A DNA stretch of 61,695 nt, filler included, from Basidiobolus meristosporus CBS 931.73 (Eukaryota; Fungi; Basidiobolomycota), in assembly GCA_002104905.1 (NCBI GenBank). It is 4 parts of 4 records of this genome, joined end to end, with 100 filler letters (N's around TTAATTAATTAA, not from the genome) between each part and the next. Parts side by side here need not be neighbours in the genome. Positions count along the whole stretch, not along the records: positions 13,019 to 31,771 come from MCFE01001049.1; 3 more parts are not named here. One strand, given 5' to 3'. Both the position numbers and the translations under genes were made by a program. The notes under the pieces are model-generated. The model saw nothing but the letters and a program-made list of their open reading frames with translations. It was not told the DNA's origin and searched no databases. Shown in pieces: positions 1 to 61,695 of the stretch (position 1 is the first letter of the stretch; every line of letters starts with the position of its first letter).

Positions 1-2575
1 TCTGGCTGGTAGCTATGTGGCTGAAGTCTGACTATAGAAATGGGAGCTTCCGGTCATTTCACCCGAACACCATCAATTGAATGGCCAAATCTCGATAATT
101 AAGCAGTGGCATGGTACAAAAAAGGGCAGGTTGCCCATAGAGGGAATCATCCTCGCTTGCACATGCAAATGTATCCACTTCACAACCTGTAATGTAGTCC
201 GAGCCGGTTAGTCAGTCAGACCCCAATTGATTCGTCGACGCCTAGTAATCTGTTGCTCAGCCCCTTCCCCCCGCCACTTCCATGAAATCTACCCCGACTC
301 ACCACACGCACCACACACCTAACCCTAAGTCCATGACTCAAACACCGTGGCCGACATCATGGAGTCCCAAATGAGGCGATTCCTAATAATCTTTGCCAAA
401 TTGATGCTTTGTACTCTCCGAGCATACCGGAGTGTCAATGGTCAGCAATGTAAAACCTTATGTTTAATCAGCGGCAATGAAGGATTGACGCCACAATGGA
501 AATAAACCCACTGCATCTGCAAAGATATCGCCACAGGCCACAGGCCATAATACCCCAATATCTCCCCATCTAATTGACACAGATGGCAAAATGTTTCTTA
601 GAATGGAAATGCTTCCCTCACCTCAGTCTCATCAATCCAAAGAAAAGCTTCACCAAGGAGTTGGTGGGTGTATGGTGGCTCAGCCATCCAAGCGCCACCA
701 CCCCTTTTGATCCGTCATCTTGCACTGTCGCAACGCTATCATAGTTTGGTCTTCTCTACCACTAGGGTATCGACTCCGTGTGGTTGGCCAAGCGGCTCCA
801 TGGACCAGATGACGGCGCAGAGAAGCAATGTCGCACTCGGGGATTCCAACAACCATGCATGCTCGTGAGTGACGCTCTAAAGTGAAACCATCCGTTTTGG
901 AAGATCTTTCCAGCGTCGGTTTAGGAAATACAGAGGGTAATTCTAGAATGCAGACACACAACGGTGGGTGGTCGTTTTTTTAGGAACGGCAAAATATCGT
1001 GGGAAATTCCCACAGATTTAACCCCGGCCTCGTGCCGATACCGCAAGGCAAGCAAGTGACAAGCCAACTGAGCCGAGCCAGTCCACCAGGAAATCATATG
1101 ATATTCACTGAACCTGTCCCACTCCCCGTATTCCTTGCTACGCTCTGCGTAGGGATGCCATCATGGGCCTTGTTCAGGGTTTGTGTACAGGGTTTGATGT
1201 TAATGCGAAGCCACCACTGGTGAATCAGTGGATATGGAGATGGATTTCCATGTTTAGTTAACTGATCTCAACCCGACAGGTTCCATGCACCAGCACGTAT
1301 TGAATAAGTGGCATGACCTGAGTTTAGCCGCACCTGACGACCTTGCCACAAAACGATAACTTTAACTCTCCACTCGGGAAATGTGTTCCCTTCGGTTAAA
1401 CTATCGAGCTGGCCAATGGGGTCCCGTCCTACAATGACTTTGCCACAACGCCTAGGGTTTTAGTGTGCGGGTTCAGTGCGGGCTCAGTGCGGGTTCAGGA
1501 TGGGTCATTTGGTTGTGAGACATGGTAAATGATGGGGTAATGCCCATCCACAATCACATGCTTCAATTTCGACCAGCCCCCTAAAAATCTCTTTTGTTCT
1601 GGGGTGCTGGTGCGTAGTCAAGATTAGACGATGAGAACGGCATCACGGATTATCAACCGCTCGCCTTGCCATATATAGTAGCCAACTACTATTCACTCGA
1701 ACCGACTGCTGGTTTAATTGAGTTTTAACTATAACAATGTGCGTGATTATCATACATGTTAAATGGGGCTGTTGATATAGGCAAATCAAGCTTCCCCTCC
1801 ATTTGCTCAAGTATATCGGCCAACTTGCACTAGAGTTTCGGCTATCAGCATGGATGGTCATTGGCTACATTGTCACGATTTTACCCCGCAAATCTTCCGT
1901 CTTGCATCCAATTCTACCCGTGATACGTGGCCAAGTTAATCAAGACCAGTACGAGCTCTGTAGTGCTTGTTTAGTAGATGCCAAGCATGGATATCATCGT
2001 GATCCAACAGAGCATCTGGGGTTAGGAACTCCTGATGGGCTGCAAGAATCCAAACCTTGGGTCTTGCTCACATATAAAACTGGGTAGATGAAAATGTTTC
2101 TAATCATTTTGGAATCAGTCCAATCACTTGATATCAATTAAATGAAAATCACTCCTCACCACTCAGAAATCTTTTGGGATGTTCTTGGCACTAATTATGT
2201 GTCAGCTCAACTAAACAATAAAGTCTTGCATATGGGTACTCAATATCTCACTTGGCTAACTGAGGCCTGTACACATCTTACTTCTGCTCTTGGTTACACA
2301 CACCACATATATTCAACTCAGTTATACTATCCTTATACAGGTTACACATATTAGTCTTGAATTTGGTCTTTATACAAAGATAATAGAATCAACTTGGTAG
2401 TTTAGCTCATAGCTTTTGAGCCTGACTGCTCTCTGTCAAATCTCTCAATCAGGGTTTGCCTCAATCACAGTTGCCAAATGTCATGCACTTAAATAATACA
2501 AATTTGGCAATACTCTGCATAGTGCTCTTGGTACCTTTCTATACATTTTATATGCCCCAGAGTATATAAACCATC

Positions 2576-2800
2576 TGTTGTAAGAGTCTGGAGATATTGG
2601 AAGTGTTATATCCAAGAGAAAAGTGTAGTAAAATGCATGAATGGTTTAACTGAACCCAAGGGACAACTAGGTGCAGAATCTTAGAATTGTCAGAGAGTGG
2701 CAGAGATATTGGCAGAGAGATCCTGGTTGAATACTGGTCTTGTATATAGCTGGGTTTGGCTATAAAGGCAACAGAGTTGGTGTACTATGCAGGCTAGGCT
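2576..2800 (-). mobile_element. LTR-like fragment sharing only its terminus with copia family A
   Basis: Begins TGTTGTAAGAGTCTGGAGATATTGGAAGTG, nearly the reverse complement of the family A LTR 3' end, then diverges; other boundary and TSD not found. Confidence 0.35.
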
Positions 2801-3835
2801 TGGTGTTCTTGGGGGTACTTGATATGCTACGCTTGGGTAGAGACTAGAACAGAATTGTTGAATTCTCAATTTTGCTTAGACATAATCTTAATTATGTTGA
2901 GACACACACTAAACCAAAAGACTCAGTAAACTTTATTTATACTTTTCTAATCAAGTTAAATTAATAAACACCAAGTGACTGGATTAATTGAAATCAGTTT
3001 GGGTGGTGATAGGTGCATAAGATAGATGAAAATTGCATCATTGATTAGCTGATGTCATAGCAACTGCTAATTGGTTGGATAGATCTTAGATGACTAATCA
3101 TTTGGAAAGGCTTAGCAGATCAGTTGAGGATGTAATGACCACATGAAAATTGATCAGGTGTGACAGCTAAAAATAGATTCTCTGAGGTGGTAGAATAATC
3201 TATAACTAATATTAGCTATGTTTGGGTTAGGGAAAATCAGCTAGGGTACTAGACTTTCTAGCGGTGTAAATCATCTAAGTTTTAAATGTTTATGCACAAC
3301 AGGAAGTGACTGAGAGAACCGGTGGTCTATGTAGCTTTACTTGATAATATAATGAATATACAAGTAATGGCTACACCTTTACATGGTCTTAAAAATGCGC
3401 ACATTTAGAATAAGTACAGTAAGATCCCAGGTGTTTAAATTGCTAAGCTTACACCTAAACCACTAATATGATGCAAGACTCCTCCTATGAGAAATCTCAA
3501 ACCTGGAATTCATCTGATTTTCTGCTGGTATTCTAGTGGTATTTTGCTGGTATTCAGCTAGTGTTTTTGGTTCAAAATTTCAAATGCAATTTGTGATGGA
3601 AGCAATTGGCCGCAAATTACCAAATTTGGTATGGATGTCAGTTGGCCTAGCCTCCTCCTAGGGAATTTGTTTGCTTACCTGCTCATCAGCCAACAACAGA
3701 GATATTGTGAGTTGTCAATTTTGAGAAACTTGGAATTCAGCTGATATTATAATGGTATTTTGCCAGCCTTTTCTAAGTTTTTTTGTTGGAGTCCACTTAG
3801 CTTATTGCTAAGTTGAAAATTAACTTCTTAAGAAC

Positions 3836-4183
3836 TGTTGTAAGAGTCTTTGAGATATTGGAAGTGATTGGGAGAAAAAGTAGATTATGTGGTTTTCACC
3901 TAATGATTGATCAAATGTAAAAGTAGCATTTATACCTTTACATAGAATTGGCATAAAAGCACATAGAATAGGTTAAGAAAGATCCCAAGAGCATTTGCGC
4001 AAAGTTTGGGGCTGTTTGGACAACGTTGAGAATTTTCATGTTCTGGGTACCTGGTATTTTGGTGAAAATATTCAAAGTAAATCCCAACAAGGAATTTGGT
4101 CAGTATTCTCTAGGATCTGAAGTTAATGATATAAGTGACCAAGTTAGGTGAATATTGATGTGGAATTACAAATTTTTACATCA
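3836..4183 (-). mobile_element. Copia family A LTR, isolated, reverse orientation
   Basis: 348 bp, reverse complement of the 17441-17789 LTR along its length; flanks AGAAC/TTATG do not form a TSD. Confidence 0.85.
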
Positions 4184-6467
4184 TTATGAAGGATTATGTC
4201 TACTATCTCCACTTTTATACTCATTTGGATGATGTTGGTGGCCCATTCATCATATCTTTCCTTTGAGGTTACTGAGCTTATTGCTCCTACATAACACCCT
4301 TCTAGCCAGTAATTGAATCATTTGATGTACAAATAAACTAACTTTACTCTGCTTTTATTGAAGCCCTTTTATTTTATTAAGGTGCAAAACTACATGTTTG
4401 TAATGCCAAGACCATGTAAAAGTATAAATACTACTTTTTCATTCAATAAATCATTCTGTGAAAACTACATAATCTACTTGTCCTCACAAGCACTTCCAAT
4501 ATCTCCAAGACTCTGACAACAGGTTATGAGCCCCAAGCTGTCACTCTCTGCAATGTCTACTACTGCTATTACTGGAATTTTTCCCTCTGCTGAAAGGCTG
4601 GATAGATCTAACTACCAAATATGGAAGGTGAAGATGAAGATGCTGCCACAAGAAAGAGGTCTTTGGGATATTGTCATGGGAGAAAAATGACCTCCTAAAA
4701 ATGTGGGAGAGGAAGCCTTAAAGTACCAGAAGACAAACAAAGTGCCTTTAAATGCATTTGCCTTAATGTTAAAGACAAATTGCTAATTCAATGCTCAAGA
4801 GAAAAAAACAGCAAAGAATGCCTTGAAGGCATCAGAAGACACCTACCAGTCATGTTCAGCCGCTAAGAAAATGCATCTTAGACAAAAATTCTTTACTACA
4901 AGGATGCAGCCAGGAGAAGAAATGAAAAATCTAATTAACAGAATTACCCTGCTGGTGGATGAGATGGAATCCGTGGGCTTACCAACTACTGATGAGGATG
5001 TGCTAGTTACCATCTTAAATAGCCTTAAAGATGAGTTTCAGGGCCTTGTATCCGCCCTAGAGTCAAGACTGAAGATTTAACCTTAAATTACATATACACA
5101 AGGCTCCCGGAGGAAGAATTAAGAAAATCAAGTACCAATAAGAAGGAAGAAGAGAATGCTTTAATAAGAAGTGATAACCAACAATGGAGATACCCAAGAT
5201 CTTTTAAAGGCAATAGCGACCTGTTTTGTAACTACTGCAAATGGAAAGGACACACATCAGACCAGTGCTTCAAAAAGAAACAGTCAGCAGAAAAAGCCTG
5301 AATATGGAAATGCTGCAACAACTGAAGATAGACTATTCATATCTACTCTAAATATGACCACAAGCAAGGATTCTCAGATGTGGTATATTGACTTTGGAGC
5401 ATCTCAATACTGTACACACCAAAAAGAACTTTTTACCCAATATCAAGAAATTCCAAGAAGGTTTTTATGGGTGACAATAGAACACTTGATGCAGTGGGAG
5501 AAGGAACTATCCAAGTAAGCCTTAGAAGCAGTGAAGGAAGCCATACACTGACCTTTAAAGAAGTACTCTATGTACCAGAAATATCCAGGAACCTACTATC
5601 TGTAAGCAAGGCCACTATAGAAGGACTCAGTTTCAGCTTTGACAATTCTGGATGCAGGATCACTGATCAAAGTGGTGCCCATAATGCTTTGTGTATCAGA
5701 GATCAGAATCTATACAAGTTGACTTATATTTCATCATATCTGGAAGCCAATATAAGTAACTTGAATAAAAAAACACCAATGCTTTGTTACAGGAGATTTG
5801 GGCACATCAATTTTGATTATTTGCGCAAAATGATCAAAGATCAGCTAATTTGTGGAGTAATAATTGCTCCCCCAGCTAATTTGGAGCACTGTGAAGCCTG
5901 CATATATGAGAGACAAACCAGATAGCCATTCAAGAGCTCTGGGTTGATCAACACTAAGAAAAAATTAGATCTAATTCACTCATTTCTGTGTGGACCTATG
6001 CAAAATATATCCTTAGGCAGGATGAGGTATTTAATCACTTTAATTGATGATTATTTAAGATAAACATGGGTCTACTTTGTGGATAGAAAAAATGAAGCTC
6101 TGTCTAAGCTCAGGGAGTTTAAAGCCATGGTGGAGAGAGAAACTGGCAAAAAAATCAAGAAAATACGCTCCAACAATGGTGCAGAATATACCTTAAAACT
6201 CTTCATTCACTTCTGCAAAATTCATGGGATGAAGCAAGAGACTACTGTACCATACTCTCCGCAGCAGAATGAAGTAGCAGCAAGTGCAAACAGATCAATA
6301 ATTGACATGGCAAGATTTATGATCCATGATCAAAAATTATCCTATGATTTTTGGGTGGAATCAATTGCCACAGCTGTATATCTTAAAAATAGGAGTTATA
6401 ACAGAATACTTTGTGATTCTACTCCATTTGAAGCAAGGTATGGTTACAGACCAAATGCAGAGCATCT

Positions 6468-6817
6468 TGTTGTAAGAGTCTTGGAGATATTGGAAGTGAT
6501 TGGGAGAACAAGTAGATTATGTGGTTTTCACTTAATGATTTATTGAATGTAAAAGTAGTATTTATACTTTTACCTGGTCTTGGCATTACAAACACGTAGA
6601 ATAGGTTAAGGAAGGTCCCAAGAACATGTGTGCAAGGTTTGGGGCTGTTTGGACAACTTTGAGAATTTTCATGTTCTGGGTACCTGGTATTTTGGTGAAA
6701 ATATTCTAAGTAAATCCCGACAAGGAATTTGGTCAGTATTCTCTAGGATTTGAAGGTGATGATCTAAGTGACTAAGTTAGGTGAATATTTAGGTGGAAAA
6801 TACAAATTTTTACAACA
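6468..6817 (-). mobile_element. Solo LTR (family A) inserted in the integrase of A1
   Basis: TG...CA 350 bp, perfect 5-bp TSD CATCT (6463-6467, 6818-6822). Confidence 0.95.
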
Positions 6818-9032
6818 CATCTGAGAATATTTTGGTGTACAGCAAATGCCAAGATACTGCCCAGAAATCAGTCTAAATTTCAGCCACAAAGTGTAAAATG
6901 CATATTTTTGGGCTACTGCAATGAGAGTAAAGCATACTGACTCTACAATGCCAAAGCAAAGAAGCTAATCAAGTCCAGGGATGTGCTGTTTGATGAAAAT
7001 TCAATATTCTCAAAAAAAATGACATCAGATGATGACAGAAATCTGATCTCAAGTCCACCAATTGACAGAATTGAATCAGAGCAAAACAATGAAGATTTTT
7101 TCACTCCAGAGGACTCAACAACCATGGTTCAGGCTGAAGCAGTGCCCAGGAATATCCCAGAAGTGATCATCCCAGTATCAAATGCCCAAAGACTCAATTG
7201 GACACAACATAGACCAAATTCCTATATCAATGAGGGTACAAACTTAGCCTATGCTGTTCAGTCCATATTGATGAGCCCCAGACTGTAAAAGAGGCCCTAA
7301 ATAGCCCTCAGACAAGGTCTTGGTGATCTGCAATGACTGAGAAATATCAGCCCCTGATGGAAAATCAAACTTGAAACTTAGTCAAGTTATCAATCAACCA
7401 AAAATTAATTGGATCCTGATAGGTCTTCAAGACAAAATACAAGGCTATGGTACAGTTGAAAGATACAAAGCAAGACTTGTGGCCAAAGAATACTTTCAAA
7501 CAAAAAGACTTGACTATATTGAGACCTTTGCACCAGTAGCCAAGTATAATTCCATCAGATTAATATTGGCTATTGCAGCCAAATATAAGCTTCTTATTCA
7601 TCAAATGGATGTAAAAACTGCATTTTTGAATGGAGAACTTGCTGAGGACATGTATATAGACCAGCCTGAAGGGTTTGGTGATCAAGATAAACCCCATTTG
7701 GTCTGTAAGCTTAAGAAGCCACTATATGGTCTCAAACAATCACCAAGAGCATGGAATTGCAAGATAGATTCTTATTTGAAATCTTTGTGTTTCAAAAGGA
7801 TTAATGCTAACTATAGTATATACTATAAGCCAGATAGAGCAAATCCAGTTCTATTAGCTCTATAGGTGGAGGATCTTATTATAGCTGCCAATAACCTAGC
7901 AACTTTGGAAGAGACTAAATCCAGCCTACCTAAGGAGTTCAAGATGTCCAATCTAGGAGAACTCAGTTACTACTTAGGAATTAAGTTCTTCATAGACAGA
8001 AGTACCCAGACTATCACCCCAAGACAGCCCAAGTATATTCAAAATATACCAAAGAAGTACCAAATGGAAGACTATTAACTGGCAGCTACCCCAATGGAGA
8101 CAAACCTTAACTTGGTCAAAACTCAACCAAATCAAGAGAGGCTGGTGTCATCTGAAAGCCCTGACTTTCCTTATGAATCAATGGCTGGCAGTCTGATGTA
8201 TATCAAGCTTGGAGCATGTCCATATATCTAATATTCAGTGAGAATTGTTGGCCAACATAATCAGAGCTGTGGATCTGATCATATTGCAGCAGTTAAGCAG
8301 ATTTTTAAATACCTAAAAGGAACTGCTGATATCTGCTTAGATACACTTATGGGATTCACGACAGGATCTTGTGGGATATTCTGATGCTGATTGGGGACAA
8401 AATTTGGAAGACAGAAGATCCACCACAGCATACACCTTACATGACTGTACAGGAGCAATTTCATGGAATTCAAGAAAGCTTTTTACAGATTTAGGCCCAT
8501 GTCAAAAAATGCCTATTACCTTGTTTCAAGATAATCAAGGATGAGTACAACTAGGTAGAAATCCAACTTTTCATGCTAGAACTAAACACATAGATATTAG
8601 ACATCATTTCATATGTGAAGCAATAGAGAATAACTTAGTTAGCTTAGTTTACTGTCCTTCAGATGAAATGATTGCAGACATATTTACCAAACCATTAGAT
8701 AGAGACAAGTTTGAATATCTTAGGTCAAAATTAGGACTAGTCAGTATGAGCATTTAGCTGAGTGGGAGTGCTGTAAAAATTTGTAATTCCACCTATATAT
8801 TCACCTAACTTAGTCACTTAGATCATTACCTTCAAATCCTAGAGAATACTGACCAAATTCCTTGTCAGGATTTACTTAGAATATTTTCACCAAAATACCA
8901 GTTACCCAGAACATGAAAATACTCAAAGTTGTCCAAAAAGCCCCAAACCCTGCATACATGTTCTTGGGACCTTTGTTAACCTATTATGCATGTTTGCTAT
9001 GCCAAGACCATGTAACAGTATAGACACTACTT

Positions 9033-9381
9033 TGTTGCAATATTCTGAGGAGTATTGGAAGTGATGTGGAGAAGTAGAAGATTTACATGTTATTCACTTG
9101 TAGATCTATTGATCAAAAGTATGGTATTTATACTTTTGATAAAGTAGAGGAAACAAACGTGTAGAGTTTGTTAAGGAAGGTCCCAAGAATATGTGTGCAA
9201 AGTTTGGGGTCTTTTGGACAACTTTGAGAAAAATAATAATCTGGGTACCTGACAATTTGGTGAAAATATTCTAAGTAAATCCCAACAAGAAATCTAGTCA
9301 GGACAGAATGCTAATCACAGAATAAGATCTATGTGACTAAGTTAGCATGAATATTTAGGTGACAATTCAACAATTACAACA
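9033..9381 (-). mobile_element. Solo LTR (divergent family A variant) inserted in the 3' LTR of A1
   Basis: TG...CA 349 bp, TSD TACTT (9028-9032, 9382-9386); host LTR resumes after it; centre matches family A, ends diverge. Confidence 0.88.
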
Positions 9382-9486
9382 TACTTTACATTCAGTAAAT
9401 CGTTAAGTGAAGTCCACATAAACTACTTGTCCTCCCAACCACTTCCAATATCTCCAAGACTCTTACGGCATTATGAAGGTCCAAAT

Positions 9487-11030
9487 TGTTGTAAAAGTTT
9501 GTAATTCAACCTAAATATTCACCAAACTTAGTGACTTAGATCATTACCTGCAAATCATGGACAATACTGACTAAATTTCCTTGTTGGGATTTACTTAGAA
9601 TATACCAAGTGTCAAAGGTGATAATGTATATGCTGCCACAAGAAAGAGGCCCTAGGGATATTACCATGAGGAAGATTAACCTCCTAGAAATGTGGGAGAG
9701 GAAGCTTTGAAGTACCAGAAGAAAAAACAAAGTGCCTTTAACTGCATTTGCCTTAATGTCAAAGACAAATTGCTAATTCAATGCTCAAGAGCAAAACAGC
9801 AAAGAATGCCTGGATGGCATTAGAAGACACCTACCAGTCATGCTTGGCTGCAAAGAGAATGTATCTTAGACAAAAATTCTTTACTACATAGATACTGCCA
9901 GGAAAAGAAATGAAAACTCTAATTAGCAGAATTACCCTGCTTGTGGATAAGATGGAATCTGTGGGCATACCAGCTACTGATGAGGATGTGATAGTAACCA
10001 TCCTGAATAGCCTGTCCAACAAGCTTCAGGGCCTTGTTTTAGCACTGGAGTCTAGAACCCAAGATTTGACCTTAAATCTCATATATAGAAGGCTCCTGGA
10101 TGAAGAATTAAGAAAATCAAGCACCAACAAGGAGGAAAAAGTGCTTTAAAAAGCTACAATAACCAATAAAGGAGGTATCCAGGATCTTTTGAAGGCAGTA
10201 GCAGTCTATTTTGCAACTACTGCAAAAGGAAAGGTTGCACATCAGACTGGTGCCTCAAAAAGAGAGATGGTCAGCAGACAATTCTGTACATGGAAATATT
10301 GCAACTAAAGAAAGATTATTCATATTTGCACTAAATATCACCACAAACAAGGATTCTCAGATGTGGTATATTAACTCTGGAGCATATCAACACTTTATAC
10401 ACCAAAGGAACCTTTTACCCATTATCAAGAGAATCCAATTAAGAAGGTTTTTATTGGTGACAATAAAACACTTGATGCAGTGGGAGAAGGAACTATCAAA
10501 GTAAGCCTCAGAAGCAGTGAAGGAAGCCATACATTTACCTTCAAAGAAGTACTACATGTACCAGAGATAGCTAAGAACTTACTACCAGTAAGCAAAGCCA
10601 CAGCAGAAGGGCTCAGTTGCAGTGTTGACATTTCTGGATGCATGAATACTGATCAAGAGGGTGCTCATATTGCCTTGGGTATTAGAGATCAAAATCTGTA
10701 CAAGTTGACTCATATTCCATCATATCTGGAAGCCAATGTAAGTAACTCAAAAGAACAATCACCAATGCTTTGGCACCAGAAATTTGGATGCATCAATTTT
10801 GGTTATTTGTGCAAAAGGATCAAAGATCAGCTAATTTCCAGAGTAAAAGTTGTTCCCCCAGCTAATTTGGTGCACTATGAAGCCTGCAGATTTGAGCAAC
10901 AAGCCAGAGAACTGTTCAAGATCTCCTAGTTAATGAAAACTAAGAATATATTAGATCTTATTCACTCAGATATGTGTGAACCTATGGAAAGCTTATCCTT
11001 AAGTGGGGTGAAGTATTTGATCACATTTAA
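9487..11030 (+). mobile_element. Truncated copia A2 (partial LTR fused to gag, PR, start of IN)
   Basis: LTR start TGTTGTAAAAG at 9487, deletion joins LTR to gag at ~9605; ORF fragments 9910-11030 match family A. Confidence 0.88.
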
Positions 11031-11039
11031 CTGCAGCTT

Positions 11040-11730
11040 TTTCTCACACATCCCTGTCTCTTTCTTTGGTAGACTCTTTCCCTTTCCCTTTATCCCTGCC
11101 AGGTTTTTCACTGCTTATCTGTGTGGATGCTTCTTGTATTGAACTACATTCTCTCCTTAATAAATGCTGCACTGGTGCATCCACATCTGTCTGCTTCTCC
11201 CTTACTGGCACTCTTCTGGCAACCTGACATTTCTTTGCCATCTGTGTTGATCCTTCAGCTCTAGTTGTAACAAGCTCCCAAAGAAGCTGATGGATTTTAT
11301 CATTGTCATGTCCTTCATTACTACTTTAACTGAGTGGCTCTTGAATGGGGCTGCACTTTTTCTTTGCTAAATATTGTACTGAGGCATCTGCTTCAGCCTG
11401 CTTGCTCCTTGCTAGCACTCTTCTAGCAACCTGACACTTCTTTGCAGCTTACACAGAGCTTTTGGCCATGCTAGTAACAGGCTCTTGAGGGAGCTGCTAG
11501 TTTTCAGCCATGGCATCCTTGCTATTGCACTTTAGGTAGTATCTGCTGTTCTTAAGATAGTTTCTTAGCATACCCATGCATACCCTAAGTATATTGGATC
11601 ATCTGAATCCAGGACAATGCCAATCCATCAGATCAAGCACATTCTGCTTGGCCTTGAGTTTGTGATGGTTCAATAGTATACAATCCTCAAGGTGAAGAGC
11701 TTGCTGGACTCCCTATGAAAAATAAATTAG
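11040..11730 (-). pseudogene. Degenerate unknown ORF with ~207-bp (69-codon) internal repeats, homologous to 54660-55220
   Basis: Shared peptides HHxLKxKQNVLDL...PGF and KCQVARRV in both loci; repeat copies at 11211 and 11418. Confidence 0.5.
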
Positions 11731-11733
11731 CCC

Positions 11734-12918
11734 TGCTGTGGTAGTGTATAAGTCCAAAGGGCAAAATACGGCCAACACTTCTCAAGTGTGTGTGTGTGTG
11801 TGTGGTGCTCACTTGGTGCAATAACCTCAGGCAAAGCTTGCTAGGAATACTGGGTCTTTTATCTAATCTAATGTGAAGGGGGATAAAGCCTCAACCTTGT
11901 CAAGGGAAAACTATTGAGCTACAATCCTCAACTTAGTTGATGTCTTAACAAAAGTTTATACCGGCTTCAACATCCTTTGAGATGACAGTGTACTAAAGCT
12001 TGCAATGTCAAAACAACTGTAAACTCCACCAACAGGGACTTGATAAGAATGCAGCTTAGACCAGTAGATACAAGGACTGAAAAATATCTTTGCCTGTACA
12101 AGAACAAGCTTGGGAAAACAATAAAAATATAATAAAATATGCCTACTCTGAGTATTCCTCACAAGTAGTGCCTCCAAGATCAGTTGGCTAGTTACCTCAT
12201 ATGGTAGTTGGATAGAGGGTTATGAAACCAGGATGGTCACATGACATAGGCACTGTTGGGGCACTTGCCTTATATGGTTACTATCTTATCTTGGCATCTT
12301 GGCAAGGAATAGGAATAGCTTGTGCAATGGGTTAATAGTGACAAATAGTTTGCCAGGTCACATAGTAATAATCACATAGACATATGAAAAATATTGCAAT
12401 TTGGGATGATACTAATATAGGGGGCGGTTTATTCCTTTTAGGGAAGTGAATGTGTGGGAATGAGCACATCTGCCTGTGGGTGTCACTCTGATCCCACTAT
12501 ATTCACCCCCCTCTCAGCTTTGAACTCAGGTCAAAGCAAACTAAATGCAATGTGCAAAATTCCAGTGCTTAAATAGTTTAAATTTGTTTCCTGCCACAGG
12601 TACTCTTAGTGGTGTTTCATCAAGTTCAGACAAGTAGTAGCTTCCATTTCCAATCACCTTGGAGATAATAAATGGGCCAGACCACTTATTGTCAAATTTG
12701 CAGCTCCACTGTTTGTCTAAAGTGGAATCATAGAGCAATACCGGATCTCCTTGCAGTAACAGCTTGGGTCTAAGGCTATGTGACTTGTCAAATGGTTCCT
12801 TGTTCTGAAGTCTTATGGCTTTAAGTTTAGCAGCTACTTTGGTAATATCAAGTTCATGGTGATCAAGCTGTTTGATGCATGTAGTCTGTGTGGGTTATTA
12901 CTGACTGTACTTGGTGAG
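11734..12918 (-). mobile_element. Ty3/gypsy 3' end: integrase C-terminus, PPT and 3' LTR (11734-12505)
   Basis: ORF 12541-12738 with KFDNKWSGPFIISKV (GPY/F motif); PPT GAGAGGGGGG at 12506-12515; LTR homologous to 51082-52110; cut by the gap. Confidence 0.8.
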
Positions 12919-13018
12919 NNNNNNNNNNNNNNNNNNNNNNNNNNNNNNNNNNNNNNNNNNNNTTAATTAATTAANNNNNNNNNNNNNNNNNNNNNNNNNN
13001 NNNNNNNNNNNNNNNNNN
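12919..13018. other. Assembly gap with artificial six-frame-stop linker
   Basis: N44-TTAATTAATTAA-N44, identical to the gaps at 31772 and 47868. Confidence 0.98.
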
Positions 13019-13074
13019 ATATTGAGACTTCAGCCATACCTGTGAAGGAAGAGCTGGGAATAGCAGTAAGTGAG

Positions 13075-13700
13075 TATTTTCTGCTGAGAATGCTGAAAAG
13101 ATAATGGTTCTTGAAACCTTATGGACTTCTATACACCAGAGATATGATGGTTGAAATGTCAGTCAGTGATCAGAGTGTAAGTAATGATGTGATAGATACT
13201 CCAGCATGAGTGTATTTATCTACCATAGCCGTCATGATTATTAAACAAACGCGCAAAAGATACACTTCACAAAGCTCAGAGGGTAAAAAATCTTATCCTG
13301 GTCAAAATCCGTGTTTTGAGGCAGACGATTTTGAACCAGAATCCTCGTATGAAAGGCTTATCTACGCATCAACGGGGCATCAACGGGGCATCAACGGGGC
13401 ATCATCTTTCAGCACCACCATCAGTCATATGCCTAACGGTAAGACTATAGAGATTTCAACGAGTTATTTCACTCTACGATTATATGCATGCATTCAATCA
13501 AAGCAACTATGCCATTTGTTTACGTATCAAAATCCAAGCCACACACACTATAACAAGTCATACACACGATAAAGTTGTATATTATTCCCCTTCATTATCT
13601 TAGTAACTCTGTTTATGCCCTTATGGCTCTACACAATCTTCTTTAATATTCGATTCAACGGTGAAGTACTCACAATACGACTCAATACCGTTCCCTCCTC
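13075..13700. repeat. Diverged direct repeat X1 (homolog of 16310-17265)
   Basis: Collinear shared blocks, e.g. TGATGTGATAGAT, CAAAAGATAC...CACAAAGCTCAGA, CAGAATCCTCGTATG, CACTCTACGA...ATGCATGCATTCAATC, TATTCCCCTTCATT; contains (GCATCAACGGG)-type 12-bp unit x3 at ~13366-13402. Confidence 0.8.
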
Positions 13701-13995
13701 CTTAAACATGGTACTGCCAACCTGCGTATCAACCTTGGCTCATGGCAGCACGTGACTGCCGGGCCATTGGATACCGTAAGCGTAACTCCCGGACCACCCG
13801 GCACCTCCGCCAAAGCAATCCTGTACCTTTCTCTGCAAGATTGCAATAGGAAAAGGTTCAGGTTTGCTGCGATTACCTCGAAACTACGGAAAAGATGTGA
13901 CCGTTGGAGCAGTGAGAGTCTCTGCTAACTAGCATTCTCAATAAGAGTCATAATCACATGGCCATTCACTATCAATAGATAAAATGCAACGGTAC

Positions 13996-14001
13996 TTTAT
14001 T
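13996..14001 (-). terminator. Candidate polyadenylation signal AATAAA of peptide gene 1
   Basis: TTTATT on + strand ~57 nt downstream of the stop; gene 2 has the same signal at 14946-14951. Confidence 0.5.
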
Positions 14002-14057
14002 CAAGCACACAGACAAGCTATGTTGTTGGAGTGAATGAAAACCTTGATTGTTATTAT

Positions 14058-14507
14058 TTAGCAACCCCAGTCGCATCCACCATACCCTCCATATCCCCCG
14101 TAGCGTCCATATCCCCACCGACCTCCATAACCACCGTAGCGACCGTAACGTCCTCGTCCCCAGTATCTGCCCCTCCGCCGCCCATATCCACCGTATCTCC
14201 CCCATAGCTGGGCCTCTTCAGGATTGCCCTCCTCTTCCTCGACTCCTTGGTCGGCGCCTTGCTTGCTCGAGATAGTCTGATCAAACGTATTCCTCGACAT
14301 CTGGCCGAGAATGCCATCGATGTAGTGTCGAATATTCTGCGCATCCTCTTCCCTGTTGGACGAGAACTTCTTCACCATTTGACCGCTTTGCGGGTTCTTA
14401 TCGGAGATGGATGCGCTCGCTACATTTGTGCTTGACACATCTACGGGACTTCCAAAGGCACTAACGACCATTAGTAGAGCACAGGCTGCGGTAAGTTGTT
14501 TGTACAT
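14058..14507 (-). CDS. Secreted precursor 1 (149 aa) with C-terminal Gly/Tyr/Arg/Trp-rich domain ending GGCDWGC
   Basis: ATG at 14507 (track start is TTG), signal-like MYKQLTAACALLMVVSAFG, TATATAAA 40 nt upstream, AATAAA downstream, paralog with synonymous-biased divergence. Confidence 0.9.
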   Translation of the reverse strand: MYKQLTAACALLMVVSAFGSPVDVSSTNVASASISDKNPQSGQMVKKFSSNREEDAQNIRHYIDGILGQMSRNTFDQTISSKQGADQGVEEEEGNPEEAQLWGRYGGYGRRRGRYWGRGRYGRYGGYGGRWGYGRYGGYGGYGGCDWGC

Positions 14508-14546
14508 TGTGAATGTTGAATACTCCAATAAAGCTCAGCACCAGCC

Positions 14547-14554
14547 TTTATATA
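14547..14554 (-). promoter_or_regulatory. TATA box of peptide gene 1
   Basis: TATATAAA on - strand 40 nt upstream of ATG; equivalent spacing in gene 2. Confidence 0.7.
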
Positions 14555-14734
14555 CAGATACAAGATCGAGGTTGATTGATATCGCATCTAGGAAGCTTCG
14601 CGGAATCGATGGGTTTCGGACGAACGATATATTATATTTTGCATCTATTCTACAGGCATTAGGAAGATACAATAAGAGCTTCTAGAGTAGTGTTATCATG
14701 CGAAAAAAAATGACTACTAACAGTACACCATTAA

Positions 14735-14820
14735 AAGGTAAAAATTGACAGCATTGAAGGTAAAAATTGACCGCATTTAAAGGTAAAGATTGGCACCATT
14801 TATGAAGATAATTGACAGCC
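14735..14820. repeat. Three to four copies of a 22-23-bp unit (AAGGTAAAAATTGACAGCATT) upstream of gene 1
   Basis: Copies start at 14735, 14757 and 14780, plus a degenerate fourth. Confidence 0.7.
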
Positions 14821-14971
14821 AAACTGCAATAAGACTTATCTTTGCCTAGACATCCACCTTATCCATACACATATCCGACTTTCTCTCCATGCTGCAGCTT
14901 GGTAAACATCACTGATTAATTACGATGAGCATTGTCATTATGATGTTTATTAAACGTAAGGATGTAGTGCA

Positions 14972-15391
14972 TTAGCAACCCCAGTCGCATCCACCATAGC
15001 CACCATATCCCCCGTAGCGCCCATATCCCCATCGGCCTCCGTAGCCACCATAGCGACCGTAACGTCCTCGTCCCCAGTATCTGCTTCCCCATCTTCCATA
15101 GCCACCATATCTACCCCAAAGCTCGGCCTCTTCAGAGTCAGTGACTTCACTTGTAGGAGACGCTTGTTCATCTGCCAACCCACCGCCTGACATTTGGCCG
15201 AATATGTCGTCAAGAATGGCGCGAGCATCTTCGTCTTTTGTGGACTGGAATTGTGTTATCATTTTGCCGCTTTGTGGGTCCCGGATGGAGATGGAAGCAC
15301 TTGCTACATTGGTTGCTTCTGGCTGCACAGGGGTTGCCACCGCATATGAGGCAATTAGGAGAGCAAAGGTGACGGAGAAGTGCTTGTACAT
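14972..15391 (-). CDS. Secreted precursor 2 (139 aa), paralog of 14058-14507
   Basis: ATG at 15391 with the same context (TTCACAATGTACAA), signal-like MYKHFSVTFALLIASYAVA, TATA 37 nt upstream, 45/48 identical C-terminal domain. Confidence 0.9.
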   Translation of the reverse strand: MYKHFSVTFALLIASYAVATPVQPEATNVASASISIRDPQSGKMITQFQSTKDEDARAILDDIFGQMSGGGLADEQASPTSEVTDSEEAELWGRYGGYGRWGSRYWGRGRYGRYGGYGGRWGYGRYGGYGGYGGCDWGC

Positions 15392-15427
15392 TGTGAATCT
15401 GAATGAAGCACTTGAGCTGATTATGAG

Positions 15428-15435
15428 TATATATA
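15428..15435 (-). promoter_or_regulatory. TATA box of peptide gene 2
   Basis: TATATATA 37 nt upstream of ATG 15391. Confidence 0.65.
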
Positions 15436-16309
15436 CCCGCACAGCATTAAAGACACTCAACTTTACCTCTGCCTTCAGTGGGAAGCGCTGCGGGTGATCC
15501 ATTTGGCTGTTCAATAGAAGCTGTTTAGTGGCTCTTCATTCAATCAAACACGCAATACACAACAAAAAGCTTAAAAAGATCATTTGTTTAGCAGATATGT
15601 TACAGGTTAGCCACCTCCATATTAACCATATGCTAATATTGATTGTGTGAACTGAGTGTTTACGAGTCTGTACTTCCAGTTGCAGTCATCTCCATGTACC
15701 AATGTATCCTGTCACTGTAGCGTCATTATCCCTTTCTGTTGATGCCATAGATTCCTTTATATCTTCATATTTACTGAAGAATGGCATGATTGATGACATC
15801 TCTTGAGCCAACTCCAGCATTTATTCCCAGTCGGTTACACATACAGTTAACCTGCCGCAGTAAATCCTGAAGAATATACTTGGTCGGTGTATGGTAAGCG
15901 GAATTAGTAAGCTCCAAGTTAGGCTGCGATAATATAAAAATTAGTGTACTTATCGAATATATTCTCAGTGCATATAGCTTGTTGTAAGTTCATGCTAGCT
16001 GATATTGGAAGGGGCTGCGGTTCAAGCACTGAGAACTAGCTGCGATCATTATTACTAAATGACAACCATTGATTGCCTCAAGTATTCCATTTTCATTCTT
16101 AGTTGTACAGTATCTGTTGCAAATATCTTCAAATATTGGGATATTGTGGAGAATATAGGGTACTTGATAGTACAACACTGATTTAGAAGTGTCTAAAATG
16201 ATGAAAGCAGAGGCCTATTACACCTGGGCAGCCTGTAAGCAACTTTCAATCATCAATTACATAAAGAACTGCTCACCAAGGAGTCGATGTAAGTTCAAGT
16301 GCTGAGGCC

Positions 16310-17265
16310 ACTGCACTGCTGTGGAGAATACTGAAGAGGTAATAATATTTTGAGTATGACTACAATAAACCTTATGATCGTCTATGTAAGTATCAGTAGG
16401 TAATAACTTGGCAAGTGGAATGCTGCCAGCTTGATGTGATAGATGCTCCATCTTACCATCAGGCGCCAAAGTAAGTTTATTTATCTATCATAGCCATCAT
16501 AGTTATCGAACAAACGCTCAAAAGATACTCTCCACAAAGCTCAGATGGTCATAAGATCTTATCCGTGCTGTGGGGCAGACGAGAGGTTGAATCAGAATCC
16601 TCGTATGGAAGCCGGTGAGGGACAGCCGTGGTAGGGAGTGATGGAGGTTCAATAGGACGTAATCCCCGTCTCTCATCGCGTATCTCCCCGGTTTTGTCCC
16701 CACGTCTTTAGCAAAGTCTTCGAGAACCCCGACCTCGTGGAACCTTTCACTAAGCAATGATACTTACATTTCACTTGGGATAAATACCTAAGTAGGTAAA
16801 GCCTTTCACCTTATCCACGCATCAACCGGGCGTGTCTTTCACCACCACTATAAGTAATGGAAAGGCTATAAAGATTCGTGTTTTGAATAGATTTCCACAA
16901 GAGCCAGTGAGTTCTTTCACTCTACGAATGTATATGCATGCATTCAATCCGGTTTTACACTTACAGCGAATAGAAATTCAAGCCACGCACACTAAAACAA
17001 GCTACTCATACTATAAAATTGTAGCGCCCGTACTTCACTTGATTTAAGCCTTTTTATGTTACTAGTAGCAAGGAACGGGCTCGCTTGGCTAGAAACTGAA
17101 GTAAGGGTAATACACCCAGGAGTGATCAAATATTCCCCTTCATTGCCATGGTAACTCTGCCTATCTCTCCTTGCCTACCGTCCCTATCCCCTTAAAGCTC
17201 TATACAGTCCTCTTCAGTATTCAATTCAGTGGTGAAACACACACAATGCGATTCAATACCCTTCT
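16310..17265. repeat. Diverged direct repeat X2 (homolog of 13075-13700), ending where the satellite begins
   Basis: Same collinear blocks as X1 plus extra segments (~16610-16800, ~17030-17130). Confidence 0.8.
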
Positions 17266-17270
17266 CTGCA

Positions 17271-17440
17271 TGATATAGGACCTGGGTAATAATAATGAAA
17301 GTTGAGATCTAGGACCTGGGTAATAGTGATGAAAGTTGAGATCTAGGACCTGAGCTAAGGTGATAAAAGCTGAGATCTAGGACATGGGTAATAGTGATGA
17401 TAGTTGAGATCTAGGACCTGGGCTAAGGTGATGAAAGTTG
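17271..17440 (+). repeat. Left remnant (~5 monomers) of the 34-bp satellite array
   Basis: GATCTAGGACCTGGG...GATGAAAGTTGA units cut by the copia insertion at 17441. Confidence 0.92.
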
Positions 17441-17789
17441 TGTTGTAAAAATTTGTATTTCCACCTAAACATTCACCTAACTTAGTCACTTAGATCATTA
17501 CCTTCAAATCCTAGAAAATACTGACCAAATTCCTTGTTGGGCTTTACTTAGAATATTTTCACCAAAATACCAGGTACCCAGTACATGAAAATTCTCAAAG
17601 TTGTCCAAACAGCCCCAAACCTTGCACACATGTTCTTGTGACCTTCCTTAACCTATTCTACGTGTTTGTTATGCCAAGACCAGGTAAAAGTATAAATACT
17701 ACTTTTACAATCAATAAATCATCAAGTGAAAACCACATAATCTACTTGTCCTCCCAATCACTTCCAATATCCCCAAGACTCTTACAACA

Positions 17790-17802
17790 GGTTATGAGCC
17801 CT
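17790..17802 (+). promoter_or_regulatory. Primer binding site complementary to the tRNAiMet anticodon stem-loop (half-tRNA priming)
   Basis: GGTTATGAGCCCT directly after the LTR; variants at 4522, 34849, 43668, 56002; same PBS type as yeast Ty5 and Drosophila copia. Confidence 0.85.
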
Positions 17803-17820
17803 AAGCTGTCACTCTCTGCA

Positions 17821-19242
17821 ATGTCTACTACTGCTATTACTGGAATATTTCCCTCTGCTGAAAGGTTGGATGGCTCTAACTACCAAGTGTGGAAGGTGAA
17901 GATGAAGATGCTGCTACAAGGAAGAGGCCTTTGGGATATTGTCATGGGAGAAGAATCCCCTCCTAAAAACGTGGGAGAGGAAGCCTTAAAGTACCAGAAG
18001 AAAGAACAAAGTGCCTTTAACTGCATTTGCCTTAATGTCAAGGACAAATTGCTAATTCAATGCTCAAGAGCAAAAATGGCAAAGAATGCCTGGAAGGCAT
18101 TAGAAGACACCTACCAGTCATGTTCAGCTGCCAAGAAAATGTATCTGAGAAGAAAATTCTTTACTGCAAAGATGCTGCCAGGAGAAGAAATGAAAAATCT
18201 AATTAATAGAATTACCCTGCTGGTAGATGAGATGGAATCTGTGGGCGTACCAACTACTGAAGAGGATGTGATAGTTACCATCCTGAATAGCCTGACAGAC
18301 AAGTTCCAGGGCCTTGTATCAGCTCTAGAGTCCAGAACTGAAGATTTGACCTTAAATTACGTATATGGAAGGCTCCTGGATGAAGAATTAAGAAAATCAA
18401 GCGTCAATAAGAAGGAAGAAGAAAATGCTTTAATAAGCAATGATAACCAACAAAGGAGGTACCCAAGACCCTACAAAGGCAACAACAACCTATTTTGCAA
18501 CTACTGCAAAAGGAAAGGACACACATCAGACCGGTGTTTCAAAAAGAGAGATTATCAGCAAAAGAAGCCTGAATATGGAAATGCTGCAACAACTGAAGAT
18601 AGACTATTCATATCTGCACTAAATATGACCACAAACAAGGATTCTCAGACGTGGTATATTGACTCTGGAGCTTCTCAACACTTTACACACCAAAAAGAAC
18701 TTTTTACCCATTATCAAGAAATTCCAATTAAGAAGGTTTTCATGGGTGACGATAGAACACTTGATGCAGTGGGAGAAGGAACTATCCAAGTAAACCTTAG
18801 AAGCAGTGAAGGAAGCCATACACTGACCTTTAAAGAAGTACTCTATGTACCAGAAATAGCCAAGAACCTACTCTCTGTAAGCAAGGCCACAGCAGAAGGA
18901 CTCAGTTTCAGTTTTGACAATTCTGGATGCAGGATCACTGATCAAAATGGTGCTCATATTGCTTTGGGCATCAGAGATCAGAATCTATACAAGTTGACTT
19001 ATATTCCATCATATCTGGAAGCCAATATAAGTAACTTAAATGACAAAACACCAATGCTTTGGCACAGGAGATTTGGACACATCAATTTTGATTATTTGCG
19101 TAAAATGATCAAAGATCAGCTAATTTCTGGAGTGAAAATTGATCCCCCAGCTAATTTGGAGCACTGTGAAGCCTGCATATATGGGAAACAAGCTAGACAA
19201 CTGTTCAAGAGCTCTGGGTTAATCAAAACTAAGAAAAATTAG
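17821..19242 (+). CDS. Copia A3 ORF1: gag (CCHC knuckle), aspartic protease, GAG-pre-integrase HHCC domain
   Basis: CNYCKRKGHTSDRC, WYIDSGASQH, WHRRFGH...CEAC; start at 17821 or 17794; stops at the A5 frameshift. Confidence 0.88.
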   Translation: MSTTAITGIFPSAERLDGSNYQVWKVKMKMLLQGRGLWDIVMGEESPPKNVGEEALKYQKKEQSAFNCICLNVKDKLLIQCSRAKMAKNAWKALEDTYQSCSAAKKMYLRRKFFTAKMLPGEEMKNLINRITLLVDEMESVGVPTTEEDVIVTILNSLTDKFQGLVSALESRTEDLTLNYVYGRLLDEELRKSSVNKKEEENALISNDNQQRRYPRPYKGNNNLFCNYCKRKGHTSDRCFKKRDYQQKKPEYGNAATTEDRLFISALNMTTNKDSQTWYIDSGASQHFTHQKELFTHYQEIPIKKVFMGDDRTLDAVGEGTIQVNLRSSEGSHTLTFKEVLYVPEIAKNLLSVSKATAEGLSFSFDNSGCRITDQNGAHIALGIRDQNLYKLTYIPSYLEANISNLNDKTPMLWHRRFGHINFDYLRKMIKDQLISGVKIDPPANLEHCEACIYGKQARQLFKSSGLIKTKKN

Positions 19243-22200
19243 ATCTAATTCACTCAGATCTGTGCGGACCTATGCAAAATTTATCCTTAGGCGGGATGAA
19301 GTATTCAATCACTTTTATTGATGATTATACAAGATACACATGGGTCTACTTCATGGAGAGAAAGGAAGAAGCTCTGTCTAAGTTCAGGGAGTTTAAAGCC
19401 ACGGTGGAGAGAGAAACTGGTGAAAAAATCAAGAAAATATGCTCTGACAATGGTGGAGAATATACCTCAAAACTCTTCATCCACTTCTGCAAAATTCATG
19501 GGATAAAGCAAGAGACTACTGTACCATACTCCCCACAGCAAAATGGAGTAGCAGAACAAACTAACAGATCAATAATTGATATGGCAAGATCTATGATCCA
19601 TGATCAAAAATTATCCTATGATTTTTGGGCGGAATCAGTTGCCACTGCTGTATACCTTAAAAATAGGAGTTATAACAGAATACTTTGTGATTCTACTCCA
19701 TTTGAAGCATGGTATGGATTCAGACCAAGTGCAGAACATCTAAGAATATTTGGGTGTACAGCATATGCCAAAAAACTGGCCGGAAATCAGTCAAAATTTG
19801 AGCCAAAAAGTGTAAAATGCATATTTTTGGGCTACTGCAATGTGAGTAAGGCATACAGACTCTACAATACCAAAGCAAAGAAGCTGATCAAGTCCAGGGA
19901 TGTGTTGTTTGATGAAAATTCAAAATTTTCACAAAAAATGACATCAGATGATGACGAAAATTCTATCTCAAGTCCACCAATTGTCAGGATTGAATCAGAG
20001 CAAAACAATGAAAATTTTTTCACTCCAGAGGACTCTACAACTGTGGTTCAGCCAGAATCAGTGCCCAGCAATATCCCAGAAGTGATCATTCCAGTATCAA
20101 ATGCCCGGAGATCAAATTGGACAAGAAATAGCCCAAATTACTGTATTAATGAGGGTACAAACTTAGCCTATGCCTATTCAGTCCATATTGATGAGCCCCA
20201 GACTGTAAAAGAGGCCCTAAATAGCCCTCAGACAAAGTTTTGGAGATCTGCAATGACTGAGGAATATCAGGCCCTGATGGAAAATCAAACTTGGGACTTA
20301 GTCAAATTACCAATCAACCAAAAATCAATTGGATGCAGATGGGTCTTTAAGACAAAATACAAGGCTGATGGTACAATTGAAAGATACAAAGCAAGACTTG
20401 TAGCTAAAGGATACTCTCAAACAAAAGGACTTGACTATACTGAGACCTTTGCACCGGTGGCCAAGTTTAATTCCATCAGATTAATATTAGACTTGTTCTG
20501 TTGGATAGTGCCACATTGAGCCATGAGTGCCAAATGAGACCATAGCATGCCAGTGAGGCCAACTGAGCCAACACTTGGCCATAGAGTGTGAAACATAGAT
20601 CTGCATCTTTATGCAAAGCAGCCTCTGTGTTTCACTCATTGTGATGAGAAAATCCATTTTTTGACCTTTTTTTTAGGTCAATGTTGCGCAAGATGAGCAA
20701 GAGCACTGAAGGATTGAAGATATGCATCTGGTCCTCAATACCCATGGCACTCTGAATCTAGCTCCTGTAGCTTGTATCATGTCACAAAAATGCATGGTAC
20801 TATCTTGGTCCACTGGTACTATCTGGCACTATATTTAAATATTAACCCTAAAGTAAGATCTATACAAAGCACTTATAGTGCCAGATAGTACCAGTGGACC
20901 AAGATAGTGCCATGCTTTTTTGTGACATGATACAAGCTACAGGAGCTAGATTCAGAGTGCCATGGGTATTGAGTACCAGATGCATATCTTCAGTTCTCCT
21001 GTGCTCTTGCAGATCCTGCACAATATTGATCCACAAAAAAACATCAAAAAATGGATTTTCTCCTGCATCATAGGTGAAACACAGGGGATGCTTTGCATGA
21101 AGATGCAGATCTATGTTTCACACTCTGTGGCCAAGTATAGGCTCACTTGGCCTCTCTGGCACACTACGGCATCATTTGGCACTCATGGCTCAATGTGGCA
21201 CTATCCAATGGAACAAGTCTAGTGGCTATTGCAGCCAAATATAAGTTTTTTATTCATCAAATGGATGTAAAAACTGCATTTTTGAATGGAGAACTTGATG
21301 AGGACGTGTATATGGACCAGCCTGATGGGTTTGTTGACCAAGATAACCCCCATTTGGTCTGCAAGCTTAAAAAGTTGCTATATGGTCTCAAACAATCACT
21401 GAGAGCCTGGAATTGCAAGATAGATTCTTATTTGGAATCTTTGAGTTTCAAAAGAAGTAATGCTGACTATAGTATATACTATAAGCCAGATAGAGCAAAT
21501 CCAGTTCTATTAGCTCTATATGTGGATGATCTTATTATAGCCACCAATAACCTAGAAACATTGGAAGAGACTAAATCCAGCCTATCTAAGGAGTTCAAGA
21601 TGTCCAATCTAGGAGAACTTAGTTACTACTTAGGGATTAAGTTCTCCATAGACAGAAGTACCCAGACTATTACCCTAAGCCAATCCCAGTATATTCAAGA
21701 TATACTAAAGAAGTACAAAATGGAAGACTGTAAATCGGCAGCTACCCCAATGGAGACAAACCTTAACTTGGTCAAAACTCAACCAAATCAAGAGAGCTTG
21801 GTGCCATCTGAAAGCCCTGACTTTCCTTATCAATCTATAGTCAGCAGTCTGATGTATATCATGATTGGAACATGTCCAGATATCTCATATTCAGTGGGAG
21901 TTGTCAGCCAACATAATCGGAAATATGGATCTGATCATATTGCAGCAGTTAAGCGGATTTTTAGATACATAAAAGGAACTGCTGATATTTGCGTAAGATA
22001 CACTTATAAGACCTCAGAACAAGATCTTGTGGGATACTCTGATGCAGATTGGGGACAAAATTTGGAAGACAGAAGATCCACCACAGGATACACCTTTCTT
22101 TACTGTAAAGGAGCAATTTCACGGAATTCAAGAAAGCAACCAACCATAGCACTTTCTACTACAGAGGCAGAGTATATGGCAGCCTGTGAAGCTACAAAAG

Positions 22201-22499
22201 AAGCAATGTGGTTAAGAAAGCTCTTTGCAGATTTAGGCCTATGTCAAAAAACGCCTATTACTTTATTTCAAGATAATCAAGGATGTATACAATCAGGTAG
22301 AAATCCAACTTTTCATGCTAGAACCAAGCACACATATATTAGACATCATTTCATACATGAAGCTATAAAGAATAACTTAGTTAGCTTAGTTTACTGTACT
22401 ACAGATGAAATGAATGCAGACATATTTACCAAACCATTAGCTAGAGACAAGTTTAAATATCTTACGTCAAAATTAGGACTAGTCAGTATGAACATTTAG
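19239..22499 (+). pseudogene. Copia A3 integrase core, RT and RNase H, interrupted by the foldback element
   Basis: [44 protein letters not shown]; frame is restored when 20489-21223 is removed. Confidence 0.92.
20489..21220. mobile_element. 732-bp foldback/MITE-like element: ~345-bp inverted arms around a 40-bp loop
   Basis: Arms 20489-20833 and 20874-21220 are reverse complements (AGACTTGTT...AACAAGTCT); probable 3-bp TSD ATT/AGT; no coding capacity. Confidence 0.93.
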
Positions 22500-22859
22500 C
22501 TGAGTGGGAGTGTTGTAAAAATTTGTATTTCCACCTAAATATTCACCTAACTTAGTCACTTAGATCATTACCTTCAAATCCTAGAAAATACTGACCAAAT
22601 TCCTTGTTGGGATTTACTTAGAATATTTTTACCAAAATACCAGGTACCCAGAACATGAAAATTCTCAAAGTTGTCCAAACAGCCCCAAACTTTGCACACA
22701 TGTTCTTTGGACCTTCCTTAACCTATTCTACGTGTTTTTGATGCCAAGACCAGGTAAAAGTATAAATACTACCTTTACAATCAATAAATCATTAAGTGAA
22801 AACCACATAATCTACTTGTCCTCCCAATCACTTCCAATATCTCCAAGACTCTTACAACA

Positions 22860-25800
22860 AGTTGGGATCTATAACCTAGGTAATGGTGAAGAAAGTTGAG
22901 ATCTAGAACCTGGGTAATAGAGATGATATTTGAGATCTAGGATCTGGGCTAAGGTGATGAAAGTAGAGACCTAGGACATGGGTAATGGTTGTGAAAGTTG
23001 AGATCTAGGGCCTGGGTAAGAGTGATGAAAATTGAGATCTAGGCCCTGAATAATAGTGATAAAGTTTGAGATCTATTACCAGGGTAAGTGTGATGAAAAT
23101 TGAGATCTAGGACCTGGACCAAGGTAATCAAAGTTGAGATCTAGGACCTGGGCCCTGGTGATGAATGTTGAAGTTTAGGTCCTGGGCCAAGGTGATGGAA
23201 GTTGAGATCTAGGACCTGGGTCATGGTGATGAAATTTGTGATCTAGGACCTGGGCTAATGTGACAAATGTTGAATTTTAGGTCCTGGGCTAAGGTAATCA
23301 AAGTTGAGATCTAGGACCTGGGTCATGGTGTTGAAAGCTGATATTGAGGACCTGGGCTAAGGTGATGGAAAATGAGATCTAGGACATGGGCCAAGGTGAT
23401 GGAAAATGAGATCTAGGACCTGGGCCAAGGTGATGAAATTAGTGATCTAGGACCTGGGCTAACGTGATGAATGTTGAATTTTAGGTCCTGCGCTAAGGTA
23501 ACCAAAGTTGAGATCTAGGACCTGGGTCATGGTGATGAAATTTGTGATCTAGGACCTGAGCTAATGTGATGAATGTTGAATTTTAGGTCCTGGGCTAAGG
23601 TGATCAAAGTTGAGATCTAGGACCTGGGTCATGGTGATGAAAGTTGAAATCTAGGACCTGGGTCATGGTGATGAATGTTGAAGTTTAGGTCCTGGGCTAA
23701 GGTGAAAATGAGATCTAGGACCTGGACCAAGGTAATGAAAGTTGAAATCTAGGACCTGGGTCATGGTGATGAATGTTGAAGTTTAGGTCCTGGTCTAGGT
23801 GATGAAAGTTGAGATTGAGGACCTGGACCAAGGTACTCAAAGTTGAGATCTAGGACCTGGGTCATGGTGATGAATGTTGTGATCTAGGACCTGGGCTAAG
23901 GTGATGAATGTTGAAGTTTAAGTCCTGGGCCAAGGTGATGAAAGTTGAGATCTAGGATCCGGGTCATGGTGATGAATGTTGAGATCCAGGACCTGGGCCA
24001 AGGTGATGAATGTAGAAGTTTAAGTCCTGGGCTAAGGTGATGAAAGTTTAGATTGAGAACCTGGGCTAAGGTGATGGAAAATGAGATCTAGGACCTGGGC
24101 TCAGGGGATGGAAAATGAGATCTAGGACCTGGGTCATGGTGATGAATGTTGAGATTTAGGACCTGGGCCAAGGTGATGAATGTTGAATTTTAGGTCCTGG
24201 GCCAAGGTGATGAAAGTTGAGATCTAGGACCTGGGTCATGGTGATGAAAGTTGAGATTGAGGACCTGGGCCAAGGTGATGGAAGTTGAGATCTAGGACCT
24301 GGGCTAAGGTATTGGAAAATGAGATCTAGGACCTGGGGCATGGTGATGAATGTTGAGATCTAGGACCTGGGCCAAGGTGATGAATGTTGAAATTTAGGTC
24401 CTGGGCCAAGGTGATGAAAGATGAGATCTAGGACCTGGGCTAAGGTATTGGAGAATGATATCTAGGACCTGGGCCAAGGTGATGAATGTTGAAATTTAGG
24501 TCCTGGGCCAAGGTGATGAAAGATGAGATCTAGGACCTGGGCTAAGGTATTGGAGAATGATATCTAGGACCTGGGCTAAGGTGATGAATGTTGAATTTTA
24601 GGTCCTGGGCTAAGGTGATCAAAGTTGAGATCTAGGACCTGGGTCATGGTGATGAAAGTTGAAATCTAGGACCTGGGTCATGGTGATGAATGTTGAAGTT
24701 TAGGTCCTGGGCTAAGGTGAAAATGAGATCTAGGACCTGGACCAAGGTAATGAAAGTTGAAATCTAGGACCTGGGTCATGGTGATGAATGTTGAAGTTTA
24801 GGTCCTGGTCTAGGTGATGAAAGTTGAGATTGAGGACCTGGACCAAGGTACTCAAAGTTGAGATCTAGGACCTGGGTCATGGTGATGAATGTTGTGATCT
24901 AGGACCTGGGCTAAGGTGATGAATGTTGAAGTTTAAGTCCTGGGCCAAGGTGATGAAAGTTGAGATCTAGGATCCAGGTCATGGTGATGAATGTTGAGAT
25001 CCAGGACCTAGGCCAAGGTGATGAATGTAGAAGTTTAAGTCCTGGGCTAAGGTGATGAAAGTTTAGATTGAGAACCTGGGCTAAGGTGATGGAAAATGAG
25101 ATCTAGGACCTGGGCTCAGGGGATGGAAAATGAGGTCTAGGACCTGGGTCATGGTGATGAATGTTGAGATTTAGGACCTGGGCCAAGGTGATGAATGTTG
25201 AATTTTAGGTCCTGGGCCAAGGTGATGAAAGTTGAGATCTAGGACCTGGGTCATGGTGATGAAAGTTGAGATTGAGGACCTGGGCCAAGGTGATGGAAGT
25301 TGAGATCTAGGACCTGGGCTAAGGTATTGGAAAATGAGATCTAGGACCTGGGGCATGGTGATGAATGTTGAGATCTAGGACCTGGGCCAAGGTGATGAAT
25401 GTTGAAATTTAGGTCCTGGGCCAAGGTGATGAAAGATAAGATCTAGGACCTGGGCTAAGGTATTGGAGAATGATATCTAGGACCTGGGCTAAGGTGATGG
25501 AAAATGAGATCCAGGACCTGGGTCAAGGTGATGAAAGTTGAGATCTAGGACCTGGACCAAGGTAATCAAAGTTGAGATCTAGGACCTGGGTCCTGGTGAT
25601 GAATGTTGAAGTTTAGGTCCTGGGCTAAGGTGATGAAAGTTGAGATTGAGGGCCTGGGCTAAGGTGATGGAAAATGAGATCTAGGATCTGGGCCAAGGTG
25701 ATTAAAGTTGAGATTAAAGACCTGGGACAAGGTGATGGAAGTAGAGATCTAGGACCTGCACTACAGTGATGGAAGTTAAGATTGAGGACCTGGGCCAAGG

Positions 25801-28800
25801 TGATGGAAGTTGAGATCTAGGACCTGGGCAAAGGTGATGGAAAATGAGATCTAGGACCTGGGCCAAGGTGATAAAATTTGTGATCTAGGACCTGGGCTAA
25901 GGTGATGAATGTTGAATTTTAGATCCTGGGCTAAGGTAATCAAAGTTGAGATCTAGGACCTGGGTCATGGTGTTGAAAGCTGATATTGAGGACCTGGGCT
26001 AAGGTGATGGAAAATGAGATCTAGGACATGGGCCAAGGTGATGGAAAATGAGATCTAGGACCTGGGCCAAGGTGATGAAATTAGTGATCTAGGACCTGGG
26101 CTAACGTGATGAATGTTGAATTTTAGGTCCTGCGCTAAGGTAACCAAAGTTGAGATCTAGGACCTGGGTCATGGTGATGAAATTTGTGATCTAGGACCTG
26201 AGCTAATGTGATGAATGTTGAATTTTAGGTCCTGGGCTAAGGTGATCAAAGTTGAGATCTAGGACCTGGGTCATGGTGATGAAAGTTGAAATCTAGGACC
26301 TGGGTCATGGTGATGAATGTTGAAGTTTAGGTCCTGGGCTAAGGTGAAAATGAGATCTAGGACCTGGACCAAGGTAATGAAAGTTGAAATCTAGGACCTG
26401 GGTCATGGTGATGAATGTTGAAGTTTAGGTCCTGGGCTAAGGTGAAAATGAGATCTAGGACCTGGACCAAGGTAATGAAAGTTGAAATCTAGGACCTGGG
26501 TCATGGTGATGAATGTTGAAGTTTAGGTCCTGGTCTAGGTGATGAAAGTTGAGATTGAGGACCTGGACCAAGGTACTCAAAGTTGAGATCTAGGACCTGG
26601 GTCATGGTGATGAATGTTGTGATCTAGGACCTGGGCTAAGGTGATGAATGTTGAAGTTTAAGTCCTGGGCCAAGGTGATGAAAGTTGAGATCTAGGATCC
26701 AGGTCATGGTGATGAATGTTGAGATCCAGGACCTGGGCCAAGGTGATGAATGTAGAAGTTTAAGTCCTGGGCTAAGGTGATGAAAGTTTAGATTGAGAAC
26801 CTGGGCTAAGGTGATGGAAAATGAGATCTAGGACCTGGGCGCAGGGGATGGAAAATGAGATCTAGGACCTGGGTCATGGTGATGAATGTGGAAATTTAGG
26901 ACCTGGGCCAAGGTGATGAATGTTGAAGTTTAGGTCCTGGGCCAAGGTGATGAAAGTTAAGATCTAGGACCTGGGCTAAGGTATTGGAAAATGAGATCTA
27001 GGACCTGGGGCATGGTGATGAATGTTGAGATCTAGGACCTGGGCCAAGGTGATGAATGTTGAAATTTAGGTCCTGGGCCAAGGTGATGAAAGTTGAGATC
27101 TAGGACCTGGGTCATGGTGATGAAAGTTGAGATTGAGGACCTGGGCTAAGGTGATGGAAAATGAGATCCAGGACCTGGGTCAAGGTGATGAAAGTTGAGA
27201 TCTAGGACCTGGACCAAGGTAATCAAAGTTGAGATCTAGGACCTGGGTCCTGGTGATGAATGTTGAAGTTTAGGTCCTGGGCTAAGGTGATGAAAGTTGA
27301 GATTGAGGGCCTGGGCTAACGTGATGGAAAATGAGATCTAGGATCTGGGCCAAGGTGATTAAAGTTGAGATTGAGGACCTGGGACAAGGTGATGGAAGTT
27401 GAGATCTAGGACCTGGACTACAGTGATGGAAGTTAAGATTGAGGACCTGGGCCAAGGTGATGGAAAGTGTGATCTAGGACCTGGGCCAAGGTGATGAAAT
27501 TAGTGATCTATGACCTGGGCTAACGTGATGAATGTTGAATTTTAGGTCCTGGGCTAAGGTAATCAAAGTTGAGATCTAGGACCTGGGTCATGGTGACAAA
27601 ATATGTGATCTAGTACCTGGGCTAAGGTGATGAATGTTGAAGTTTAGGTCCTGGGCTAAGGTGATGGAAAATGAGATCTAGGACCTGGGCCATGGTGATG
27701 AAAGTTGATATTGAGGACCTGGGCCAAGGTGATGGAAGTTGAGATCTAGGACCTCGGCTCAGGGGATGGAAAATGAGATCTAGGACCTAGGTCATGGTGA
27801 TGAGTGTCGAGATCTAGGACCTGGGCCAAGGTGATGAATGTTGAAGTTAAGGTCCTGGGCCAAGGTGATGAAAGTTGAGATCTAGGACCCAGGTCATGGT
27901 GATGAAAGTTGACATTGAGGACCTGAGCCAAGGTGATGGAAGTTGAGATCTAAGACATGGGCTAAGGTGATGGAAAATGAGATCTAGGACCTGGGTCATG
28001 GTGATGAATGTTGAGATCTAGGACCTGGGCCAAGGTGATGAAAGTTGAGATCTAGAACCTGGGTCATGGTGATAAAAGTTGAGATTGAGGACCTGGGCCA
28101 AGGTGATGGAAGTTGAGATCTAGGACCTGGGCTAAGGTCATGGAAAATGAGATCTAGGACCTGGGTCATGGTGATGAATGTTGAGATCCAGGACCTTGGC
28201 CAAGGTGATCAATGTTGAAGTTTAGGTCCTGGGCTAAGGTGATGAAAGTTCAGATTGATAACCTGGGCTGAGGTGATGGAAAATGAGATCTAGGACCTGG
28301 GCCAAGGTGATGAAAGTTGAGATCTAGGACCCAGGTTGTGGTGATGAAAGTTGAGATTGAGGACCTGGGCCAAGGTGATGGAAGTTGAGATCTAGGACCC
28401 AGGTCATGGTGATGAAAGTTGAGATTGAGGACCTGTGCCAATGTGATGAATGTTGAGATCCAGGACCTGAGCTAAGGTGATCAATGTTGAAGTTAAGGTC
28501 CTGGGCCAAGGTGATGAATGTTGAAGTTTATGTCCTGGGCTAAGGTGATGAAAGTTTAGATTGAGAACCTGGTCTAAGGTGATGGAAAATGAGATCTAGG
28601 ATCTGGGCCAAGGTGATGAAAGTTGAGATTGAGAACCTGGGCCAAGGTGATGGAAGTTGAGATCTAGGACCTGGACTACGGTGATGGAAGTTAAGATTGA
28701 GGACCTGGGCCAAGGTGATAGAAGTTGAGATCTAGGACCCGGGCCAAGGTGATGGAAAATGAGATCTAGGACCTGGGCCAAGGTGATGAAATTTGCGATC

Positions 28801-30470
28801 TAGGACCTGGGCTAAGGTGATGAATGTTGAATTTTAGGTCCTGGGCTAAGGTAATCAAAGTTGAGATCTAGGACCTGGGTCATGGTGATGAAATTTGTGA
28901 TCTAGGACCTGAGCTAATGTGATGAATGTTGAATTTTAGGTCCTGGGCTAAGGTAATCAAAGTTGAGATCTAGGACCTGGGTCATGGTGATGAAAGTTGA
29001 TATTGAGGATTTGGGCTAAGGTGATGGAAATTGAGATCTAGGACCTGGGCCAAGGTGATGGAAAATGAGATCTAGGACCTGGGCCAAGGTGATGAAATTA
29101 GTGATCTAGGACCTGGGCTAACGTGATGAATGTTAAATTTTAGGTCCTGGGCTAAGGTAATCAAAGTTGAGATCTGGGACCTGGGTCATGGTGATGAAAG
29201 TTGATATTGAGGACCTGGGCCAAGGTGATGGAAGTTGAGATCTAGGACCTGGGCCCAGGGGATGGAAAATGAGATCTAGGACCTAGGTCATGGTGATGAA
29301 TGTTGAGATCTAGGACCTGGTCCAAGGTGATGAATGTTGAAGTTTAGGTCCTGGGCCAAGGTGATGAAAGTTGAGATCTAGGACCCAGGTCATGGTGATG
29401 AAAGTTGACAATGAGGACCTGAGCCAAGGTGATGGAAGTTGAGAACTAGGACCTGGGCTAAGGTGATGGAAAATGAGATCTAGGACCTGGGTCATGGTGA
29501 TGAATGTTGAGATCTAGGACCCGGTTCATGGTGATGAAAGTTGAGATTAAGGACCTGCGCTAAGGTGATGGAAAATGAGATCCAGGACCTGGGCCAAGGT
29601 GATCAAAGTTGAGATCCAGGACCTGGGTCATGGTGATGAAAGTTGACATTGAGGACCTGGGCCAAGGTGATGGAAGTTGAGATCCAGGACCTGCGCTAAG
29701 GTGATGGAAAATGAGATCCAGGACCTAGGCCATGGTGATCACAGTTGAGATCCAGGACCTGGGTCATGGTGATGAAAGTTGAGATTAAGGACCTGGGCCA
29801 AGGTGATGGAAGTTGAGATCTAGGACTTGGGCTAAGGTCATGGAAAATGAGATCTAGGACCTGGGTCATGATGATGAATGTTGAGATCTAGGACCTGGGC
29901 CAAGGTGATGAATGTTGAAGTTAAGGTGCTGGGCTAAGGTGATGAAAGTTTAGATTGAAAACCAGGGCTAAGGTGATGGAAAATAAGATCTAGGACCTGG
30001 GCCAAGGTGATGAATGTTAACATTTAGGATCTGGGCTAAGGTGATCAATGTTGAGTTCTAGGACCAGGGTATTGGTGATGGAAGTTAAGAACTAGAATCT
30101 TAGTATTGGTGATGAAAGCTGAGATTTAGGACCTGGGAGATGATGATGAAAGTTGAGATCTAGAACCAGGTTAAGGTGATCAAAGTTGAGATCTAGGAAC
30201 TGGGTCATGTGATAAAAGCTGGGATCAACAATTTGGTTGAAGGTACTGAATATTGAAAAAAAGGAAAAAGTAAAGTGATTGTCAAGATTCAATACCTACG
30301 TCAAGACAATGATAGGTGGCACTAGGACCTTGGTTAAGGTTATTAAAGCACATATCTAGGACCTGGGTAAAGATTAAAATAGCAAACATCCGGGTCTTGG
30401 TTTAAGGTGACAAAAGCTGAATATCATGACCAATGTCAAAGTGACATCAGTTGAGATATAGTATTTTGAT
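22860..30470 (+). repeat. 34-bp satellite array (~215 monomers) with higher-order repeats
   Basis: Consensus GATCTAGGACCTGGGCTAAGGTGATGAAAGTTGA; diagnostic variant blocks recur at +1015 and +2642 bp; both edges degenerate. Confidence 0.98.
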
Positions 30471-31771
30471 TAGATGATGAAAAGGAATTGCGGTTTCTTC
30501 TGGTAACACATGTTACTGATCTGACAGATAATACTGATATACTGTTAGGCTAATATTTATTGCTAAATATCTTGACTAATGCTAGATCTAATTTAATAAA
30601 ATAGGTGGTAGATTGTACCAAATGTAGCTGCAATTTTTAACAAGACTGACCAAGTGCTGTTAGTTACTCCAAGTAGCAAGTCTGTTGAATAGGGCCTGAA
30701 TTTGCTTTTATGAAGTAAGCTGATAAATAATAAATCATTATGGACCAAATAGGTTTATCATTGGAAATTGCCTCAAATGCAAGCTTTGATCCACCAACAC
30801 TCTATCACTAGCTGTTTACGTTTTGGCTTTAGTCCATGTGACTCATGAAAACACTCAGAAATATGGTTACTTTCAGATGAAAGCAAATTATTGTGTTTAA
30901 ATGGTCAAAATTCTATTACTGCCACAATGAGTGTTTATGTGGATTCTTGATATTGTAAGTGTACAAGACAATTAGTTAAAAATTCAGGAGGTATCATAGC
31001 AACCAAAGAGAGAGCAGGTTTACACATAGATATGTATGTCATTTATGTTGCACATATTATCCTCATTAGATGCTCATAATGAATTGGAAAGATGCTTCAA
31101 CAATTGGATAGCCACCCAAAGATGTGTTCACCATCCAGAAGAAAGATTCATAACTAATCCATCCTGGCTTGCAAGAAACTTCCTACATTTGCCATGGAAG
31201 TCAAAGAGGTATCTGGATATGCAAGAATGCACAAGCAAATGTGAATATAGATCAAGCTATTGCTCATAAGAATGGCAGCCAAGTATATGCACCTCTGCAG
31301 AAGAAATATAGCGTAAAACTATGCCAAGTGCCCCACCATTTATACAAGAGTGTATAGTGGAATTTTATGCTAGTAATTTTAAAGCGCACACTTGATTTCT
31401 AAAACAGAAATAATCATATGATCCTAAATGATTGAAAGGGCAAAGTAAACCAAATGTAGGCCCTACACATACCAATCCTGTGTAAAACTGCTATAAAAAT
31501 TAAACTTTTGAATGACAAAACAATCCAGTGTTTCAATATTGAGAGTATTGATGATATCTATGTAGCAAGTTCCACAAAATCAAAAGTGTACAATTGTTTG
31601 GTGCAGTGCAACTAGCAATATGAAGGGTTTTTTTTGCCATAGATGCCTGCTACTGACATCTGGACTGGACAATCTGATATGTTTATTTGTTAAGTAAATA
31701 TGCCAAAGTAATGCCAGTCACTTATGATTACAATAATAGCTGTTCTGATACACTCATCAGATGAGAGTTAA

Positions 31772-31871
31772 NNNNNNNNNNNNNNNNNNNNNNNNNNNNN
31801 NNNNNNNNNNNNNNNTTAATTAATTAANNNNNNNNNNNNNNNNNNNNNNNNNNNNNNNNNNNNNNNNNNNN
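31772..31871. other. Assembly gap with artificial linker
   Basis: N44-TTAATTAATTAA-N44. Confidence 0.98.
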
Positions 31872-31961
31872 TGATCTTCTTTATGAGATAATAGTAGTCC
31901 AACTATTATCACTATTACTTGAAGAGCTCTTTATATCCAAATTAGTTCTGAGAATACAACA
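31872..31961 (+). mobile_element. 3' end of an LTR related to copia family B
   Basis: CTTTATGA...CAACTATTATCACTATT...TTATATCCAAAT...CAACA parallels 55917-56001. Confidence 0.6.
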
Positions 31962-31994
31962 TCTTCTGTAATGGTGACCAGAAATATTTGATAT

Positions 31995-34500
31995 GGTTTT
32001 ACAAGCTCTGGAGACATTGGAAAGCAATCCAAAAACAGCAAGTTAAGTGATTTCCACTTTAATGGGTTTGCTGAATGTAAAAAGTAGTAACCATACTTTT
32101 GTGTGGTACTGGTAAAGCATGCCTATATAGTATGTTTGAGAAGGCTTCAAGATCATGTGTTTGAGGTTTGAGGCTGATGGACAACTTGACAAAGTTTCAT
32201 GCTCTGTGTACATGATGATAGGTCAAGATTTTTGAGGTAAATTCCTATAGGCAATGTGGTCAAAATTCTTGAAGATTAGTAGGTAATGAACTAAGTTATC
32301 AAGTTAGATGAGTATATAGGATCAGCTAAAAGCTTGATACAATACTCCAGCTCAACTACATACTCAAATTTACAATTCTGGTTGTTATTTGCAATAGGCA
32401 AGCATTTGTAGCCAATGGCTTAATAAATATATTTGCAGTCATTTCATCCGTAGTACAATGAGCTAAATTAACCAAGCTAGTTACTCTGCCTTCATATATG
32501 AAATGATATCCTTGGTTATCTTGATGTAATATAGTAAGTGCTGATTGATGTAAACCTAGGTCTTTCAAAGGCTTCCTTAGCAATATTGTATTTTGTGTAG
32601 CCTCACAGGCTGCCATATATACTACCTCTGTGGTACAGAATGCTACAAGTGGTTGCTTTCTTGGATTCTATGAAATGTCTCCTTATAGTAATGAAAAGTG
32701 TATCCTGTGGTTAATGATCAGTCTTCTGAGTTCTGTGTGCAAAATGCATTAGAGTAACATTTAAGTGTCTGTTTGAATCTTAGTAGGTGTACTTTGAGAG
32801 GATATCATTACTTTGAAATACCAAAGAATCTGGTGAACTGCTGTAATATAATCAGATCCAAATCACTAACTGTGCTGATTGCCAGCTTCCTCTGAATATA
32901 AGATATCTAGACATGTCAAAGCATGCTATACACCAGACTGCTTGCTATGTATTGGTAAGCAAAATGTCAGCTTTCAGATAAGATCAAGTTCTCTTTGTTT
33001 GGTTAAATATTAATCAAGTTGAGGTTTTTCTCCATTTGAATAGCTGCCATTTTGCAGTCTTCCATTTGGATCTTCTTAAGTATAACTTAAATATACTTGA
33101 ACTGTCTTAGGGTGAGATTCTGGGTACTTTGTCTAGGGAGAGCTTTATCCCTGGGTAATAACTGAGCTCTCCTAGGTTGAGCACCTCAAACTCCTTAAAA
33201 AGGCTCAATCTAGTCTGTTCTCATGTTTCTTGGATATTTGATGTCTATAATAAAACCCTACACATATAAGACTTGTTTCATTGAATAGTGCCATATTGAA
33301 CCATGAGTGTCAAATATTAGCATTGTATGTTAGAGATGCATAGCAGATCTGGACTTGGCCGCACAGTGTGAAACATATTTCTTCCTCTTCATGCAAAGCA
33401 GCACCTGTTTTTCACCCATTGTGCTTTTGAAAATCTATTTTTGAGCTTTTTTTTTGGAATCAATGTTGTTCATGGTGAGTAAGAGTGCAGAGCAACAAAA
33501 GACATGCATATGGTACTCAATACCCATAGCATTCTAAATCTAGCTCATGAGGTTTGTAACATGTTGCAAAAATGCATGGCACTATCTGGCACTACATATA
33601 ATACTAGCCCAGAATTAAAACCTAGGCCAACAACTTTTAATGCCAGATAGTACCAGTGATGTTAAAGTTTCTCCAACACAAAGACCTTTTTTTAATCATC
33701 TAAACCAATTAAAAGCTCTTTCAGACAAACCACCTGTTGATTTTGTTGCACATGATTTATTAACATATTCAGGATTTGAAAGCAAAATTCTACACTTTTG
33801 TCCTAGACCACATTTTACAAGCCTCAGGAGCTAGATACATAGTGCCTTGGGTATTGCATACCAGATGCATGTCTTTAGTCCTTCTTTGCTTTTACACATA
33901 ACCACATAAGAACTCACTAAGCTTGCAGACCAATTGGAGGTTATCCTGGTGCTCATACCCATCAAGCTGGTCCATGTACATATCCTGATCAGGTTCCTCA
34001 TTGAGTATGCAGCCTTTAAGACCATATGAGATGTGAAAACCATATATATGGCTGCACTTGCCTATTGTGGTCTGGTTGAATTAATTAGGCCAACTGGGCA
34101 AAGGTTTCATTGTAGCCCAGTACTTTCATTTGAAAGTATTCTTTTGCATTAAGTCTTGCTTTGTATGCTTGAATTGTATCACCAGCCTTATATTGAACAC
34201 CAACCTATGTCCAAATGATCTTTGGTTCATTGGTAATTTGGCCAAGTCCCATGTTTGAATTTACAACAGGCCTTGTAATTCTTCAGTCAAAGAGTTTTTC
34301 CAAAACTTTGTCTGAGGACTGTTTAGAGCCTATTTTACCTTCTGGAGCTGATCAATAGGACTGAATAGGCATAGGCCAAGCTTGCACTTTTGTTGACATA
34401 GTGATAGTCACTACTTGTTTGAAGGTAATAGCGTGAATTTCCTTTACTACTTCTGAGGTTTACTCAGATGGTTCCAAATCCAGCTGGATCAAATGTTCTA
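31995..34500 (-). mobile_element. Old copia relic (LTR-like end, RNase H and RT remnants)
   Basis: MAACEAT and CTTDEMTANIFIKPLA fragments; LTR-like ~32000-32325 resembles family A; heavily decayed. Confidence 0.8.
33269..33900. mobile_element. Second, degenerate copy of the foldback element
   Basis: Starts AGACTTGTTTCATTGAATAGTGCC and follows the left arm of 20489; partial right arm with an extra ~160-bp segment; also inserted in copia RT. Confidence 0.8.
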
Positions 34501-34502
34501 AA

Positions 34503-37500
34503 TGTTGTAAAATTCGTAATTGCACCTGATTATGCAACTAGCTTAGTCACTTAGATCATTACCTTCAAATCCTAGGGAATACTGGCCAAATTTCTTGGGG
34601 GAGTTACTTAAAATTTTTTCACCAAAATATCAGGTACCCAGAACATGTAAATTCTTGATGTTGTTCAAATAGCCCCCAACTTTACACACATGTTCTTGGG
34701 ACCTTACTAAGCCTATTCCATGTGAATTTATGTCTAAACCATGTGAAAGTATAAATACTACTTCTACATTCATTAAATCATTAAGTGAAAACCACATAAT
34801 CTACTTGTCCTCCCAATCACTTACAACATCTCCAAGACTCTTGCTACAGGCTATGAGCCCCAAACTGTCACTCTCTGCAATGTCCACCATTGCTATTACT
34901 GGAACTTTTCCCTCTACTGAAAAATTGGATGGATTTCACTATCAAGTGTGGAAGGTGAAGATGATGATGCTGCTACAAGAAAGCAACATTTGGAATATTG
35001 CCATGGGAGAAGAATGCCCCCCTCAATATGTGGCAGAGGAGTCCTTAAAGTAGCAAAAGAAAGAACAAAGTGCCTTCAACTGTATCTGCCTTAATTTCCA
35101 AGACAAATTGCTAATTCAATGCTCAAGATCAAAAATGGCCAGGAATGCTAGAAAGGCATTTGAAGACACCTACCAGTCATTTCAGCTGCCAAGAATATGT
35201 ACCTTTGACAAAAATTCTTTACTACAAAGATGCAGCAAGGAGAAGAAATGAAAAGTCTAATTAACAGAATTACCTGCTGGTGGATGAGATGGAATCTGTG
35301 GGTGTACCAACTACTGATGAGGATGTGATGGTCACCATGCCAAATAGCTTGACAGAAAAGTTTGGCGCTTTGTAAAAGCTCTAGATCCAGATATGAAAAT
35401 TTAGCCTTGAATTATTTATATGGAAGGCTCCTGAATGCAGAATTAAAAAAATCCAACACCAATAAGAAGGAAGAGGACAAAGCTTTAACAAACAATAATA
35501 ACCAACAAACAAGATAGCCAATACCTAATGAAGGCAAAAGCAGCCTGCTTTACAAATACTGCAATAGGAAATGAGATACATTGGAATGGTTCTTCCAATA
35601 GTGAGATAGTCAGCAGAAAAAGCCTAAATATGGAAATGGTGCAACAACTGAAGATAGACTATTCATATCTGCACTAAATATGACCACAAACAAGGATTCT
35701 CAGATGGGGTATATAGACTCTAGTGCATTTCAACACCTTACATACCCAAAAGAACTTTTGACCCATTATCAAGAAATCCCAATTAAAAAAGTTTTATGGG
35801 TGGCAACAGAGCACTTGATACAGTGGGAGAAGGAACCATCCAAGTAAACCTTAGAAGCAGTGAAGTAAGTCATACACAGACCTTTAGGGAGGTACTCTAT
35901 GTGCCAGAAATAGCCAATAACCTACTATCTGTAAGTAAGGCCATAGCAGAAGGTCTCAGCTTCAGCTCTTACAATTCTGGATGCAGGATCACAGATCAGA
36001 ATGGTGCCCATATTGCTTTGGGCATCAGAGATCAGAATCTATACAAGTTGACTAGTATTCCATCATATCTGGAAGCCAATATGAGTACCTTAAATGAAGA
36101 AACACCAATGCTTTTGGTACAGGAGATATGGGCATATCAACTTTTATTATGTGCACAAAATGATCAAAGATCAGCTAATTTCCAGAGTAAAAGTTGATCC
36201 CCCACCTAATTTAGAGCACTATGAAGCCTGCATATATGGGAAACAAGCCAGAAAACTGTTCAAGAGATCTAGGTTAATCATATCTAAGAAAAATTAGATC
36301 TGATTCACTCAGATCTGTGTGGACCTATGCAAAATGTATCCTTAGGCAGAATGAAGTATTTAATCACTTTTATAGATGATTATACAAGATACATGTGGGT
36401 CTACTTTGTGAAGAGAAAGGAAGAAGCTCTGTCTAAGTTCAGGGAGTGTAAAGCCATAGTGGAGAGAGACACTGGTGAAAAGATCCAGACAATATACTCT
36501 AATAATGGTGGAGCATATAGCTCAAAGCTCTTCATTCACTTCTGCAAAATTCTGGGAATAGAGCAAGAAACTTCTGAACCATACTTCCAACTGCAAAATG
36601 GAGTGGCAGAGTATGCAAATGGATCAATGATTGATGTGGCAAGATTTACAATCCATGATCAAAAATTGTCCTCTAATTTTTGAGCAGAATCAGTGGCACA
36701 CCTGTATACCTTTACAGAACACTTTGTGAATCTACTCCATTTGAAGCATAAAATGGATACAGACCAAGTGCAGAGCATCCAAGAATACTTGGGTGTACAG
36801 CATATGGCATGACACTGCCTGGAAATCAGTCAATATTTGAGCCAAAATTTGTAAAATACATATTTTTGGGCTACTGCATTGAGAGTAAAGCATACAGACT
36901 CTACAATACCAAAGCAAAGAAGCTAATCAAGTCCAGGGATGTGTTGTTTGATGAAAATTCAAACTTTTACAAAAAATGATATCACAAGATGACCAAAATT
37001 TGATCTCAAGTCCACCAATAGTCAGCATTGAATCAGAGCAAAACAATGGGAACTTTCTTACTCCAGGGGACTCTACTGCCATGGTTCAGCCTGAATCAGT
37101 TCCCTGGAATATCCCAGAAGTGATCATTCCAGTATACAATGCCAGGAGATCTAACTGGACCCAAAATAGCACATATTACTATATTAATAGGGGTACTGAC
37201 TTAGCCTGTGCCTATTCAGCCATATTGATGAGCCCTGGACTGTAAAAGAGGCCCTAAATAGTCCTCAGACAAAGTTTTGGAGATTTTTAATGGCTGAGGA
37301 ATATCAGGCCCTAATGGAAAATCAAATATTGGACTTAGTCAATTACCAATCAACCAAAAATCCATTGGATGCAGATGGGTCTTCAAGACAAAATACAAGG
37401 CTGATGGTTCAATTGGAAGAAACAAAGCAAGACTTGAGGCCAAAGGATATTCTCAAACAACATGACTTGACTATACTGAGACCTTTGCACTGGTAGCCAA

Positions 37501-39320
37501 GTTTAATTCCCACAATTTGATATTGGCTATTGCAGCCAAATATATTTTTTTATACTTCAAATGAATGTAAAAACTGGATTTTTGAATGAAGTACTTGATG
37601 AGGATACATATATAGACCAGCATAATGGGTTTGTTGACCAAGACAACCTCCATTTGGTCTGCAAGCTTGAAAAGTTTCTATATGAACCAGGTCTATTTGC
37701 TTTATATGTGGATGATCTTATTGTAGCCACCAATAACCTAGCAACATGGAAGAGACTAAATCCTGCCTATCTAAAGAGCTCAAGATGTCCAATCTAGGAG
37801 AACTCAGTTACTACTTGGGGATTAAGTTTTCCATAGACAGTGGTACCCAGACTATTACCCCAAGACAATCCAAGTATATTCAAGATATACTAAAGAAGTA
37901 CCAACAGGAAGACTATAAACTGGCAGCTACCCAATGGAGACAAACCTTAACCTGGTCAAAACTCAATCAAATCAAGAGAGCTTGGTGCCATCTGAAAGCC
38001 CTGACTTTCCTTATCAATCTATGGTAGGCAGTCTGATGTACATCATGCTTGAAACATGTCCAGGTTTCTCATATTCAGTGGGAGTTGTCAGCCAATATAA
38101 TCAGAACTCTGGAACTGATCATATTGCTGCAGTTAGACAGAAATAGCCAAGAACCTACTATCTGTAAGTAAGGCCACCACAGGAGGACTCAGTTTTTGCA
38201 TTGACAATTTTGGATGAAGGATCACTGATCAGAATGGTGACCATATTGCTTTGGGTATCAGATATCAGAATCTATACAAGTTGACTTATATTCCATCATA
38301 CCTGGAAGCCAATATAAGTAACTTTGATGAAGAAAACCAATGCTTTGACACAAGAGATTTGGGCACATCAATTTTGATTATTTGTGCAAAATGATCAATG
38401 ATCAGCTAATTTCTGGAGTAGAGATTGATCCCCTGCCTAATTTGGAGCACTATGAAGCTGTGTATATAGGAAACAAGCCAGATAATCATTCAAGAGCTCT
38501 GAGTTAATCAAAACCAAGAGAAAATTAGATCTGATTCACTCATAGCTGTGCAGACCTATTCAAAATTTATCCTTAGGTGGGATAAAGTATTTACGCACTT
38601 TAAAGATGATTATGCAAGATACAGATGAGTCTACTTCATGGAGAGAAAGGAAGAAGCTCTGTCTAAGCTCAGGGAGCTGAATATCCTGGTGGAGAGGGAA
38701 ACTGGTGGAAAAATCAAGAAAATACACTCTGGCAATGGTGGAGAATATGTTGTAAATATGTGTGATTCTACCTAAATATTCACCAAGCTTAGTCACTTGG
38801 ATCATTACCTTCATATCCTAGGGAATACTGACCAAATTCCTAGTCAGGATTTCCTTAGAATATTTTCACCAAGATATATGGTACCCAGAACATGAAAACT
38901 CTCAAAGTTGACTAAACCACCCCAGACTATGCACACATGTTCATGGGACCTTCCTTAATCTATTCTACATGTTTGTAATGCCAAGACCATGTGAAAGCAT
39001 AAATACTACTTCTACCTTCAATAAATCATCAAGTGAAAACAACATAATCTACTTGTCCTTCCAATCACTTCCTATATCTCCAAGACTTTTACTACAGAAT
39101 ATACCTCAAAACTCTTCATCTACTCCTGCAAAATGCATGAGTTAAAGCAGAAGACTACTGTACCATACTCCCCACAGCAAAATAGAGTAGCAGAATGTGC
39201 AAACAGATCAATAACTGATTTGACAAGTTATATGATCCATGATCAGAAAGTTTGTATGATTTTTGGGTATATTCAGTTGCCATAGCTATATACCTTAAAA
39301 ATTTAAGTTATAACAGAATA
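34503..39320 (+). mobile_element. Degenerate copia A4 plus a second PR-IN fragment joined at ~38141
   Basis: 5' LTR 34503-34848, PBS GGCTATGAGCCC, fragmented gag-pol to RT; sequence jumps back to the protease region at 38141. Confidence 0.88.
38748..39096 (+). mobile_element. Solo LTR (family A) in an integrase fragment
   Basis: 349 bp TG...CA, perfect TSD GAATA (38743-38747, 39097-39101). Confidence 0.93.
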
Positions 39321-39923
39321 CTTATACAAGTTCTTATCTCTGATACCCAATGCAATATGAGCACCATTTTGCTCAGTGATCCTCCATCCAGAATTGTCAA
39401 AGCTGAAACTGAGTCCTTCTGCTATGGCCTTGCTTACAGATAGTAGGTACTTTGCTATTTCTGGCTCATAGAGTACTTCTTTAAAGGTCAGTGTATGGCT
39501 TCCCTTATTGTTTCTAAGGCTTACTTGGATGGTTCCTTCTCCCACTGCATCAAGTATTCTATTGTCATCCATGAAACCTTTATAAATGGAATTTCTTGAT
39601 GTTGTGCAAAAAGTTCTTTTTGGTTTGTAAAGTGTTGAGATGCTCCAGAGTCAACATACCACATCTGAGAATCCTTGTTTGTGGTCATATTTAGTGCAGA
39701 TAGAAATAGTCTATATTCAGGCTTTTTCTGCTGACTCTCTCTTTTTCAAGCATTGGACTGATGTGTGTCCTTTCCTTTTGCAGTACTCACAAGTCAGGTT
39801 GCTATTGCCTTTGAAAGTTCTTAAGTATCTCCTTTTCTGGTTAACATTGCTTATTAAAGCTTTTTCTTCTTCCTTCTTATTGGTGCTTGATTTTCTTAAC
39901 TCTACATCCAGGAGCTTTTCATG
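39320..39923 (-). mobile_element. Family A gag-protease fragment
   Basis: ORF 39303-39572 matches family A protease region. Confidence 0.85.
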
Positions 39924-42900
39924 TGTTGTTAGAGTCTTGGAGATTCTGGAAATGATTGGCAGGACAAGTAGATTATGTGGTTTTCACTTGATGATTTATT
40001 GAATTTCTAAGTAGTATTTATACATTTACATGGTCTTGACATAACAACAACATAAAATAGATTAAGGAAGGTCCCATGAACATGTGTGCAAAGTTTGGGG
40101 CTCTTTGGACAGCTTTAAGAATTTTCATGTTCTGGGTACCTGGTATTTTGATGAAAATATTCCAAGTAAATAGCAACAAGGAATTTGGTCAGTATTCTCT
40201 AGGATTTGAAGGTAATGATCTAAGTGACTAAGTTATGTGAGTATTTAAGTGGAATTACAAACTTTTTACAACAGTCCCACTCAGCTAAATGTTCATACTG
40301 ACTGGTCCTAATTTTGATCTAAGATATTCAAGCTTGTCTCTGACTTATGATTTGGTAAATATGTCTGCAATCATTTCATATGAAGGACAGCAAGCTAAGC
40401 TCACTAAGCTATTCTCTATAGCTTCACATATGAAACAATGTCTAATATCTATGTGCTTAGTTCTACCATGAAATGTTGGATTTCTACCTAGTTGTATCCA
40501 TCCTTAATTATATTGAAATAAGGTAATAGGTGTTTTTTAAAATAGGCCTAAATCTGTAAAAGCTTTCTTAGCAACATTCCTTCTTTTGTAGCTTCACAGG
40601 CTGCCATATACTCTGTCTTGGTGGTAGAAAGCACTATGGTTTGTTGCTTTCTTGAATTCCATGAAATTGCTCCTTTACAGTAAAAAAAGGTGTATCCTGC
40701 GGTTGATCTGCTGTCTTCCAAATCTTGTCCCCAATTAGCATCAGAGTATCCCACAGGATCCTGTTCTGAATCCTTTTAAGTGTATCTTCAGCAGATATCA
40801 GCAGCTCCTTTCAGATATCTAACCATCTGCTTAACTGCTGCAATACGATCAGATCCATAGTTCTGATTATGTTGGCTGACAACACCCACTGAATATGAGA
40901 AATCTTGATGTGCTCCAAGCATGATGTACATCAGAGTGCCAATCATAGACTGATAAGGAAAGTCAGAGCTTTCCGATGACACCAAGCTCTCTTGATTTGA
41001 TTGAGTTTTGACCAAGTTAGGGTGTGTCTCCATTGGGTAGCTGCCAGTTTATAGTCTTCCTGTTGGTACTTCTTTAGTATATCTTGAATATACTTGGATT
41101 GTCTTGGGGTAATAGTCTGGGTACCACTGTCTATGGAAAACTTAATCCCCAAGTAGTAACTGAGTTCTCTCAGATTGGACATCTTGAGCTCTTTAGATAG
41201 GCTGGATTTAGTCTCTTCCAATGTTGCTAGGTTATAGGTGGCTACAATAAGATCATCCACATATAGAGCTAATAGAACTGGATTTGCTCTATCTGGCTTA
41301 TAGTAAATACTACAGTCAGCATTACTCCTTTGGAAACTCAAAGATTGCAAATAGGAATCTATCTTGCAATTCCAGGCTCTTGGTGATTGTTTGAGACCAT
41401 ATAGCAACTTTTTAAGCTTGCAGACCAAATGGGGGTTATCTTGATCAACAAACCCATCATGCTGGTCCATATCCATGTTCTCAGCAAGCTCTCTGTTCAA
41501 AAATGCAGCTTTTACATCTATTTGATGGATAAAAAACTTATATTTGGCTGCAATAGCCAAAATTAAACTGATGGAATTAGACTTGGCTACCAGTGCAAAG
41601 GTCTCAGTATAGTCAAGTCCTTTTGTTTGAGAGTACCCTTTGGCCACAAGTCTTGCTTTTTAGCTTTCAATTGTACCATCAGCCCTGTATTTTGTCTTAA
41701 AGACCCATCCGCATCCAATTGATTTTTAGTTGATTGGTAATTGACCAAGTCCCAAGCTTGATTTTCCATTGGTGCCTGATATTCCTCAGTCATTGCAGAT
41801 CTCCAAAACTTTGTCTGAGGGCTATTAAGGCCTCTTTTACAGTCTGGGGTGCATCAATATGGGCTGAATAGGCCTAGGTTAAGTTTGTACCCTCATTGAT
41901 ATAGTAATTTAGGCTATTTGTTGTCTGATAGGATTGATGGGCATTTGATACTGGAATGATCACTTCCGGGATATTCCAGGGAACTGATTCAGGCAGAACC
42001 ATGGCTGTAGTGTCCCCTGTAGTGAAAAAGCTCTCATTGTTTTGCTCTAATTCAATCCTGACTATTGGTGGACTTGAGATCAAATTTTGGTCATCTTGTG
42101 ATATCATTTTTTGTAAAAGTTTGAATTTTCATCAAACAACACATCCCTGGACTTGACTAGCTTCTTTGCTTTGGTATTGTAGAGTCTGTATGCTTTACCC
42201 TCATTTCAGTAGCCCAAAAATATGCATTTTACACTTCTTGGCTCAAATTTTGACTGATTTTCAGTCAGTTTCTTGGCATTGTTGCAATTTAAGAAGTGAT
42301 TTGGATATAAGGAACTTATCAAGATACAGTGTTAATAGCTGAACTGTTGTTTACTCATAAAGAGGATCAGTATTTATACCTTTGTAGAAGTAATACAGCT
42401 GTAGCACTAAGTACGGAGGGTTTCTTAACATTCAGGAGCATTCTGTAACAGTTTCAGGGTTAGTGCATAATGTTTGGCAAAAGTGTTAATGTGATCTTCA
42501 CTATAGGGGAATAATCATTGGATCATAGATGTGAAGAAACTGGCAAAGTTGGGGCTGCAAGTAAGTCCTATGGTGACCAAGACTGGTCTAGAATTGTTCA
42601 GTAAATTTTCAGCTGCTGAATGATACAAAATAGTCCAATATTTCAACAGCCATATGCTGCACACCCAAATATTCTTAGATGCTCTGCACTTTATGTGTAT
42701 CCATACCATGCTTCAAATGGAGTAGAATCGCAAAGTATTCTGTTATAACTCCTATTTTTAAGGTATACAGCTGTGGTATTCCACCAAAATATCTTACCTA
42801 AGAAGTGGATGAAGAGTTTTCATGTATATTCTCCACCATTGTCAGAGCATGTTTTCTGGAATTTTTCACCAGTGTCTCTTTCCACTAAGGCTTTACACTC

Positions 42901-43317
42901 CCTGAACTTAGACAGAGCTTCTTCCTTTCTTTCCATGAAGTAGACCCACATGTATCTTGTATAATCATCTATAAAAGTGATTAAATACTTCATCCTGCCT
43001 AAGGATAAGTTTTGCATAGGTCCACACAGATCTGAGTGAATCAGATCTAATTTTTCTTAGTTTTGATTAACCCAGGGCTCTTGAATGGTTGTCTGGCTTG
43101 TTTCCCATATATGCAGGCTTCATAGTGCTTGAAATCAGGTGGGGGATCTATTTTTACTCTGGAAATTAGCTGATTTTTGATCATTTTGTGCACATAATCA
43201 AAGTTGATATGCCTAAATCTCCTGTGCCAAAGCATTGGTGTTTCTACATTAAAGTTACTTATATTGGCTTCCAGATATGATGGAATGTAAGTCATCTTGT
43301 ATAGACATTGGTGTTTC
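39924..43317 (-). mobile_element. Copia A5, 5'-truncated (pre-IN, IN, RT, RH, 3' LTR 39924-40273)
   Basis: Reverse-strand ORF fragments match family A pol; PPT complement GTCCCACTCA adjoins the LTR at 40274. Confidence 0.9.
42280..42648 (-). mobile_element. Solo LTR of copia family B inserted in A5
   Basis: 369 bp, reverse complement of the 55633-56001 LTR; TSD GGCAT/GCCAT (one mismatch). Confidence 0.9.
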
Positions 43318-46300
43318 TGTTGTAAAAGTTTGTATTTCCACCTAAATATTCACCTAACTTAGTCACTTAGATCATCACCTTCAAATCCTAGAGAATACTG
43401 ACCAAATTCCTTGTCAGGATTTACTTAGAATATTTTCACCAAAATACCAGGTACCCAGGACATGAAAAATTCTCAAAGTTGTCCAAACAGCCCCAAACTT
43501 TGCACACATGTTCTTGGGACCTTCCTTAACCTATTCTACGTGTTTGTAATGCCAAGACCAGGTAAAAGTATAAATACTACTTTTACATTCAATAAATCAT
43601 TAAGTGAAAACAACATACTCTACTTGTTCTCCAAATCACTTCCAATATCTCCAGGACTCTTACAACAGGGTATGAGCCCCAAGCTGTCACTCTCTGCAAT
43701 GTCTACTACTGCTATTACTGGAATTTTTCCCTCTGCTGAAAAGTTGGATGGATCCAACTACCAAGTGTGGAAGGTGATGATGAAGATGCTGCTACAAGAA
43801 AGAGGCCTTTGGGATATTGTCATGGGAGAAGAATACCCTCCTAAAAACGTGGAAGAGGAAGCCTTAAAGTACCAGAAGAAAGAACAAAGTGCCTTTAACT
43901 GCATTTGCCTTAATGTCAAGGACAAATTGCTAATTCAATGCTCAAGAGCAAAACGGCCAGGAATGCCTGGAAAGCATTGGAAGACACCTACCAGTCATGT
44001 TCAGCTGCCAAGAATATGTATCTAAGACAAAAATTCCTTACTACAAAGATGCTGCCAGGAGAAAAAATGAAAAATCTAATTAACAGAATTACCCTGCTGG
44101 TAGATGAGATGGAATCTGTGGGCGTACCAACTACTGATGAGGATGTGATAGTTACCATCCTGAATAGCCTGACAGACAAGTTTCAGGGCCTTGTATCAGC
44201 CCTAGAGTCCAGAACTGAAGATTTGACCTTAAATTACGTATATGGAAGGCTCCTGGATGAAGAATTAAGAAAATCAAGCGCAAATAAGAAGGAAGAAGAA
44301 AATGCTTTAATAAGCAATGATAACCAACAAAGGAGGTACCCAAGACCCTACAAAGGCAACAGCAACCTGTTTTGTAACTACTGCAAAAGGAAAGGATACA
44401 CATCAGACCGGTGTCTCAAAAAGAAAGATAATCAGCAAAAGAAGCCTGAATATGGAAATGCTGCAACAACTGAAGATAGACTATTCAAATCTGCACTAAA
44501 TATGACTACAAACAAGGATTCTCAGACGTGGTATATTGACTCTGGAGCATCTCAACACTTTACACACCAAAAAGAACTTTTTACCCAATATCAAGAAATT
44601 CCAATTAAGAAGGTTTTCATGGGTGACAATAGAATACTTGATGCAGTGGGAGAAGGAACTATACAAGTAAACCTTAGAAGCAGTGAAGGAAGCCATACAC
44701 TGACCTTTAAAGAAGTACTCTATGTACCAGAAATAGCCAAGAACCTACTCTCTGTAGGCAAGGCCACAGCAGAAGGACTCAGTTTCAGTTTTTACAATTC
44801 TGGATGCAGGATCACTGATCAAAATGGTGCCCATATTGCTTTGGGCATCAGAGATCAGAATCTATACAAGTTGACTTATATTCCATCATATCTGGAAGCC
44901 AATATAAGTAACTTAAATGAAGAAACACCAATGCTTTGGCACAGGAGATTTGGGCACATCAATTTTGATTATTTGTGCAAAATGATCAAAGATCATCTAA
45001 TTTCTGGAGTGAAAATTGATCCCCCAGCTAATTTGGAGCACTGTGAAGCCTGCATATATGGGAAACAAGCCAGACAACCGTTCAAGAGCTCTGGGTTGAT
45101 CAAAACTAAGAAAAATTAGATTAGGAGTAGCAGAACAAGCTAACAGATCAATAATTGATATGGCCAGATCTATGATCCATGATCAAAAATTATCCTACAA
45201 TTTTTGGGCAGAATCAGTTGCCACTGCTGTATACCTTAAAAATAGGAGTTATAACAGAATACTTTGTGATTCTACCCCATTTGTAGCATGGTATGGATAC
45301 AGACCAAGTGCAGAACATCTAAGAATATTTGGGCATACAGCATATGCCAAAAAACTGGCCGGAAATCAGTCAAAATTTGAGCCAAAAAGTTTAAAATGCA
45401 TATTTTTGGGCTACTGCAATGAGAGTAAGGCATACAGACTCTACAATGCCGAAGCAAAGAAGCTGAGCAAATCCAGGGATGTGTTGTTTGATGAAAATTC
45501 AAAATTTTCACAAAAAATGACATCAGATGATGATGAAAATTTGATCTCAAGTCCACCAATTGTCAGGATTGAATCAGAGCAAAACAATGAAGATTTTTTC
45601 ACTCCAGAGGACTCTACAACCGTGGTTCAGCCGGAATCAGTGCCCAGGAATATCCCAGAAGTGATCATTCCAGTATCAAGTGCCCGGAGATCCAATTGGA
45701 CAAGAAATAGCCCAAATTACTATATTAATGAGGGTACAAACTTAGCCTATGCCTATTCAGTCCATATTGATGAACCCCAGACCGTAAAAGAGGCCCTAAA
45801 TAGCCCTCAGACAAAGTTTTGGAGATCTACAATGACTGAGGAATATCAGGCCCTGATGGAAAATCAAACTTGGGACTTAGTCAAATTACCAATCAACCAA
45901 AAATCAATTGGATGCAGATGGGTCATTAAGACAAAATACAAGGCTGATGGTACAATTGAAAGATATAAAGCAAGACTTGTAGTCAAAGGATACTCTCAAA
46001 CAAAAGGACTTGACTATACTGCGACCTTTGCACCGGTAGTCAAGTTTAATTCCATCAGATTAATATTGGCTATTGCAGCCAAATATATGTTTTTTATTCA
46101 TCAAATGGATGTAAAACTGCATTTTTGAATGGAGAACTTGATGAGGATGTGTATATGGACCAGCCTGATGGGTTTGTTGACCAAGATAACCCCCATTTGG
46201 TCTGCAAGCCTAAAAAGTCACTATATGGTCTCAAACAATCACCAAGAGCCTGGAATTGCAAGATAGATTCTTATTGGAATCTCTGAGTTTCAAAAGGAGT

Positions 46301-47700
46301 AATGCTGCCTATAGTATATATTATAAGCCAGATAGAGCAAATACAGTTCTATTAGCTCTATATGTGGATGATCTTATTATAGCCACCAATAACCTAGAAA
46401 TATTGGAAGAGACTAAATCCAGCCTATCTAAGGAGTTCAAGATGTCCAATCTAGGAGAACTTAGTTACTACTTAGGGATTAAGTTCTCCATAGACAAAAG
46501 TACCCAGACTATTACCCTAAGCCAATCCAAGTATATTCAAGATATACTAAAGAAGTACCAAATGGAAGACTGTAAACTGGCAGCTACCCCAATGGAGACA
46601 AACCTTAACTTGGTCAAAACTCAACCAAATCAAGAGAGCTTGGTGCTATCTGAAAGCCCTGACTTTCCTTATCAATCTATGGTTGGCAGTCTGATGTATA
46701 TTATGCTTGGAACATGTTCAGATATCTCATATTCAGTGGGAGTTGTCAGTCAACATAATCAGAATTATGGATCTGATCATATTGCAGCAGTTAAGCGGAT
46801 TTTTAGATACCTAAAAGGAACTGCTGATATCTGCTTAAGATACACTTATAAGGATTCAGAACAAGATCTTGTGGGATACTCTGATGCATATTGGGGACAA
46901 AATTCAGAAGACAGAAGATCCACCACAGGATATACCTTTCTTTACTGTAAAGGAGCAATTTCATGGAATTCAAGAAAGCAACCAACCGTAGCACTTTCTA
47001 CTACAGAGGCAGAGTATATGGCAGCCTGTGAAGCTACAAAAGAAGCAATGTGGTTAAGAAAGCTCTTTACAGATTTAGGCCTATGTCAAAAAACGCCTAT
47101 TAGTTTATTTCATGATAATCAAGGATGTATACAATTAGGTAGAAATCCAACTTTTCATGCTAGGACCAAGCACAAAGATATTAGACATCATTTCATACGT
47201 GAAGCTATAGAGAATAACTTAGTTAGCTTAGTTTACAGTCCTACAGATGAAATGATTGCAGACAAATTTACCAAACCATTAGCTAGAGACAAGTTTGAAT
47301 ATCTTAGGTCAAAATTAGGACTAGTCAGTATGAACATTTAGCTGAGTGGGAGTGTTGTAAAAGTTTGTATTTCCACCTAAATATTCACCTAACTTAGTCA
47401 CTTAGATCATCACCTTCAAATCCTAGAGAATACTGACCAAATTCCTTGTTGGGATTTACTTAGAATATTTTCACCACAATACCAGGTACCCAGAACATGA
47501 AAATCTCAAAGTTGTCCAAACAACCCCAGACTTTGCACACGTGTCTTGGGACCTTCCTTAACCTATTCTATGTGTTTGTAATGCCAAGACCAGGTAAAAG
47601 TATAAATACTACTTTTACATTCAATAAATCATTAAGTGAAAACCACATAATCTACTTGTTCTCCAAATCACCTTCCAATATCTCCAAGACTCTTACAACA
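43318..47700 (+). mobile_element. Two-LTR copia A6 with a ~300-bp deletion in the integrase core
   Basis: LTRs 43318-43667 and 47353-47700, perfect TSD GTTTC, PBS GGGTATGAGCCC, PPT; deletion junction at ~45121. Confidence 0.97.
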
Positions 47701-47867
47701 GTTTCTTCATTCAAGTCACTAATACTGGCTGCCAGATATGATCTACTATAAGTCAGTTTATACAGATTCTGATCTCTGATACCCAAAGCAATATGGGCAC
47801 CATTTTTGGATCAGTGATCCTGCATCCAGAAACTGTCAAAGCTGAAACTGAGTCCTTCTGCTGAGGC
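47701..47867 (-). mobile_element. Continuation of the family A copy that A6 inserted into (protease/pre-IN region)
   Basis: Reverse complement matches GIRDQNLYKLTY...NEETP; cut by the gap. Confidence 0.8.
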
Positions 47868-47967
47868 NNNNNNNNNNNNNNNNNNNNNNNNNNNNNNNNN
47901 NNNNNNNNNNNTTAATTAATTAANNNNNNNNNNNNNNNNNNNNNNNNNNNNNNNNNNNNNNNNNNNN
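47868..47967. other. Assembly gap with artificial linker
   Basis: N44-TTAATTAATTAA-N44. Confidence 0.98.
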
Positions 47968-48639
47968 ATCTTTAGGCACTGTTGTTATGCTTCAAAGACT
48001 GTACAATGTTCATCTGCTGTTACATTGGGAAATGACTCAATTCTTGACTGTGACATTGAGCTACTGGAGCTCCTTCTTTGCAGTAAAGATACTGCTTTCT
48101 CTTCCTGGGATATTGATTGATATGCACCTTTTAACTGCTCATCCTGTTTCCAAGCTGTTTCCTGATTTCTCTGGGCCATTGCATTTATCCTATCTCCCAC
48201 TCTACCTAATTACCTCAGAAATGCTTTGGTATGAGCTGACAGCATACTTAGTGATACAGGTAATGGTGATGTAGTGACAGTCACTTGCTGTTCTTCCACT
48301 GAATGTACTGCCTTTGCTACACTCTCATCTGCCTCAGCATTATGATGAACTTGTGGCTCTGCAGAGATTCCCAATCTCCTACTTGACTAAGAGCCTGAAG
48401 AGTACATATTATTACCTTGAGTGGGCACACTGTCCATAGGACCTTTTTGGTTCTAGCCCTGCTTGTTGCACTGAATGTCAGAGTAAGCTGTTGTCCAACC
48501 ATTCTTCTGCTGCTGTCAGCAGTGGAGTTTGGTTGGGAACCAGAAAGCTTTGCTTTATTATTTGGTGGCATACATATGAAAGTGAGTCAAACCAAGTGGA
48601 AATGATGTTATAAAGAAAAATGATCATGTGGCAATTGTG

Positions 48640-49839
48640 GCAAGCCTCTCAGTCATGAAGCATGAAGACCGCATAAGTAGTATTACAAAGTTCATGGCCA
48701 GTATTTTGCCACACAAGTTATATTTGATCATTCACCAGTTACCACTGTACCAATAATATCTTGCTGGCCACTTGATACTTCTGAAACAGCACCTAGATGC
48801 ACTTGTTACCTTGCACAAACTGAGTCAGGCAAGTTTGTGATGTCTTTAGACTCACCCCAGCCTTCTGAACATGGCACACAGAGTGATAGCTCTGAAGTAG
48901 AAGGCACACTGATGGATTGTGAGCCTATATTCCCTAACAACAGTATATTTGCAAACTGCTAAGAAGCAAGGGCTACCTTCAAGGTGAGTATGACTATGCC
49001 TTTGCCTTGTCACTTGATTGGTACTCATTAAACAAGTACTCTACTGTCAAATACTGCTGGCCACTGATTCTCATCAACCTAAATCTGCTGCCTATCTTAT
49101 GGTATCATAGCAGAAATATGATTGTAGCCTCATGGTTGTCTGGGCCTAAATTTCCATCCAACCTGGATAGCTATCTGTATCCATTGCTGGATGAATATTT
49201 TATGCATTCCAGCAGGATAATAGTGAATGGCCACCATGTCAAAGCACATATTAATACCCAAACATCTACACTAAGAACATGGACTTTCTGCCGAGAGGAT
49301 GTCCAGAAGTCAGCATGCAATTGCAGCAAAGTTGCCAAGCTATAAGCCATCAGCCAGAATATGGATTGAATTGGAAACTGGAGATACTTCAGATAGAGGG
49401 TATCTGATGGAGTATAAGCTTACCACTGGGAGCAATGCATTTGCTCTTCAATAATATCCCAATACTGATGACCAAGTTGTACATGGGACATTTCAAGATA
49501 AATGAGCCCATAGAGATACCAGAGATATTTGAAAAAATTGGCAAGATATTGCAGAGTATTTTCTACCCTAAGTACCTCTCATGGGCTCCAATCAACATTC
49601 ATACTCATATGCAACCATACAAGTGCAAAGACTAGATGATCTAGATATGTATTTATTCAAGTGGCCTTTTGAATCCATTTCTACCAAGAGTACATTGGAA
49701 GCATTGGGGGTCACATGTGGACATTATAGGAATATTTATCCACAAGCAGATCACCAATGCCAACTGGACTCATCTACAGTCTTTGTGCAAAGAATTTGTG
49801 ACAGTATATGAGTGGCTATACTACAAACATAGTACTGAA
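48640..49839 (+). pseudogene. CACTA/EnSpm-like (Transposase_21-type) transposase relic
   Basis: YCWPLILINLNLLP...NMIVASWLSGPKFPSNLDSYLYPLLDE, MHLLFNNI and FVTVYEWLYY resemble CACTA transposase motifs; recognised by eye, fragmented. Confidence 0.7.
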
Positions 49840-50215
49840 TGTGTTATGAATAGACACAAGGCAGGAGAGTAGGGCTATGCAAGGCAGGACCAGGAAAGGA
49901 CTTAGGTGTGGATCAACAAGGCAAGGCAGAATTCAAAGGCAAGGCTCTTTATTCAAGACCTGTGTTTATCAGACTGAGGAATACTTAAGGGGGGATAGGA
50001 CTATATATACTTTTTGGTTATACTAATGCCAAGAGATAGGACTACTGTTGCCATGAATGGTGGGATGAAACCTAGTAGGGCAATAGTTCTTGTGATAGCA
50101 GAGAAGATTGACAAGGGAACTCCTTCAGTAGACTGGGGTTGATGGTCCACATTACTTGGTATAGATCTCCTCTAATATGTCACCAGGAGATCCAGCGGTG
50201 GCAATAGAATTAACA
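49840..50215 (-). mobile_element. Probable solo LTR of another family
   Basis: TG(TG)TTA...TAACA ends, possible 4-bp TSD TGAA, TATA then AATAAA order on - strand; interrupts the transposase relic. Confidence 0.5.
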
Positions 50216-51081
50216 TGAAAGGGCCGCTCAGATGAGTAAGTCTAATCAAAGTTGGAATGTGATTGGGTAGAGGTGATATGAATCAGCTTGGTGCAATCAT
50301 CTTAAATTATCCAATTTTCCATGCATTGTGATTAAATCTCCAACAATTGCAATGTATCCCATCATTGTGCTGCAAAAATCATCCTGAGACAATGACTTGG
50401 TGACTTTATTGATGATTTACACATAAGTCTATAATCAAATAGGAAATCTGCAATTGATATGATTGGATTGGTGTTAATGCAGTCTGTGACACATTATGCC
50501 TAATATATGGAAAATTCAACATTGACATTAGTTTTTGTAAGCATTTCATATAAGACCAGGTTAATGCCAATATGCTACTCTACAAGTATCCAAATCCATC
50601 ACTATGATCCACATACCAAGTCTTGGCTCATCTTTAGTACAGCCCAGACAAAATTCATCCCCCAGCTCACAAGCACAGTCTAGACCATAAAACTTGATGT
50701 TAGATCTGTTCAAGTTTATACCAATTGATTTTAGTACAGCCCAAGCTTCTACAATGAGCCTTCATACAGATATTTGTTCTCTACTCATTGATCTAGCAGA
50801 GCTGGATACCTCATAGAGTTGCAGAGATGGATGAATCTGAGTAAAAAGCTGTGCCATGAGTTCTAAATCAAGATGCCAGCAGATTCATGCAAGCAGACAT
50901 ATAACAAGACAAATATTTTATTCAAGAATGAGCAGTGAGTGAGGGGATTTTGTGGGGAGGCTGCACACAAACAATTATAAGCTCAATTTGTATAGCACAG
51001 GCTGGATATGTTGGTTTTTGCCTCAGTTTTGGAGACCAAAGTGAAATTGATTGAGTTTTTGCCTCAAATAACTAATGCCTT

Positions 51082-52110
51082 TGTTATGGTGGTGTATAAT
51101 TTGAAGGGAGTAATTTGTCCAATACTTCTCAAGTGCTTTGTGTGTGGGGTGCTCACCAGGAGCACTAACCTCTGGCAAAAGCTAGCTAGGAATACTTGGG
51201 TTTTGGATCTACTCTGAGGTGAAGGGGAATAAAGCCAAAAGCTTGTCAAGGGAAAGCTATTGAGCTACAATCCCCAGCTTAATGGGTGTCTTAACAAAAG
51301 TATATGCAGGGTTCAGCATCCATTGAGACAACAATGTACTAAAGTTTCAAAAGTCAAGACAAATGTAAACTCCACCAGCAGGGGCTTGATAAGAATGCAG
51401 CTGTGGTCAATAGTTACAAAGACAGAAAAGTATCTTTGTCTGTACAGGAACAAACTTGGGAAAAAGTTAAATATAATAAAAGATAACTACTCTGAGTATT
51501 CCTCACAAGCAGTGCTTCCATATTCAGTTGGCTGGTCCTGTTGTTTAGGATCAGAAGTTCAGGTAACAGTAGGTGGCAGTGATCACGCTAATCAACTAGT
51601 TGGTATATTGATGAAAAGGGATAATGATTTATGTTGAGGGATTGCTTCCCTTATATACTTTTCTCACTGGCTTAGTGATTACTAGTAATGGAGTTCCAGA
51701 AGGTTCCAAAGATCTATAAATATTTTAATGACATCAGAAAGAGCTAAGAATGTTCTTAGTAGGGGTCAGAAGGTTCTAAGAGGCACAGCACATCCAACCA
51801 ATCTGGAATCAGTATTCTGAGGCCTGAATAACATTGGAATACCAAATCTGGGATGAACATGGTAGGGATGGTAACATGACTTTGTCATGTGTCATAGGCA
51901 CTGAGGGGGGCACTTGCCCAGTATAGAAGCACTTACATCAAGTAATCTTACATAAAGTTAGGGACAACTTATGCAAGGTATGATAGTTAGCCTGCATATG
52001 GGATGGTGCTGATCAAAGTAAGTCAATTGGGATACAACTGAAATAAGGGTAGTAGAAGAATAAGGAAGTAGAAAATATGGGAATGAGCACATCTGTCAGT
52101 AAGTGTCATC
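51082..52110 (-). mobile_element. Gypsy LTR homologous to 11734-12505, with extra internal sequence (~51535-51860)
   Basis: Long collinear matches, e.g. CTTGTCAAGGGAAA, TATTGAGCTACAATCC, CTACTCTGAGTATTCCTCACAAG, GGGAATGAGCACATCTG. Confidence 0.8.
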
Positions 52111-54659
52111 ATGACCCTATTACCACATGATATATTAGAAGAGCTAAGTGGCTTCCAAGAGCAACATGCACAGGACTCATCAGGGCAACAGTTCAAAAGT
52201 ATCAGACAAATGGTAAGTGTATACCTTGAAAATGAAAAGCAACTGCATCTAGATTGCACCTGCACACCTTGCAAGATTCCTTACCATCTCCTGCAACATC
52301 AGTGTGCTGGTGCACATAAGTCCAATATATGCCAATATCCTTCACAAGAGTGCCCTGCATCAAGTCAACATGCATCTGATCAATATGTGCGCTTCAGAGC
52401 AAAACTACCAGAACTCATCAAACTGCTGATTTAGACACAAGTCCATTGGAGTTGGCTGAGTTGCATCAACATGTGGCACTTCAGGCTGGTTCTGTTATAT
52501 CATCTGGAGCAACTGAGCATGGCCAAGATCCAGCATTGCACTTGTCAACTAGGAGGCAAAATACTGACTACAGGTACATAAGTAGCCAAGATCATAGTCA
52601 ACAAGGAAGTAGTTCAGGTGTGCCAAGTGAATTACTAACCAAATGCTTCAGTAGTAATCCCAGTGTGAAATAAACCTAGGAAAAGATGATGCAACTGCAT
52701 TGAACTGTTACCATTTGTCATGATCCAAATAACACTTTTCCTGCAACCCAAATCAAGCCATTACATATCAGTGATCACTAAGCTTTGTTATCAGCAACAT
52801 CAAGGTTGTCTCACATTTGAGACAGAGCCACTATCATAAGTTCCCTGCATATATATACATCATTTGTAGCACCAGTGTAGCTACTTGTTTTGATTTGCAC
52901 CTACACAATTGGTTGCATGCTTGCTATGACACCTTGTCCAATCACTAAAACTGGGCATTTACTTGCTCAATGAGCAAAATGGGATATTTGATGGCAAAGC
53001 AGGTAACTTCTGAGTTGGTCAATGAGCCAATTGGGGGCTAACAGCTTCTGGATATTTTTGAACCAATTAGCCATTGACATACTATCTAATTGGAGTGATG
53101 GTAGACAAAATGTTAAGTATTAATGTAGTTTATAGTTTGATACACATTTATTTCCATTTACATTGAGAAAAGCATCCAAATACTGAGCTTTACCTACTAC
53201 AATAATGGTATCCAGTTGCGCACATGATGCAAACATTACAAGTTGGCACAATCATTGTGCCAACTCCATTGTGTCAGGTTGTGCCAAAGTGCGCAAGATT
53301 ATACCACATAGTGCAAAAATATTCAGGTGTGATCCTGCCCACTGGTAGCTAAAATCCCTCACCTAGCTGTTCTTTCAACTGCAGATTGCACCATGCACCC
53401 TGGCACAGTACAACAGCACAGATCCACTATTCAGGGTAAACAGCATATAGAAGTAATACCTTTACACTGCCAAGTATTTCACTGCTACTTTGACTGATTA
53501 CTTCTTGTAGGGTACCCCATTTTCTCCTTGATGAGTGCTATACTAACGCATCCATATTTGCTGCTTCTCTGTGGTAATGGAAAGTATTCAATTACTACAA
53601 TATCTCAAAACCAATATTGCACTCATTACTTTATTTTGCTTTTGCTTTTGTAGCACACAGGTGAAAGATCAAGAATATACAACTCTGAAGAGCAAATAAT
53701 CCAGACCCTGACAAGCAATCCACCCGAGAGTTTAATGTCACACAGAGCATGTAGTAGCCAACACATGTTTTAAATTACAGCTCATTTGAAGCAGTACTTA
53801 AGGAGTTATGACCAAAAGAGTCCAATTATTATATGTACTAGGTCTCTATTGCTAGGATTACTATGGTGACTTTGATTGTGTGTAACTTCTGAATCAGCCA
53901 ATCAAATCTTGTAATATTCTTACAGGTGCTGCGCCTATGTCCAATCTGTGCTACTGCTAAATTTTAGCTTTGTTTCATGTGGATTGCTTGCGTAATTGCC
54001 CAAAAACTTTGATCTCACAGAAATTTCATATATATGACTTCCCCTGCTGAAAAATAAAGTAGAGCCTCTCTTTCCAGACTCTCCACACTACAATTACAAG
54101 TTTAAAGGTTATAAGACTTCCCCTGCATCACTTGCACTGTTGAGTATTCTGACTTTGATTGGTACTACATCAGTAAAGAGACTGCAAAGCTCACAAGAAT
54201 CCATTCTAAGTTCTGCAAGAAACTACCACTTTTCTGTTGGAAAAGTCCCCTCTAAGAAGCGCCTTCACTCTAAAGACACCCCTTTAGACACCCCATTAGG
54301 TATAAAGACCCCTTTAGAGACTTCTACTACATACCCCTTTAGGTTAAAGGGGAGTTCTGAATTTCCGTATTAGGAAATATTTTCTCAGAAAGGAAAGTGA
54401 CTTCCAAAAGAGGAAACATTGCTATAAAAGTAAATAAGCCCATCAGTCAACAGAAGGTCAGAACACTGCTTTAGAAGTGACAAATACTGCCTATAGTATA
54501 TTTTGAGCCTAAAACTGAGGATATTAGTGAAAGTTATATCTTCTATTGGTATATCAAACTCCTTATAGAATATTTCAGTATTGGCATACTGGAAGTTGTT
54601 GTATTTTGTTGATTAGCCTCTGAATTGTAGAAAAGGCCCCAAACTAATCATAATACAAC

Positions 54660-55220
54660 ACAAAACTTCCCTTACCACACTCTTCTGGCAACCTGACATG
54701 GCTTTGGCACTTCTTTAGAACTTCCAGTCCTGATTGTGACAGGCTGCTGAGAAAGCCTCATGTGTTTATCACTGTTAAGTCCTTCACTGTTACTATGACT
54801 GAGTACTTCTTGTATTGTACTACATTTCTCCTTGAAAAATGCTGCACTGATGCATCTGTTTCTGCCTGCCTGTCCCATACTGGTGATCATCTAGCTACCT
54901 GATGGTTCTTTGCTGCTTGTCCGGAGCTTTTAGCCATGCTTGTGAGGAAACTACTGGTTTTTGGTTGTGGCACCCTTACTTTTCTGCCTTTGATAGTTTC
55001 TGCTAACCATGAGATACTTTCTCAGCATTTAAAGCTGGCCCAAAATACATTTGCTTGCTTGAATCCAGGATAATGCACATGGGACAAGTCAAGCACATTC
55101 TGCTTGATCTTCAGTTCATGATGATCCCATGATGCGCTGGCCTTAAGGTAATACTGTGCTAGACTTCTAACAGCTTCTTTGATATTAACCCATGCTTCAT
55201 CATTGGACACAACAGCTTCA
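54660..55220 (-). pseudogene. Degenerate repeat-containing ORF downstream of gypsy integrase
   Basis: Homologous to 11040-11730; repeat copies ~207 bp apart (54680, ~54887). Confidence 0.5.
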
Positions 55221-55632
55221 CAGATCTTCAAACTAGTTGGTAAGTTGCAAATGGACATTCTCTGATGCTCTTGAATGGTCCTGTCCATTGTGGCTCAAAC
55301 TTCTTCTGAGTGCTGCTTTTTAGCAATACAAAGTTCCCAACTGTCAATGCTTCTGGTGCTATAGTCTTATCAAATCTCTGCTTCATCTTTTCTGCACTTT
55401 GAGATACTTTGGTCTGTGCCTCTTGACGTCTTTGTTCCAGTTGCTGGTGTCTACTTGGCTGTCTGAGGTCATCTTCTAAGGCATCTGTAAGCTTGGGTTG
55501 TGTGAGATCTCCTGGAATCCTTGGTTCACATCCATGCACTAAGTAAAATGGTGATTGCTGGGTGGTGTTGTGTACTCTGACTCTGCATGCAAAGAGTGCT
55601 TGGTCTATATACTCATCCAATCTACTGACAAC

Positions 55633-58600
55633 TGTTGAAATATTGGACTATTTGATATCATTCAGCAGCTAAAAATTTACTTAACAATTCTAGGCTAGTC
55701 TTAGTCACTGTAGGACTAATTTACTGCCTTAACTTTGCCACTTTCTCCAGATATATGATCTTATGATTATTCCCTTATAGTCAGGATTAAATTAGCACTA
55801 TTACCAAACATTATGTACTAACCCTGAAACTGTTACAGAATGCTCCTGAATATTGAGAAACCCTCCCTACTTAGTGTTGCAGCTGTATTACTTCTACAAA
55901 GGTATAAATACTGAGCTTCTTTATGAATAAACAACAGTTCAACTATTATCACTATTTCTTGATAAGTTCCTTATATCCAAATCACTACTTAAATTGCAAC
56001 AGGTTATGAGCCCCAATTGCCTTAATCTATTCTAAAGATGACTTCTACCAGCAAACAAAGCAATACCAACATCTTCCCTGTAAAGGAGAGGTTTGATGGG
56101 AAAAACTACAGACTTTGGAGAATCAAGATGCAGATCCACCTTGAGGAAAGAAAGCTTTGGAGCATAGTAACAGGAAAGGAAGTTGAGCCCAAAGGAACAG
56201 CAGAAGATGTGGAGAAGTTTCAAGAGAAGGAGAGAAAGGCCTTCAATGCCATATGCATCAATGTGCAAGACTCCTTCATTGGACAAATCCATGCCTCAAA
56301 TACTGCCAAAGCAGCATGGGAATCCTTAGAGAAGATCTTTAGAGCAAAGTCAGTATCAAGCAAGCTTTATTTGATACAAAAGTTCTTCAACATGAGAAAA
56401 AAGCCAGATGATGACATGCTACAACTCATTACCAGAATGAAGACACTTGCTGAAGAACTTTACAGTATTAATGCTGGTGTAGATGATGAAGAAAAGATAC
56501 TCTGTCTGCTTTGCAGCCTACCAGACGAGTATGAGCCACTCATACTTTCTTTTGAAAGCAGAGAAGACAACTTGACTTTAGACTATGTCAAAGGAAGACT
56601 TCTCCATGAAGAACTCAGACGTAATGATCAAGCAGAGAAAATTGAAGATAATGCTTTATTCAGCTCAGAAAGGCATACAGAAAAGAAGGGAAAGCAACAA
56701 AACCAAAGAGAACCTGGCTGCTGTAACTACTGTAAGAAGCCAGGACACTGGGCAAGAGAATGCAAGAAGAAACAAGCAGACGAAAAACAGAAACTAGAGC
56801 AGGCAAACCATATAACTACTGATGAACAGCTATTTGTCACTGTACAAGAGAGTGCAAGTAACCAAAGTAATGAATGGTATATTGACTCTGGAGCATCACA
56901 GCATATTTGTGGTATAAAGGATTGGTTCAGCAACTTAAAGACTATTCCCGTAAGAAAGGTTTATCTGGGAGATAACTCTGCATTGAAAGCTACCGTCAGT
57001 GGGTCCATACAACTAAATATGAGTGATAACTCAGGGGCAACAACAGCAAAACTGACTGACGTACTCTATGTACCTGGAATAGCTAAGAACCTACTCTCAG
57101 TCAGTAAAGCAACTACTCAGGGACTGAAATTTGTTTTTACTAAGCTGAGCTGCTCAATATTGAGTGAAAATGGACAAAAATTAGCTTTGGGAATCAGAGA
57201 TCACAATATATACAAGTTACAATGCAAGATCATTGTACCTGAGTATGTCAACATTGCTGAAACTGATGAAACCAACTGGGAGACATGGCATAGGAGGCTA
57301 GGACACATAGTGGAACAGAAAATGAGCCAATTGGTGAAAAATCAGCTTGTTTTGGGCCTAAAATACTCAATCCCAATCAAGTTGAATGTTTGTAAGGGAT
57401 GTTCATATGGCAAACAAGCTAGGCAACGTTTCAAGAGCTCAGAAGGCATCAATACCACCAAAATATTGGCTATTGTACACTCAGACATATGTGGCCCCAT
57501 GAGAACACTGTCCTTTGGAGCCAAGAGATACTTTATGACGTTTATTGATGACAAGACAAGATATACATGGGTGTACTTCCTCAAAACAAAGGATGAAGCT
57601 TTAGAGACGTTCAAGCACTTCAAGAACATGGCAGAAACACAAACTGGGTGTAAATTGAAGGTACTACAAAGTGACAATGGAGGAGAATACCGCTCAAAGG
57701 AGTTTGCAAAATACTGCTTGTCTACTGGTATACTTCAACAAACCACAGTTCCTCATACTCCACAGCAAAATGGAGTAGCAGAACGTGCAAACAGAACAAT
57801 AGTAGAGATGGGAAGATCTATGCTACATGATAAGGGAATGGACTACAAGTTTTGGGCTGAATCTGTTGCTACTGCTGTATACATCAAGAACAGATGTCCA
57901 ACAACAGCACTACGTGATTCTACACCCTTTGAAGCATATACAGGCAAAAAACCAGATCTCCAGCACCTCAGGATCTTTGGCAGTGATGTTTTTTATCACA
58001 TCCCTGACAAAAAACGCTCAAAGTTGGAACCAAAGAGTAGAAAAGGGATCTTTCTTAGGTATTGTGAAGATGCTAAAGGGTATAGAGTGTATGATGGCAA
58101 AATTCTGAAGCTGATCAAGAGCAGGGACGTTGTATTTGAGGAGAATTCAGATCAGAAAGCCACAGAAATCATTGGCCAGCTGCCTGATGATGCAATCAAC
58201 ACAAATGAAGAAGATACGTACCAAATTCAGCCAGAGATGGAAGATACTTCTACCAGTTCCAGATCAGAACAGATTATCCCAGTTAGGAGATCTACCAGAA
58301 TAAGAAATGCCCCTGGATCCTGGTGGCAGACATCCAATGATCATGAAGAAGCTTATCTTGCCTTATGTGCCAAACCTCAGAATCTGGAACAGGAAATGCA
58401 AGGTCCAGATGCTACTAAGTGGCAACAAGCCATGCAGGAGGAGTACCAATCACTGATCAAGGCAAAAACGTGGGAACTGGTAGATTTACCAAATGGGAGA
58501 AAGCCAATAGGATGTAGATGGGTCTACAAGATCAAGATAACCTCAAATGGTGCCATTGATAAGTACAAGGCTAGATTGGTAGCTAAAGGCTATTCCCAGA

Positions 58601-60318
58601 TCCAGGGACTAGACTTTAAGGAAACATTTGCTCTGGTTGCCAAGTTTAACTCTATTAGGACAGTTCTAGCCCTGGCAGCTGTACACAGTCTAGATCTACA
58701 CCAAATGGACGTCAAAACAGCCTTTCTAAATGGGGATTTGCAAGAAACTATATATATGGAGCAACCAGAAGGTTTTACCGATCCAAAAAGCCCCCATAAG
58801 GTGTGCAAACTTAGAAAATTGTTGTATGGGCTTAAGCAGGCACCCAGAGCATGGTATAACAAGATTGACACATATCTAGAGGAAATTGGGTTCTCTTGTA
58901 GCACTGCAGATCACAGTATATATGTGAAACAGCTCAAAAAGGGTGTGATCATCCTAGTTCTTTATGTGGACGACCTAATTATAGCTACAAGTGATCAAGA
59001 GGCACTTAAACAGACAAAATCAGATCTCTTCAGCAAGTTTGAGATGAAAGATCTTGGAAAATTGAGCTATTTTCTTGGAATTGAGGTCAAATTTGACATA
59101 CCTACGCAGAAAATTGTGCTGAATCAGTCTAAGTACATCCGGGACATTCTTAGACGCTTCAAAATGGAAAATTGCAAACCTGCAGCAACCCCTATGGACA
59201 ATAACCTGAAATTAAGCAAATCTCAGCCAGTTATAGATGAAAACGGCTCAAATATGGACCAAAACTTTCCCTATCAATCAATGGTCGGTAGCCTAATGTA
59301 CTTGATGGTGTCTACATGTCCAGATATTGCAGTAGCAGTTGGAATAGTCAGTCAATTCATGCAGAATTATGGATCAGATCAAATTGCAGCAGTTAAGCGG
59401 ATTTTCAGATATCTACAAGGTACCATAAATATAGTACTGGAATACTCTGGAGCAGCAAATAGGCAAAAATTTGATGGTTATAGTGATTCAGATTGGGGTA
59501 GGGATTTGATTGACAGACGCTCTACCACAGGCTATGTATTTCTTTATGCTGGTGCAGCTATTACTTGGAATTGCAAGAAACAACCAACTGTGGCACTATC
59601 TACAACTGAAGCCAAATATATGGCTGCATGTCAAGCAACTAAGGAGGCTATATGGCTACAAAAATTATTCAAAGACTTAGGTTTTAATTCAGGTGAACCA
59701 ACATGTATTTACAAGGATAATCAAAGTTGTATTTCATTAGCTAGAAATCCTACTAATCATGCCAGAACTAAGCACATTGATATACAGCATCACTTTGTGA
59801 GGGAAGCTGTAGAAAATAACTTAGTGGAGCTGGTTTACTGCCCAACTGACAAAATGGTGGCAGACATATTGACAAAACCACTAGCTAGGCCACAGTTTGA
59901 GATCCTTAGAGAGAAATTGGGATTAAGAAATTATTTAGTTGAGGGGGAGTGTTGAAATATTGGACTATTTGGTATCATTCAGCAGCTAAATATTTACTTA
60001 ACAATTCTAGGCTAGTCTTAGTCACTGTAGGACTCATTTACTGCCTTAACTTTGCCACTTTCTCCAGATATATGATCTTATGATTATTCCCCTATAGTCA
60101 GGATCAAATTAGCACTATTACCAAACATTATGTACTAACCCTGAAACTGTTACAGAATGCTCCTGAATATTGAGAAACCCTCCCTACTTAGTGTTGCAGC
60201 TGTATTACGTCTACAAAGGTATAAATACTGAGCTTCTTTATGAATAAACAACAGTTCAACTATTATCACTATTTCTTGATAAGTTCCTTATATCCAAATC
60301 ACTTCTTAAATTGCAACA
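55633..60318 (+). mobile_element. Full-length Ty1/copia element, family B
   Basis: LTRs 55633-56001 and 59950-60318 (369 bp, ~7 differences by eye), perfect TSD ACAAC, PBS GGTTATGAGCCC at 56002, PPT GAGGGGGAG. Confidence 0.99.
56038..59955 (+). CDS. Copia gag-pol polyprotein (1305 aa, single ORF)
   Basis: CNYCKKPGHWAREC, WYIDSGAS, WHRRLGH...[42 protein letters not shown]; stop lies inside the 3' LTR. Confidence 0.97.
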   Translation: MTSTSKQSNTNIFPVKERFDGKNYRLWRIKMQIHLEERKLWSIVTGKEVEPKGTAEDVEKFQEKERKAFNAICINVQDSFIGQIHASNTAKAAWESLEKIFRAKSVSSKLYLIQKFFNMRKKPDDDMLQLITRMKTLAEELYSINAGVDDEEKILCLLCSLPDEYEPLILSFESREDNLTLDYVKGRLLHEELRRNDQAEKIEDNALFSSERHTEKKGKQQNQREPGCCNYCKKPGHWARECKKKQADEKQKLEQANHITTDEQLFVTVQESASNQSNEWYIDSGASQHICGIKDWFSNLKTIPVRKVYLGDNSALKATVSGSIQLNMSDNSGATTAKLTDVLYVPGIAKNLLSVSKATTQGLKFVFTKLSCSILSENGQKLALGIRDHNIYKLQCKIIVPEYVNIAETDETNWETWHRRLGHIVEQKMSQLVKNQLVLGLKYSIPIKLNVCKGCSYGKQARQRFKSSEGINTTKILAIVHSDICGPMRTLSFGAKRYFMTFIDDKTRYTWVYFLKTKDEALETFKHFKNMAETQTGCKLKVLQSDNGGEYRSKEFAKYCLSTGILQQTTVPHTPQQNGVAERANRTIVEMGRSMLHDKGMDYKFWAESVATAVYIKNRCPTTALRDSTPFEAYTGKKPDLQHLRIFGSDVFYHIPDKKRSKLEPKSRKGIFLRYCEDAKGYRVYDGKILKLIKSRDVVFEENSDQKATEIIGQLPDDAINTNEEDTYQIQPEMEDTSTSSRSEQIIPVRRSTRIRNAPGSWWQTSNDHEEAYLALCAKPQNLEQEMQGPDATKWQQAMQEEYQSLIKAKTWELVDLPNGRKPIGCRWVYKIKITSNGAIDKYKARLVAKGYSQIQGLDFKETFALVAKFNSIRTVLALAAVHSLDLHQMDVKTAFLNGDLQETIYMEQPEGFTDPKSPHKVCKLRKLLYGLKQAPRAWYNKIDTYLEEIGFSCSTADHSIYVKQLKKGVIILVLYVDDLIIATSDQEALKQTKSDLFSKFEMKDLGKLSYFLGIEVKFDIPTQKIVLNQSKYIRDILRRFKMENCKPAATPMDNNLKLSKSQPVIDENGSNMDQNFPYQSMVGSLMYLMVSTCPDIAVAVGIVSQFMQNYGSDQIAAVKRIFRYLQGTINIVLEYSGAANRQKFDGYSDSDWGRDLIDRRSTTGYVFLYAGAAITWNCKKQPTVALSTTEAKYMAACQATKEAIWLQKLFKDLGFNSGEPTCIYKDNQSCISLARNPTNHARTKHIDIQHHFVREAVENNLVELVYCPTDKMVADILTKPLARPQFEILREKLGLRNYLVEGEC

Positions 60319-61695
60319 ACAACTCCATTTGCATACTTGGTCAGCATTTTTCCAAATAATCCATTAAACCACTCAGTGACTCCATTAGTTCTGGGGTGAT
60401 ATGCTGAGGTTTTCAAGTGTCTGATCTGCTGCATTTCCAGGTAAGCCTCTAATGTCTTTGCCATAAAGTTTGCTCCTCTATCAGAAAAGATCTCCACAGG
60501 GCATCCAAACTTCATAAGGATCTCATGGTAAATGAAACTTGCAACTTCTTGTTCACTGGCTATTGGTACAGCTTTAGCAACTGGCCATTTAGTGGCATGG
60601 TCAACTGCTACTAGGATCCAATGGTTGCATTTCCTGGTAGTTGGCAGTCTTCCAATAAAGTCAATTCCCCATCTCTCAAATGGTCTTACAGGCTCCAAAG
60701 GGAAGAGTTTGGCAATTCTTTGTGGCTGGCCTTGATTGATTTGGCAGTTTGGGCATGTTTTTACTAGCTTCTCAATGTCTTGTTTCATTCTAGGCCACCA
60801 TGCTCTGGCTTTCACAAGACTATAGGTTTCCTCAATTCCAAGATGTCCATATCCATTGTGTAGCTTATGTATTAAATCCAGGCAAGAAACATAAGGGCAA
60901 TAGGCAATAGGGCTTCCATCAACAATTTGGTAGAGTGTTTCATCCTGTACTACAAATTTGCTGGCTTCATCACGGATTATCTTCTTGATATATTCATCCA
61001 CCTCATTAGGAATGGCTTGGTCCTCCAAGTGCTTTGGTAATAGGCTAGGCCAATCTGATTCATGCACCAAGTTAAGTTGTGCAACTTGATCTAATCTTGA
61101 TAATGCATCAGCAACCGTGTTGTTTTTTCCAGGGCAGTAGACAATCTTCAGGTCAAATTACTGAATGTATTCACTCCATCCTGTCATTCTTCTAGAGAAT
61201 ACCTTCTGAGTAAATATATATTTGAGGGAGGCATGATCAGTCTTCACAGTGCATTTGACTCCTTCAATATAGCATCTCCATGTCTTCAAACAGTGTATTA
61301 TAGCAAGCATCTCCTTCTCATGAACTGGATAGTTTTGTTCTGCTGAGTTCAGTTTCTTGGATTCAAAGGCAACAGGGTAGTCCTTTCCCTTGCGTTCTTG
61401 GCTCAGCACTCCACCAATTGCATAATCTCAAGCATCTGTGCACAGAGTGAACTCTTTTCTGAAGTATGGTATTCTTAAGCTTGGCAGCTTAGCAAGTTCA
61501 TTCTTGAGCGTCTGGAAGGCAGTCTCACAAGCTATGTCTCACTTGTTGGTATTGTCTTTCATGAGGATATCAGTTAAAGGGGCTGCAATACTTGCAAATG
61601 ACTTGACAAATCTCCAATAATAGGAAACCATTCCAAGGAAGGATCTGAGTTCTGATATGCTATGGGGCTGCTTCAAATTCTTGACTACTTCCACC

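Follow-up and report, generated by a model that had tools for sequence, protein, structure and literature searches.

The window analysed here is a 61,695-nucleotide stretch of DNA from Basidiobolus meristosporus CBS 931.73, made up of four parts of the genome joined end to end, and it contains two short genes, A and B, on its minus strand, as are their elements, the repeat unit and the spacer remnant described below. Both open reading frames are intact, complete and intronless. Gene A (14058..14507) encodes 149 amino acid residues plus a stop codon, is a type A member of the family, and its product is identical to P0001; gene B (14972..15391) encodes 139 residues plus a stop codon, is a type B member, and its product is identical to P0028. 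The TATA box of gene A (TATATAAA, 14547..14554) lies 40–47 nt upstream of the ATG and that of gene B (TATATATA) is at 15428..15435, the start context ATTCACAATGTACAA is common to both genes, and AATAAA polyadenylation signals are found at 13996..14001, about 60 nt past the gene A stop codon, and at 14946..14951, about 21 nt past that of gene B. Between them the two genes give a spacing of 37–47 nt from TATA box to ATG and of 21–60 nt from stop codon to AATAAA. A preliminary description of this locus had noted two genes without introns, each with a TATA box and AATAAA and both with the same ATG context, and each of these elements was located. The TATA box, start context and AATAAA are also kept in 20 other copies of the family.

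The two proteins share the same order of elements, with a signal peptide followed by a TNVASASIS...PQSG block, a weak predicted helix at residues 52–80, an acidic spacer, a junction motif and a C-terminal tail. The predicted signal peptides span residues 1–19 in each, ending ...SAFG ahead of SP in A (14451..14507) and ...YAVA ahead of TP in B (15335..15391), and by inspection their features appear canonical: a lysine at position 3, a hydrophobic core of 12–13 residues (KD(9) 2.5–2.9, and 2.87 in A), and small residues at positions −3 and −1. The junction motif, conserved across the superfamily described below, is PEEAQL in A (14205..14222), immediately ahead of the tail, and SEEAEL in B (15119..15136). 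The tails are 48 codons long (14061..14204 in A, 14975..15118 in B), both end in CDWGC, and are dominated by glycine (21 residues, 44%), tyrosine (10 residues, 21%) and arginine (10 in A and eight in B, 17–21%), together with four (A) or five (B) tryptophans and two cysteines; each contains three YGGYG motifs. The acidic pro-piece ahead of a cationic tail noted earlier is borne out by the net charges, which are −7 (A) and −10 (B) for the pro-regions and +9 (A) and +7 (B) for the tails, such that in both proteins an anionic propiece precedes a cationic C-terminal peptide with the charges roughly balanced. AlphaFold2, given an alignment of 25 sequences, returned a mean pLDDT of 47 with helices only at signal residues 4–15 and, weakly, at 52–80, the prediction being of an essentially disordered protein. 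Dibasic sites are absent from B and limited in A to a KK at position 46 and an RRR at 110–112. Cutting the tail in silico after each arginine yields YGGYGR, YGGYGGR and a C-capped YGGYGGYGG... peptide.

Comparison of the two tails shows that 13 codons have changed synonymously and three adjacent codons nonsynonymously (RRG in A versus WGS in B). The recount of these changes, and of the 48-residue composition, agrees exactly with the preliminary description. By the Nei-Gojobori method the tails differ with dS 0.65, dN 0.028 and an omega of 0.043, far from a value near 1, whereas the pro-region, previously noted as much more diverged, has dN 0.45 with dS saturated, and the signal peptide has an omega of 0.64. 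Pooling 20 intact copies from eight loci gives a similar picture, with pN/pS of about 0.09 in the tail and 0.26–0.65 in the pro-region, and comparisons of the tail with that of a divergent array copy (L011) give omega values of 0.11–0.13 at dS 0.46–0.60. The tail is nearly invariant among 25 paralogues and is under strong purifying selection. All three of its reading frames are open, and the low omega across these comparisons identifies the Gly/Tyr/Arg frame as the selected one. Because the tails differ at many synonymous positions, gene conversion alone does not account for their conservation.

The gene pair had been described as isolated in a sea of transposable elements, but this holds only for its own contig, and the pair is one unit of tandem arrays present in many copies. 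The repeat unit is about 3 kb, and tandem arrays of it occur on at least eight other contigs of B. meristosporus CBS 931.73. At seven loci of GCA_002104905.1 used to define array structure the period is about 2.8–3 kb, and each array has several A copies, fragments, and a B-to-A pair. The B-to-A unit in the window (13019..16050, with the upper edge approximate) is about 3.0–3.3 kb in length, includes both genes and about 1 kb downstream, and over about 3.2 kb is 93–96% identical to the units in L002, L003, L004 and L006. It is accompanied by a spacer remnant (16296..17269) that is 91–99% identical to the spacer following A copies elsewhere. The array ends at 17269, where it is cut off by a 34-bp satellite, itself host to a Copia element. 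Five of the seven arrays sit at a contig end, and none of the array contig ends has telomere-type repeats; a subtelomeric location was rejected on this basis, and the assembly probably breaks inside the arrays.

Clustering of the annotated proteins at 90% identity places 28 members in type A and 11 in type B, and at least 12 further gene models are broken, being either truncated or having the tail read in the wrong frame. The genes A and B belong to an undescribed, Basidiobolus-specific family amplified to about fifty copies. Of 21 full-length copies 20 are intact; among the copies as a whole, frameshifts, truncations and nonsense codons are common. The frameshifts may in part be assembly indel errors, although at least one copy has a genuine nonsense codon.

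Sequence searches place the family in no named group, in agreement with the preliminary description, which recognised none. Scans of Pfam and NCBIfam gave nothing above threshold, and neither NCBIfam nor a PDB sequence search with the tail gave a match at E values up to 10. The plant glycine-rich protein family PF07172 scored 8.7 bits against a cut-off of 30, and has in common with A and B a Gly-rich composition and a signal peptide. The same is true of 'rSAM-associated Gly-rich repeat protein', the automatic UniRef name of two paralogues, a label supported neither by NCBIfam nor by any bacterial relative. A word search with the tail alone gave matches confined to the same genome. True relatives turned up solely in B. 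meristosporus and Basidiobolus ranarum, whether the search was by word, by exhaustive comparison of a profile with 1.84 billion representatives, or by a second, profile-based word search; nematode NLP/CNC proteins were absent from the matches of the exhaustive profile search. A scan of bacterial and archaeal genomes gave 48 pattern matches and no confirmed relative, and a scan of JGI metagenomes gave pattern matches only; the lack of a confirmed relative in these sets argues against a horizontal origin as well as against the rSAM-associated label. Several other candidates were set aside. The top ESM Atlas feature match, an oomycete "glycine-rich protein" cluster at 0.83, is below a meaningful level, and an Anastrepha "suex-1-like" protein, a Candida helicase and unnamed metagenome proteins are compositional matches. 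A RiPP precursor was also set aside, there being no tailoring-enzyme genes within or beside the arrays. We found no mention of these loci in the literature.

The main new result is that, as judged from sequence comparisons, types A and B belong to a superfamily with a conserved leader and junction and variable cationic, aromatic tails. Two loci in the same genome (L009 and L010) are tandem arrays encoding proteins of 184–218 residues with a homologous signal peptide (LLMATLAYG), an N.A.ASVS block, a long acidic spacer and a junction of the form (D/N)PEEAEL-W(G/R)R. Their tails differ from those of A and B, and from each other: type C has (RWGRG)n with a GRRW end, type D has WGRFGG followed by RWGRG repeats, and type E has an Arg/Phe-rich repeat. 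Profile-profile alignment of A/B with C/D/E has a probability of 99.5% and an E value of 3.6e-22 over 133 columns, extending from the start of the protein to the tail. The B. ranarum proteins likewise have in common with A and B the signal peptide, an N.A.AS(V/I)S block, the acidic spacer and a PEE.(E/Q)L junction, and their tails include an RY/D repeat, an RGG/RFG repeat with a Cys-containing cap at the end, and in one case a Cys-rich domain.

Two further features of the superfamily bear on how these proteins might be processed. First, types C and E, and the B. ranarum proteins P0052, P0053, P0055 and P0057, have an extra, earlier PEE(A/G/S)Q(L/M)-RR junction, and this precedes a strongly cationic Lys/His/Arg block. 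The recurrence of a PEEAQL-RR junction followed by a cationic block indicates that cationic modules begin at this motif, and the first of these modules has decayed in A and B to a near-neutral helix. Secondly, the sister types have RR (ELWRR, ELYRR, ELRR) where A and B have GR, which makes a cut after WGR plausible, with the resulting peptide starting at YGGYG. The preliminary description had interpreted A and B as processed precursors; the precursor idea is strengthened by sister leaders and junctions that carry swapped tails, but the sister RR suggests that the cleavage point, which it placed before WGR, may instead lie after it. We also note that tail charge (+4 to +18) is correlated with that of the preceding K/R-free spacer (−6 to −22), with r = −0.54 and p about 0.05 for 14 sequences that are not independent.

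Several known systems resemble this family in part. The C. elegans NLP-29 cluster and CNC (caenacin) proteins are, like A and B, small, secreted, rich in YGGYG-type Gly/Tyr/Arg/Trp repeats and encoded by tandem duplicates, and NLP-31 is antifungal in vitro (PMC2453101, PMC11112505). However, the nematode precursors are without the long acidic pro-region, the PEEA.L junction and the terminal Cys-x3-Cys, the nlp cluster is under positive selection whereas the Basidiobolus tail is under purifying selection, and the copy number in Basidiobolus is about 10 times that of nlp/cnc. The KEX2-processed repeat proteins (KEPs) are also secreted fungal precursors thought to yield small peptides, with one type, rich in Tyr and Asp, confined to Basidiobolus (PMC6339444, PMC7329392); among 1461 strains surveyed, B. 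meristosporus CBS 931.73 was reported to be the richest in KEPs, with 43 (PMC7329392). Inspection indicates that A and B have an N-terminal ER signal peptide as KEPs do, and the sister types (C, E and those of B. ranarum) are KEP-like in having RR at their junctions, but A and B each carry just one tail and so depart from the feature that defines KEPs, a series of core peptides each bordered by dibasic KR/RR Kex2 sites. The (RWGRG)n and RF-rich sister tails share the Arg-plus-aromatic composition of Arg/Trp-rich antimicrobial peptides (PMC6017362), and the A/B tail, although mainly Gly and Tyr, has 4–5 Trp and 8–10 Arg.

A similarity of design extends to precursors from an unrelated lineage. 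Those of the frog preprodermaseptin type begin with a signal peptide and an acidic propiece that are both conserved, and continue with a processing site and a highly variable cationic C-terminal peptide, and the frog 'Rana box' peptides have a small disulfide loop at the end. The frog precursors have a Lys-Arg site and cargo that is mostly amphipathic helix, in contrast to the PEEA.L-W(G/R)R junction and disordered Gly/aromatic-rich cargo of Basidiobolus. By analogy, the family appears to resemble the nematode NLP/CNC proteins and the frog-type prepro-peptides in the way it would work, and it is homologous to neither.

The conserved leader and junction, the interchangeable cationic aromatic cargo and the charge-matched acidic spacers together point to the design of a secreted bioactive-peptide precursor, and among secreted bioactive peptides host-defence peptides fit best. 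We therefore tentatively favour, with considerable reserve, an explanation in which A and B are precursors of propeptide-masked, antimicrobial-type host-defence peptides. The signal peptide would send the pre-pro-protein into the secretory pathway, and the N-terminal block and acidic spacer would neutralise the C-terminal cationic, aromatic, Gly-rich peptide of 45–48 residues. Proteolysis at the PEEA(Q/E)L-WGR junction would free the tail, and the terminal Cys-x3-Cys could close into a small disulfide loop that shields the C-terminus from exopeptidases. The freed peptide would then work extracellularly in host defence or competition in the bacteria-rich niches of the fungus (PMC7466969, PMC12400927), with the bacteria and fungi encountered in herptile guts, dung and litter as plausible targets.

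Further observations favour antimicrobial precursors: the strong purifying selection on the tail and its near-invariance in paralogues, the conservation of the TATA box, start context and poly(A) signal across copies, and the gut habitat of Basidiobolus with its close bacterial links. Antimicrobial activity is known for motifs built of Arg/Trp repeats and for YGGYG repeats (PMC6017362; PMC2453101; PMC11112505), and Basidiobolus belongs to the core of herptile gut communities, where it has close ties to bacteria (PMC12400927, PMC7466969). Other observations count against it. The WGR junction of A and B is without a canonical dibasic site, with B having none at all, and in A and B it is the tail that is the better conserved part and the leader the less, unlike the diversification seen in many families of antimicrobial peptides.

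An unlikely but serious alternative is that these proteins are structural or adhesive materials, in which the Gly/Tyr/Arg tail, processed or not, coacervates through cation-pi interactions and charge pairing with the acidic block and is then cross-linked by dityrosine or disulfide bonds into the wall of a spore or zygospore or into the adhesive tip of capilliconidia. Polymers of Gly, Tyr and Arg are textbook examples of sequences that coacervate and cross-link. The dominance of these residues in the tail, the full disorder predicted by AlphaFold2 and the near charge balance of acidic and basic blocks within one chain are all in keeping with a material of this kind, and the two invariant terminal cysteines could form bonds between molecules. 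That some fifty near-identical copies are maintained by purifying selection hints that dosage matters, and the bulk production to which they point would also suit a structural material. Basidiobolus also makes several spore types (PMC7466969). A structural role is harder to reconcile with the sister sub-families, which swap the tail for Arg/Trp or Arg/Phe repeats, a Lys/His block or a Cys-rich domain, as such cargo swapping is typical of bioactive peptides and not of a single material; nor do the proteins have a wall-anchoring signal, in the form of a GPI signal, PIR repeats or a Ser/Thr-rich stalk.

We consider it improbable that the peptides are signals directed at a host or prey, in which a fungal convertase or gut trypsin would cut after arginine to release short peptides that start with YGGYG and mimic animal neuropeptide or opioid-like ligands. 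Cuts after arginine would generate fragments of this type, the RR of the sister types at the aligned junction makes the first cut after WGR plausible, and Basidiobolus inhabits animal guts. In C. elegans, NLP-24 gives rise to YGGYG peptides that are reported to activate, in cell culture, NPR-17 as well as the human kappa and mu opioid receptors (PMC11112505). The similarity is nonetheless one of motif, the sister tails (RWGRG, RFG) are without YGGYG, and homology to the nematode genes was not detected. In its most specific form, the tail would serve in place of, or in addition to, an antimicrobial role as a source of opioid-like ligands, made in bulk from about fifty gene copies: cut after WGR and then at later arginines, it would give peptides that start with the YGGYG motif shared with nematode NLP-24/27 and that alter gut motility or behaviour in the host or prey. 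This form seems very improbable.

That the reading frames are non-functional passengers on an amplified repeat of about 3 kb, with a stop-free Gly-rich repeat mimicking a gene, is likewise highly improbable and is already largely refuted by the pattern of selection, for although many copies are broken, the tail is open in three frames with wrong-frame models in the public annotation, and the arrays lie among transposable elements and satellites, the Gly/Tyr/Arg frame has omega of 0.04–0.13 at dS 0.46–0.65, nearly all full-length copies are intact with conserved promoter, start context and poly(A) signal, and the architecture is kept in divergent sub-families and in a second species.

If A and B are indeed precursors of defence peptides, then Basidiobolus would have a previously unrecognised, genus-specific secretory cassette of signal peptide, acidic spacer and PEEA.L junction that delivers varied cationic peptides, one of them a Gly/Tyr/Arg peptide amplified to about fifty gene copies. 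It would be the first gene-encoded Gly-rich defence-peptide system in an early-diverging fungus, and a striking convergence with the nematode YGGYG peptides. To the genus belong core fungi of the amphibian and reptile gut as well as occasional pathogens of humans, and to our knowledge its interaction with gut bacteria has so far been discussed only in terms of secondary metabolites; the cassette would provide a testable handle on that interaction, the conserved tail being short enough for direct synthesis and assay.

Some observations come from sequencing runs. None of the runs on record as RNA contains the stretch. In published RNA-seq of B. meristosporus CBS 931.73, 12% of the reads mapped to more than one place (PMC7466969). 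Sequencing depth differs greatly between gene A and the spacer, which could mean either collapsed arrays or RNA. Contigs from two other runs, with different organism labels, carry pieces that are 90–99% similar, and this suggests that the family is present in other isolates.

Among the copies that make up the arrays, tandem repeat units of about 3 kb carrying B-to-A pairs or A copies, one is recombinant. The N-terminal half of this copy, at 3148–3567 of the array locus L003, is of type B, and its tail variant (RRRG) and 3′ flank are of type A; this hybrid indicates exchange between the two types inside their common tail. Greater divergence is seen in an array at L011 6984–9665, close to the end of a 167-kb contig, where the B-like copy has a short tail of 18 residues and the A-like copy terminates in ...GNHGGCDWGC; the family may have occupied this locus for longer than the others. 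The summed contig word depth in sequencing run X1 (window 13950–15520) is about 1 × 10^5 over gene A and 2.5–4.9 × 10^3 over the B-to-A spacer, a ratio of about 30 where the assembly would predict about 5–6. One explanation is that the assembly has strongly collapsed the arrays; the other is that X1 is a run of RNA in which gene A is very highly expressed. At the array locus L002 a fragment of large-subunit rRNA (20090–20450; Rfam RF02543, 197 bits) lies about 10 kb past an array, and no match to SSU or 5.8S rRNA was found across the whole of the locus examined.

All three reading frames are open across the tail region (window 14054–14344 and 13972–14205, minus strand), and several public models of paralogues (proteins P0002 and P0006–P0013) carry a tail in a wrong frame, with both of the other frames being used. 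These are entered by way of frameshifts or forced introns, and the resulting products are rich in either Asp/Thr/Gly/Val or Leu/Arg/Trp. Such models are likely to be pseudogenes, or artefacts of annotation or assembly.

Outside of the A/B pair, residues 31–110 of a type C protein (L009 10488–11078), from the sister sub-family with an (RWGRG)n tail, match the Pfam family PF01663 (Phosphodiest) at 19.7 bits, under the cut-off of 23, and the match is also faint in fused public gene models. It may be due to chance or be a trace of the origin of the leader. The B. ranarum relative P0041 (L008 3185–3532) has the N-terminal block and the acidic region, but none of the frames that follow encodes a cationic tail; either the tail has been lost, or the N-terminal domain has a role of its own.

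A 23-bp tandem repeat (window 14725–14816, ~3.4 copies, with an alternative score for a 45-bp period) is located within the B-to-A spacer, 220–300 nt ahead of the start of gene A, and may be a cis-regulatory repeat. Downstream of gene A, in the region common to the array units, is an exact 11-bp tandem repeat, GCATCAACGGG (window 13366–13404, 3.5 copies). Farther along the window, a 34-bp satellite whose GC skew is extreme, at about +0.45 (22859–30226; ~217 copies, 77% matches), is the insertion site of a Copia-type LTR retrotransposon (17440–22863), with five more satellite copies across the element, on its opposite side (17272–17440). The LTRs (17440–17793 and 22510–22863) are 96.3% identical to each other, and the gag, integrase and RT frames are broken up over three ORFs (17638–19242, 19272–20519 and 21147–22499).
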